A stretch of DNA of 63,795 bases, the filler included, from Choristocarpus tenellus KU-1152 (taxonomy: Eukaryota > Protista > Phaeophyceae): the NCBI GenBank assembly GCA_964200185.2. It is 11 parts of 11 records of this genome, joined end to end, with 100 filler letters (N's around TTAATTAATTAA, not from the genome) between each part and the next. Parts side by side here need not be neighbours in the genome. Positions count along the whole stretch, not along the records: positions 27,511 to 37,353 come from CAXNAD020003338.1; 10 more parts are not named here. One strand, given 5' to 3'. The notes beneath the pieces were generated by a model, which saw nothing but the letters and a program-made list of their open reading frames with translations, did no database searches and was not told the origin of the DNA. Shown in pieces: positions 1 through 63,795 of this stretch (positions within the stretch are counted from its first letter, which is position 1; each line of letters starts with the position of its first letter). The position numbers and the translations under genes were made by a program.

Positions 1-1039
1 GTCATGCAAAAGTGGAATGTGTGAGGGGTGGGGGACACGAAGGGGATCCCATTAGTCGGTTCCTTTCACTGCTCAAAACATGGGTCGCGGTACGTACCAC
101 TGCTAGAAATTTTAATGCACAGTAACATCTATGACTGTATTTGTGGGTGGGGGGGATAAGAGAAGTATAATTTTTTCTGATCAGTTGACACGTTGAATAA
201 TGAGCTATGGAGCACTGCAATTGCACCTCTCACTACGCGAAAATGTCCTGTATGTTACTGAAACGACTGAGGATGGATAGAGGGGAAAATGCTGCTGGAT
301 GCCCAGAATGCGTCGGATGTTAAGAAAGGAGAACCTGCTCACTAAGGCTAAAATATGAAGTGCAAGGTGACACGATGCACCTAGAGGCATCAGCATTTTC
401 TTCCATGGGGGCTCAGATGAGGCAAGACTGAGGAGAGGCTGGTAGAGCTGATCTATTGATGCAAAATATTTTACACAGGATATGGCAACCGATGTTTCAA
501 TATAGATTTTTCTACTGGGAAAATATCGAGGGGTGCATGAAAAGCTTTGGGTCAACAACAACCTCGAGTAAGATAGACTTGGCGCAGATGCGAGATAGGG
601 GGGGGAATGATCAACAAAAATCAACTCAACCAGTTCATCACTTCTTTGGCGAATTTGAAAGCACTATGATGCCGCTTCGTACCATGTTCCAAGGACAAGA
701 ACACATCAGTTTTCTGACTTGCATAAAAGACACCGGTACTGTACCTGGCAACACATTTGGGAGGATAAACAGCACAAGGGTTACTCAAGCGTAAGGGACC
801 GTTATCCTAAAACGCATCCTTGTCATGATACAATACCTGTCTTCAAACATAATAATGGGGGTTTTGCTCCTCTAAGACCGACCTCGAATTCCCTGAGACA
901 GAAGGGTCATAGTATAGTGTTATCACGACGAAGAGCAACCTTCAGGATATAACGCATGACGTGATACAAAGTATGTACCACCCTGGACTAGAAGCTATGT
1001 CAAAGCTCACCTGTTCATTCAACGTTCGCACACCTTCAC

Positions 1040-1528
1040 TTGCCGATTGCGTCGCTGACTGTGGCGAGGTCGACATTGGATATTTGGAGGTTCCCCTGGA
1101 AGAGGTTGAGACGAGGCAAAGAGACGAATGCGGGAAACCTAAAGGACATCAACATCGACAGGACCACTATCTATGTGTTATGCACCGCCTGCGGTAATGA
1201 AAAATGGATGAGGATGAACTGGGCATACCTCCATCATCAACAACGACAGGGCTTTACACTTTTGGTCCTTAAGAAAAGGAAACCTTTTCAGGAGCACGAA
1301 GTGAAATGGTTGGGCCCACCTCGAAGAATGATGCCTCCAGCTACGATGTACCCTAGTCAACGCACTGTGACATTCTCTTCGGTCGCAATAGCCTCCAACA
1401 GGGCCTACTGGTACAAAAGCATTGACAGCCAGGAGGCTGCCAATGCTTACCTGAGGGTGGAAGCAGAGGTTGAAAGAGGGTCTGTTAAGGAAGAGGACGG
1501 AGTGTGGGGGAGTGCAAAGTGCACAGGG
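1040..1528 (+). CDS. Possible coding exon, unknown product
   Basis: Open frame of about 160 codons ending at a strong donor (GGG|GTAAGC, 1529). No family recognised. Confidence 0.3.
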
Positions 1529-1790
1529 GTAAGCATATAGTAAATACAACAGCTCCACCTACCACAGCATGCAACATATCCTTCTTGGTATGTAAATTAA
1601 AGTTGAACCACAACATGAGAGTGTGGTTGGGACAGTATTTTATAGTAGATCGTTCATGATTCTCAACACTTTCATTAATTCAATACAGTATTCTCAAATT
1701 TTCAACTACTATGTGGAAAGTTGATCCATCTCTTATCCTGCCAGGAGGCAGTAGAGATCTATAGGTAGGATCCGTCAAGTTCATGCAATC

Positions 1791-3916
1791 ATGAGAATCA
1801 AGTTCAGCAGGCACCACCCCGGTGATAAGGACGAGGTGCCATCCTTTCTGAGGCACGAGATTGATAGCGGACAGTACGAACGGACAGGTGGGTTTAATAA
1901 CTATGAGGTGGTTACTGGTTTTCACCCAGAACCTTTCAACAAACCTCCACCACGTCCTTGTTCGCCAGGTTTCTACCATGACTTCCCGGTGTTTGCAGAC
2001 AATCCAGAGGTAGCGACGAAGCTAGGATACCTTGGAAGGACGTACCACACCGAGAATATGGAGATAATACACTTTTTCAATCGTTCAAAAGGAGATATGG
2101 TGGGGAGTGTCATCTTTTCCTTGGACTGCGAGGGTCCTCCAGGTGGAAATAAGTTAGCCTTTGAAGATGTAAAGAGCACTATACGCCGGTTCAGTTGTGT
2201 GATAGGGAGGGATGGTGGGTGTTATTATGTTTTCCTTGGACTCAGGGGAAAATAACTTCATCTTTGACCATATAGAGAGTACGATGGATGATTGATTCGT
2301 CCAACAGGGGGGATGGTGGGACATTGCATATTGTCCTTGGACTGTGAGGTTGCTTCCGGTAAGAGAAAGGTCGTGAAGGTCCGAACCAGGTGATATGTAT
2401 GCGATGGGTTGGTAGTTGTTTGGTGTTTTGATGAAACGCGCTTTGTTGTAAGTGTGGTTGTGACCCTCTTGAACAAAGAAATACAATGAGGTGAACGCAT
2501 GTTCAATTTTCCGTTGCCTCCTCAGGATTCCTAAACAGAGATAGTGCAATTCGTTTCGGCTGTACAGGGCACCATTACTGAGTAAATCATCGTGATATTT
2601 GGACTGGTTGAAGTAGTGGTGGAAATATTCACTTAGAGCTCGGCAACAACTAATGTACTAACAGCAGTGATTCGATTATTGCTACGTTGCCAACTACCAG
2701 TTAGCACAGTGGATAGCATTGCAGTTTTACTATTTGAACCATACTTTGCGCATAACACTTTCACTTCAAAAGTTTGACACAGGCAACTTCAGAGATAACC
2801 ATTTTGTCTTGTTGGACCAACTCAACATTGAAGCTTTGGTAGATACTTAGTCACTGAACGCCCCGTACTATTGTGCGGTTGAATTCTGCCATCTAGGAGT
2901 AGTAGCATTGTACATTTGTACCGCACTACTTGCAGAGGGTTGAATTGAGGGGGGGTACTCCATTGATAGCAGCGCTGTGAGTTCGGCAGATGGATGGTCA
3001 GCCTTCCGTCAATCCAGCGAAAGCTGCACATCATAGCATGCTCAACCCCACAAGCCTACCGAGCTACGGCAATCTTGGTAGTAGTAGCTCACATGCTGGC
3101 TCAGGCTGTGGTATTAATTTTCTTTTTTGGTTGACGTTGGCCACCTCATTACCACTATACACCACTACTGTAATATGACGATGCTGTGCTATTTCAACAC
3201 TTTCAATTGTCATTGTTCATAGCATTCCAACATGTAGAAATTATATATCCCATTTTGTACCAACAGCTACACTGATAGCCCGAAATCTTTGCTCATACCT
3301 CGAAGTTCCATGAATCTTGTTTTTTGGCAGCATTGTACCGGTGCTTTGTTTGCTTTTTCGGTAAAAGAGAGTCTAGACGATTTTTCCGCACAATATGTAT
3401 GGCAATACCAAGCAATTAAATGCTCAGGGGTGTACATGCGTTGTGATATTCATTGAGGGGTGCTGTTTTAAACGGTCTTCGCTTGGAGGGGGTTTGGGCA
3501 GTAGTCTGTCTGCTTTCCCTCTACATAATCATACCAACCATATGACATGTTTGAAGAAAGGCAAGCTGGGACTGTTTCCTGCAAGAGCTCGTATGTTAGT
3601 AACCGTCTTGACTTGAGCAGTACACACATTGACACACACACACACACACACACTTGCATCTATGCGCAGCCCAGTCCCCCGTACCCCTTCTCCTTCCTTC
3701 CCTCCCCTCCCCTGTCCGCTGCTTGAAGGCATTGTCCATGGTGGTGCTGTGGCAACAGCCCTTGACGACATCCTAGGTACCATGGCATGGAGACACACAG
3801 GTTTCTGCAGGACAGGCATCCCCACGGTGGAATTGACAGTCCGGTACAGAAGATTTACACCCCTTGGAAGGCCGATACGTTTTGAGACAAGCGTGAAGGG
3901 CACTCAGGGACAGAAG
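1791..3916 (+). CDS. Hotdog-fold acyl-CoA thioesterase (THEM4/PaaI-like), partial, 2 exons
   Basis: Exons ~1791-2142 and 3729-3916 are joined by a phase-1 GT-AG intron (2143-3728). Splicing rebuilds the family motif CEGPPG-IVHGGAVATALDDILG...TVELTVRYRRFTPLG. The donor at 3917 implies further exons beyond the contig end. Confidence 0.85.
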
Positions 3917-4446
3917 GTGGGCAAGTACGAAGGGCACCCGCCCGATAGAGACAGCTCAAGGTTAGGACAAAGTTGCGGGGCGGGCGGCATTGAGAGGAGT
4001 GAGGCATGTTTTTTTTTTTTTTTAACAGATACTGTACATTGCTTACACTTTTTTTTCATTTTTTTTTTCACTGTTGAGAAGGGCAACTGTTGCACCCGGC
4101 GTAGAAAATCATTATTATGATAATTATTTATGCGCAGGAGTTTGTGAGCAGCAGTGACTTGTCTCTTTTTTCATTTTTTTTTTCCTTTGTTCTGTCCGTT
4201 CTGTGTGTGTTCTTCATTCCCCCTGATGCCACACTTCGAAATGCAGTAAGAACGGCGGTGGGCGTATGATCGTAAGGTGGCACACTGTTGTGTTAAAAGA
4301 AAAGGAGATCGTTTTTTTTGATTTTGGAAGGGTTCAGCCCCCCGCTGTGTTCTCGCTTATAGGAACTTTCATGCGCAAAACTCGCTCGATTTTTTTTTTT
4401 TTTTCAGTTTGTCTCAGATGCGGCAGGAGGTTTTGTTCCTGGTGGT

Positions 4447-4546
4447 NNNNNNNNNNNNNNNNNNNNNNNNNNNNNNNNNNNNNNNNNNNNTTAATTAATT
4501 AANNNNNNNNNNNNNNNNNNNNNNNNNNNNNNNNNNNNNNNNNNNN
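4447..4546. other. Artificial contig-joining linker (first of 10)
   Basis: Identical N44-TTAATTAATTAA-N44 blocks (stops in all six frames) at 4447-4546, 9549-9648, 16560-16659, 23396-23495, 27411-27510, 37354-37453, 48226-48325, 53591-53690, 57603-57702 and 60731-60830. Confidence 0.98.
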
Positions 4547-4640
4547 ATCCGACCGGGGCGACCGAATCACACCAAAAAAGTGAAAATCGAGAAAGGGTGA
4601 AAAACGGACGCCGGCACCCCCCCCCCAGATACTTTGACCC
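4547..4640. mobile_element. MITE terminus (family A2), truncated by contig start
   Basis: Ends CCCCCCCAGATACTTTGACCC; closely similar to 57703-57809. Confidence 0.7.
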
Positions 4641-5003
4641 TGTGTGTGGTTCGTTTCTGTTAGGTGTCAAGGTGGGAAACTGGAACAACTCCTTCCGCAC
4701 AAGAGAGTCATTTGCCGCACCGCCCACCAACACACCCCAATCTAGGAGAAAGGAAGAGAGGGGGACAGCGGCTGTTGCCACCTCTACTTTTGGTAATGGA
4801 GGAAGAGTTTAATGATCGTTGCTTGGATTTTTTCTCCTTGAATATAGTTGGGCTGGTACTATACTACTTGTTCAACAATGTACATTAATAAACTTGAAGT
4901 AGTAGGGTGCCACTACTGTTTGTTAGGAGTTGGGGGATGAATTATGTAGTAATATTCATAGGGTACCCATTTGTTCTCATTTGCTCAGTGATATGAGGCC
5001 CTT

Positions 5004-5807
5004 GACCCAAGCCATTTAAGAGGGTATGAGTTTTGCCGTTTGTGTCCGTTCGGGGCTTGGCTTCCCACTTTTTTTTATGCCCTTTTTCGTTTTTTGTGTA
5101 ACACAGTTACCAAAAATGTGTACGACTACAAAAAGGTGTGTCTGGAGCAAGGACACTGACATGTTACAGCACACCCCAGAACTCACCTCCATAGGATCTG
5201 TAACTCAAATCCAACGACCTTAAAACGACTCTCTGGGGACGTTGTCCTTGGTAACAGTTTGTTGGGTGTCAGATAGCCTTCTCATGATATTCCACTCAGT
5301 GCTTAGCTCAAAGCTCGACTCAATGTTTCGTTCAAGATGATAAGACTGTTTTAAGAGGGGTGATGGTTTTGACCAAAAGCCCTTTTATTATTTTCATCAT
5401 CCACCCGATTTCTTTGGTCTTCTATGCAACTGCTGTATACGTACTCCAATCATAAACCTTTATTCTGCAACTTATTGGGAACTTTGACGTTTTCTTCTGT
5501 AACGTTAGGTATGCATTACGAATCCTTACTCTGTATCTTCTAGGGAATCAGCATTTATTCTGTAGGACTACTTATGTGCTACTAATCTCGTATACTGCTC
5601 GCGCTTGTTAGAACGCGATAAGCATTACTCGCGCTATTCGCCTGCAACAAATGCTCGTGTTTGCTAAAACATGAGAAGAAATGCTCGCGCCATTCGCCTG
5701 TAACAGACACTTGCCAATAAACACGATAGCCAAAATTAATCAAATTCGCAACATTGGATTTATGATCCTGAACGGACGCAGCCATACTCTCTTAAATGCT
5801 TTGACTC
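5004..5807. mobile_element. MITE family B', interrupted by a solo LTR
   Basis: Imperfect TIRs GACCCAAGCCATTTAAGAGGGTA ... TACTCTCTTAAATGCTTTGACTC. Removing the LTR plus one TSD copy leaves 256 bp that match 54639-54895 (reverse orientation). Confidence 0.8.
5162..5705. mobile_element. Solo LTR (544 bp)
   Basis: TGTTACAG...CTGTAACA termini with a GACA/GACA 4-bp target-site duplication. Homologous to 6334-6889; has internal TGCTCGCGCTATTCGCCT-type repeats. Confidence 0.8.
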
Positions 5808-6333
5808 CCATAACGGTTTCCATATAGTGTATTTTAGGGTTCGCTTCCTTGTCCAAAGTGTTAGTTTCAGTGTCATTTTTGAATTTGGTGTAAAGTAACG
5901 GGAGGATAGGAGGGGGCTTGATGAGGCTTGTTTCTTCTCTGTCATGAATTGGACATTAACTTCTGGAAATGTGGGTGTTGCCAACTATGTGGTTGTGTCA
6001 TTTTTCCGAATAATGCATCTTTTCGCTCGAAATTGTTATAGGATTGACCATAAACACAGTTACTGGGTACACCCCTTCCCGCCCTAACTCTCTCCACACA
6101 CACACACACACACACACCTACGCGCCCACCACTGGTTGAACTGCAACAATAATTGCCCTTCCCTTTGCTGCTAAGGAACATGGAGAGATCAATTCGCTCG
6201 ACAATGGTTATGTCTACACGCAATCTCCAGGTGGTCCATCCTTTCGTTCAGAAGATTATATTGAGGGTGGGGCAAGTAGATGAACGCTTAAAGGCGGGTC
6301 GAAGTGCGACTGGTCCAAGGGCTCAGGCAGTAT

Positions 6334-6889
6334 TGTTACAGTGTGCCCCTGAACTCACCTCCACAACAGGATGTGTAACTCAGATCCAACGACCATGAAA
6401 CGACGCTATAGGGGCGTTGCCCTTGGTAACAGTTTGTAGGCTGTCAGATAGCCTTCTCTCTTGATATTCCACTCAGTGCTTAGCTCAAAGCTCGACTCAA
6501 TGTTTCGTTCAAGATAATAAGACTGGCTAAGAGAGGAATAGGATTTTGACCTAAAGTCCTCTTATTATTTTCATCATCCACCCGATTTCTTTGGTCTTCT
6601 ATGCAACTGCTGTATACGTACTCCAATCATACACCTTTATTCAGCAACTTCTTAGGAACTTTGACTTTTTCTTCTGTAATAAATGTTACGTATGCATTAC
6701 GAATCTTACTCTGTATCTTCTAGGAAATCAGCATTTATTCTGTAAGGCTACCTATCTATGTGTTGCTAATATCGTATATTGTTCGCACTTGTTAGAATGC
6801 GAGAAACGATGCTCGCACTATTCGCCTATGACAAATGTTCATGTTTGCTAAGACATGAGAAGAAATGCTCGCGCTATTCGCCTGTAACA
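6334..6889. mobile_element. Solo LTR (556 bp), same family
   Basis: TGTTACAG...CTGTAACA termini, colinear with 5162-5705. Flanked by CAGTA on both sides, one base outside the TG/CA ends. Confidence 0.78.
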
Positions 6890-9227
6890 ACAGTATTGTA
6901 TCTTGTAATGCCTTGGGGTGGCAGCTCCTCGAGCAGGGGAGGTGGCCGCTTAGGCAGCAACACTGAGGTTCGTGATACGAAATCATGGACTGAAATACCA
7001 TTTCCAACAGCCACTCCACTACCTGAAGCCCCAGCTCCCTCACTCACCTCTTACAGCAGCATTAACAAGCACAGCCCCCAGGGAAGGGGTACGGAGGAGC
7101 GACCGAAAGGGAAGAAACTGAAAGTGGCAGCGTTGAGTAAAGTTCATACGTTATTGAGATGTGTAGGAGTTGTTATTGGAGGGTGGGTAAGGAGTTGAAA
7201 CCATTGGAGAATTGACTAAGCGTGAAAGGTGATCGTGTTTGTCTCGACGTGACGAGATACAACTCAGAGAAGCGTTCGGGAAGCATTTTTTCAGGTGATA
7301 TTGTAAGGTTGTGTCACCCTTTGAATGTCACAAAAAAATGTTATTGTTTTTTCTTCTTTCGACAGACGTGTAACGGAAGTGCTTCATTATTATTCGGGCT
7401 TACTTTTTGCCTCCGTTTCATGGGTAGGCCAAGCGAAAAAGGCACTACCACACTGTTGTCGTTAAGTACGTGAAGTTCCCGAGTCTTCAAGTCGTCCAGC
7501 CACCCAGAATAAAATCCTGAAACCACTTATGTGGTAATCGTTCGTGTCGTGAGTACGTGGTCAGTGTGTGTGTGCATGCATGTTTGAAGAAATGTCGCTT
7601 GTCTGTCTTGTGTGTGTGTACAGTATGACATATTTGTTGGTTTTGTATTCTACGTTGATACGATGGTGAACTTATTTTGTATCCTTGGACAGACGCTGCA
7701 AATTTGGTACGTAGATAAAGTAGCTCTAAGTCTGCTGATCAGCGCTACATGGAAATCGTCGACCAGACAATACGACGCTATCTATGGCTTAGGAGAGGAC
7801 AACATGAATGCGGGGGAAAACGAGAAAGAAAGGCTTCCTGAAGAACCAAATTACCAATCTCTGAGCAATATTCCAGTTGTTAGGTAGCCATGTGCAAATG
7901 GTTCCAATGTGAGACATGCGATAAATATGTTGATTTTGGAGCCTGGTAGAGTCTGTTTACTCCCTGCATTATATCACAGTTTTGGTATCGTTCGGCATGG
8001 AGGTTGCCTGATCTCATCTCCAGGCTATCGACTCATCAGTCATGTACAGGTGCTCGTGTGTGCCTGCCCTTACAACTAACCATCAAACAATACCTCAAAT
8101 GGATCATGGCTCATTTCTCCCTTCCCTTCACAAGATGTTTAACGGAGATTTGGAAAGATTGGACGATTTGCCTTATGCTTAGCATCCATGTACGTGCACG
8201 TGACATAACTAATGAAATTGGATAATTTTGCTACCAGGCTGTTAATTGGGACTGCGTCACACCATCGCACAATGTAAGTTGTACGGGAAGCTAAGTTGTA
8301 TGCAATTGACTGTGTCCAGATTAGACAATGGGCAGGGGTTCTGTATATAGGGATCTGGTGGTAGACGCGTTCAAGTCATTAGGGCAACCCAGTGTGTGTG
8401 CTAAGAATTACCTATATCTAACCCCTGAAAGTGTGACCTGACCAACTTTATAGCACTGGCTCAGCCTGTTCAAATATCAAGATACATAACGGCCTCAACG
8501 TATGTTACACCACAAGAATTTCGTACGACTGAATATTTTCATGTGTTCAGCACCTTCACAAGGGAAAAACTCTGCAGCATGTTGTGCACAGCAGGAAATG
8601 TCATTCCTTGAGGAAGGCATGAAACGAAGTGAGATTTGTTGCTTTATGAGGAGTCAGGAGTAGAAATGAGCTTGAGTCAGTGAAACACATATTGAATAAG
8701 TAAGAACTTGGAGTGGTGATATATCAGTGAGCTTGCTGGGGAAGTACTTGTGAGGTAGCAAGCTTAATCACATATCTTGAAATATTTACTAGGAGCATGG
8801 TGGTTTTAGATGCGATTAGGTCAACCATGGAACAGTTGAGTATCACTTATTTTTTTAATACTATTTCTACGGTGATAGAGCAGCAAATAATATTGACTTG
8901 ACCATCCCCCTCTCTTTCACGCACCAAACAGGCACTAACTCAATGATCACCGAGCTCTTGGTCATTCTCCTTACACTGAGGGTGGCGCCCTTGTTTTATA
9001 TTGACTTCCGTCAAAGCACCCGTGTTGCCTCATGTTGCTAGATTGCTGTGCACTCTAAAGCTGCGTGCAAAGTAGAATCCTGATGTTGCCTGTTGGGGGT
9101 TGATACCGAACAAGACATGCAGGTCCTATGCATGATACATATTTATGAGGGTCCTCTACCTTATAGGTGCACCATTCAACATTGATCCACGAGCTGAGGT
9201 GGAATTTCTTTGAGTTGTCAAAGTGGT

Positions 9228-9548
9228 GAGGCTCAAAGTATCTGGGGGGGTGGTGGTGGCATTTTTCCTTGTCGCATTTTTTGGGTGATTTGATTTTATG
9301 TGTCGAATGGATAATGTATATGCACTTTTCTTGGTCAGGGCTCAAATGGAGACCCTGGTGTAGTTCCCCCCCTCCCTCCCTCGAGGCTCAAAGTATCTGG
9401 GGGGGGATGGCGGCTGCCCATTTGGGATCAACTTTTTTTCATATCACGATTTTTGGGTGATTTGGTTGCGTATGTCTGATGGACAATGTAAATGCACTTT
9501 TCCTGATATTGGTCAAATGGACACCCTGGTGTAGACCCCCCCCCCCCC
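9228..9548. mobile_element. Two head-to-tail family A MITEs
   Basis: GAGGCTCAAAGTATCTGGGGGGG starts at 9228 and at 9383; both bodies match 11714-11894. Confidence 0.8.
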
Positions 9549-9648
9549 NNNNNNNNNNNNNNNNNNNNNNNNNNNNNNNNNNNNNNNNNNNNTTAATTAA
9601 TTAANNNNNNNNNNNNNNNNNNNNNNNNNNNNNNNNNNNNNNNNNNNN

Positions 9649-9891
9649 AGAGGGTACGAGTTTTGCCCTGTTTGTCCATTTCGGGCTTGGCTTCCTATGG
9701 GTTCTCTTATGAAATTTTCCTACTCCAAAATGTTTCGGAGTGGGGAAAATGTGTACGTTATGAAAAGGTGTGTCCAAACATGGATATTGACACTTTCTTA
9801 CATACACGATAGTCAAAATTACATCAAAATTGCAACATTTGATTTTGGCCCCCAAGTGGACGCGGCTCTACCCTCTAAGATACTTTGGCTC
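9649..9891. mobile_element. MITE family B, left end cut by contig start
   Basis: Colinear with 46773-47028; ends TACCCTCTAAGATACTTTGGCTC. Confidence 0.85.
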
Positions 9892-11713
9892 TTGATTTCT
9901 CCACTGTTTAAATAATTTTTGACAGAATCAGAAAATTTCTATACCTATTTGTACAAGAACCGAATTTTGAATAATTGTCACCATCCTTGAAATGAAACAA
10001 AATCGATATGGTCACCTTGTATCTGAGAGTTGAACCACCAACATTGTACATCCTAGTGTTCACTTGGAACATTGTCTTCAATGTGAGGAATTACTTCCAA
10101 TCATACCAGAATGTGAGGAAGGAGAAGTGTGCATACACCGCCTATTTATCTCGTCTGCTGTGTTGATTTTGACCATGTACACGCACACATGTTTTCGCAC
10201 ACATCAGACTGTTGATCAAAATCATCGAATAGCACTCATTTAGCATAATCAGATCACAAACGCTTGGTAACAGTTATTGACATTGTAGAGCGTTTACTCC
10301 TCATATCTCCATTCTTGAGTATCCTCTGATTGTAGTAGATACAAGGGACCTATATGCTTGCCCCATATACCTCCCGACTACCATTCAGACTGACCGCATT
10401 GCTGGCCCCACACCCTCAGAACGTGACCATGACCTTGATGACGAAATTCTGACCACTTCTCATCCACTTCACTCGAATACAGTCTGACATATATGCTGTT
10501 CCCATACACTCAGACGTCGTAAACTTGATTGGTATATTGATCACATACCATCAACTGTTTGCTAATGATATCTTGATCAGATATTCGTTGATGCCACGTT
10601 CATACACTGTACTTCATTTTGAATTCATAATATCGTGTAATATATTATGCTAACAGTTATACCTGTTTCCCATTTTTCTCCCATACCTCACTTCTTGGTT
10701 GACCCCAAACCATGCTTACATGCCTCCAAGGCCCATCAGAAGGGGAGGTAATGTGGAAAGCAGGGTTGTCTGCTATCATACCACTATTGCCCTAAGCCAT
10801 TCACTATTGTACTGATTGAGGTTCCGCGCCATGAATCCTCGATTCAAGAGGAGGATCTTTTGTGTGACTGAACCATGGAACATCCTCAAGAGACCAGTCC
10901 CACAGATTGTGGACTTCTCTACATTCAGAGATACCAAAACCAAAGGTTTTCGCCTTATAACTCTGCATGACGATCCAACACTCTCATGAGATCCTCCCCA
11001 CTCTGCGATTCTTACACTGGTCCAACCTTAACTTCATCCTCTCAGTTACGATTCGTCTTGGTTGCTCTGGTCCGTCCTTCTCAGTGATTCTCTCCACCAC
11101 CCTTGATTGTGTGAACCACGCTGTCACAGAACCATACAATTCACAATGGCAACACCGGTGAATTACAAGCGCAAAATGTCAGAGAGCATAATAATAATAA
11201 GCCTAATATTAGTAACTATTGCTAGACATGAAGGGGTGTGTATTGTAACCATATATATCCCCACCCTTCTATTCTGTGTATTATTGTACCACGCTCCTTT
11301 CCATGCCTATAGTTGAAGAGATATGAAAAAAATGAAAGAACTCCTAGTAATTTTGTCAATATGTCTCCAATATGGAAAAATAAAGTGATTTCAACGCTCT
11401 ACACTGTGTGATGCAGGGTATGACAACAACCATGACAGGCAACAGCTATTAATAGCTACCTGCATGGACATAGTTTGAGTGTGCCTAAAATCTTGTTCAA
11501 AAAAGTGCTCAAAGAAAAAAATGGTGCTCTATCTCTAGGTGTAAGTTTTGAAGCTGACAATAGAAGAGTTTGCAATGATAAGACAGTGCATTGAGCAACA
11601 CAAGTGTCGTGATTGGATTTTCCCGCTCGTATTCCGTGCATGCACCTATTTCCATCAACATGATAGCCCCATGATCTTCTTCATCTCTATTTCTTATGAA
11701 AAGCAAATGTCCT

Positions 11714-11894
11714 GAGGAAAAGTGTCTGGGGGGGGGGTGGCGGCTGTTCATTCAAGGCCCTTTTTTCCACGACGCAATTTTTGGGTGAATTTGGTTTATG
11801 CGTCGGATGGATAATGTAAGTGCACTTCTCCTGGTCAGGGCCCGAATGGACATCTTGGTGTAGACCCCCTCCCCTCCCAGATACTTTGAGCCTC
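11714..11894. mobile_element. MITE family A, full length (~180 bp)
   Basis: TIRs GAGG-AAAAGTGTCTGGGGGGG ... CCCCTCCCAGATACTTTGAGCCTC; non-coding; several copies in this window. Confidence 0.8.
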
Positions 11895-12529
11895 CTGTAT
11901 TCCTATTGTCGCCCCACTCTTTCACCGTTGAACCTGCAGTCAATATTATACCCTTGTACATGATGATATGACTTGGTGTAAATAAAGCGTATTTGGTTTG
12001 CCAGTGACTTGAACTTGTGGTCTCAATTCCACTGACTGAACAAGAGGGGGCGAAATACCCAGTCTTATCCTACTGTGTGGGGCTTCCGATCATCCATACT
12101 AAGCACCCATACATGTACTATATGACCAACATATCAGGAACAGAACACTACTAATAATCACAGGGCATTAATCAAGGAAGATATTATGTCACATATCAGG
12201 TACACAAACAGTGGTGCTGTTGTGGACGGATAACATTTAAGAGCGTAAATTAACTCGACTACAAATTTTCGCTATGCTCGATTTTAGTCCAACTCACCTG
12301 CAGCGCACGATTCGAGGAGCGCAAATTGCTGATCTCTGTGAACAGGGCGGGCATTCATACAAAAAAATCTGAATAAAATGACACCTTAACTCTAGGTTTC
12401 GATCGATTTTTTTCATCAAATCATACAAATTCGCGTAAGACCCAACCATCGGTATCAAACAGGGTATCCTAGGCCAGAGGTCATTCCCGACACACAGCTC
12501 TACAAGTAGAGTCATGTCTGTTTTGCATT

Positions 12530-14160
12530 AACTTCATGGACACTTTCACGTCGTAAGTAGTGGCTGTTTCCAACTCCATAGTATGCCAAACGTCCATGAA
12601 AAAATGTTTGGCTCTGTCCTAAACATACCTGTACTATCAATTTGGCTCTCGCACCCAGTTTTGACAAAGTGCTTCCCTGTATGACACGGGGTATCCCTAT
12701 GTTCCCATATACGGAACCCGATGCAGTGATAGATATGAAGCTGGGTGTAGTGATCTTTCCTGAGTGGCTACATCACACACGCATACAACGTAACCTTGAG
12801 CACTTTTACCTTGAGCATCCGATGCTTCAGCCTAAGTGATACAACAACTACTCACTCATAGTTGTATTATATACTCCATGAAGTGCCCCTATGTCTGTTG
12901 ATTCCAGCAGTGGATCTCTGCTCTGATATCAGCATCACTGATCGAGCCTCTGTAATAAATCAATTTATCAGTGCAGTCTCAATTTGCATTTTGTCAACTG
13001 GCTCGTGGAGGACCCGGAGGCACATAGTCTTTATCTTCTTCTCCAACACAGTAAGTCCAAACACCTCACACACCGTTACAATCACGGTTGTCATCTTGAC
13101 CAAGTTCTCTTGGACTCTTGACTCAATGCCCACATCATCAGGACAAAGCATCCACCACAGTACTACCAAGAAGTTTCCTTCCTCCCTCCCCCCTCCCAGA
13201 TAGCCTGGGTATATTTCTTCTCTACTTCCTGATGTAGACAGTCTTCTTTTCAGAACAACTTCACTTCACTTGAGCCTCTCAATCACCATAGTAAGCACAG
13301 CGGTAAGAAAGAGGTTGAGCAACAACGTTAGCAAGGACACACACTTGGCAAAGACCTTGTTCAACACTGAACCATTTCGAGCACTCCCCATCATCTATTT
13401 GTACAGAAGGTTGCATTCCAATGTGAAATTGATGAGTTACTACAATCATCATGGCAGGCACACCAAACTTAGCCAATGCTGTCCAAGAGACACTGCGGTC
13501 GACAGATTTATGGGGCTTCTGCTAGTCATTGAAGCAAATGTATGTACAAGGGACGCTCTTGGTTGTCTGACCTCTGACAAGACACGTGGTCAATGGTCGT
13601 TGCTGAGGTCGGAACCCACATCGCTCCTAAGGCAGAGCGCCCTCTAATTCGATGTAGACCCTCAGAGGTCGTGCAACAAATCTTAAGAGTACCTTACTCG
13701 CATGTGCCACCGGCAAAATATCGATGTAGTTGCCACGTTTTGCACAATCTTCCTTGTTGCGAAGAGTAGTTCTTGATGACCGTATCTTTCCTCCAACTGT
13801 CACATAGCTAGTAGTACGACATCGTAGAAAAACTGCACAAGGAGGGGCTCCTCATCTATTTCCAGCTCCAGGAGTTATATTGGGAGATTATGTGGGCTCA
13901 CATCCTTCTTGTTTGCCAAAGCTATAATAAGGTGCTCTTCAGCTCCCTCGTCGTAACCTCATGAGCGAGTGACATGTGAGGGGTTCGATGATTCTAGAGA
14001 GAAATTGTTGGTACTGAGGTCGGACCTGAAAAAGTTGACTCAGTAAGGCTTGGAAATGTTTTATCCATCGCTCGAGAATAAGCCTTTTTTTCTTACCATC
14101 CTGCCCTCTTGTGTCGAATGAGATGAATGTAGAAGCCACTCTGTTTTCCTTGATCCACAT
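12530..14160 (-). mobile_element. Decayed RTE-clade non-LTR retrotransposon (RT region)
   Basis: Broken frames give, in the expected order: ILERWIKHFQALL; AKFGVPAMMIVVTHQFHIGM...KWFSVEQGLCQVCVLA (GLRQGCVLAP-like); MLCPDDVGI (YADD-like) ...VCEVFGLTVLEKKIKTMCL; LRLKHRMLKVKVLKVTLYAC. Many stops and frameshifts. Confidence 0.85.
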
Positions 14161-14440
14161 TGAAGCTTCTCAGATGTCGGTAAGAAACAATTCGGTCCCC
14201 TTAGAAACCTACCTATAGGGTCGTCGCCTTAATTTTTTTTTCTTACATTAAGCCTGATCCAGGTCCATCAGGGATTAACTGAACCACACCCCCAATGCTT
14301 CCTTACATTTTTGTGTGTTTTTCAAATCTGACAAAAATATTGACTCAATCTTTCCTCAATTCAAATGTTTTGTTGACAACGCCGCTAGGATGTCAAAGAA
14401 CTCCTATGAAGTACCACAGGTTCAACAGGTCTAGGTATTC

Positions 14441-16323
14441 ATGAGGTGGTGGGGTTGTTCCGGGTATGGACACTCTCTCTCCTTAGCACTTCTGACGGCT
14501 TCTTCACTGCAGGTTTGCATGTCGGTGGCGAACACGTTTGATCTCTAGGAATTCCATATGGTAGACACTAATGACATACTCCCAACCTGGCAACTTGTCT
14601 TGACTTACAGGCCCATGCGTTCACGACCTCCGCTCGACTTGGATTATCTGCCTTCCCACCTATATGCCGATCTTACCGCCTTGGACGAAGGCTATGGCAA
14701 GTACGTTGGGCTTACCGGCACAAAGTCCGGTGGGCGATGACACCGAATGGAGAAGGCGAGGACGAGGACTCTATGAAACGTTCAAGGAATGACTTTTTGC
14801 ATGCCGTGGAAGAAGAGAAGCGTCGTGTGTTGGCCATGCCAACGATCGATATTAAGCTGGAGCTTCAAATGAGAGGAGTGGAGCATAGAGATACGTTCGA
14901 AAAGAGCGACCTAATCAATCGCCTTGCAGAAGCTCGTGCCAAGGCGGCTAGAGGCAGTGTGAGTGGTCCTGCTGATGCCTCGCAAGACCAGAAAGAAGGT
15001 TCTGAACGTAGGTGGTTAGACGACAATACTAAAGATAGATTTGCCCGCGATGTTGCACGGGCAAAGGCTTTGGGGACTGAGGCGGCGATACGGGAACTCA
15101 ATGCTATGGGAGTGCCACACTCTCGCCTCTCTGACCTTTCCGTGCTGGCAAATCAATATGCCATCGGGCGGCGTGAGGCCCGCAAGGATGATGAGGAGAA
15201 CCGCCGCTTCCGCGTCTCGGAGAAGCTACAACAGCAGGGTGAGGTGGCGAAGGCTAAGGCGCTGGGAAGAACCGAGCTGATCGCGCGTCTTCGAGACCTT
15301 GGAGTGCGATTCTCCTTGCTATCCTCTGATGAGCAACTTGCAAGGCTCTTTGTTGAAGTCCAAGATACAAAAAGAGCAACACAGCGAGACAAGGGAAAGG
15401 TTCTTGATCCAAAAGGAGGTTTCACGGATGGCAATGGAGGCTTGGAAGGAGAGGAAAGATCACAAAAGGGGCGGAGGTGGGAGAGGTGGATCCCAAGCAG
15501 GCAAACCTGGGAGTTCAATGAAAGGGACAATGATGAAAATGTTGGTGAGGGCACGGATGGAAGTGAGTGGGAGGAGAAATGGAGAAGAAACGGATACCAA
15601 TGGGAGAGGGGTGAAATGACTGAGGACTCGGACATTCAGACTCGTGAGCTTTCTGGTAGTCAGCCAACACAAAGACCCCATGACCCAAAGAGGGCACTAC
15701 CTCTTCGAGTACAGGCCAGTCGTATGACCTCCCGGGAGCTCATGTCCGAGCTGGATAGTATGAAAGTACTGTACCCCATTCCATCCTCCCGCTCAGAGCT
15801 GCAGCATCTGTTCATAATGTCAAAGAACAACAACAGCACGAATGGTGGTGGTGATGATATGGGGAGGAGTGGGGCTGTTGTATCGGAGGAGGATTATGGG
15901 AGGGCAGAAGAGAGCCTGAGTGAATATGACTCCTTGTCATTTAGAACATTTGAATCAGCTCTGAGATGGGCACGCCAGCTGACATATGGCGATGTGATCA
16001 ATGAGTTGGAGTGCCGGGGTGTGGCATTCAAACCTAATGCCGACTACAGCTTCCTGACCAGGCTTCTGGCAGATTCTGTGATTGTGGACGAGAGCATGAA
16101 CCCAGAATACCAAGGCAAGGCAATGCTAAGGGGGAAAATTTCCCCTGACCCAGTTTCCTCCCTAACAGAACGGGGACATATCTTTGATCAGCTCGTACAA
16201 ACTGAAACATCTACTACTGATAATGCAACTCTTGTGAGAGAAATCTTAACTATGAAATGTTTTGGGAATGGGGAAGAAGTGTGTATGTATTTTGATATGT
16301 TGTCCATGCTCAACATTACATAG
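14441..16323 (+). CDS. Predicted plastid-targeted protein with five HeH (SAP/LEM-like) repeats
   Basis: Exon 1 14441-14512 (MRWWGCSGYGHSLSLALLTASSLQ); phase-0 GT-AG intron 14513-14610; exon 2 from 14611 (AHAFTTSARLGLSAFPP...) runs in frame into the 528-aa ORF. The 3' end is uncertain: it may splice near 16114 at a GC donor rather than run to 16323. Confidence 0.75.
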
Positions 16324-16483
16324 TAGTAGGATGATTACCTCAAACCTGTATACATTTACCATGCAACATTTCTTGTTTCAGTTACTCTGCCTGCAAAAGT
16401 CTTGAAACATAGCCTTGTGGTTGATGTCCTTGCATCTATGGGTTGTGCTTGTCTCCTCATTAAATATTCAACTATGTGTCATG

Positions 16484-16559
16484 GGGACAAAGTATCTGGG
16501 GGGGGGGGGGGGGGGCGGGTTTTTTGGGGGGGCCGCCGTGTGGGCGACAACTTTTTTTT
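16484..16559. mobile_element. MITE terminus (family A-like) at contig end
   Basis: GGGACAAAGTATCT followed by a poly-G run. Confidence 0.6.
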
Positions 16560-16659
16560 NNNNNNNNNNNNNNNNNNNNNNNNNNNNNNNNNNNNNNNNN
16601 NNNTTAATTAATTAANNNNNNNNNNNNNNNNNNNNNNNNNNNNNNNNNNNNNNNNNNNN

Positions 16660-17127
16660 CTTAAGCCACTCTGACTTGCACGGCTTCCAAACAGTCAGGG
16701 CCTGCTGCAACTGTCGACTACTAAGATATTCTACACTCGGGTTTTCGCTTAGGCGTTTCCTGAGCGCAATGGCACGCAGCTGCACTGCTCTCTTCCCCAA
16801 CCTTCCCTTCGGCAGGCCACTCTCTTTCCTTCGCCCAATGTGACCAGGCTTCCCCACAGACTTCGTCACTGTACCACCTGGTGTTGGAGTCGCCACTCTC
16901 TTCCTGCTTTCCTGAGGTGGCAAAGACTGCAGAGCAGTTCTCTGATGCGGTTGAAGACCCAACCACGTTTGTGTAGTAATGATTTCCATGCATCTTCTCT
17001 GAGCGTCATTGTCGCGGACCCATGATCCATTTCGAGATTTGATCATGCAGCTGCGACACACTACTCGCACTTTCTCGTCACATAACATCGCACCGAATGT
17101 GACACGATACTTGCTTTTCTCCGTCAC
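16660..17127 (-). CDS. Hypothetical basic protein, N-terminal part, truncated by contig edge
   Basis: Open frame of about 156 codons, K/R-rich, with a CRSC motif; no family recognised; may be TE-derived. Confidence 0.3.
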
Positions 17128-17643
17128 CTCTCGACAGAGAAGGTGCCGAGGGTAGATCCAGGGGGTAGAGTGGCCTCTGCGGCTCTCCTTGTCTCGCCGT
17201 GGTTCATGTTGCTGTGTGCGTCACGTGTGTGTGTGGTCACAGAAAATGTGCAATAAGCGTTAAAAAATTGTCCGGAAATCTTGGTTTTGTTTCCAGTGTA
17301 CATACACCGGCCAAACTTGGGCAGCGACGTATTCCGGACCAGGTTTCTGCAAGGAGTTCGGCCAACCACTTAATTTTGTCCGTGTTGAAGTCTTGACCCT
17401 CAAACTTGCACCGGAGCTATTCCCCCGCGTTTTCTCATTCTTTGATCGGGACACAGCTCCCGTTCCCCGAAGCCTGGACATTTGTGGATACAAACCTTCA
17501 AACCATCTTGTCATACCCTTTCTTTTGATATATATATTGTTGTATATCTTTCATGTGTGCATCGTGAAAAAATTCAAGATTGCCATAGAGGGCGAAGTTT
17601 CTGATACCACCTTACAGTGTTGGCAGTCACCTCTAGGCTGATA

Positions 17644-17952
17644 CCAGTCTTGTTTTTTTTTAAAGGGTTGCCCAACGAGTTAAACGACGATCAGCATATC
17701 AAATAAATGCTCTTGATCTAAGCTATCACTGGTGCAAAGAAAGTGTTTCGGAAATATTTTTGTAAGGTTAAAGTTTAACCGAATATTTTCGGCACAACCT
17801 TGAAAATGTTCCGGAATGAATGATCACGACCGAATATATTGTTTCGAACGAATTCCTTTGCACCAGTCGATAGCTTAGATTCAGAGCGTTCATTTAGTAT
17901 GCTCATCGTCGATTAAACCGTTGGGCAACCCTTTAAACAAAATCAAGATTGG
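17644..17952. repeat. Fold-back element with ~115-bp imperfect inverted arms
   Basis: CCAGTCTTG..TTAAAGGGTTGCCCAACG..ATCTAAGCTATCACTGGTGCAAAG on the left pairs with CTTTGCACCAGTCGATAGCTTAGAT..CGTTGGGCAACCCTTTAA..CAAGATTGG on the right. Confidence 0.85.
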
Positions 17953-18020
17953 TCACCACCAAAACGGTACGTGGGTGGACCTCAGCTTAATACTGTTTAA
18001 GCCACTCGTAAGGCACGATT

Positions 18021-18351
18021 CTCATTGAACGGCGTTGAGGACACTGCTTGATGCTTCCAAAGTACCACTGTGGATTGAACCCGACGATAGAGATGGTCCG
18101 GGGGCGGACAAAGCACTATGTACGAGGCCACTGTGACAACACGTTGCCCCAAATGAGAGTCAACATCCCTGTCAGTTCTTAAGGAGGAAGGGGGGCTGTC
18201 CAGAGTAATTTTGGAGAGGTCCTTCAGGGTGAGTATTGCCTACCACCTGATATATTCCGACGAGAAAGGCATGGAGTGCACCAAATTGGATAGGGTGTAC
18301 AAGATATTTAAGTGTCGCAGGAGGCCTGCACCTTCAGAATACTTCATTTGA
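18021..18351 (+). pseudogene. Decayed IS630/Tc1-like DDE transposase, C-terminal part
   Basis: LIERR*GHCLMLPKYHCGLNPTIEMVRGRTKHYVRGHCDNTLPQMRVNIP matches the LPKFHCELNPIExxWGxAKxYxRxxCD motif. After a +1 frameshift near 18177 it continues ...VYKIFKCRRR (YKSHRR-like). Not in the supplied ORF track. Confidence 0.75.
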
Positions 18352-20010
18352 CTTGGCATGGATTCTCAGGTTCAGAGGCCTGGGCCCGCAGTGCTTCTCT
18401 TGGTTTTTAGCAAATCCGTTGTGCTCGGATTTGGGAGTCCCCTGCAATTGATCCCCTCATTTCGGCCATTCGGGTCGTGAATAACAACAACCTAAGGGGT
18501 GACAACATCGCATAAACGGAAAATAATTGAAAGAGAATGAAGAGACAACAATGCCCATGTTCTCCGGGACCTCATCAGGTATCAAAATCATCCCAAAATA
18601 TGAGGTTCGCGCGCGCCGCATAGCACTCCCTTATTTCTCACGATTACTGCAAGTTTACCAACCGAGATCCATCCAACAAGGTTAAGCATGCTGATGCGAT
18701 TACATCCAACCAGTTTTCATGAAAAAAAATGTTGTTGATAAAAAGTTATGGCACGACAAAGTTGACGTAGAAGGCGACCGACAATATTGTATCAATGTTA
18801 CACACATCCTGTCATACGCTTTCATTTGATATTTATATATTGTTGTATAATTCTTGTGGCAATACAGTGAAAAAAAGCAAGCTTGCTCCAGAGGGATAAG
18901 CTATTGGTACCACTTTATATGAGAACTAAGTAGAGAGGTCAACGTGTTTTTGTGACTCCCCTCCAAAAATCCAGATACAAGAAATCAGCATCACCGCTTC
19001 GTTCTCTAGGTAATAAAAGTTCTGTTTCCACGGGATGCAATAGAAATACTGTGAAGTTGAGGTTTGATTACTTTGTGTGTAGTGTTGCCACTTATACTGC
19101 TGCGACATTGTGGATGATACATGTAGATAATACATAAGGAGTTATTTTCTTGGATCATCGTGATACTAGAAGTGTCCATGTGCTCTTCTCTTATGGGTGC
19201 TAGTGACTAGAAAATTGACCTCTCTCTCCCCGATGTCCTCCTTAGTTTATAGTTTTTTCGTTTGTATTCTCATCAATTCTAAAAATTTCATTTTGTTACT
19301 ACTTAGTGTTACTTTTCTACTCTATCTCGCCTTCTGACCTGGAGGCTCAGACCCTTCAGACTAGCAACATTTTTTTACACAATATTATTCCCATGCTCCA
19401 TGTTAAGCGTACGATCATAGTAGTGCATTATTTCAAGTGGTTGGCATTCTTCAGCAAGATAGAAGCTTGATCGCGAACACTGCTTTGAAAATTTTGTTCC
19501 GCTTATCACCCAGATATACCTTATGCCTATCAGTCGCCTTGTATGCTCACGCTTTCCTGAAAAATGGTGTCATCTGCTGCAACAAATGGGATTGTTCGCG
19601 CATATACGTAAACAGTTGTGTTTCTATTTGTTCGTGCCTTATCCTAAACTGCAGGTGGGAGGACCTGTTGAGTCCAAATAACAGAGAAGGGTTTGTGTTT
19701 TCGTCGTTGTGAGTTTTAGTACTATTCAGAACTGTAGGAACGATGTGTACACATGAAATAAAAAACATAACTAACCGTGAAGATATTTACGTCTGCTAAA
19801 GTATTATTCTCCCATAGGACCTAAGGTGGTCACCAACGGGTCCTTGTGGAGAGTAGGCCCTGTCGGACATTTCAGTGCGAGCAATCCATCAAGCAAAACC
19901 TCTTCTCGTGGGTGAAAAAGAACGGCGAACCCTCCATGCAATGGTTAATACAATCTGTGAATACGACTTGCTATAACGTATTGACATACCAAGTGCCCTG
20001 CTGGTTACAG

Positions 20011-20145
20011 CCGTGCCTTGCTGATGGTGCACTCATCATTCGACTGAATGGTGTTGAAGTGACTGCTCCCGACCAGCACCATGTAGGCAATGGTGTTGAA
20101 GCTGTTGCTGCAAACATGACTGTCTGTATACAGCTTGATCCGTAG
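20011..20145 (+). pseudogene. Isolated exon-like fragment
   Basis: After TTACAG| it reads PCLADGALIIRLNGVEVTAPDQHHVGNGVEAVAANM. From memory this resembles a segment of a brown-algal extracellular protein family; no neighbouring exons could be linked. Confidence 0.3.
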
Positions 20146-22156
20146 ATTACTTGTGAAACCATTTTTTAGTAAGTACACATATTGTCATGGTTGTCAAAAA
20201 AGCATTAATTTTTGAAGTATATATATTTTTAGCTAAAGTGACAATGTTTCACACTCGCTAACATTATAGTGTTTTAGAGTAGGTAGTAAAGTAGTGTCGA
20301 GATTACTGTGCACGAGGAGGACGTGGAATGTATGGGCCCTAAACCCAGTTCAGAGTTGTTTGGGTTAGTGCCTTGGTTCTCATAGCACTGCAGATTGATT
20401 TGTACCGCTCATTACCTCTGCAGAACGAATCGGATGGAGGGGGGGCGGGGGATCTAGTCTGTTACTGGTGATATGTCTTGGTGGTTTCATTAACACCATT
20501 ATGACCTTGAAGTCTTATGTTTTATGTATTTGCACTTCTGAACTATTTATTTATTATTTGGTCATTATAGTCCCCGATTGAGATAAGACATCCTTCGACC
20601 AGTTCCTCTTTATACGATGATATTGATAGATGTGAAGGAAATAATCCAAGTGAGAGATTTAGCATACTTTACGACTTGTGCATCAGGAGTTTATATGTGC
20701 ATCGGTCCCATCTGTTACAGGCGAATGGTATGAGTATTTATTCCCGCGCTTAACCGGCGCGAGCAGTGTACGCGGATGTGGAACCCCAAAAGGGGGAACT
20801 CCGATTTGCTAAAAGTTGTAGAGTGAAATCTGCAACTTAGGAAGGTTGCAACGGTTTTCAGACGTATTCCAACGTATGTAAACCAAAATAAAAACAAAAC
20901 GGTATATGATGAGAAGAGATCCTAGACGGCTCATACCCTAACGGCCCATACCCCAAACGGCTCACGCCCCCCCCAGGCCTCACTTTTAACTGATGCCAAT
21001 TCTCATTTTCATGTTAATTGATTCATAAAAGCACCCTCATCTGCATACCGGATATTCATCATCTTCGTTGGACCTTTGACTACCGGACTATCCTGGGAGG
21101 CTTGTGCAAGCATCAGCGTCATCTATAGGCCTGTGGACTGGAGGTATACATCCTGTGGAGGTAATCTTCTGGAGCGTGCTGTAATATGGAGGTCCTACCT
21201 TGTCTCTTCGAAATGGAGAGAATACTCAGTGTTCACCTGAGCACTTAGGATCTTGGTAGCTCCCTACTATGACCTGGATTTTCTTCTGCTTGGTTTTGTC
21301 ATCTCCTTGGGTGGTCTTGGAGCGATTCCATCATCTCCTAACTTCGAGGAAGGGACTGGAATGATGACATCTGTGGCTCCAAGGAAGGCACCATACACCT
21401 CTGATCGTAAACCGAGTGGTCTCTGACCATCATATTATAGACGTTGCCTAGGTAGATATTTCCCACCATTCGTACACTCACATTCCTGATCTCTCTTTTC
21501 GTGTGCCACATTGTCCTTATATTCCCCAGGTTCGCAGACATCTCTGGCTCACGGAGCTTGTAGAGAATCGAAGTCATTTCTGATGCATAGATTCCTCAAG
21601 GAATTAATGATTTGGAGAGGTTCCAGCCTAGTACTGCATCTCACCAAAATTTCGCAGCAGCCGTGTCTACTCCACTGAACGCCAAGGCAGGTTCAGATAA
21701 CGTGCTCACTTTCAGCGTTCCACTCTTGGCAGATCCCGTTCCAGGTTGAGGTCCCGGGACAGGCACTCCAAACGAGACGCACGGAGGACCAGAGAAGGGC
21801 ACAGGGGCCGAACCCGTTCACCTGGACGTCGCAGCCGAATCAGAGATTCCTCTCCACAAAGGTCTATAGCACTGAGACCATCTCAGAGGAAAAGCAGGAA
21901 TATGGTACGTCACAGAGAGGTGGAAGCACATATGCGAAGTGAAACTAACGACTTGCTTGCACAGGTTGAATTGAATGAGTCTCACTCCAGTAGACAAGAG
22001 CGAGAAAAATAACCTCTTGAAACCTTGACATGCGTTACCATCAAGACTATGTTGAAACTATGGAATGCGTTCAGAAGAAACTCGGAGACCCAGCCAAGGG
22101 CCCCGTTTTTCTAGGAGTACCTGCTGATAACTCCGCCCCCACCACGTCCAATAACA

Positions 22157-22870
22157 GACCAAAGTATCTGGGGAGGGGGTGGTGACTGTCCATTTGGGGA
22201 TCATTTTTTCATGTCGCAATATTTGGGCAGTTTGGTTGCTTGTGTCGGATGGATAATGTTTTTGATGTACATGAATGTATCTACCTTAGTATGGTTGTGC
22301 TCTGGAGGTATGGAAAGATACACGGTCATTGATTTGTGACATGGTTATAATTTTGATTTGATGACGTGAATTTTTGGTCTCAGTGGTATAATTACGATTT
22401 GGTTGCATGCATTGGATGGATAAGAGTGACCGTATCTTAGATGGTACGGGCGCGTCCATTTGTGGGCCAAAATCCAATGTTGCGAGTTTGATGTAATTTT
22501 GGCTACGATGTTTGTGAGGGAGTGTCAATATCCTTGTTCCAGACACCGCTTTTCATCATTTTATACGTGAGACACCTACTCCAAAAAACGTACACATTTA
22601 ACCAATTCCGAAACTATTTGGAAATAGGAAAATGTATTAATAAACTGGTGGGAAGTCAAGCCCCAGACGGACAAACAGGCGGACAACGGGCAAAACTTGT
22701 GCCCTCTAAGATACTTTTACTCTAATAATGTATTTAATATGCCCGCATGTGTCTCTCTTAGCATCCTTGTGCTCGGGAAGTATGGAAAAAATACATGGTT
22801 ATTGATTTGTGTCATAGTTATTGTTTTGATTTGATGAAGTGAATTAATGGTCTCAGTGATGTAAATACGG
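22157..22870. mobile_element. Family A-related element with an internal ~170-bp tandem duplication
   Basis: Starts GACCAAAGTATCTGGGG. The unit TTTGGTTGC..GGATGGATAA..GTATGGAAA..ATTGATTTGTG..GGTCTCAGTG occurs at ~22231-22397 and again from 22398, where it is interrupted by a MITE. Confidence 0.6.
22424..22722. mobile_element. MITE family B (reverse orientation), nested
   Basis: GAGTGACCGTATCTTAGATGGTA ... GCCCTCTAAGATACTTTTACTC, with TAA on both sides. Confidence 0.8.
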
Positions 22871-24499
22871 GTAAACATCTACATCAAAAATATGGAACAG
22901 TCTTCGACAGTTCAAACAAGGCAGAAAACTAACCTCCTAAGTCGAAACTGGCGCTAAGTCTAGGATGTGTGTGTGATTTATGTAGGGAATATAAAGAACA
23001 GTTTAACCGGAAAACGGGTTACCCTGTGATAACCTTGGTGCTTGACAATGTCGTTTGAGACTGGTAAAGACAGAGTCGTAGGTTCGATTACGAGAAGTGA
23101 CTGAATGGCAAGAAGTATGCTTTTTTGGAAAGGGGGTGTGTAGAGGGGGGAGGGGCGCGTAGATTTTCTCTTGTTGTAAGGACGTCCTACGGGAAAGAAG
23201 GCACGAAGGTTGAGGGTTGGCTAGGGAGAAACAACAATTTGGTGGGAAAGGAGAATTTGAGAAGACCAGTGTAAGTGAAAAACGTGTCTTATACACCGGA
23301 GTGCAGAAAGGATATGAGATGTCGAGGGGTATGGCTGATATATCTTATTTTGACCTTTTTCAGAGGTGGAGGAAATCAATGTTCAGGTACCAAAGNNNNN
23401 NNNNNNNNNNNNNNNNNNNNNNNNNNNNNNNNNNNNNNNTTAATTAATTAANNNNNNNNNNNNNNNNNNNNNNNNNNNNNNNNNNNNNNNNNNNNGGAAA
23501 TTGCTGCAGGAGAATAACGGGGCCGTGGGGTTGAAGGTGGGGGCAAGGTATTGCTGAAGGGGGATGGGGGTGTTTGCGTAGATGTTGAGACTAGGAATGG
23601 GTCTAGGTTGAGGGTGCAGGTATAGGGGGGGTTGTGTGAGGCGGAAAAAATATTATTATTATTGTTAGAGGTGACGTCAGTGCCGAAAGTGAAAACAGAA
23701 CCCAAGGTGAAGAGAAGGAGGGCGGGGTGGAGACTGAACTAATGTAATCAGCAGAAGTCTTGAGATGCCCAGGAAATTGATAGAGACGCTGCTAGTGGTT
23801 GTTGGTCTCCACACAGGGCACCTGATGCCAAGAAAGGATGATAGTGGCACTGTAGTGCTTGATTTGAGGTTGAAACGTAGAAGACGGACCTTGCTGAGAG
23901 AAGCCCAACACGATGGTTTTTAAGTGATGGAAAACAAGTCCAAGTGGCGATTATGATGACAACAATGTGAATAAAATACATCACGTTGAGAGCACCTTTT
24001 TTGCAAAACCCCCTGTCTCTGATGATGATGATGATACACAACATCAAGTTCATTTTCCAACCGCCCTTACGGGTCACATCATAAATAAGCACACTTAGTA
24101 TTACTTTACTTCCGCCGGTCCACTTGAAGTCAGAGACAGACAAGGGCCCAATTCTTCTTATCACTGTTGTAGAAAATTGCTTTTGTTGTTGCTTGGAACA
24201 TTTTGTTCGGTATAATGACAGTTGAAGTGAACGGAAATATTCCGCGTACAAGGATTCCGATTGGAATTGAGGGACCACTCTGTCCATCAGACTTGAGTGG
24301 AACATTTTTTTTGTCCACTATTGTGCGATGGACAAAAACGGCGCATGATTTATTTGAATGAAGTTAAAGAATGTAAAGATCTATTTTTTTCGTTTTGAAC
24401 TATGTTCCAAAGTTAGAGAAACCTACGTAGGTACAAAAAAAATGCTCTGCCAAAGGTTTGTACAATAATAGTTAAAGTAGAACACTTCATATTGTATCT

Positions 24500-24766
24500 G
24501 AGTCAAACCAACTGAGAGGTAGACAGGGTCGTATTTTAAGGATCACGAAAAAAGGACAAAAATACGAAATTTTGTACAATTATTGTGGAAAGAGCCTTTC
24601 TTTGCTGGATTGTGGTGTCACTCTGCGTGCGGAAAGGGGGAATATCAATTTTGGGTACATTATTGTACATAAAAGTGATGAAATAGTGTATTGCACAGGG
24701 TAAGAAAGATGGAGTAGATTGTAGAAGGGCCCAAACCTGCTTACCTCCTCCCCATTGGTTTGGTTC
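24500..24766. mobile_element. MITE family C
   Basis: GAGTCAAACCAACTGAGAGGTAGACAGG ... CCTGCTTACCTC..ATTGGTTTGGTTC; homologous to 29476 and 54225. Confidence 0.75.
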
Positions 24767-25298
24767 TACAAAAATGGTTCTGGCAGAAACACTCGGCACT
24801 TACTGCCCCAAACATGTTCGCATGTTGCAGCTTGAATCCATAATCTCTCCAAAGTCGAGAAATAATGTGTATGTCTTGGGGAAATACACTTCCAACAATA
24901 CTTACTAAACTTCCAACATATTCCCCCGAGAAATAATCATCAAACAATAATAGAGATTTCTTTTATGCCGTCAACAGTTGTCGAAAAATCTATAGATCCC
25001 CCATGTTATTCCAAAGATCTTTTCCATTTGAAGTCAACTTACAATGATGGAGCATTTATTCCTTATCATTCAATGGTGTTCAAATGTTGTCGAAGAACAT
25101 GAAAACATGGTTATTCTATCCGTCACAATATTGTCTCATGATTGTCCGAACCATAGTATAGCGCCAAGTTGACCACCACCACTGGATGCAAAATAGACCT
25201 AGTTTCAAGCAAGGGACACACATGAAGCACAGCAGAGTTCTACCATGACATGAGCTTGGTCACTTGATGGAGAAGACTTGCCCTCAAGTATGATTGAC

Positions 25299-27330
25299 TC
25301 AGACTTTGTTGCTGTTGGGGTCGTGCACGGTCTCTTGGTGTATCTTGTGAGTGACTCGTACTATCTACACACCATACATGGATGATCCAAATGTAATGTG
25401 TTTGGGAAAGTATTCACCACAGCATTTGATACTCATACAAAGTCTATCTACTATGGTAGAGGACTGGATAATTCGAGTAAGGTTGTATCACGCTCCAATC
25501 GTGTTGACGTTGGTCTATTTTGTAGTACGACAGTGTCAGCTGACTGCTGTTCTTGTTTTCATAGAGAACAGGACCCCACATGCTCATTGACAAGTGTGAC
25601 TAACACCAACCAGACTGAAACAAGAGCTGCACTCACTAGATTGACATTCGGGAATACCCCCCCTACTCTACCTGCTAATCAACTTCCTCAAGGAGCAAAC
25701 TTTGTACGCAGGGTCGGCCTGGATCACTACCACCTCAAGGAACGCGCTGTCATAACAACTCTGAATCATCCATTTCCTGGATTCAGTCTTTTGTTTGCAA
25801 ACTTCACACCCACGTCCACTAGTAATGGGGAGTTTGTCTCTAGAAATCATCTACAACGAATAGTACTAGGTACAACACTTCAAGGTATGTGATGAATATG
25901 TCTATTGAACATCCCTGTCTTCAAACCATTCACACCTTCAGCTCATTACCAAAAAATTTGCACCGATCTTGTTGAGTCTTCCAAGCACTCACTTCGAAAT
26001 CATGACTGGCACCGATTGGTTGCCCAAAAAAGACAGCGAGAAAACGGATAAGGCTACAACAGTGCATTATTAGTACCCCTGTTTTATCATCATCAGCTGT
26101 CAATATCTCGTATTCCGTTTGACGCTATGACTGACTGTAGCAGGGTGAAAAGCAATGATCACAGTGCCACCATCAGACATGTTTGTCAGCATCTTGTCAC
26201 ATTCAGTTCAGTTACATATCCATAATCTGTCCTTGATTTATTTTATCACCCAACAACGTACCTGTGTGTATGCTTGTCAAAAATCCCTCACCCGAGCAAC
26301 TATATATAAATAATTTTTCATACACATACCCCAACAATACCACTGTCTTGTGTATAGAAATAATAACTCGAAGCAGCTGGTTAATACTGCTCCAGTGCTC
26401 AGTAACTTATCCGTATTGTGGGGGGAAACATCACACTCGCCCATGCAACATCCGTTTCCTATGTCTGTTACAAACGCCTTTATGTCTTGCGTCAAGAAAA
26501 TGCAGTACTAATAGTATATTTAATCCCAACTTGGGGGTAGGCATAGGCAAAGGACCCTGAATAATCAGTGGACCACCCAGGGCCCGCTGCTGCATCCTGC
26601 CGATTACCAGTCAAGAGCACTACTTCCGCTACCTCTAAAAACGCACACACACATCTCATCCCAGGTATAATAGGCTGTCAGTCAAGTCCCACTCACACCG
26701 CAGTAGTAGTAGTAGGCAAGGACACCCACATACAGAGAGACAGGAGAGGCACGATGATACATGCACACAAATCAACAAGAAAAAACAGGGCTTGAGCGGG
26801 CAAAGCACCCCGAAATAGTTTCCATCAAATGCAATGAACACCCAAATGCACGTAGAACACTCACTATTATTCAACTACACTTTCCCCACAATACTACATA
26901 ATGTAGTGTAACAACCACTTGTCTCTATCTCCTTTACCCTTGCTGCCGTCTAGTTCTGAGAGGGATTAGCACCACGTCTCAAACATCCAATGTTTACACG
27001 AATTTCACAGCCTACGAGTGTAGTCCAGTAAGTCACATTTTCGAAACAATACATCTATATTGTCCTCGACCATCAACCTTTCCTATCCCTTACAGGCCGT
27101 TCTTGCACGACAGTCTCACAGATCCCCTCTGCATCCTTTTCCCAAGGACGCGCCTTACATCTCCATCTTACCCCTCACCTTACCCCCACCGTAGTAGTAT
27201 CAACATTGTGTGTATGAGTTCACATTACCTCCTACTGGGGAGGAGGGGGAGGGGGGATTGCATGTGTATGCTGCATGTAAATATATTGCACCAAAGTTCA
27301 AAGCACTCTTGACAATGAAATCCTCATCAG
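25299..27330 (-). CDS. Unknown gene, putative four 3' exons
   Basis: Exons 27330-27292, 26634-26531, 25787-25701 and 25364-25299 join GT-AG with consistent phase: DEDFIVKSALNFEVAEVVLLTGNRQDAAAGPGWSTDYSGSFAYAYPQTESRKWMIQSCYDSAFLEVVVIQADPAYKIVRVTHKIHQETVHDPNSNKV*. Some donors are weak; no homology recognised. Confidence 0.4.
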
Positions 27331-27510
27331 CTATGATGGGTTGTTTAATGGACATACGATGGATGTTCCCCCCACCCCCCCCCCCCCACACCCCCCCCCC
27401 CAACCCCCCCNNNNNNNNNNNNNNNNNNNNNNNNNNNNNNNNNNNNNNNNNNNNTTAATTAATTAANNNNNNNNNNNNNNNNNNNNNNNNNNNNNNNNNN
27501 NNNNNNNNNN

Positions 27511-27668
27511 GGGGTCTACACCAGGGTGTCCATTTGGAGCAAAATCAGGAAAAGTGTATTTTCATTATCCGTCGGACGTATGCAACCACATCACCCAAAA
27601 ATCTCGACATGAAAAAATTGACCCCAAACGGACAGCCGCCACCCCCCCCCTCAGATACTTTAAGCCTG
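27511..27668. mobile_element. MITE family A (reverse), cut by contig start
   Basis: Reverse complement of 9383-9548; ends CCCCTCAGATACTTTAAGCC. Confidence 0.8.
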
Positions 27669-28312
27669 GAATCATGTAGAGATATCGCGACAATGCTACC
27701 CTCATGATCAAGATAGAAAATACAATATGGAAAATATGTCATGACAACAGTTCGATTTGTCTGGACTCGATAAGTAGTACAAATTAAAACACAATATGTT
27801 GTCAAACTAATGCAACATGCTCAGTGCACATTTAAGAAACTACTAACCCACCTATCCTCAATCACATCCATCATTCTTATCAAGGAAATGGTCAATGACA
27901 TGCATATGTTAACAACCCAGCAAATGAATTGTATTTTTCATCGCCGTTTGTCCATTCACATCCCAAGATCGGCGTGCTAGGTAGAAACAGCAAAATAGGA
28001 AGAGAACTACCAACGTAGGTCGTAACCCTGCCTTGTCTCTTACGAATGCTACTTCTACGGAATCTGGAACACATTGAGCGAATAAATTTTAGGGTGAGGT
28101 GGGATCACGGTCTGCTCCCTGGAATTGTTCCACAGGCTGTCCTCACACCACCCAAGCAGAATACAAATACAATAGAACGGAAACCCTTCTAAAATAATAG
28201 TAAAAGTGCCTCTATCAAGAGATCAACAGCTACCACACCCTCAAAAAAATAAATTGGGTCATCGTCACACTATCTCAACACCTCAAAATGGTCTAATGCT
28301 AATGCCACTCCA

Positions 28313-31300
28313 CTATGGAGATGGTCCGGCCCGAGGTCCTTCGATGGCACTGGTATCAGAGGCAAAGTAGTACGTGGTATCTGTACCATAGCTTGTAGTG
28401 TCACCGAGAACGATACCTGACATGTCCACCTGTGCCGAGACAGCAAGTAGGAAAGTTGAGTGAGTAAACTTGTGATAGGGGAAGAACATGGAGAATGAAG
28501 GATGACAATATGTATATAGTTGTATCCCATTGATTTCGGGTTTTGCAAGTCATCACCGGATTGTGGTGTATTCAAGTGTAGAGTAATATCGAGGATGCAG
28601 CCTGTGCAAAATAGGACAGTAGTGATGTGTACCTTATTTTGTGTATGAGAGATGTAACTAATGAGATAGTACATCCCGATTATGAATGGGATTACTTATG
28701 GGTTTTTATTCTGCATTTAACTACTTTGATATAACCGTGGACTTACACATGAGGCACAAATAATAATAAAACAAGCAATGAGAAGGGGACAAAGGTCACT
28801 CTTCTAATTTGAAGTATCTAATCACGTTCAGCAATGGGGAACCGTATGAGGCTTCACACCTCCTTGTCTTCACTACTGAAAAATAGCATTACCTCCCAAG
28901 GTAAATTGCACACAGCCAAACCTTGAAACTTGCTGGGTTTGGCAGTAGTGCATGACACTTACAGATTTTCCTGTTGGGACAGTAAGGGGGATGTAGCCGG
29001 AGGTTCCACCGGCAGTGAGGCTCACACTTACGAGAGCTCCTGCAGAAGTTACAGTAAGCAAGGTGGTCGGAGGGTGACGAATGGTAGACGCATTTATTTG
29101 CTTAGTTCATACAACAAACTTGACTTTGAGGAAGATTGAGCACGTGTGACATGGGCATTAGCATTATGTCGGCTAGGAAGCGTGAGATCCAACTTCAGGT
29201 CAGCTGACTGGCCTAGCCAAGGGTGACAACAATATAGTCACTGCATTTTCGAAGAATCGATAAATTTGTGTGACAAGATGCTTGGTAGTAAGCATTGCAC
29301 CAGTATTCCTACTCATCTTTAGATAATACAGATGGTCATGAGAAGGGGAATACAAAGATTAGGCCCAGCGTTACACAACAAGAACATGTTGTAGATGGGG
29401 AAGAGATAACAAGGTGTAACATCTAATGAAAGTCCACACTAGATCTTTAATGCTTCACTGACAAGAAATGGTCAAGAGTCTAACCAACTGAGGTAGGTGG
29501 GTTGCGTTTTGACGAGAAAGAGCAAAAGTATGACATTTTGTACAATTGCAGAAGAGCCTTTGCTGATTTGTGGTACGACGTTGTGTACGGAAAGGGGGAA
29601 TATCAGCTTTGTCTACACTATTGTGCACAGAAAAAAAGCGAAATCGAGTTTATCGCATAAGGTAAGAAAGATGCCTTGGGAAAAAGTTAAAACCTGCCTA
29701 CCTCTTAATTGTTTTTACAACACTAATGTATAACACTCTGTGCCGTAAAAAAGAAACATGGCATGAGAGTTAACACATGCGGCGTGTATGGATGTGTTGA
29801 GCAGGCATCATGGGTGCAATGGACAGAAGGGAAGAGTGTCATGGGCCTGGGTATCTCACCAGTGGCATCCTTGGTGCCCCTGAGTAGAGGTGCAGCGTTG
29901 TCCAGCGCCTTGTGGAAATTGAAGTTTTGGCATAGATGATCAAACTTGAGAGTCTGAAGTGCCACAACAGAGGGGACGAAGGAGCAGTGAGGTAAGATGT
30001 GTAAGGAAGGAAATATTCAAAGGAGCTAATGCAAGGCATTGTGGGTTCCAGCTTTGAATTGTACTGGTTCGCAGTGTGTATGTTGCTGTGCTAAGAAAAT
30101 ATCATAATAAATGCGGACAAGACAGTCACAATCCCCATTTCTCAACAACTTGTAGTTGATGCCTTACAGGAGCAGCAATGTATTTGCTTTGCACCATATC
30201 ATCGAAGAGGCACCAGTACATAACTTAATGGGGAAGGTGATGAACGAAGTAATTTCCGCCATCATCTGCTCCATCCAGTATGCCAGGAGCGATGTGGTGG
30301 CACCATTTATGGTAGTGGGGAGCAGGTTGAGCTGTAGTGGTAGAGTAGAACAAACAGACAAGACAAGACCACATTTGAAGTACAGACGAAAAATATTGGA
30401 ATGTGTGCGAGAGCTCCTTCTGGATGAAAAGAAAGTGGCAAGGTATATATCAGCGATTTTCATGATTGAGCTAAAGACGAAAATCAAGACTGTACCATAG
30501 GTTTGCATCAGATATGGTCACATGGGGTTTGAGATGAGTGTGTATAAGGAGAAGTAATAATGGTCATAAAGAAATGTAGAATAGACTCGAAAGAGTGGTT
30601 TTCTAGTCCTCCATATAATATACTACATGCTACTACATATGCATATATACCCTATCAGTATCTATTAATAAGCGTTGTGTGTGCGTAACAAGCACAAGAC
30701 CAGTGGAAATGGTGGTGGTGTACAAGATAGATGAAACGCACTGTATTTTGATAAGTATCCCAAAATGCAATGAAATATAGGTGTTTTGGCAAGATGCTAC
30801 GGAGACAGTGTGGCCTATAGATACCAGAACGTTTGCTCCAATAGAAGACTTTGGCACACCTGGTGGAACATGTACTTGTCACGGAAGCCACCAAGTATCT
30901 GCCTCGTGGTGGCCTCCTTCTCCCAGCCAATTATGGCATCCAGTGATCCGAAGGACTGAATATCATCGCACAAACTGCAGGTCTATAGTGTGCAAAAGCG
31001 AGATATCTCAAAACGTTGTGGCGATGTGGTTTTGTGTGGAGGGAGTCCTCAATGATCAAGTTGACAGGAATTGTGTGCGTGTGGTGTGGAATGAGCAGAA
31101 ACGTATCTAGCTAAGGAGGACGAATATATATATATATGATTCAAAGCACTTTTTGTCAATACTCAATGACATTTTGCAGATGCCGTGGAGAAAAAGACAA
31201 CGAATACAAAATTATAAGAGCTCTTATTTGCTGACCCTGCCAAATAGTGAGTTTTCCAAGACCCAAAGTTAATTATGCTTGTCTAGTTAGAATAGCTACT

Positions 31301-34300
31301 GCACTGCTGCATATTCTTGTCCTTGTCATAGATTGGTAATGATACAGGTATTGTCGTGTAGGGAGGTCTTAGTTGCAAGCAAATATAGCAGCATTCCAGT
31401 TTGAGCTAGTTCTCATACGGATTCTGTTGTGTCCGTTGTGCTCTGCCTTTCTTCGCCACAGTGGCAAACAACTGCAAAATGGCTGTCATCCATGAGGACT
31501 TAACAATATCATAACCTCACTGTTGATTAGGAATTTAGTCCAAACCTCAACGTTAGAGTGCTCATACCACACTATAGTAGTTGGTACACTATATAATTAA
31601 TTAGAAAACACCAAGAGTCTAAACAATCAAACATACAGATTATGTGATCCTAACATCGTACTTGTATGCAACTCATGTAAAGATGAAAGAGTGTGCGAGC
31701 CATAAGCAATAACTTCAATGTTGTGGTGTTGACCTCCACCACCTTTCAAGTGTGTGAAATTGCACGGGACCGAAGTCAAAACTATTTGTATAATGTTATA
31801 CGTACTTCCACTCACTGTTGCGATTTCTTGTATGTGGTGTGGTACATTGAGATATTTGGAGAGTATGTACTACTTCTGTCATAATGTTCTTCCGCTGTGG
31901 TTTTTTCTTGTTTGGGTTTGGAAAATCGGAATATTTGGAGAGTATGTCAATTTCATTGAATAGATTAATAACACCCAAACAGTACCTGATCAGGACTGGG
32001 ACGTGTATGCAAAGGACAGGAGACGAACAGCATGAAGCGTCGAAAGGTGCAAGCATTTTTTTACCTCAACACTCAGTGCACAAGCATGTGACAAAAAAAA
32101 ATCAACCTTTCACTTTCGATGTGAGTCATGTTTCAGTCGAAATCTCGTAGACAAGCCAATAGTGCTATTGACAAGACCAACTGGTCTTTTCAGAAGGAGC
32201 TGCTGTTCTCTTCTATCTGATATTGGATGTTTTCAAAACACTCTACCAATACAGTTCGACTCAAAAACGTGAAAAATCAACCTGCAGCATACTAAATATT
32301 GCAAAATAATTTGGTTTGCAGGTAAGCAAAAACAGGGAGAGTAACTGGAGGACTTACCCCAGTATCAGCAAAAGGGTCCAGGTTGGTGCAACCGCAGACA
32401 ACTCGTCTGATCCACTCGTTCTCCTGGATGAGACACTGTGTATGGCATTTCCGACAGGTAAAGGTAAAATATAGTATGCAGCAGCCAAAGGAAAATGGTT
32501 TCTTGATCAACAAGGCTTCATGGCTCAGCCACATATTACGAAAAGAGGGATTTGCCCTGGGATTTTTTTTCCAAGTGTAAATACAAGAAAACGCTCTCCC
32601 TAGTGCAGAACAACGGGAGGTACCAACAATTAAAAAATTTACAGAGAGGGAAGATATCGACGGACAATCATCCCCCACCTCAGGCGTCCTGCAGTTGTAA
32701 TAGATGAAGGTTGCAAAGCGGGGAACAATAGTTGCTCCAGCATAACCTGTGTAAACGGGAACAAAATGTGGAGGTTTAATTGGGAAGGATAAGAGTGGGC
32801 AAAAGGAATCATCGCTGGCCTCAATGGGGATCGGAAATTAGTCTTCACTTCAAAGATGGACATATACTTCCCAAATTTGAACACACATCTGGGAGGTCAG
32901 CATTTACTTTGACACACTGCTGATAGACAAAGGCCTTGAAGAAATCATATCATATCACCTCCGTCGATAAACGTATCTTCTCGGGGAATCAGAGTCCCGT
33001 AAAATCAGAGAACAGCTAATCTCACTCTCACCGTTGGTGCTAACCGTGGTAGTCAGGGGATGGTACCGGTTTTCTGCAACAAGAGAGACACTCGTGATGC
33101 CAGGCAGGTAGGTGTTGTCTCCTGGATAGCATGTCATCATTTCTGCTGCTCCACTCCTTAAAAGACATAGCCAACAAGAAGAGGTAGAATAGTGGACATA
33201 CACAAAAGAAGTGAGGTGGGAATGGCAAAGTACATACATGGGAAGACAGACGATGATATTTGTCCAACCTCTTTAAATCTCACACCACATTTTCAATAAA
33301 AGTCGTGTCTTCGAAACAAACACCATTCACGAATGATCATTTTCAAATATCATCAAATTTCCTTGCTGAGAATTTCATAGTACAACACACGAAGAGTTCA
33401 AATATGAAATTCTAAAGATGAAAGGATACTACTTACTCAAGGCAGTACTTGTTGAAGAGGCCGCTAATCCCCGGCGAGGTCATGGAATACCAGTTGTAGT
33501 TTTCGTTCCCATAGTAGAATCCTGCCGCCTTGGTGAACTCAACGTTCCCTGAATGTACCCCAATCATGTAGGGCAATGGCGTATTAATTCAAAGGCATTT
33601 GGTTCTTGTTTTGTGCATCACTTAATATTGCATATTCGAAAGATACCATTTCGGATCAGAAACCATGTTCCACCAATCGTATGGATTGGAATTTCGTTTT
33701 GTTATTGGATTGAGTGAAGGGGAAATGCGGTGAACATACTGTAATTTACATATCGTGGACATTTATCACGAGATTACCGCATACTGTAATAGTACAAAAA
33801 CACAAAATAGTCCATATTTCCTCGCCTCCTTCTCCCCACGCCACGCAGAAAGTACATAATCTAAGCTTGTTCTTTCCTCACCCGTGTCCTCAATTTTACA
33901 ATCCGAGGATCCAAGATTGTCGCGAGTGAGGTGGGTCAACGTGTGCGATTGCCAGTGGAACTTTGTCTTGATATTTGTACTCAGCACAGCCGTGAAGAGG
34001 CCATCTGATTCCCAAACCCCAGCCTCAAACTCTTGTTGCATGCCAGGGACTGCAGTTGACAGCCACGATGTGTTGTGCTGCGGTGCCACTCCTAGGGTAG
34101 GTGTAGCAAGGAGTATGGAGCAACATTGGCAATGGAAACCACCCCATTGCATGAAAAGAGACGGGCATTGTTGTCTTGGTCAGATGCAGCACAGCTACTG
34201 TGGTGTGTGTGATGGCTGAACTCTCCCAGGACATAGGGCATACTCTAGAGCACGCACTACAATATCTGTACCTTGTGTAGTTGGATATGCTACATTACAG

Positions 34301-37300
34301 TTCGAGTTATGAAATGTGTAATGCACTATTTCCTCTACTGTTACGAACAGGGGCTATTGTACAATGAAATGCGATCTAGCTATCGTCCAAAATTGAGTCA
34401 ACTTCGAGCAATACTGTGACTCCAAAGCCTTCTGGAGTTGTTTTTAGTCCAATCCTGTCATCTGTTAACAGTGGTGCAATCTGTAGGGGTGAGGATGCGA
34501 AGAGATACTGGAGGAGGACCGCACATGCAAAATCCCTAGCAAAGCATTTCAAAGTATTTCCCTTACACCACTCACTGCAAACTGAACCTGAACCCTTACA
34601 GTATTGGAGGATGTAGAAAGGAGACCAGCACTGTTTGCTCTGGTACAGGTACCTTCCATGTCATTCTTACCAGTTCCTTGGACCTTTTCGCCCTTTGTGA
34701 GCTTTGCGATGTCAACATCATCAACAGACAGTGTAAATGCAGAGTTGACCTGTTTTCCAGCGTTCATCCAAGGATGAGAAGGGGTGAGGGCAGTATGAAA
34801 CGCCATAAATGCCTTCCACTTATTCAATCTAACAAGTTGGACTGGCAGGTCCTATGAATCCTTGGATGCGGTATATCAAGACAAATCCAAGTGAAAAAAT
34901 GACATAAAAAACGATGCAGCACAGTATTGCTTGAAAGACCCTCACACCTGAAGAAAACGGGTAAAATATAGGAATTAGTAACCACATGGTACGCAATACA
35001 TTACACTAATGAAATTATTGTGGCATATCGTAATGGTAGTAAGTGTATACTGGGAAATAATTTAATTCTGCAGTTGAATGTCATCTGAGAGAACACTGCT
35101 TAACATTAACCTTTACGGTGCTTGCAGCATTCCTCACGTACAAAATAATCACCTCTTGAAGAACGCCGTTACCATTGTAGGCAAACTCGGTGATCACATC
35201 GGCTCCATACATCGAGTTGAGAGAGTCCTGAAATGAAGCGAAGGTTGCAAAGTCTTCTCCGGTCATCCGTTCCTCTTCCTGATGAGGTCAGCAAGTACAC
35301 AGCGGCAAGATGCACCGCAATCGCGATGTGAGAGGAGAAAACACCATCGAGAGGAATGTCAATGTTATGTTTCGTGTGGGTTCCTGGATGGAGAAACACA
35401 CACTGTGAACACTATTTCTTGACATTCTCCTTACCAACTCAATAGACGAACGACTACTGCACCAATTAATAGGTCGACCATTCATTTGAAGACAACAGGT
35501 GCACAAGATCTATGATTGGAAGTAATAATAGCTACATACCTAAAATATTCTTCGTCATCTTTCCTTTTTTGAATTGGTGTCTACTATAATTGACCTTACA
35601 CTTCAATTGCACACCAAAAGTTCCAGTCCACAAATTGTGAGCGATATCGTTTCTCACCCCTGACATATTGTCACCACCATCGTACTCCCATGGAACTGTG
35701 CCGAGAAGAAGGTCATCCACCACAGGACCCAAGTAATACCGCCTCTCGCCCTAGAGTAGAAGTCGGTTAGGGTGGGGTTTGTGCCAAGGGACAAGATAGC
35801 TACGGTCAAAATCAAACAGAAATCTGATTCACTTTGTTGCTGATAATTGTTGCAAGAATGTCACGACCTAGATCATGGAAGCATACCCAATACTATGTTA
35901 TCTAAATGTGCCCGAAAAATTCCCCCAAACACCACACAATTCCTCGTACGTGCTCTGTTAGTCCAACTGCATGAGATCTAGTCTACTACTGTAACTAGAC
36001 TCAATGTATTCTACTTGGAGACAGCGTAGCACTTCAGCATACTATGACATGGAAATTATAGAGCTTTACCACTCCTACTATTGCATTGCCTCCGACTTTC
36101 ATCACCTCTCCCCACCGCCACCAACGCCCTATGACCGCTGATGTCAGTCGTCGTTTTAGCACCTGAAACACACCCTTGGTGGCCCACTCAGCGAAGAAGT
36201 TTGCCCAAGCCCATGAACCCATGTCAAACCACGCGATACTAAAGAACACATAGAGCTCTTCCAGGCCATCAATACCGATCCATTCTACCGCAGCAGCTGA
36301 CGGGTAGGCCTCTCCACTCTCGAGGAGATCGCCCGAGGCGGACGCGTACCTTGGTAAAAAACGTTGGAAAAATGCGAGGACGAGGGGAGGAGAGCAAAGA
36401 GTAGAGCTCTAATATGTCAATGTCTTTTGTTGTTCTTTTTGCAGGAAACAGAATATGGGCTTCACTTGTCGAGTGTCCTTGAATAGCTGCCCTTTAATCG
36501 TCTAATCAAGGAAATATGCAACACTTAGATGTTGTCTCCAAAATGAATGTAGCCCAATCTCTACACTTTACCTAAACACAACATTAACACCACACCACAC
36601 AGTGAATCAATTACTTCGAATTATACTAGTGGTACACAAAACCTCACCCAACTACCCCCAAGGACGATTCGCAATGCCAAACTCGAACATGCGACACACC
36701 CATATCGCAACTGTTACTCACGACGCTAAGATGACGGCTGTTCCATTGTTGAATGTGGACCCCCATTGGTGCAGGGGTCTGGCATACAGGTTATTGGTCT
36801 GTGGGTTGGTCTGCATGTTGTCCTTGCAAACGTTGCAGGCAGCATTGCCAGCCACTGCACAACGGCAACGACAGGGTGGGATTCAATGTCTTGAAGTTCT
36901 TTCATCTCGAGAGATCATTTTCTCATCAATAGTAGCCATGTTTGGAGGGACAAGTGACTATGTAGAGAGCCCCTGGTCGAATGACAAATCGATCATAATA
37001 TATCGAATACCCAAACAGCGAACTATTGCACACCTTAGCACAGTAGTAGTACCGCACAACGGTGAAGTCGAATTAAACCAAGACTTTTGTTCGCGTATGC
37101 ACCTACTTCCGGCTGCTGTTAACGACTTTCCACCTGCGACTACACCACACATCCATTGTTGTTGCGCTCCAGCAAGGAATACTGTAGAATAGGCATCGAC
37201 GTATCATTCTTGCAATTATTTTCGGCCACTGGTCTACCTTACCACTTACTAGTCAGCTTCAAACCCGCGGGGATAGGAGTGTCCGTCGAGAACAGTGGTT

Positions 37301-37353
37301 CGGCGAAGTACTGGGAGACCCTCAACCTCTCGTTTACTTCGACGTCGTTTGCA
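28313..37353 (-). CDS. Agd3-like (CAZy CE18) carbohydrate de-N-acetylase, 15 exons, 5' end truncated
   Basis: Exons (5' to 3'): 37353-37243, 36349-36163, 35750-35658, 35278-35153, 34749-34671, 34091-33882, 33548-33437, 33156-33032, 32746-32679, 32435-32358, 30982-30860, 30331-30224, 29953-29860, 29039-28963, 28429-28313 (TAG). All phases are consistent. Motifs occur in Agd3 order: EWATKGVFQGERRYYLGPVVDDLLL, EFAYNGNG, FHWQSHTLTHL, SPGISGLFN, PGDNT, VPRFATFIYYNC, DKYMFHQLNL, YIPLTVP, YGTD. One donor reads TT instead of GT. Confidence 0.88.
29476..29715. mobile_element. MITE family C (older copy) in an intron of the Agd3-like gene
   Basis: GAGTCTAACCAACTGAGGTAGG ... AAACCTGCCTACCTCTTAATTG; colinear with 24500 and 54225. 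Confidence 0.7.
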
Positions 37354-37548
37354 NNNNNNNNNNNNNNNNNNNNNNNNNNNNNNNNNNNNNNNNNNNNTTA
37401 ATTAATTAANNNNNNNNNNNNNNNNNNNNNNNNNNNNNNNNNNNNNNNNNNNNGTAAAATCTTGATCCACTCAACTTGATTTGACCCTATAGTACCCCCC
37501 CCCCCCCCTGCCTTCCCCATACAATCTATATACGAGTAGTTAATCAAG

Positions 37549-40500
37549 GCTTGGGTGAATAAACTTCCCGGTGGTGATCTCACTGGCTACTGGCCTCTAC
37601 GGGGTGATTTTGAGGTGGAACATGACAACGATGCGGAAAAGGTGTCAGTGGCTGTTTTTCCTACCCAGGACTTGGCTCTCCTCTGGTTTATATGTTGGTA
37701 TTTGGGGGGGTTGGTGGTGCCAGGGATATGTCTGATGATGGTTGGACAATCATTGCTTCTTTGTATTCAGTTTTTTTTTTAGTAGTAGATTTTCTGTATC
37801 ATAGTGTTGGCCAGTCATGCTGTCTATTGAGGAGCATTCAGAGCACTGGAATGTTTTTTTTTTCTATGGGTATTTTTTTTGCGTATGTGTTTTTTTTTCT
37901 GTGAAGAGGTGATTGATGATTTGTGCTGTTGGCAACATTGTCATATTGAACACTTTTGTAATTGTATGGTTAATATATGTATAGTAAATGTATGAAAGTG
38001 TAACAGTGAGACTACCCCTATTATTTTATTTAGCAACAGTTGTTGTCTGGGGTTCAAGGGTGACTGAGACCTCCTAACTAAGACCCTCCACCTCCCCACT
38101 CCCTGCCACTGCCACTGACTGTGCCTTGTGATTTTGATGCTGTGGTATGGTGTTTTTTTTCTTGATGAAATTGTTCTCAGCTTCTGGCAGACATGGAGTT
38201 TACCCAATCAGACCACCCCAATGAGAAGAAGCTGAAGCTGGATGTGATCGCAGTGTACAATCAAAGGCTGGATGAGAGGGAGAGGTGTGATGCGTGCTAT
38301 GTTCTCTTTCAGCTTTGCATTTGTAGCTGTAAGCCAAGGGTTCAGTAGTATTTTGATGCACTCTCTGTGATGTTCCTTTTCTTATTCATTGTCTACTATT
38401 GCCTTCCTATTGGTGTTTGTCCTTAGTCGATGACCTTCTTGTCCCCCCCCCCCCCCCCCCCCCAACTTCCCTGGTGATGTTTTACTGTGCAGGCGAAAGA
38501 AGTTTGTCATGGATCACAAGTTGCTGGACTTCAAGAAGCAGAACGCCGCCAAGAAGCGCCTCAAGGTGTACCAAACCCTGTTACTTGTTGCTAGCCCCAC
38601 TGCTGTCAAAGAAATTTCTTCTTGGTTAGAGATACAACATTCTTCCCCCCCTGTGCATCACTCGTCACGTGACCTGTGATGTTGCTGTGTCTCTGTGAAA
38701 TGTTTTAGTTTGCCCTTGCCCCTCTGTCTGTGGCTTCACAGTGTTATCTGAATGTCTTGTGTGTGTGTGTAGTTGGTACCATGAATAATATGCTTATTGA
38801 AAAGTGTATGTAATTGTGACCTATGCATGTACATACATTACACTGATGTGAAGTGGGAGTGCGTCCGAGTTGTTCGCACTATTGTTCTTGTAACTTCCTA
38901 CTTCGGGTACAATATATATTTTCTTATTAGTACTACATAATATATAAACAATTCTGCGATACATTTACATCTTAAAAAAAAGGTTTTTATTTGCATCTGC
39001 TTTATGTGTAATGAAGCAAGAAAATGAAAATGAATGATACCACTGACGTTTAGCTTTCATCTAAGAGTGATGTCTTTTTTAAAGTTGGTAGTGCTAATAG
39101 TCATAAACCATCAAAAATGTACTAAATGACAAATCTCTGACTCCGTTGTTGCTTATTTGATTTAATCCCTCTCACTTTCTTAATTTTTCTTGGGCAGGAG
39201 GATCGTGACCTCATTGCTCGTTGTCGTCCCTTTGCAAGGTTCCAGAGTCCAGAGGAGCACGAGGAACTGATAGAAGATCTACTGCTTGCCAAGCGTCTCA
39301 GGTACTTAGTTGGGGGGTGTTAAGTGCGTGTCTTGAGATTTTGTTCATTTTAGTTATTGTTGGAGATGGGGGTGGGGGATCTCGGTAGTACTGTGATACA
39401 GGGTTAAGTTTTTTTTTTGTTTTTTGTTGTGATACTGTGGTTGGTGTTAGAGTTGTGGTTGTTGGACTCTTGGTTAGGGTTAGGGTTAGAAATGCTTGTT
39501 AAGGGTTAGGGTTAGTTAGGGTTAGAAAATGTGGTAGAGATAAAGGTAGGGTTTAGTTTGGTTTGGTAAGTGAGTCTATGGGACAGACAAGGCAACTACT
39601 ACTGTATGCTACTACTGTATTGTAGGTACAGTTTATGGTTGATGTACAGCAGGGTTCGTGTTAGCGTTAGGGTTAGGGTTAAGTGCAGAATTGTACTCTT
39701 TATTGATGATACAATTGAAACAATTTGTGTGTACATCATTCTTGGGTCTAGAATGGTTGTAATGGGGGTGCAGGGATGAAGGGATGTTCTCTGTTTTTTG
39801 TTTCAAAGTGCTTGTAGGATAACTTTGTGCTGTTGTTGCACTTCTGAGGTACACCTTTTTGATGGTAGATTGTTGTATTTGTTGCTGTGTGGTTTTCACT
39901 TGCAGTAGAAGAAAGAGGGGCGTACAATTATGTCCACATCTTTGTTATCCTTCAGAGTCTTGAAAACATTTTTTCAATTTAATCCATCATTGTGTTGGAT
40001 TGTTTATTTTTTTCAATTATTGGAATTTGGAATGTCACTGCTCATCAAACTAATATTTTGATAGACTAGAATGTGAATATTTTTGTAAGAAGATGCAATT
40101 GTTTGAAAAATAAAAGGTGAGCCAGCACTCTGCTGAATAAGCTGAAAAAAGTGTCATTCTGATGGTATAGTTCAACTGACCTTGCTGGGATCTTTAGGTC
40201 GATACTTGAAGGCAATGAGATTGAAGATTTCAAATTGTGGCTCACTTTGTGTCTCCCTTTCTAGGGAGCTGCATAATATTGAGAGGTGTCTGCTGGTTTT
40301 AAGTGTGAGGAGATGAAATGAGGAGTTCAAGTTGGAGAGATGAGGTTGAAGGGAAGTACAATAAATACTTCTTATTGATGCAAGATTGTTGATAGTTCAA
40401 GTGTCTACATACATTCACACGCACAGACATTAGTGGGTGTCTAGATCATTGATAGGCGTTTTGTTTGTGTCCTTTTGTTGATGTAAATTTCAGGGCACGT

Positions 40501-42459
40501 ATCGAACAGCTCCAGGGGTACCGAGAGAAGGGTATAGCCACACTGGAGGAGGCGAGTGAGTTTGAGGCTCAAAAGAAGCGGAAGGCTGAAGAGGTGAGGG
40601 GGTGAGGGGGGTGTCTGCTGCAATGCTTTTCTGCCTTGGTCTGTGCTTGTGTTTTTAGACTTTTTAACACAGAGAGGGAAGGGGTACCTGTATCAATAAT
40701 TGGACCTGGTCGTGGGTTACTGTTAGGCTGGAAACCTGATAGGCATGTTTAGTTGGTGGATTGGGGCATTGGCAGGTGTTGGAGAATGAATGGCAAGGTG
40801 TGGGGGGGGGAGGGGGAGGGGAGGGGGGGATGGAGTTATATGGAGATGTTTACGGTAATCTTTTTTTGTCCAACTGTGATGAGTCGATTTTGTGAATAGT
40901 ATGGTGGGGTGGTGGATGACCTTGTGCGTAGTGGTTTTTGCTAAGTTGAAGAGAGTGACTACTGAGCACTGATATGTGAGAGTTCAAATTGTTTTGGGCA
41001 CTGAGTATCCTTAACTCTGTGAGAAGTGTATCTATGGCAAAATTTGATGAAGCAAAAGGCACCCTGGATAGGGGTTACCTTTTGAAAGATCAATGCTTGA
41101 CACTAGCCTTGTAGTTACTGGTGTGTGTAAGGACCTGCTCATCTGGGGGCTTGTAGTGAAAGTATTAGCTGGAATATGCTCTGAAACCTTTGCCATCTAG
41201 GGAGAAATGGCCCGTGGAACTTTTTGCAAGTTTGTACTGTCTGAATGAATGATGGTTCCATCAACCATATCAGCAACCTTTTTGACTGCCTGAGTTTTTG
41301 TGTAAATATTTGAGTTGGGGAAATGGGACCGTCCAGAGACTGCCTCGATGCAGTGTGGTTCTTAAAGCTGTGGTCAATGCAGCAGTTCTTGCATGGAGGG
41401 CTTCCAATGGTAAGTACGGCATTTGATTGAAGTCACACTGTAACAGCTGAATGTGCACAGTTTCTTTTTGGTATCATCGTAAGGTGTTGTATATTTTTTT
41501 GTATCTCTCTCTATATATTTTTAAGCAGTGAGTATATCATAATGCACAGCTTGGATGGTGGTCTTTTTTTTCTTGGTTGTGTTTTTTTTTTTTTGGCACT
41601 TTTTTCATCGATTTGAGTTTGAATCAGGTTTAAAAAATTGAGGGTTCGGGGATAACTAGTTGAGCGAATTTTATTTTGCAGGCTCTTTTGCACCAGATTT
41701 CCAGATATTGTTATCTGAAAGGGGATTTTATTTTTTTATTTAATGTATTGAGTGTGTTTGATCACGTGCAACAATCTGTTTGAGAAGAGAGGGGGGTTTT
41801 GAATTTTGGAACAAGATGGTCGCTACTACCTTTGAGTGTGTTGCTAGTTCAAGGCGAAATTCAGGATTCCCCCACTAAGCATCTGTATGCCATGTGCAGT
41901 TTGTTTGTGGGGTCACCTTAATGCCAGTGGTCATGTGCACAATTTGGCTTTTAGGAACGTAAATTTTCCACACCTTGAGGAGGCCTTTTTTTGTTTCCAG
42001 TTTTCCGATTTTTTTTTCCTTGGTTCTATGTTTTATGTTGTGTACCTAGTGGTCTGTGCTCCCTGCCCCTGCCCGCCACTCTATGTATGTTTTTTTTTGT
42101 TTCTTTATAGATTGCGGCAAAGAAGCACAAGGAGGCTGCGGGGTACTTGTATGACACCTACAACACCAAGAATGGATCCAACAGGGAACGCAGCAACAGA
42201 TACCACAACCGTGCCAAGGTGTGCTGGTTGTTGATGTGGCAGGGGCATGCCTCTGGTGCATAGATGCAGTTATGTTGGATGTTTTGTCACAAAAAGAATC
42301 AGAACAGAATCTTGTGAGTAGTGTGAATCAGACCGTTGTTGCCAACTCTGATTGCGATATTGACCACACTGGGATGAAGGAGGGTATAGTTGTTTGGTTT
42401 TGTGTTGTTTGTGAATGCTTTGTTTGTACTCTTGGTCTGGAAGATATTTCCACACGCAT

Positions 42460-42513
<54 letters not shown>

Positions 42514-43586
42514 TTGTTGGTTGATGGCTTGTTTGTTTACTGATACACAGGATGGGGATGGTTTGGTTACCCCTGGGGAAGGGGGGCACAACGGCAAGGA
42601 GGGTAAACGACTTGACCTCTCCAACGCCCCTGGAGTGGACCTGCTGAGCAATGAGGAGAGAGAGCTCTGTTCCACCCTTTTGATGCTCCCCCACTACTAC
42701 ATTGCTGTTAAGGTACATTAACGTGCACATAGAGACATATTTTTGAGCATAAACTATGTTGAAGAGTTGGTGAATGCTGTACTTGCATTCCCATTTGGTG
42801 ATTTGCACACTTAGGTCAACTACTGATAAAGTTTGGCTCTAGTATTATCCCGGAAGGTGTGGCTGTATTCAGTGGGTAACGCCCATTGTCTGCAGAACAC
42901 CTCAGTTTATTTGCTCTCTAGTATTTGTTGTGTGTATCTATTGCTTACAACAATGACTGATACGATTTGCTCTATTGCTATTGGTTCAATTTTGTTCTTT
43001 ATCTTCTCGAAACCCGTGGTGAGAGGGTTGTGAAGCAGGAGAGTGATGAATGGAAAATTTGGGGTACAAGAAGGAACAATGCAAAGAGAAGAACTGTTTT
43101 TCAAGGACGGCTCTTGCTCATCGGATTGATTTAATTCACTAGCAAATGCTCAGGATTATTGGTCGATAGTGACAGTTGTGTGGCAAATGCCTTGATGTGT
43201 ACTGCTCTACATAGGGATGTCAAAGGGTGATATATAGGGTGTTCCATTCTCCTGGAATTGGAGGTCTGTTCCTGTGCCCTTATGTTTGTGCAAGGTCATG
43301 CCTTTGACAATTGTAGTGTTGGCGTTTTTTCCTTCCCCCCCCCCTCCCGTCCCACCTCACCATAGAGCACCGGGTCAAGACTAATTCCACTGAGTGTAGG
43401 GTAAGTGTACTTGGATGGAGCATGTTGCTTGGATTGTGTCTGTGTCTCTCCTTGCCGCCTGCTAACCCACACACACGGTTCTTAGAAGTATTTTCTTTTT
43501 CAGACAGATAGTGCTGTGTATCGAATTTGAACCTCTTTTTTTTTTTTTTTTTTGGGTGTGGGTTGGGGTTTTTTTGGTTTTGGTTT

Positions 43587-43622
<36 letters not shown>

Positions 43623-45529
43623 GGGGGGGGGGGCGGGGAATTTGCAGGTGTAGTCAGTGCCTTGTGTCTTATCATGTATTGTATTTTGGTCTTCTCTTTG
43701 CGTCAATGTAGTAGCTTCAGCTCTTGTCCGTAGGTTCATCCTGGGATGGCTTGGTTCTTTCTGTGTGTTGTATAGGGTAGTGTCTGTATGTGTTTATTTC
43801 TGTGTTGATCGTCTCCATTTGGTTGTAAATTAGCTGTGGTGGTGGTGGCGGTGGTATCCTTGTTCGAATTTTTGTCCTTTGAAGATCTATAGGAAGCCTT
43901 CAAAGTTGTAGTCCACCTCAAGATAACAATTTTTTTTTCCATGTTGGGATTGTTCCTCGTCCAGTAGGAATTCCAACACGATATGATTTTCCCCAATATT
44001 ATTTGAATGATTGGGCATCTATTAATAGCTGCCCCAAGAATGAGGTGAGCGTTTAGTTGCTGAGGGCAACCCACCTTTATTGCCATCTTTATTGCCACCT
44101 TTATTGCCCTTTGCATAGAGTGTTTCCTCGATGTTGAGTTTTTTTTTTTCTGTCCAGTTCTGTTTCTGTATCTGAGTAATCTTGTGTGTGTTCAGACTCA
44201 CGCATTTTCTATTTATTGATATATTTGCTGGGGTTTGATTTGAGACTTCTGTGGCTAGAGCAGTTAAGTAGTACTGCTTTGCTTAGCTGAGGAAACGTTT
44301 TCACCGAGTAGTCATTAAGGAACATGTTCAAGAAGAGGTTTTATATCTATTACCTCTTCTTGGGTTTGAATTGATTCGCCGTGGAAGTGGCACGTGGCTC
44401 ATTTATACTTGGATGCATTACTCTCTTCTGACCCAGCCCTACCCCTTGTGTTCTCTTACCCCCCTCCCCCACCTCCTTTGGTGATAGAATGTCATGATGC
44501 AGACATGTATGAAACAGGGCTACCTGAGAAAGGCATCTGCAAAGAAGCTGGTATCGCTGGAGACTACCCGAACAGAAAAGGTGAGTTTTTCTTCTTTTTT
44601 TTCTTGTTAGTATTGGTTGGTTCGACCAATCGCCTTTGTGCTTTCCGCCCCTGTTCCCATGAAGCAGTTGGGCAAAAGGCTAGCTGAAGTGTGTGAGGGG
44701 TGGTGCTGTAAAAATTCATCCTCAACCCGGTGCAAGAAAAAAAAATAAAGGATGAAACCGTTTCTGATTTGTTCTGACACATCCCCGAAGAAGCCCTCGA
44801 GATACATGTTGAGATCATATTTTTTATTATTCTTTCCCCACGTAGAATGTGTTTACAGTCGGTTTACACAGGTCTGTGCTTTGAATCCCTTGGGGTGGTG
44901 GCTCGTGAGAATGTTCCTCCTCTTCCCCCGTTTTTCTATCCCCATTAAATTATTGATATTGCTCCCCTGCCTTGCAGTTAGACCCTCACCCCTACACTAT
45001 GTCACTCTTTCCACTACTAGTCACGTTGCCTAAATAGAAGGCTTCAGGTGTTTGTCCTCTGGAATTTTTTTTTAGTACTGATTGAACTGTAGGCGTGTGC
45101 TGCACGGTTGAAGAGGGCCCTATGCCCTTCTCCCCAATGACTAGCGAATTCATACCTAGCCTTACTCCTTCCATGCTTGTCAGCATTGTACTGTGGTTGA
45201 CATCCTATTTCTCATACATACACAGGTATGACACATTGTTAGGTTCTCATGTGCAAGTACGTCTCTCGCTGTGACAGGGCTAATGATACTAGTACAAGGT
45301 GGTAATAAGAGTGAGGGGTACAAATGTAGTAGTGGAATAGCCTGTGTGGAACTCTTATCCGATAGGTTTGGCTTGCCTTGCCTTGCAATCTCAGCTACCT
45401 GTTGATCACAGTAAGCCGCCCCCATCATCCGCTGCTCTCTACCTTGTCCAGATGTATGATTTCTTTGTGTCATGTGGGTGGGTTGTCTCTGAACCCAAGA
45501 GGCTGGAGTACTTCTATGACAGGGGTTGA
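37549..45529 (+). CDS. ADA2: Transcriptional adapter 2 (SAGA/ADA subunit), nine 3' exons including the SWIRM domain
   Basis: Exons 37549-37641, 38181-38284, 38493-38565, 39198-39301, 40494-40593, 42111-42218, 42551-42712, 44488-44580 and 45452-45529 (TGA), all GT-AG and in phase. Product: [98 protein letters not shown]. The ZZ/SANT exons lie off the contig. Confidence 0.93.
39474..39680 (+). repeat. Degenerate interstitial TTAGGG repeats in an ADA2 intron
   Basis: Several TTAGGGTTAGGG / GGGTTAG blocks at 39474-39555 and 39650-39680. Confidence 0.7.
42461..42510. repeat. (CA)25 microsatellite
   Basis: Read directly; shorter (CA)n tracts at ~3632-3653 and ~6095-6117. Confidence 0.95.
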
Positions 45530-46772
45530 GGATAATCACGTTCTCTTGGTTTGGGCTACGAGGTTTGTGTTGGTGACTCTCCCTATGGCACCTTAGTCTC
45601 AAATCACAGTTCTGGTGTAACCACCGTAGTCTGTCCAAACCTTGGAGGGTATGTATCAAGCATCTGTCATGTACACTGCGGTTTGTTGAAGTGTGTGATC
45701 ATCAACAGTGTTGACTGGTTGATTTTCAAATCATTTGCGAAGTATGATGACATGAAGTGGGGTATGACCAGACATTGTGTGTGGGTGTAGGCCTTCTTTC
45801 TCCCTCCCCTGCACCAATGTTCTCATATATATATTTTTTGTTGAGAGAGCAGAACCTCTTTTTCGTTGCAGGATTGTATCGTTGTCCGCGGTTGTCATGT
45901 GCACTCTGTGTGTGTGTGTTATGTGTGCAGGATTGGGGCATTCGCATGAGAGGACTGGATGGAAGGAGTTAATGTCAGTTGTAAGCTGTAACCAATCGCC
46001 TTACTGATGTCGATTGTGTTATCAGTGATACTGTCTTGTGCGGGGATGATTGTTTATGTAAGAGGTTTGTTTCAGTGACGACTCACTACTGGGCATAATG
46101 TTTTGTCTGATGCATGGATGCGGATGGTGGGTGAGAATGAACAAAAAAAAATGACTGCCATGCCATGATGGAGGGTGGGGTTTTTGTATCAGTTGTCGTG
46201 ACCTTGGGGTGACTTGGGTGGGTGGTTGCCAGTTTTGGAATTTTTATTTTTTTATGGTGTTATTCCTCCCCCTAGGCTGTATAGTATATTTGCTTGTGTC
46301 TGTTTTTGTCCTTGGATCAAAATTATCATGTGCATCCATGGTTGCTTCCTTCCAAATGAGGTGGCAAACATTGTAACTCAGAGAGCTAATTGTCTATGAA
46401 GAATAGAGACAAGAACAAGGAATATACCATGTGACCAGATCCAACTAAAATATGGGCAATATGATTGGTCACTGCCTCTCTGACCAATCAGTGATGAGGA
46501 CTGGAGGAGAGGATTGCGGTGATAAGGTAGGTAGGCCTTCAACCTGGAATCAGACCCTGCCGAAGTACTGTGCAAGTTTTACATCTTTCTGTTGCAGTCC
46601 TTCATGAAAACATTGTTCAAAATGGATATCATGATGATGGTGGCTATCAAAATGAAACATATGTATGTTGATGTGTACCCCAGAGTAGAAAGGAGGTATA
46701 CTACCTCTGTGCCGTAAGTCCGTGCTGCGTTGTCCATAACTTTTGAAGATGATGAAATTCATTTCTGCAAGA

Positions 46773-47028
46773 GAGTGAAAGTATCTTAGAGGGTACGATT
46801 TTTGCCCTGTTTGTCCATATGGGACTTGGCTTGCCACAGGTGTTTTATGAAATTTTCCTACTCCGATATGTTTCGGAGTAGGTAAAATTTGCACGTGATG
46901 AAAAGGTGTGTCCGGAACAAGGATACTGACACTTCCTCAAAAACATGAGTCAAAATTACATCAAAATCAGAACATTCGAATTTGACCCCAAAATGGACGC
47001 GGCTCTACCCTCTAAGATACTTTGGCTC
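46773..47028. mobile_element. MITE family B, full length (256 bp)
   Basis: TIRs GAGTGAAAGTATCTTAGAGGGTA ... TACCCTCTAAGATACTTTGGCTC, flanked by AAGA/AAGA. Confidence 0.88.
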
Positions 47029-48135
47029 AAGATTTGGAATCCTTGACGAATTTCTGGCTAGGGTCAGCTCTTTTTATTATTATAGCTCCCCATCCATCAC
47101 AATTTTATTAGTTACAGAAAAAGCCTCTATGTTAACCTTAAAAAAAATATGAAAAGCGGCAAGCCACAAGGAAGTATTTTGATGTAGGGTTGAAAGAGTA
47201 GGAATGGAGAGTAGAATGTAAAATATGCAACAGAGATGTGTTCGTCATGTGCCACTTCGTCCTTGTTGGAGGACCTTTAACAGAGTGTGGAAACCACACT
47301 GGCCTTTGCATGGCTTGGGTAAATGTTGAACCTATCCAGTGGCACCCCCAATAGTCCTCCAACTCCACGCATGTGTCTTGTCATGCTGTCCATCTGTCTC
47401 CTTTATGTGCATGGATGCATGAGCCTCTGGAGATCCTCCTGATTGATTTAGCGCTCAGTATTGACCAAATTACAAAAACTGCCCGAGGAACAGGCACAGC
47501 AGCAACAGGAAGGGTTAGATTTAGGTGGGAAACGAAAATGGTTGTAGTTTAAGAGCGCTTCGAACCCCTGCTGACAGGAGATGGGCTGACGTTGTGATGG
47601 GCGTACTAGGAGCACCAGTACAACTGCACAAGCTAACAATACCAGCAATATAGCTTACTGCTGTTATTGAAACTACAACTACTAACACCACCTCCAGTAC
47701 TGTCATAACAGGTAGTTGTATAATGGTAAGGACTACTGCGGTCACAACTACTCACTGTTAATGAAAACTACCAACACCACCACTCACTACTAAGAAAGAT
47801 GAGAAGAAACAAAATTCCGTTCTAGTTCGTACAAGAATGACCAACATCACAATCAGATAGTGTTGCTCACAGTCGCAGTGACCTTGGTGAGAAAAAAAGT
47901 ACAACCTTGGAAGAAGAAATATGTAGAAGCATGGAAAAGGAATGAGGAAGAGAAGCTGTGCTGGAAAAAGGAAGGGCTTGATATAATAGTGCGTAATTAA
48001 GCACTACTATATACTTATTATATTGTTTACAGTGCTTCACTCACATGGTGCATGAAAAGCAAGTAGACGGTATGATGAGCACCTTGTCAGTACTACAAGT
48101 AAATGAACCACGAATATCCCTTCCAAGGCACATGT

Positions 48136-48225
48136 GACCCAAAGTATCTGTGGGGGGGAGGGGGTCTACGCCAGGGTGTCCATTTGGACCAAAAGCAGGA
48201 AAAGTGCATCTACATTATCCATCCG
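48136..48225. mobile_element. MITE family A (reverse), cut by contig end
   Basis: GACCCAAAGTATCTGTGGGGGGGAGGGGGTCTACGCCAGGGTGTCCATTTG matches 27511 onward. Confidence 0.8.
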
Positions 48226-49638
48226 NNNNNNNNNNNNNNNNNNNNNNNNNNNNNNNNNNNNNNNNNNNNTTAATTAATTAANNNNNNNNNNNNNNNNNNN
48301 NNNNNNNNNNNNNNNNNNNNNNNNNCTCCGAGACTTCCCCCCCCCCTGGTGGTTTCTTCCACCCATTATCCTTCTCCACAACAAATGCTCCTACCCTTGT
48401 AGTTGATGCAAGAGGATCATTCTTATTGTAGAGGTTCATGTTCTTATACCTTTCACTACCCATCCTCTCCAGTCCAAGACGCCTCAAGGACCTTGCAATT
48501 TGCTGACTGCATCAATATAATCCCTCCACAAAGCGACCTGTAACCATGTTACTTATCCCTCTTTATTGACTGTGTGGCCCACCCCATACCATTAACCACA
48601 CTCTCCATCTCCACTAACGTGGGTGATGAGTCTTCTCCGTCCCAACTGAACCCTGTGTATGGCACCCTCACTTCTGGTCGTTCTAGACTGCCCTGTGGCA
48701 TGAATCAACTCTTTTATTCCGCAAATGCCTCACTTGGCAACATATATTCTTGAACACTCTATGTTTCCCTGTTCTTCGATTACTACATAGAGGGATGACA
48801 TGACCATCTTGGTCCCTAAGAAGCGCCTTATGAACTCTTTATCTATGAAGAGATTGTCCCCAACTCTGAGATGTAACTTTGTAGTTGAGGCTGCCTTCTA
48901 ATGTCCAGTTTCAGCAATCACCCAGAATTTCATCTTCACTCGGAAACATCCTCGGTTTCTCACCTGTAAACGGCACAGACTTAATGGCAATCCTATGATT
49001 TTCACACCTCATCTCGGATCTTGTACAAACTAGTCATGGCACTAAATGAGAGTGCTACCTAGCAAGTTGACTATACCTAAAAAGGACAATACCATTTCCC
49101 CTTGTTTGACATTGGTGTAGATTTATCCCACTTTAGATGAGGTCGTGAGCTCTGCTTCACATCATCGTCTACTCTACCTCTCAGATTTTTTTACCTTGAT
49201 ACTGTAACCAACATATCGTCCAATGTACAGTATTCCAGTGCATGATGTTCAGAACCGTTGTACATTTCTACAGCATCAACTATAACGAACTTTATTATCA
49301 AATCGAGGTTTGTACAGTCTCAATACTTCTCTGTTGTGTCACACAAGCAATCAACCCTAACCCTTGACAATCAGGACAAGAATAAAAGAGGCATGGTGGT
49401 CATCACAGGCCATCACAGTCATCACAGGAATTCTCGTTGACCACCTAACAAAGAAATGCAATAAACTGACCGCGTCAGATATTGGACATGGGATTAAGTT
49501 CAATGCTGCTAACACCAGTCTCACCTTCATACGCAAATAAGGTGTCTTCCTTGGACTTGTAGTATACATTACACGATTCTGTCACGATCTCCTGCCAAGA
49601 GTCACCCTTCACATTGCTCGATTAGTCCACCAGTATAC

Positions 49639-49661
49639 TTAGGGTTAGGGTTAGGGTTAGG
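49639..49661 (+). repeat. Interstitial (TTAGGG)n
   Basis: TTAGGGTTAGGGTTAGGGTTAGG; another block at ~49974-49994. Confidence 0.75.
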
Positions 49662-52010
49662 CGGGTATCCACAGTAGCACCACCACATTTCATTTTTTTG
49701 TATTAATAGAATGCTTTCGTACTGAAGGCATCCTCTTCAGCAAAGCGGTTTCCACCTGCATACTTATGGAATGTGTTGCCCTCCAAGGGACCATCCAGGA
49801 AATGGATTACAACATCTTCGTGAGTCCCTCTAAGCCTTTGCACAAAAAGTCTCTCAAAAATGGCACCACATTCACAACAGAAAGCAGATAAAGCATGGCC
49901 TGTCCCGTCCCATCCCATCAGCAAGCCATTGCCTCCCCCAGCAGTACCACACTTCCATCGCACACTGAAACTGTTAGGGTTAGGGCTAGGGTTAGTACGG
50001 TCAACTATCTCCACCATGGTAGGGATATCACTCCTCTCTTGCCTGGTATGTGATTGACTCTTATATTATCACCTGCAGAATTGGGGTTACGAAATTGAGG
50101 GGGGGCGCCACACCATAGTGTACATTTAGTTTCAGGACTGATGCAAACACGGAAGCTCGCTTCATGTTACACCTCCACTGTGGGTGCACAAGTATCAACA
50201 ATACATGTGGGAGAGGGAGAGGGAGAATGTGGGAGAATGTGGCAACCAAGTGAAATGGGAGGGGTCAAGGTTGAGGGGAAACATGTGAGGTGGGGAGGGT
50301 GGCGATGATTGGATGAGGGTCAGATTAGATGCATGTACAGGCCAATTTCGTCGTGCCCACTGCTCTAGGGTACAGATAGTGTTCTCGCAGGAAAAGCAAC
50401 TGGTTCGACATTGCATTTGTGAAATCACAGCAGCCTCTTCTCACCTCCGTGTGGGTGATCTCTCTCAAGACTATCTTCTGTATCAAGTGTGCTCATAGCT
50501 AAGCGTGTTGGAGCCCCCTCTCCCAACTGCCTTTCTCCATCTTCAACCACATGAACATGAGTAACCACCACCGAATCAGCAACCTTCACCAGATTTCTAC
50601 CTCGTGCCCACTCCCTCACACTACGTGTATGGAGCCAAATACAACAGTGGAAGTAGGGGGTTTACTGCTTGACTCAATCAGGGCTACCTATTTCTAATTG
50701 CATCTTAAACAATTTCGCCAGAACTAAGCCTTCTTGACCCTTGCAACTGACGGCAATATCTACAAAAAGGACCCCCGCTATTCAAGTCATGAAATATGCG
50801 AACAGGTTTAATAAACACTTGTACTTGATACTATGAACACTACCATGTCATCAATTCAAATCATCTGTGTCCCTCTCCTCTTACACTTAAACTCCCGCAT
50901 AGGTTGCAAAAATTGTAAGAGTTTTTAGTCCCTCCCACTCCAGCACCACTCCAAAAAGCAGGAGTCATGGGTCCTGTGAACGAACACTGTCCTTTCACGG
51001 AAGGAGCTCAAATGGTTCCTATCATGGAGGCTCCGATCGCCAAGAAGAACCTTATTCCAGAAGGCCGGCAGTAGGTTCCTGCCTTGCATTTGCATATTGG
51101 GTGAGAAGAGGGAAAGTTGATGGAAATCTGATGCAAAAGATGTAAGCACCACTGGACAAACCCAATCTCATGCCATCTCGAAAAAATGCATCACTATCAA
51201 CGAAATTCTGGGAGCGAGATCATACGCATTAATCATATCCAATGACAGCCTGGCATCGCTCTAACTGCAATGTGCGCTCGGGAAAGTTCGATAATAGTCT
51301 GATGAGGTCTAAGACCACCTCCCAAACATTTTCACTCAATGGTTTACCACCTTCTTATTCTGAACACATTCTGATCCAACTCATGATCCCCTAATAACCT
51401 GTTTTTCAAATATGAATGGTGATCGGACCTTGGAAGTCACCTTGCCACGAACGCTTTCCCTGTTGTTTACCCAATCCACAGGCGTGCAATGCAATCCAAT
51501 GGTGATTGATAGATATATCTTCACACATACAAGGAATGACGCTATGCCTTTACCCATGCCATCTATCAACACAGGGCCATAATAGATATACACCTTTTCC
51601 TCCACCAAGCGTGTTCTCTACGCCAAAAAACTCGATATGACCTATGTCCCGCCTCAGAATGGACCACCAGTCCTCGGAACAATCCTACGAAAGTATTCAA
51701 TAACCCAGTAAGTATGAAGCCAGTACATCCTTCATCACCCACCTATCATTTCATTGGTCAACTCTCACGATTAGGACACATTGGGTGCACACCAAAGTCT
51801 TAACTATTTGTGTGAAATAAGGAGACTGTCCCATTTAAAGCAAATTTGATTAGATTAGATTAGAGACTTTTTGGGGTTATATGTTTCAAATTGGTGGTGA
51901 GTTCGTGTTAAGGCACGTACTGATTTGGTCTTTGTTCGAAGAAGTCTTGTTTCCTGGTCCGTAGTACTTAGATCTACCTAGCGAGTCTTTCCCTCTAATA
52001 ATACCTTTGT

Positions 52011-53590
52011 ATGTCGGAGAGGCGAGTCAAAATTGAGAAGGGGAGTAAGCGCCCGCGAGATCAGGAGTCAGAGGATGGACCAAACAAAGATGATTCTTCG
52101 AGAGAGGGGGGGGAGAAGAGTACAGGTGGAGGGGTCAAGGTGCACAAAGAGACTGAGATAGAGATAGCGAAGATGGTTACGCACAGTGAACTATTGGGAA
52201 AGGTGAGCAACTATTTTAGGAGCTTTTCTGACAATTCGAACTCCACGGTTGTCAAGACCTAGATCTCCTACCAAATCTCCACCGTGGTCAGTATCTTGAG
52301 ACCTGGGATACATGTATATTGCTCGGAGGGGGGGGGTATCGACCAGTTCCAAAAATTGAAATGGAGGTTACTTGGTTGATACTTGCATCGCCTCAAAGCT
52401 AGATATTGACACGTGGGGGTTTGCCGTAGGGTTACGTAAGTATTTGAAATTAGGGGTTGTGAGTCCCACTCTTCAAAATTTAGAGATTGTCAGGATCCCA
52501 GTGGCAGACCTTCAAGTCCGGTATGAAGGCACTTTTGTGTGTGCACTACTTCTTATCCATGGACCTTTTAACTTCCATCGTATGTTGTAGGACCGCGCGA
52601 CACAAATGTGACGAACTATATGTATCATGGAGCTTAAAGGTGGCTGTTGTCGCTCTGTCTGGTGTTTTGACATGATCCCCATTAAAAGAGGAGATTTTCC
52701 CGTAAGAATCAATATGATGATCTATGGTCGGGATGTATAGGGGTAGCTTGGAACATGTTTAGTCACTCTGTTTACAGGTATAAATTAGGGAAAGGGTGAT
52801 GTATCTTCCCTGTCCACATCTGTCTAAACCTGCGAGTTACAGAAGTAGTTTTGTGAAAATACGCGCGTTCAGACGGTAAGAGTTAGAGCTGGGATTGGTT
52901 TATGGTTAGGGTGAGATTATCCTCTATGTTGTCACAATTTTGACATTTATATGTTGAGGTTGAGGTTAGCAGTGTCAATTAGAATAGAAGATACACACTG
53001 CAACTTACGTTGAGTTCACAACGTCCTTGGTATATATTCTCCGCCCAAACTATAAACTTAACTGTTTCTGTCAACCCCTCAATGTCAGGCAGTCAGTAGT
53101 GATAACGTCTCCTTTCCTCACGTATTCAGTATCTTAGGGTTAGGGTGAAGTAAACAAGCGCACACCAATTTTCTAGTTTCTTGATGAAATTTCACATTAG
53201 TGTGCATTCAGCTGATCATAATCTCAACAATTGAATAAATTCCCTCTCTAACCCTAACCCTAACCCTAATCCTAATCCTAAGCGATACTGCTAGTTTCCC
53301 TTGCGAACATTTTCATAAAGAACAAAGAACAAACCCTAACCCTTAACCAAAATGCTGTCTTTGTAGGAGGTGCAAGTGCTTGAGGGGAATCTGCGGGTCC
53401 TCCGGGATGAGATAATTTCCCTGGAGGGAAGGATAAGCACAAAGAAGTTCCAGGAGTCAGACATGCAAGAAATGTTGGAGAGTGCCAGGAACCGCCTTGC
53501 CCTCTCTAAGAAACACATCAAGGCCGCAAAAGGGCGGTTCAACCCCACCCTTGTGGCGACATCACCTCCCCCACACCCTGCTGCTATCCC
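52011..53590 (+). CDS. Unknown multi-exon gene fragment with a coiled-coil exon
   Basis: Exon 52011-52202 (ATG ... AAG|GTGAGC) and exon 53367-53590 (TTGTAG|EVQVLEGNLRVLRDEIISLEGRISTKKFQESDMQEMLESARNRLALSKK, heptad-like). Two small in-phase exons near 52486-52520 and 52591-52639 are possible. Confidence 0.4.
53248..53281 (-). repeat. Interstitial (CCCTAA)n
   Basis: CTAACCCTAACCCTAACCCTAATCCTAATCCTAA. Confidence 0.75.
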
Positions 53591-53690
53591 NNNNNNNNNN
53601 NNNNNNNNNNNNNNNNNNNNNNNNNNNNNNNNNNTTAATTAATTAANNNNNNNNNNNNNNNNNNNNNNNNNNNNNNNNNNNNNNNNNNNN

Positions 53691-53762
53691 AAACCCCATA
53701 GGATGCCAAGCCCCAAATGGACAAACAGGGCAAAACTCGTACCCTCTAAGATACTTTCACTT
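53691..53762. mobile_element. MITE family B terminus at contig start
   Basis: GGACAAACAGGGCAAAACTCGTACCCTCTAAGATACTTTCAC is the reverse complement of the family B left end. Confidence 0.8.
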
Positions 53763-54224
53763 GTGAGCTGCTCGAACGATGGGGGGCCCTTGTCCTATGC
53801 ATTTAAATAAGCACCGGCTTTGACAGTTTCACGAGGTTTTTGGGCCCCCGTCAAATGTGACTTGGTTGACTTCGCAATGGTGATCCTCCACAGTCATGAC
53901 AGCCCACCATCTCAAACTTTGCATGCCTTCCAATCTATATGAGACATAAACGTCACCTAAACGGTTTAATGCATGGGTCGTTCCCAGACGAGAACAGAGC
54001 TTACCAAAATTACGTTTAATTCCGGAGAAAGTATCTACCAAAGTATTTCTTCGTTGACATGTGAATGTGTGGACATATACATACTATTACCACCTTGTCA
54101 AATATGTTGGTCATGCATGAAACATATCGCCATGACTATTACATCAGTACAGTCTAACTAAAATACCAATAAATTATCGCTCAGTCTGAATGTACTATTT
54201 ATTGTAACAATCATGCCATGGACT

Positions 54225-54479
54225 GAGTCAAACCAAATGAGAGGTAGACAGGATTGCATTTTATGGGGCCCCGAGAATGAGCAAAAAATATGTAATGATG
54301 TACAATTGCAGACAAGGTCTTGCTTGTTTGTGGTGTCATTTGTCTGTGGAAAGTGGGAGAATCAATTTTATGTACACTATTGCGCACAAAAAGAAATGAA
54401 ATAGTGTTGCACAGGATAAGAAAGATGGCTAAGAAAGCAAAAGGGTGCAAACCTGCCCACCTTTCAATTGTGTTGGCTC
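54225..54479. mobile_element. MITE family C, full length (255 bp)
   Basis: GAGTCAAACCAAATGAGAGGTAGACAGG ... CCTGCCCACCTTTCAATTGTGTTGGCTC, flanked by ACT/ACT. Confidence 0.8.
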
Positions 54480-54638
54480 ACTATAGCAAAGCATGGGGGC
54501 AGATCCAACAGAGGAATATTTGCACAGAAGAAGTCCTATTCTGCACAAACTGTTTGCAACGGAAAAATGACATGTGGGTGTACTAGATGGTGTACTAGAT
54601 GTTTGTTGTGAGTCTCTATACGGACTGTCAAACTGTGT

Positions 54639-54895
54639 GAGTCAAAGCATTTAGGAGGATAGGGACACGTCTGTTCAAGGCCATCAATCCGATGTTGCGA
54701 TTTTGATTAATTTTGGCTATCATGATTGTAGCAAGTGTTGATATCCTTGCTCCTGTCACACCGTTCCCAGTGGTAAACATTTTATGTAACTGTTTTCACA
54801 CAGAAAATCGAAAAAGGGCATAATAAACCAGCGGGAAGCCAAGCCCTGAACGGACAAGCAGGGCAAAACCCCTACCCTCTTAAGTGCTTTGACTC
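54639..54895. mobile_element. MITE family B', full length (257 bp)
   Basis: GAGTCAAAGCATTTAGGAGGATAG ... CTACCCTCTTAAGTGCTTTGACTC, flanked by TGT/TGT. Confidence 0.82.
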
Positions 54896-57474
54896 TGTGA
54901 AATGGATAACCAATTGCGTGTAGGACATGAAGGAGGAAATACTCAAGACAAACGAAGGCTCGCCCAGTCATGACAATGATCAGTTTTATTGGCAAACAAT
55001 TAGGAAGAAGGCAATCTGGTGGGAGCAGGTCTGCCGAAGCCTCTTCGAAGATTCCTGCCGCCTTACCTACAATCTCCTAATCTCCCTTGAAGTCTGGAGG
55101 GATAAAGCTGTATTTGCCCTTTATCGTGCACTGCACCAAGGTGCCGTCGGACATCCTCATGATTTATTCCATGTCGAGTTTCCTGTTCTTCTGGTATGGA
55201 AGGTAGTGTTATGGACGATAAATGTGAGCAATGCAGATGTTGTGCTAGGTTAGGTTCAATTTATGCACAGAATTAGTTTTCCTCAAGGAGAAATGTCTCT
55301 CACCTCCTTGTTGAAGGTGAATGTGACCCTGAGTCTCTGCTCCTCCTGTTGAGGGTCAGCACAGGTGGACAGACCACCCCCCCCTTTGAAGGTTCTAATA
55401 CAACTTTAGGGTACAAAATTCCCCCCAATCTCCTCAAAATGTGTGTTTTTGAAATCGTAGGAGTAACGTTTTCCCACCAACCCTCTCTCACAAGATTTCT
55501 TGGACTGCACTAGAAACAACACATTTGAAACTTGTTGAAATTGACATTTTGGAGTCATTTTGGAAACCGAAGGGTCTGATGTTCTTACAATACTATGATA
55601 GAGAACGTTTTGGAGGGATACTGGCTCTCATTTTCCTTGTGGTTTTCAAAGAACAGTTGCTTCCATTGTTTTCGAAATCTCAAGGACCTGGTGTTGTTGA
55701 TGTCCCTATTGCCAACGCTCTTCCGAATATCACAAGGTCTTGATATTCGAAATTTCCTTCAAGAGAAGATTTCAATTCATTTTGAAAGCCAAAGGTTTGG
55801 TGTTCTTGAAATCCTCTCATAGACAACATTTTTGAGGGGTTCTTGCTCTAGTTCGACCTCTGTTTCCAAAGAATGTGTGTTTGAAGTGATTTTCAGACGA
55901 AAAAGTCAAACAGGACCCAAGCGTTCAGGCATAACCAGATCCCAAAATATTATATTACTGTTGTGCCCTTTGGCATCTCGCAGATATGTCAAGGGGGGGA
56001 GGGAACCAAGACCAAACCGTATAAGGACGTATAAGTCTACAGTTAACTAGTAGGGTGGATGTATATGGGGATCTGGTTATTGCTGGATTGCTTGCGCCCT
56101 GTTTCAACGTTTCCTTTTCGGAAGCCCAAGAGCCTAATGATGCGGAGATTCCTCTTCCCAAAACTCCCTTCCAAATCTCGCTCTGCATACGGTACGACAT
56201 AGGACGCGTCATATACATACATTATTGGGACCAGTCAATAGCGGGTATTTCTGCTTGAGGGGGTGGTGTATACAGTTCATCCAACTTGGGCATGGTTATA
56301 CCTGGGGTTGACAACAGGCAAGCACAGTATGGCCGGGAAGAAGGAAGGGATCTGTAATCGAATCATGTTGGAGACGCAAATAACTGGAGTGGAGCATGCA
56401 TAGCATGAGTGAAGAGGAGAGCACACCGCCAACACCCTATCAGCAACAGTTATTCCTCCTTATGGAAGCAGAATACATGCCCCGCACGGTCAATCAAATC
56501 CCTTGTTCTCTGTTGTGCAGAAAGGAGGAGGAAAGTCATGGTTTATGCGGTGATGATGTGAGTGTGCGTGTCCTAGTTACCCTGATCATCTTCGTGCATG
56601 AGCACCGCCAACAGCTCCCGCCCCCCCCCCCAGTCGTCTCCCTGCGTTCATTGATCGACCTCATTGTCCTTCAAGCAGAGAATATAGTGTTCCTCTCCGC
56701 TGTTGCAAAATTCTTGGTGGATCCATGCTGTTCTTGTATGTCCTTGGTAGTAGTGGTCGTAGCATCGGTATTATTATTATTAGTAGTAGTTGTTGTAGAA
56801 GTACTGGGTGACCGTACTGTTGAAGGGGTGCACAATGTCAAACCACTTGCTGTTGGCTAAACAAGATAACAACAACAACAGTCACTCACCACGCAGCAAC
56901 AAGAAGAAAGAAGAAGAACAACAACATTTCCTAACTTAGATCGGCCTACTAAGCACATATGCCACAACATCCCGAAGGCATGTACACAGCTAACAACAAT
57001 ATGAGGTATCTTACATGAATGAGAAGAATGACATTGAATGTGTAGAAGGATCACCAATAATAATAATAATATATTGTTGATGATACATGGCAGGGGGGAG
57101 AGGAGAAGGTTCGACAGTTTTTTTTGTAGTACAGAGTTTGTGATACTGATCTCTCAACTACGACAATATGTTTTGTTGATTTTTCCCTATTATCCATAAC
57201 AAGGATGTTTCAATGCCAAAGTGTTTGAAAGGCAGCAGTAGTATGAAACAGTGCATGTAGCCCATGCAGGACGGCAGCACCTGAAGAAAAAGAGGATAAT
57301 GCGAGGGAAGTGTGAAAAGAAGTTTGTTATTATACCGACATTGCCGTATGCCATACTCCGTTATACCATTACAGTACCTACCCCGATTTTGTGCACCCAT
57401 GGGCATGCCCCCCAAAAAACGGCACAGAATTGATGTGGTACAATATCGGTTTTGTAGTAACTAGGGTTAGGATT

Positions 57475-57602
57475 AGCTGGGAATCAATCGTCAAACAACT
57501 AATTAATCGTGGTGAGCTGGGAAATCGATCGTCGAAGCGACTAATTAATCGTGGTTAGCTGGGAAATCAATCGTCGAAGCGAATAATTAATCGTGGTGAG
57601 CT
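57475..57602. repeat. 42-bp tandem minisatellite running into the contig end
   Basis: Unit AGCTGGGAAATCGATCGTCGAAGCGACTAATTAATCGTGGTT starting at 57475, 57515, 57557 and 57599. Confidence 0.9.
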
Positions 57603-57702
57603 NNNNNNNNNNNNNNNNNNNNNNNNNNNNNNNNNNNNNNNNNNNNTTAATTAATTAANNNNNNNNNNNNNNNNNNNNNNNNNNNNNNNNNNNNNNNNNN
57701 NN

Positions 57703-57809
57703 CTGACATTTCAAATCCGGCAAGTGCGACCAAATCACACCAAAAAAGTGAAAATCGAAAAACGGGTGAAAAACGGACGCCGACACTCCCCCCCCAGATA
57801 CTTTGACCC
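57703..57809. mobile_element. MITE terminus (family A2) at contig start
   Basis: Matches 4547-4640; ends CCCCCAGATACTTTGACCC. Confidence 0.7.
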
Positions 57810-60800
57810 TACACATATTTTCTTGTCTCTTTCCTAGTTGCAAGTGGAGGAGGATTTAAGGTAAACAAGACAAGTACATTTGCCTTGTACTATACACACA
57901 TCGGTCAAACCCATCATGCAATGGTCTGACACTCTCTATTATTAAAGGAGTACCTATTTTACAGGGGTTGTCGCTGAGTATTTGAGATCATTGTATCTCC
58001 CTTGAACTGCTTGTGCGTCTATAACACTCTGGGAGATTTTTCTGTGCTGATGCGGTCAAACTTTCGTCTTCTCTCTGCAGCCACAACCTTTTTTAGAGAT
58101 TTGCATTCGGGTATGTGAATGAAGTGTCAGGAGGCAGAAGGTTTAAGAAAAATTTATTACTGGGGCACTCAGAAGGGCCCAAACAGACCACTACTAATGT
58201 AGGACGGCTTGAATAATGTAGGAGTGTTTTGAGGAATTGCATCAGCATTATTTCCATGCACTACTTTGTACTATATTTGAAGTATTGTAGAAGAGCAGGC
58301 TCAATATTTACTTGAAGTGCCAATGTAGGTTATACCCTATAACGCATTATGATTCAATGCACCTATATGTCAACACATGACAGTTTCAGAGCAACCTTAC
58401 TGTGTCACAGATGTGGTGTCATGAATCCAGATGACGATAACATATACTTCCAAGCATGTATCATTTAAAAAATGAACAAGAGTCAAACTACAACAGCCTG
58501 CCAAATACCTTTCAGTGAATTCTCCATTCACATGATACTCAAATACCGTATATCATGAACGGTTTCCCTACAGAAGCAGTATAAGGAGCATTAATGAGAG
58601 CATGGTCCGCAAGCACAACATGCCTACATATTCTATGGAACTTGAAAAAACCCTTTAGGTTCTTGCTGTACAAGAACCAGTAGTGAAACATATTCATATA
58701 CTAGTGGTACAACAATATCACGGTACTTCAAAGAAACAGGAACGAAATCAAGGTGGTTACGAATCAAAAACGGACAAATTTCAGCGGGTTGCTGCCGCAA
58801 CAATGCCGTTCGGTGGTCGGCGGAATAGTCTTTGACAGAGCGAGAGGAATTGATGGTTGTACACTGAAGTTGCACTTTCGGTTATTGGTTCCCCCATGGT
58901 AATTATAGTGTTGTGTATCAAGTCCCACTGAACAAACTTGCTCAAGATTTTCAATGGTGCTTTGAAGAACTCAGTACTTGGATGTGTATATATGTGTACG
59001 AGATATTTTTTGTTGTATAGGTCTATAGTCGTAGCCCTTTTGTCCAGCTAAACTTCCTGTCTCATAGGCGTCTCCACCTTTGTCTTGGCGCATGTGCATG
59101 TGTGGGTGTTGAAGGAGGTGGGGCGGAAGTGTAGTGGTGGCGGTGGCAGACCAATAAAGTAATGCCCAGCTACCCGTCAGTAAATGGGCCATTGCTTGGG
59201 GAGCCGAGGGCGTTCATGTACGAGCAATATACAAGTCGCTCAAATATGTTGCAAAAAAAGAAATGTTTAATTCTGAGGATAGTGCCTCCTCGCCAAATCT
59301 GATACTTCCTACTGCAGTATATAGAAACCAATACAAAAGACCTCATACTACGTCCCTCCACATCCCCCCAAACCGATAATTGGGGACGCCTGAAGGAAAA
59401 ATAACTTTTTCATAAATATAAAATACTTGGAAAATTTTGTTATGGCTACAGCAGATGATGTTCCTTCACTACTAAAACCGGCAGACCAGGCAGTCAGTGA
59501 AGCGCCTCATGCATCCTTTTGTAGGAAGGGACATAAAGTCCGCATTTTGTACATCCTGAGTTTGAGAAAAAAATGCACGTATATGGAAGGGGATGTAGAA
59601 AGGTACAGGTGAAGTGGTGGCAAGGGTGACATGCAGTGTTGTGGTGTCAGCTTGGTGGGTATCCCTTTGCTAAACCACACTCTACGGTTGTCTTTTCAAC
59701 TAAAAGAAGCCTCTCTATCTCCTGGAATATTTTCCAATCAAACGGAGAGAGGAGGAGGGAGGATATTACAGGGTGCATTTTGCGTGCATGTCAACCAAAC
59801 GCACTTTGATAGTATATATTTACTTCTTGCTATTAAATGTGTTGGTTGTATGACAAATGCTGCAACTACGAGAACATTTGCTTTTTTGAAATATACACAA
59901 GTCGTGGTATCGTAGTAAGGGCCAATCAGTCCATGGTTGAAGTACAGACAAAGAAATATGCCTTCCTCCAGCCTGAGAGGAAGAAAACGAAAATAAAGTA
60001 CAGACAGAATATTGCATTAATGCCACGAACTCCAAGTTGTATACCTTGCACTTTCAGAGCTCGAGTAAGCAACAAATCAACTATAAAAATCCAATCAGTT
60101 CAGTATGAAACTGACTTTGAAGAGTTGTATTAGCAGCAACTGTACTGTGAGCGGTCAAAGCCAAATCTGGCACTAAATGGGTAACACATTCATAGGGAAC
60201 GATGATGGAACGTCTATGCTACAGATATTAATAAAACAGACACGGAGAGAGGGAGAGAGGAGGTACATACGACCTGCTTGAAAATAGTGAAAGGATGACC
60301 TTCAAGATAATCACTGCCCAGGTAACATGCACGCACCTTCCAATGGTAACCAACTTCACAATGGCCTGGACCATGGATCCTCCTCCTCCACGATATTGTC
60401 ACTATAAGCCGCCACCCTTCCGGCCATGTCCCACCCCCAAATCCTCACGCCTTGTACATTATACCTCTGGTCGCTTGCCAAGATCAATAGGTTATGACAT
60501 GGAGGAGTCAGATTACAGAGCAAGACATCCCATTGGATTATGTGAAATACACGATTGACTCTTCCATTGGCTTATGAAGTTTATTTTTGAGCCCCATCAG
60601 CCCCCCTGACACAGGCATCAACGCATTAAAAATGAACAAGTACTCCTTGACAACAACAATTGACACTATCTACCACTCCCCCTACCTCTTCCTCGCCCCC
60701 CCCTCCTCCCACCAGAGTCACCACCTGCCCNNNNNNNNNNNNNNNNNNNNNNNNNNNNNNNNNNNNNNNNNNNNTTAATTAATTAANNNNNNNNNNNNNN

Positions 60801-60830
60801 NNNNNNNNNNNNNNNNNNNNNNNNNNNNNN

Positions 60831-60887
60831 GTCAACCGTCTCTGTTCAGTTTTTTTCCTCTCCCCCCCCCCCCCAGATACTTTCACC
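60831..60887. mobile_element. MITE terminus (family A-like) at contig start
   Basis: Poly-C followed by AGATACTTTCACC. Confidence 0.55.
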
Positions 60888-63257
60888 TTCATATAATGCA
60901 AAAATTGTCTTTCTCTTGGAGACTCACATTCCTCTACGCCTGACTCCTAAAGATCGTGTTATCTGCCGAGGCTGCAGATGGAACTTGGAGGCCTATCTCT
61001 TGTAAATGAAAGCACGTGGGTGCCTGCCCACTGGCGCAAATTGTCCAACATACATTATGTACACTAACTACATGCTACAGCACAAATCCCTCTCCGTGTA
61101 GACCAGAAGAGATCTGATCACCCAGGTATTGGTCGATGAACCTGTCTCTTCATCGACTTGATTCCTTAAAACACTGGGACAAGCAGCACCTGTCTTTTCT
61201 GATTGTGTTTGGAAGGAGAATGTCTACTCCCAAGCCTTTGTGCGCTAGATGATCCTTGTCTGTTCACACATCCAAAGAGCGGGGTAAGAAGCTGGACTGA
61301 AAGATCATAGAGGTGCAATATATAAATACGTGGGAATATGCGCCAATGGCCAAAACTTCTGTGATCTGAGTACAGGGATAATAAACAATGTATATATACG
61401 TATGTTTTACCTACGAATTTCATTATCTAGCTGGGATGAGGGATGGAAAATTACTTGGAAGGAGGGAATGAGGTTATTTAATTAAGGGATGGGGAAGAGA
61501 GATATACCGCAAAACCTGCCAACATTTAAATAAAGATCCAAAAAAATGTAGAAAATCGTTTTTTTTTGTCTGGAATCACCAAATAACGTCATTAATCGTC
61601 AAACATCTCATGCAACACAGGAGACCGTGTCCCTTCTAGTTGTAATCATACGACCATAAGGAGAATGGTAGACCTTATCGTCAATACCACATCATTCAAC
61701 ACCACCAACAAAAAAAACGAAAACTGTAACCTTATCTGGGCCTGGACAACAACCTACTATGTACAACATTGAACAACTGACACATGAATATCATGAACCA
61801 TGAGCTACAGCACCAGCACCCACCCGCATCCACGAACGACATAATAGTGCAAAACTAAACTGGGCCTATCCGTGAAGGAATAGTAACGTTGAGGATATGA
61901 ACAACAACCGACAGGGCCTACACCAACATGACAAAAAAGGGTTTGCCTGCCAAAATCTCGAGCAACTCGGATCTGCGCGCCTCTATCTGTAACTTGCGGC
62001 TAGAGGTGTAAGTAAAAACGTAATAAATCCAAAGAAGAGGAATCTTAAGAGATTGGACAAAGCACGTATTGTCCTCCATAAGAACCATCATATTTATTTA
62101 TAGAGAAAAAGCATCGAGAAGACAAATTTTCAACAATGCATATGTAAATCCATGCTCCTCGCAGTAATCTTCAAAACAGGTCCACATACAGACACACTGA
62201 GACAACAAGCTGGCAACCTCGCACATAACCCTTGCATATTCTCTCGAATGTACTCTTCCCCATACCACCTAACTCACGTTATCATAACGACCTTCATTGG
62301 TGGAAAGATGAGAACACCCACAGCTATTAACTATCAACAAAAATATACCCAAAGGGAGGTCATACATATTGCTGGGGCACACCTACACAGCTAAACAGGG
62401 GTAACCGAGAAATTCATCACAAAAAAAAGTAGCATACTTTGTGAGGTAAACAAGTAGTTGAGAAAGCAGGGGATAAAAGTCACCACACAAAAAAGAGAAA
62501 CAGTGCAAGCTTGTACCTAGTTTCTACACCATTGCTGCTCGGTATAGCCGCTTTGAGCTCTTTCATGCAAATGGGATGACCACCCCGGGGCAAGCCACAC
62601 GTCCAATGGAGGAACCTTGCGCAGATCCCAGCACATCAATGACACATTCGATCGTGTTCATCTCAGCTAGCAGAAAGGTAGGAGAAGAACATGCTTGCTC
62701 TATCCTGAGGAGAGATCAGGATGAAGGAGTCCTCCCATGCCGCTAGTAAGGGTTGGGGAGACGTGCAAGGGTTGTACGTCCTCCTGATCAGCACGCAGTA
62801 GGAGGGCCCAAGGATTTCTTCGTTAGCTCAACCCTCACATCTCGTACCTTCTTCTGGGTGGAGGGGTAGGGAGGAGACTGCAAAATATGGGGGGGTCAAT
62901 TACTAGTGCAGTGATACGCTACAAGGATCGAGACCTACAGGTGCTCTGCGCAAACGCAACTCAAGACACGATACCTTAAATCACTAGGCAAAATGACTTC
63001 TGGGACGTATCTGATCAAAAACTCAATACTCGACAAGGCCTGCCAACATCATCTCCTCAGACCTGTCACGTTCAGTCGGACTCCCCGAAAACGCTATGCC
63101 AAGTGCCGACCTGCCTAGCCCGCTTCATGATGTGCTCACTTAGGGCCATACAGGTCTTATGCACCAATCTATTCAGCATCTTGCAGTCCAGGGTGAGGAC
63201 TCCTCATATTGGAGACGATACAACATCGGAGTCACTTACCAGAACACCTAGGAAAAG

Positions 63258-63695
63258 AACTATTCCCCTGATATTTATTTGAAGGAACACGTGAGGAGAG
63301 AAGGTTTGTCTGTTATTCGTACACAACTTCAAACAAAAAACGTACCAGGTACAATTACCGTACACAAAAACAAATACCAATCAAACACTGTAAATACTAA
63401 GTTGAACCGTCAGAATAAATATGAACAAAAAATATATATATGAACAAACTTATTCACCCTTACCCCACCTCTCAAAACTTTTTCTCACCCGCTAGAAATA
63501 ACTATTCACCCAGTATTAATTTGAAGGAACACAACGTTAAAAAAAACTCCAAGAACGTACTTTTATATTACCACACAGAAAAACAGGTGCCAATCAGCGT
63601 AATAACTAAGTTGAACTGTCAGAATAAATGTGAACAAGCTTGTTCACCCTTACCCACCTCTCAAAACTTCTTCTCACTCAGAAAGTAGATATTAT
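63258..63695. repeat. Imperfect ~200-240-bp tandem duplication
   Basis: AACTATTC..TTTGAAGGAACAC..ACTAAGTTGAAC.GTCAGAATAAAT.TGAACAA..TTCACCCTTACCC..CTCTCAAAACTT occurs twice (from ~63258 and ~63500). Confidence 0.8.
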
Positions 63696-63795
63696 TCGAA
63701 AAAGGTTTTTCCTCTTTCTGGAGATCTAACAGCCGATTTCAAAAATTGAGGATGGAGCTTTACATTGAGGATGGGCTTGACCCAAAATTGACTGG

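What the first reader, a model, noticed from the sequence alone, without database searches (positions are those of the whole stretch)
28313..37353. Intron-rich Agd3/CE18-like polysaccharide deacetylase in a probable brown alga
Seen: 15 short exons, invisible as a gene in the ORF track, splice in phase into one protein with colinear motifs VVDD, HTLTH, PRFAT and YMFHQ, followed by a C-terminal beta-rich tail. Established (recalled from the Aspergillus fumigatus Agd3 sequence): Agd3 carries QIDD, HTFTH, PRWAT and YMFHQ. It is the metal-dependent alpha-1,4-GalNAc deacetylase that makes galactosaminogalactan cationic and adhesive, and CE18 is known mainly from fungi and bacteria. Inference: the Asp-Asp, His-x3-His, Arg and His residues are retained, so the enzyme is probably active. 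Fourteen introns, one containing a host MITE, argue against contamination and for long residence, possibly after horizontal transfer. Brown algal walls are described as alginate/fucan/cellulose, so the gene hints at either an undescribed amino-sugar polymer (adhesion or matrix) or an enzyme aimed at microbial biofilm polymers. I cannot tell whether algal homologues are already catalogued.
Basis: partly seen in the sequence, partly recalled or inferred. Interest (0 to 1): 0.85.

Follow-up and report, generated by a model that had tools for sequence, protein, structure and literature searches.

The report
Brown-algal Agd3-like polysaccharide deacetylase gene
This is a real, intron-rich brown-alga gene for a secreted enzyme of the Agd3 type, which removes acetyl groups from amino-sugar polymers; the family is already in public databases for many brown algae but nobody has studied what it does there.

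Summary
All Agd3 catalytic residues are present: Asp-Asp, His-x3-His, Arg, and Met/His in YMFHQ. The 5' end, about 100 to 120 residues, is cut off by the piece's edge.

The source is a brown alga. The closest protein is a partial Choristocarpus tenellus product, about 95% identical in the exons. Its locus is collinear with the window, and the same sequencing runs hold both loci, so the window gene is probably a paralogue.

The family is not new as sequence. Dozens of paralogues exist across brown algae, often in tandem and often fused to WSC or GH114-associated domains. UniRef already names Ectocarpus members "Agd3 deacetylase domain-containing protein". I found no paper linking Agd3 or CE18 to brown algae.

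A model of a Discosporangium homologue superposes on the Agd3 crystal structure over all three domains.

One junction is unsolved. Exon 13 to 14 has no canonical splice pair in the conserved frame, although the downstream exons are still under purifying selection.

The substrate is unknown. A galactosamine-type matrix polymer is plausible, because GH114 is amplified in brown algae. No RNA data were available.

The parts
37250..37352 (-). Exon 1 as held in the piece, cut at its 5' side by the piece's edge. It encodes part of the N-terminal CBM87-like domain. The donor is GTAAGT after 37250; a weaker donor after 37265 is used in the public model of the paralogue.
   Evidence: 100% identical to P0079 residues 98-126. 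HMM positions 122-144. Junction candidates.
36722..36854 (-). Exon 2, N-terminal domain.
   Evidence: tblastn against P0001 and P0079. HMM 153-193, E 2e-8. Acceptor ...GTGCAG and donor GTGAGT.
36163..36349 (-). Exon 3, end of the N-terminal CBM87-like domain. It holds the Trp in 'AWFD' that aligns with Agd3 W344.
   Evidence: HMM 195-258, E 6e-28. Alignment of the family profile to 6nwz_A. W344 is described in PMC7229062.
35658..35750 (-). Exon 4, start of the deacetylase domain. It carries catalytic motif CM1 (VVDD, 35723-35712), equivalent to the Agd3 catalytic base D377 and metal ligand D378.
   Evidence: E 4e-13. Both Asp residues are invariant in the 31-sequence alignment A1 that includes fungi and Physarum.
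35153..35278 (-). Exon 5, deacetylase domain.
   Evidence: Pfam PF25115 positions 23-62, 16.0 bits. HMM 290-330, E 2e-16.
34647..34749 (-). Exon 6, a poorly conserved loop region corresponding to the beta2 insertion of Agd3.
   Evidence: HMM 331-361, E 2e-5. tblastn against P0001. Junctions.
33882..34088 (-). Exon 7, carrying CM2 (HTLTH, 33945-33931), equivalent to the Agd3 metal ligands H510 and H514.
   Evidence: 73 hits in 1.84 billion proteins with this exon; E 6e-27.
33437..33548 (-). Exon 8, deacetylase domain.
   Evidence: HMM 426-460, E 1e-15. Donor GTAAGT.
33032..33156 (-). Exon 9, deacetylase domain.
   Evidence: HMM 462-504, E 9e-16. Junctions.
32679..32746 (-). Exon 10, carrying CM3 (PRFAT, 32723-32709), equivalent to Agd3 R613. 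The following Tyr-Tyr matches Y619/Y620.
   Evidence: Pfam PF25115 positions 234-255, 24.6 bits, E 1.5e-5 for 22 residues..
32358..32435 (-). Exon 11, a Cys-rich insertion of about 23 residues that brown-algal members have and Agd3 lacks.
   Evidence: It appears as a gap in 6nwz_A opposite the profile columns for this stretch. HMM 528-552, E 2e-13. No Pfam hit.
30860..30982 (-). Exon 12, carrying CM4 (YMFHQ, 30874-30860), equivalent to Agd3 M666 and the catalytic acid H668.
   Evidence: The top PDB hit of this exon alone is 6nwz_A. Pfam positions 268-298. HMM E 1e-19.
30224..30331 (-). Exon 13, the last helix region of the deacetylase domain. It is followed by TTATGT instead of a GT or GC donor.
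   Evidence: Pfam 308-340. Relatives have AAG|GT or AAG|GC at this conserved phase-0 intron position.
29860..29953 (-). Exon 14, linker into the C-terminal domain.
   Evidence: HMM 633-662, directly contiguous with exon 13, E 4e-10. tblastn E 2e-11 against P0001.
28963..29039 (-). Exon 15, C-terminal beta domain.
   Evidence: HMM 666-688. It aligns to the C-terminal domain of Agd3 through the family profile.
28313..28429 (-). Exon 16, C-terminal beta domain, plus the stop codon TAG at 28315-28313.
   Evidence: HMM 692-728, E 2e-9. The paralogous locus has its stop at the same position.
28598..28912 (.). High-copy interspersed element inserted in intron 15.
   Evidence: Word depth 55,000-61,000 against about 25 in the flanks, in two runs. 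It is absent from the paralogous locus L001. No terminal inverted repeat of 11 or more of 14 bases was found.
29513..29712 (.). Moderately repeated stretch in intron 14.
   Evidence: Word depth about 1,070 against about 25. Intron 14 is 820 nt here and 577 nt in L001.

Best explanation
The piece holds most of a nuclear gene of a brown alga, Choristocarpus tenellus or a very close relative. The gene has at least 16 exons. It encodes a secreted three-domain enzyme of the Agd3/CE18 type: a CBM87-like N-terminal domain, a metal-dependent (beta/alpha)-barrel de-N-acetylase domain, and a C-terminal beta domain. By analogy with Agd3, the second Asp of VVDD and the two His of HTLTH hold a divalent metal that activates water. 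The first Asp is the catalytic base, held in place by the Arg of PRFAT. The His of YMFHQ protonates the leaving amine. The result is that an N-acetylhexosamine polymer outside the cell becomes partly cationic. Shown here: homology, gene structure, retention of all catalytic residues, the three-domain fold in a 54%-identical homologue, purifying selection, and residence in the algal genome. Inferred: secretion (signal peptides are seen in full-length relatives, but the 5' end is off the piece), activity, and the substrate. My best guess for the substrate is an alpha-1,4-GalNAc-rich, galactosaminogalactan- or Pel-like polymer of the alga's own matrix or adhesive. Rough odds: real Agd3-family gene of a brown alga 0.95; encodes an active deacetylase 0.65; substrate is a GalNAc-type polymer of the alga itself 0.3.
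For: Gene and family. The exons tile a brown-algal HMM and five exons hit Pfam PF25115 colinearly. Full-length relatives score 127-169 bits on PF25115. The family profile hits only Agd3 in the PDB, at E 2e-135 over chain residues 31-682. A single brown-algal protein gives E 9e-33. Catalytic residues. D-D, H-x3-H, R, and M/H align to D377/D378, H510/H514, R613, and M666/H668, which were shown to be essential in PMC7229062. Fold. The AlphaFold model of P0077 has pLDDT 90.2. Its top Foldseek hit is 6nwz_A at E 3.6e-38 with TM 0.72/0.80 over 744 columns. Host. The closest protein is C. tenellus P0079. Its locus is collinear with the window. Both loci are in the same runs at similar depth. Intron positions are shared with Pylaiella, Ectocarpus and Discosporangium. 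Selection against the paralogue: dN/dS is 0.10 for exons 1-13 (P 2e-19) and 0.34 for exons 14-16 (P 0.011). Substrate lead. GH114, the family of the alpha-1,4-galactosaminidase Ega3, has about 5 genes per brown-algal genome and is 'markedly amplified'. Some brown-algal members are fused to Pfam's GH114-associated domain, and many to the carbohydrate-binding WSC domain.
Against: No RNA run holds the gene, so no splice junction is confirmed. The exon 13/14 junction has no GT-AG or GC-AG pair in the conserved frame. Use of the only nearby canonical-looking donor (AA|GTTATG) would shift the frame and remove the C-terminal domain. The N-terminus is missing from the piece. Pfam's CBM87 and Agd3_C models do not hit the brown-algal proteins, so those two domains rest on profile and fold comparison of relatives. 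No partner of the fungal GAG cluster lies within 10 kb of the relatives examined; only further paralogues do. In the papers I searched and read, none of the passages examined links galactosamine to a brown-algal wall polymer. The second-best fold match is the heparan-sulfate N-deacetylase part of human NDST1, so other N-acetylated substrates are possible.
Confidence: 0.6

Rival explanations
1. The gene is a decaying or truncated copy. One G was lost at the exon 13 donor (AAG|GT became AAG|TT). Normal splicing at AA|GT would shift the frame, so the product would lack the C-terminal domain or be degraded.
For: The window has AAG|TTATGT and the paralogue L001 has AAG|TTGTGT. All other relatives examined have AAG|GT or AAG|GC at this conserved intron position. 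The public gene model of the paralogue stops exactly there. dN/dS rises from 0.10 to 0.34 downstream.
Against: The lesion is shared by two loci that have since diverged by dS about 0.18. Exons 1-13 nonetheless show strong purifying selection. Exons 14-16 keep an open homology frame and the same stop position. They differ at 7.8% of bases against about 17% in the flanking introns (Fisher p 5e-5), with dN/dS 0.34 (P 0.011). That pattern fits continued translation of the C-terminal domain.
Confidence: 0.15
2. It is an active Agd3-fold enzyme working on a different N-acetylated glycan, not a GalNAc polymer. Candidates are a GlcNAc-containing or heparosan-like chain, or a glycoprotein glycan. It might act before N-sulfation, as in animal NDST.
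For: The model's second-best structural matches are human NDST1, at TM 0.45 and E 6e-12. Bacterial relatives also hit Pfam HSNSD-CE. The brown-algal clade is only 23-30% identical to Agd3 and has its own Cys-rich insertion near the active site.
Against: The best match by far is Agd3 itself over all three domains, including the substrate-cleft Trp of CBM87. GH114 amplification and GH114-associated fusions point to galactosamine chemistry.
Confidence: 0.2
3. The enzyme is aimed at polymers of microbes living on the alga, such as fungal galactosaminogalactan or bacterial Pel/PNAG-like biofilms. It would serve as a defence or surface-conditioning factor, not a wall-building enzyme.
For: Family members are secreted and sit in expanded tandem arrays, as is common for defence-related genes. 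The known substrates of this enzyme class are biofilm polymers.
Against: Deacetylation makes such polymers more adhesive, not less, in the one characterised case. The fusions are to WSC, a domain that the brown-algal genome survey describes as a wall stress-responsive component and mechanosensor domain. The family is conserved from the base of the brown algae.
Confidence: 0.08
4. The sequence is a fungal or bacterial contaminant in the assembly.
For: CE18 was described from fungi and bacteria.
Against: The nearest relatives are brown-algal genes at 45-95% identity, against 23-30% for fungi. There are fifteen introns at positions shared with other brown algae. GC content is 42-45%, like the C. 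tenellus contig. Depth is even at about 25 with host high-copy repeats inside introns.
Confidence: 0.01

Closest known systems
Aspergillus fumigatus Agd3 (PDB 6NWZ), founding member of CAZy CE18 with CBM87
   Same: The three-domain order is the same: an alpha/beta N-terminal carbohydrate-binding domain, a metal-dependent deacetylase barrel, and a C-terminal beta domain. All four catalytic motifs and their essential residues are shared, as are the long insertion between CM1 and CM2 and the cleft Trp. The only PDB sequence hit is Agd3, and it is the top fold hit at TM 0.72/0.80 for a homologue.
   Different: Identity is only about 23-30%. Pfam's CBM87 and Agd3_C models do not reach the algal proteins. 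There is a brown-alga-specific Cys-rich insertion of about 23 residues after CM3 (exon 11). No GAG-type gene cluster surrounds the relatives. Many paralogues occur per genome, often fused to WSC, GH114-associated or Pro-rich extensin-like regions. The substrate is unknown.
Brown-algal 'Agd3 deacetylase domain-containing' / 'WSC domain-containing' / 'conserved unknown' proteins (Ectocarpus siliculosus, Pylaiella, Scytosiphon, Undaria, Discosporangium, Choristocarpus; e.g. CAM9244706.1)
   Same: This is the family the window gene belongs to. The family forms one clade with 100% support, and the window's closest relative, P0079, nests in it. Intron positions are shared, and identity runs from 45% to about 95%.
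   Different: The window copy is not identical to any protein returned by my searches. It is closest to the partial C. tenellus product P0079. The model of P0079 skips the His-x3-His part of exon 7 and stops at exon 13. The window copy has no WSC domain in the part held and no Pro-rich tail; its stop comes right after the beta domain.
CE4 polysaccharide deacetylases (PgaB, IcaB, PelA deacetylase domain, chitin deacetylases)
   Same: The Asp-Asp and His-x3-His metal and base motifs and the general acid/base mechanism are shared. These proteins appear as weak fold matches. The relationship is described in PMC7229062.
   Different: The spacing between the first two motifs is more than double. The activating Arg comes late in the sequence. 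There is no MT4 Asp. There are also extra N- and C-terminal domains.
Animal heparan sulfate N-deacetylase/N-sulfotransferase NDST1, deacetylase part
   Same: It is the second-best structural match of the homologue's model, at TM about 0.45 and E 6e-12.
   Different: There is no sulfotransferase domain here. Sequence identity is about 11%, and the match is much poorer than to Agd3.

Membership tests
CAZy CE18 / Pfam PF25115 Agd3_CE | Significant sequence match to the Agd3 deacetylase-domain profile | tested here: met
   Tested exon by exon. Five exons hit only PF25115, colinearly, at 16.0, 13.5, 24.6, 14.8 and 16.7 bits, summing to 85.6 against a cut-off of 27.6. No single exon reaches the cut-off. 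Relatives that are 45-95% identical score 127-169 bits. The spliced product was not scanned as one protein.
CAZy CE18 / Agd3 | CM1: adjacent Asp-Asp (catalytic base D377, metal ligand D378) | tested here: met
   VVDD at 35723-35712 aligns with QIDD of 6nwz_A through the family profile. Both Asp are invariant in the 31-sequence alignment A1.
CAZy CE18 / Agd3 | CM2: His-x3-His metal ligands (H510, H514), more than 120 residues after CM1 | tested here: met
   HTLTH at 33945-33931 aligns with HTFTH. CM1 and CM2 lie about 135 residues apart by the exon lengths, as in Agd3.
CAZy CE18 / Agd3 | CM3: late Arg (R613) that positions the catalytic base | tested here: met
   PRFAT at 32723-32709 aligns with PRWAT. 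The Arg is invariant in alignment A1.
CAZy CE18 / Agd3 | CM4: Met and catalytic-acid His (M666, H668) in YMFHQ | tested here: met
   YMFHQ at 30874-30860 is identical to Agd3. M, H and Q are invariant in alignment A1.
CAZy CE18 / Agd3 | Three-domain architecture: CBM87, then CE, then C-terminal beta domain | tested here: inconclusive
   For relatives it is met. The family profile aligns to Agd3 chain residues 31-682, and the model of P0077 superposes at TM 0.72/0.80. In the window, the CE and C-terminal parts and the second half of the N-terminal domain are present (HMM 122-728). The first half lies beyond the piece's edge. Pfam PF25116 and PF25117 do not hit the algal proteins.
CAZy CE18 / Agd3 | Metal-dependent de-N-acetylation of alpha-1,4-GalNAc oligomers or polymers | not testable with these tools
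   This is a biochemical property, shown only for Agd3.
Fungal galactosaminogalactan (GAG) system | Co-location with uge3, sph3 (GH135), ega3 (GH114) and gtb3 in one gene cluster | tested here: not met
   The window holds no second gene. Neighbourhoods of plus or minus 10 kb around relatives in Pylaiella, Ectocarpus and Scytosiphon hold only further Agd3_CE paralogues or an unannotated small gene. Genome-wide presence of the partners could not be searched. GH114 is reported as amplified in brown algae.

The most novel reading that the evidence does not exclude
Brown algae have, since before their first split, made and remodelled a partly de-N-acetylated, cationic galactosamine-type polymer in their extracellular matrix or adhesives. 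This polymer would resemble fungal galactosaminogalactan or bacterial Pel. The machinery would be this multigene CE18-like family together with the amplified GH114 family. Such a wall component is missing from the accepted alginate, fucan and cellulose picture.
Probability: 0.3. Interest if true: 0.75.

Novelty: new member of a known kind. Interest (0 to 1): 0.5.

Why it matters
Agd3-type deacetylation is what turns a neutral amino-sugar polymer into a sticky, cationic one in fungal and bacterial biofilms. This study finds that brown algae keep many copies of the whole three-domain enzyme with an intact active site, under purifying selection and fused to wall-associated domains. They also have an expanded family of galactosaminidase-like GH114 genes. 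Together these point to a matrix or adhesive polymer that brown-algal wall models do not include. That idea is directly testable by enzyme assay and by sugar analysis. For annotation, the result gives a name and a catalytic-residue map to proteins now filed as 'unnamed' or 'conserved unknown'. It also flags errors in a public gene model. The gene itself is ordinary in the sense that its family is already in the databases.

Tried and rejected
The following led nowhere or was set aside.

- PDB searches with single exons gave little. Exon 7 found nothing. Exon 5 gave only chance-level serpin hits.
- The look-up of encoding contigs found no record of the window's own 128-residue ORF.
- No RNA run was found. 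The third run, X3 (a different organism in the same study), laid no reads.
- The search for terminal inverted repeats of the intron-15 element was negative, so 'MITE' stays unproven.
- A search of the Mazeas 2024 supplements for CE18, GH114, GH135 and CBM87 found no occurrences. The count tables are not held in searchable form, so this says little.
- The Atlas search with the GH114-associated region of P0121 gave only sub-threshold hits.
- Rfam and tRNA scans of the piece were empty.

Alternatives I considered for the exon 13/14 junction and set aside:
- A read-through to a GC donor after 30188, adding 12 residues. The GC is not at the homologous place in the paralogue.
- A 19-nt micro-exon at 30186-30168. 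It would restore the frame but needs a 38-nt intron.
- The strong conserved donor GTAAGG at 30167. It has the wrong phase for every nearby acceptor.
- A downstream acceptor inside exon 14. It would delete 25 conserved residues.

Horizontal transfer could not be judged. My outgroup sample is nine ascomycetes, one Physarum protein and two long-branched unknowns, and it gives no root.

All searches with window sequence were exon by exon, by reference. Scripts joined only the few bases needed to read a split codon. The fold and the tree used natural homologues.

Full report
**Observation**

The piece is 9,843 bases with 41-49% G+C and has no long ORF. Stop-free stretches around the HTLTH motif, the YMFHQ motif and exon 5 each gave a weak Pfam hit to one family only, PF25115 (Agd3 deacetylase domain), at colinear profile positions; those around VVDD and PRFAT gave none at that stage. 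The YMFHQ exon alone has the Agd3 crystal structure 6nwz_A as its top PDB hit.

**Finding relatives**

I searched 1.84 billion representative proteins with the 137-residue stop-free stretch that holds HTLTH. This gave 73 hits, 29 of them at E 1e-10 or better. The full-length hits are brown-algal proteins filed as 'unnamed protein product', from Choristocarpus tenellus, Pylaiella littoralis, Scytosiphon promiscuus, Hapterophycus canaliculatus and Ectocarpus. Six of the seven hits of 500 residues or more that I scanned score 138-169 bits on PF25115, and the seventh (P0034) 93.5; a 407-residue Ectocarpus product is below the cut-off.

A second search with one of them showed a family of about 50 clusters, nearly all from brown algae. 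The family includes Discosporangium, Sphacelaria and three tandem genes in Undaria. Many members carry an N-terminal WSC domain. Ectocarpus siliculosus members are 'conserved unknown protein' in NCBI. UniRef already names them 'Agd3 deacetylase domain-containing protein' or 'WSC domain-containing protein'. The only non-algal hits were two ascomycete Agd3 proteins and one Physarum protein, at 23-30% identity.

**Gene model**

tblastn of these proteins against the piece gave 16 colinear blocks on the minus strand. I fixed the borders by requiring GT-AG, phase continuity and agreement with the homologues. The exons, given as first to last base, are:

| Exon | Coordinates |
|---|---|
| E1 | 37352 (piece edge)-37250 |
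| E2 | 36854-36722 |
| E3 | 36349-36163 |
| E4 | 35750-35658 |
| E5 | 35278-35153 |
| E6 | 34749-34647 |
| E7 | 34088-33882 |
| E8 | 33548-33437 |
| E9 | 33156-33032 |
| E10 | 32746-32679 |
| E11 | 32435-32358 |
| E12 | 30982-30860 |
| E13 | 30331-30224 |
| E14 | 29953-29860 |
| E15 | 29039-28963 |
| E16 | 28429-28316 |

The stop codon TAG is at 28315-28313. The exons sum to 1851 nt, or 617 codons.

An HMM built from 44 brown-algal rows (no fungal rows, no closest paralogue) hits every exon separately. The hits fall at profile positions 122-144, 153-193, 195-258, 259-287, 290-330, 331-361, 360-424, 426-460, 462-504, 506-526, 528-552, 554-595, 597-632, 633-662, 666-688 and 692-728. No exon is missing between profile positions 122 and 728. 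About 120 N-terminal positions lie beyond the piece's edge.

As a control, I searched all 351 stop-free segments from the six frames. Only the 15 minus-strand segments that carry these exons hit. Against Pfam, exons 5, 7, 10, 12 and 13 hit only PF25115, colinearly, for 85.6 bits in sum. The 22-residue exon 10 alone reaches E 1.5e-5.

**Whose genome**

The best match is P0079, a partial 580-residue product of C. tenellus. It is 87-100% identical in each exon. Its contig, L001 (GCA_964200185.2), is collinear with the window along the whole gene. Exons are 89-100% identical in DNA and introns 78-94%.

Two public runs of one organism hold the window sequence exactly, at word depth about 25 and about 7. 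The same runs hold variant contigs that agree with L001 at 27 of 30 comparable variable places (a 31st falls in an alignment gap). Both loci therefore sit in one genome. The window gene is most simply a paralogue, with dS about 0.18, of the gene behind P0079, in Choristocarpus or a very close relative.

C. tenellus has at least three further paralogues: P0001, P0002 and P0124. Contamination is excluded by four observations:
- Identity to fungal proteins is low.
- Intron positions are shared with other brown algae.
- Depth is even across the gene.
- The introns contain host repeats.

On that last point, intron 15 holds a 315-nt insertion (28598-28912). It is absent from L001, and its word depth is about 60,000. 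I found no terminal inverted repeats, so I call it a high-copy short element, not a proven MITE.

**Family membership**

The paper that founded CE18 defines four catalytic motifs (PMC7229062):
- D377 is the catalytic base.
- D378, H510 and H514 bind the metal.
- R613 positions the base.
- M666 and H668 form CM4, with H668 as the catalytic acid.

It also defines a three-domain architecture with CBM87.

A profile of the algal family hits only Agd3 in the PDB, at E 2e-135, over chain residues 31-682 of 684. That span covers all three domains. One algal protein on its own gives E 9e-33.

In that alignment the window's VVDD, HTLTH, PRFAT and YMFHQ stand opposite QIDD, HTFTH, PRWAT and YMFHQ. The Trp of 'AWFD' in exon 3 stands opposite the cleft residue W344. 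D-D, R, M, H and Q are invariant across algae, fungi and Physarum.

I folded a natural homologue, P0077 of Discosporangium. It is 54% identical to the window's exons and has a signal peptide. I did not fold a spliced model. The result has pLDDT 90.2 and pTM 0.90. Its top Foldseek hit is 6nwz_A, at E 3.6e-38 with TM 0.72/0.80 over 744 columns. Next come human NDST1 (TM about 0.45) and PelA.

Differences from Agd3:
- Pfam's CBM87 and C-terminal models do not reach the algal proteins.
- Exon 11 encodes a Cys-rich insertion that Agd3 lacks.
- There is no GAG-type cluster around the relatives, only tandem paralogues.

**The unsolved junction**

The intron after exon 13 is at a conserved phase-0 position. 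Pylaiella, Ectocarpus, Discosporangium and the C. tenellus paralogue P0002 have AAG|GT there. P0001 has AAG|GC. The window has AAG|TTATGT and L001 has AAG|TTGTGT, as if one G had been lost.

The join that the homology requires is …FPIK|TLKF…, where HMM positions 632 and 633 meet. It can only be written as TT-AG, GT-CA or AG-TC. Splicing at AA|GT would shift the frame. The public model of P0079 stops exactly here. It also skips the His-x3-His half of exon 7.

The two loci share this state and have since diverged. Over that time exons 1-13 show dN/dS 0.10 (P 2e-19). Exons 14-16 show dN/dS 0.34 (P 0.011). Exons 14-16 also keep an open frame, the same stop position, and 7.8% divergence against about 17% in the flanking introns (Fisher p 5e-5).

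I take this to mean that the C-terminal domain is still translated, through a splice that I cannot specify. A truncated or decaying copy remains possible; I put it at about 0.15. Only RNA can decide, and no RNA run was on offer.

**Function**

The steps up to 'Agd3-type, metal-dependent de-N-acetylase fold with a complete active site, secreted in full-length relatives' are shown. Activity and substrate are inferred.

Three things point to galactosamine chemistry:
- Agd3 is by far the best match over all three domains.
- GH114 has about five genes per brown-algal genome. Its reported activity is alpha-1,4-galactosaminidase, and it is the family of Ega3. It is described as markedly amplified at the origin of the group (PMC11468063 and the Phaeoexplorer preprint).
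- Several algal members fuse the Agd3 domain to Pfam's 'GH114-associated' domain, at 38-77 bits against a cut-off of 22.

The WSC and Pro-rich fusions fit a wall location.

Against this, I found no paper that links Agd3 or CE18 to brown algae, and none of the passages I examined links galactosamine to a brown-algal wall polymer. The NDST1 similarity also leaves other N-acetylated substrates open.

**Evolution**

In a 45-row tree, the 33 brown-algal-type sequences form one clade (SH-aLRT 100) and the nine ascomycete sequences another (99). Long branches separate them. The five Discosporangiales sequences form a clade (100), with the Choristocarpus paralogues together (96).

The family was therefore present in the ancestor of the sampled brown algae and has duplicated repeatedly since. 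With no root and few outgroups, nothing can be said about horizontal transfer or its direction.

Some members of the clade lie on short contigs as uninterrupted ORFs. These are either transcripts or come from intron-poor relatives.

**Verdict**

The host is a brown alga. The family is already catalogued by automatic annotation but is unstudied, so this gene is a new member of a known kind.

The wider idea, an overlooked amino-sugar polymer in brown-algal matrices, is worth testing. The odd splice junction is a small unexplained point.

Noticed in passing
L001:5487-13167 (C. tenellus contig CAXNAD020000547.1), compared with window 34088-33882 and 30331-30224: The public gene model behind P0079 uses a donor inside exon 7, so it omits the His-x3-His metal motif. 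It ends, marked partial, exactly at the odd exon 13 donor. The DNA of that locus does encode the motif and the three downstream exons.
   Followed up: partly
window 37352-36533 versus the rest of the gene: Against the paralogous locus, exons 1-2 and introns 1-2 are 90-100% identical, while the other introns are 78-85%. This looks like a gene-conversion tract at the 5' end of the two copies.
   Followed up: partly
window 32357-30983 (intron 11): This intron is 1,375 nt here and 579 nt in the paralogue. It holds a direct repeat of 33 nt spaced 79 nt apart (31836-31868 and 31915-31947). The origin of the extra 800 nt was not examined.
   Followed up: no
P0121 (Scytosiphon, locus L007), P0120, P0122, P0082: Some brown-algal Agd3-domain proteins carry one or two copies of Pfam PF14741, 'N-terminal glycosyl-hydrolase-114-associated domain', either before or after the deacetylase part. 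This is a domain-fusion hint that ties the family to GH114-type substrates.
   Followed up: partly
model of P0077:1-745: After Agd3, the best structural matches are the human heparan-sulfate N-deacetylase/N-sulfotransferase NDST1 structures (TM about 0.45), then PelA.
   Followed up: no
L004, L005, L007 (Ectocarpus, Pylaiella, Scytosiphon): Agd3-domain genes lie in tandem arrays of two or three, each 10-16 kb long, in both orientations.
   Followed up: partly
L006 (ENA assembly ERZ27317601, contig k141_403041): An 834-residue member of the brown-algal-type clade is encoded as one uninterrupted ORF on a 3,043-nt contig. It is either a transcript in a metatranscriptome or comes from an intron-poor relative of unknown identity.
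   Followed up: no
window 36602-37192, plus strand: A 196-residue ORF runs antisense over exon 2 and intron 1. It does not hit the family HMM and was not examined further. It is probably a chance ORF.
   Followed up: no
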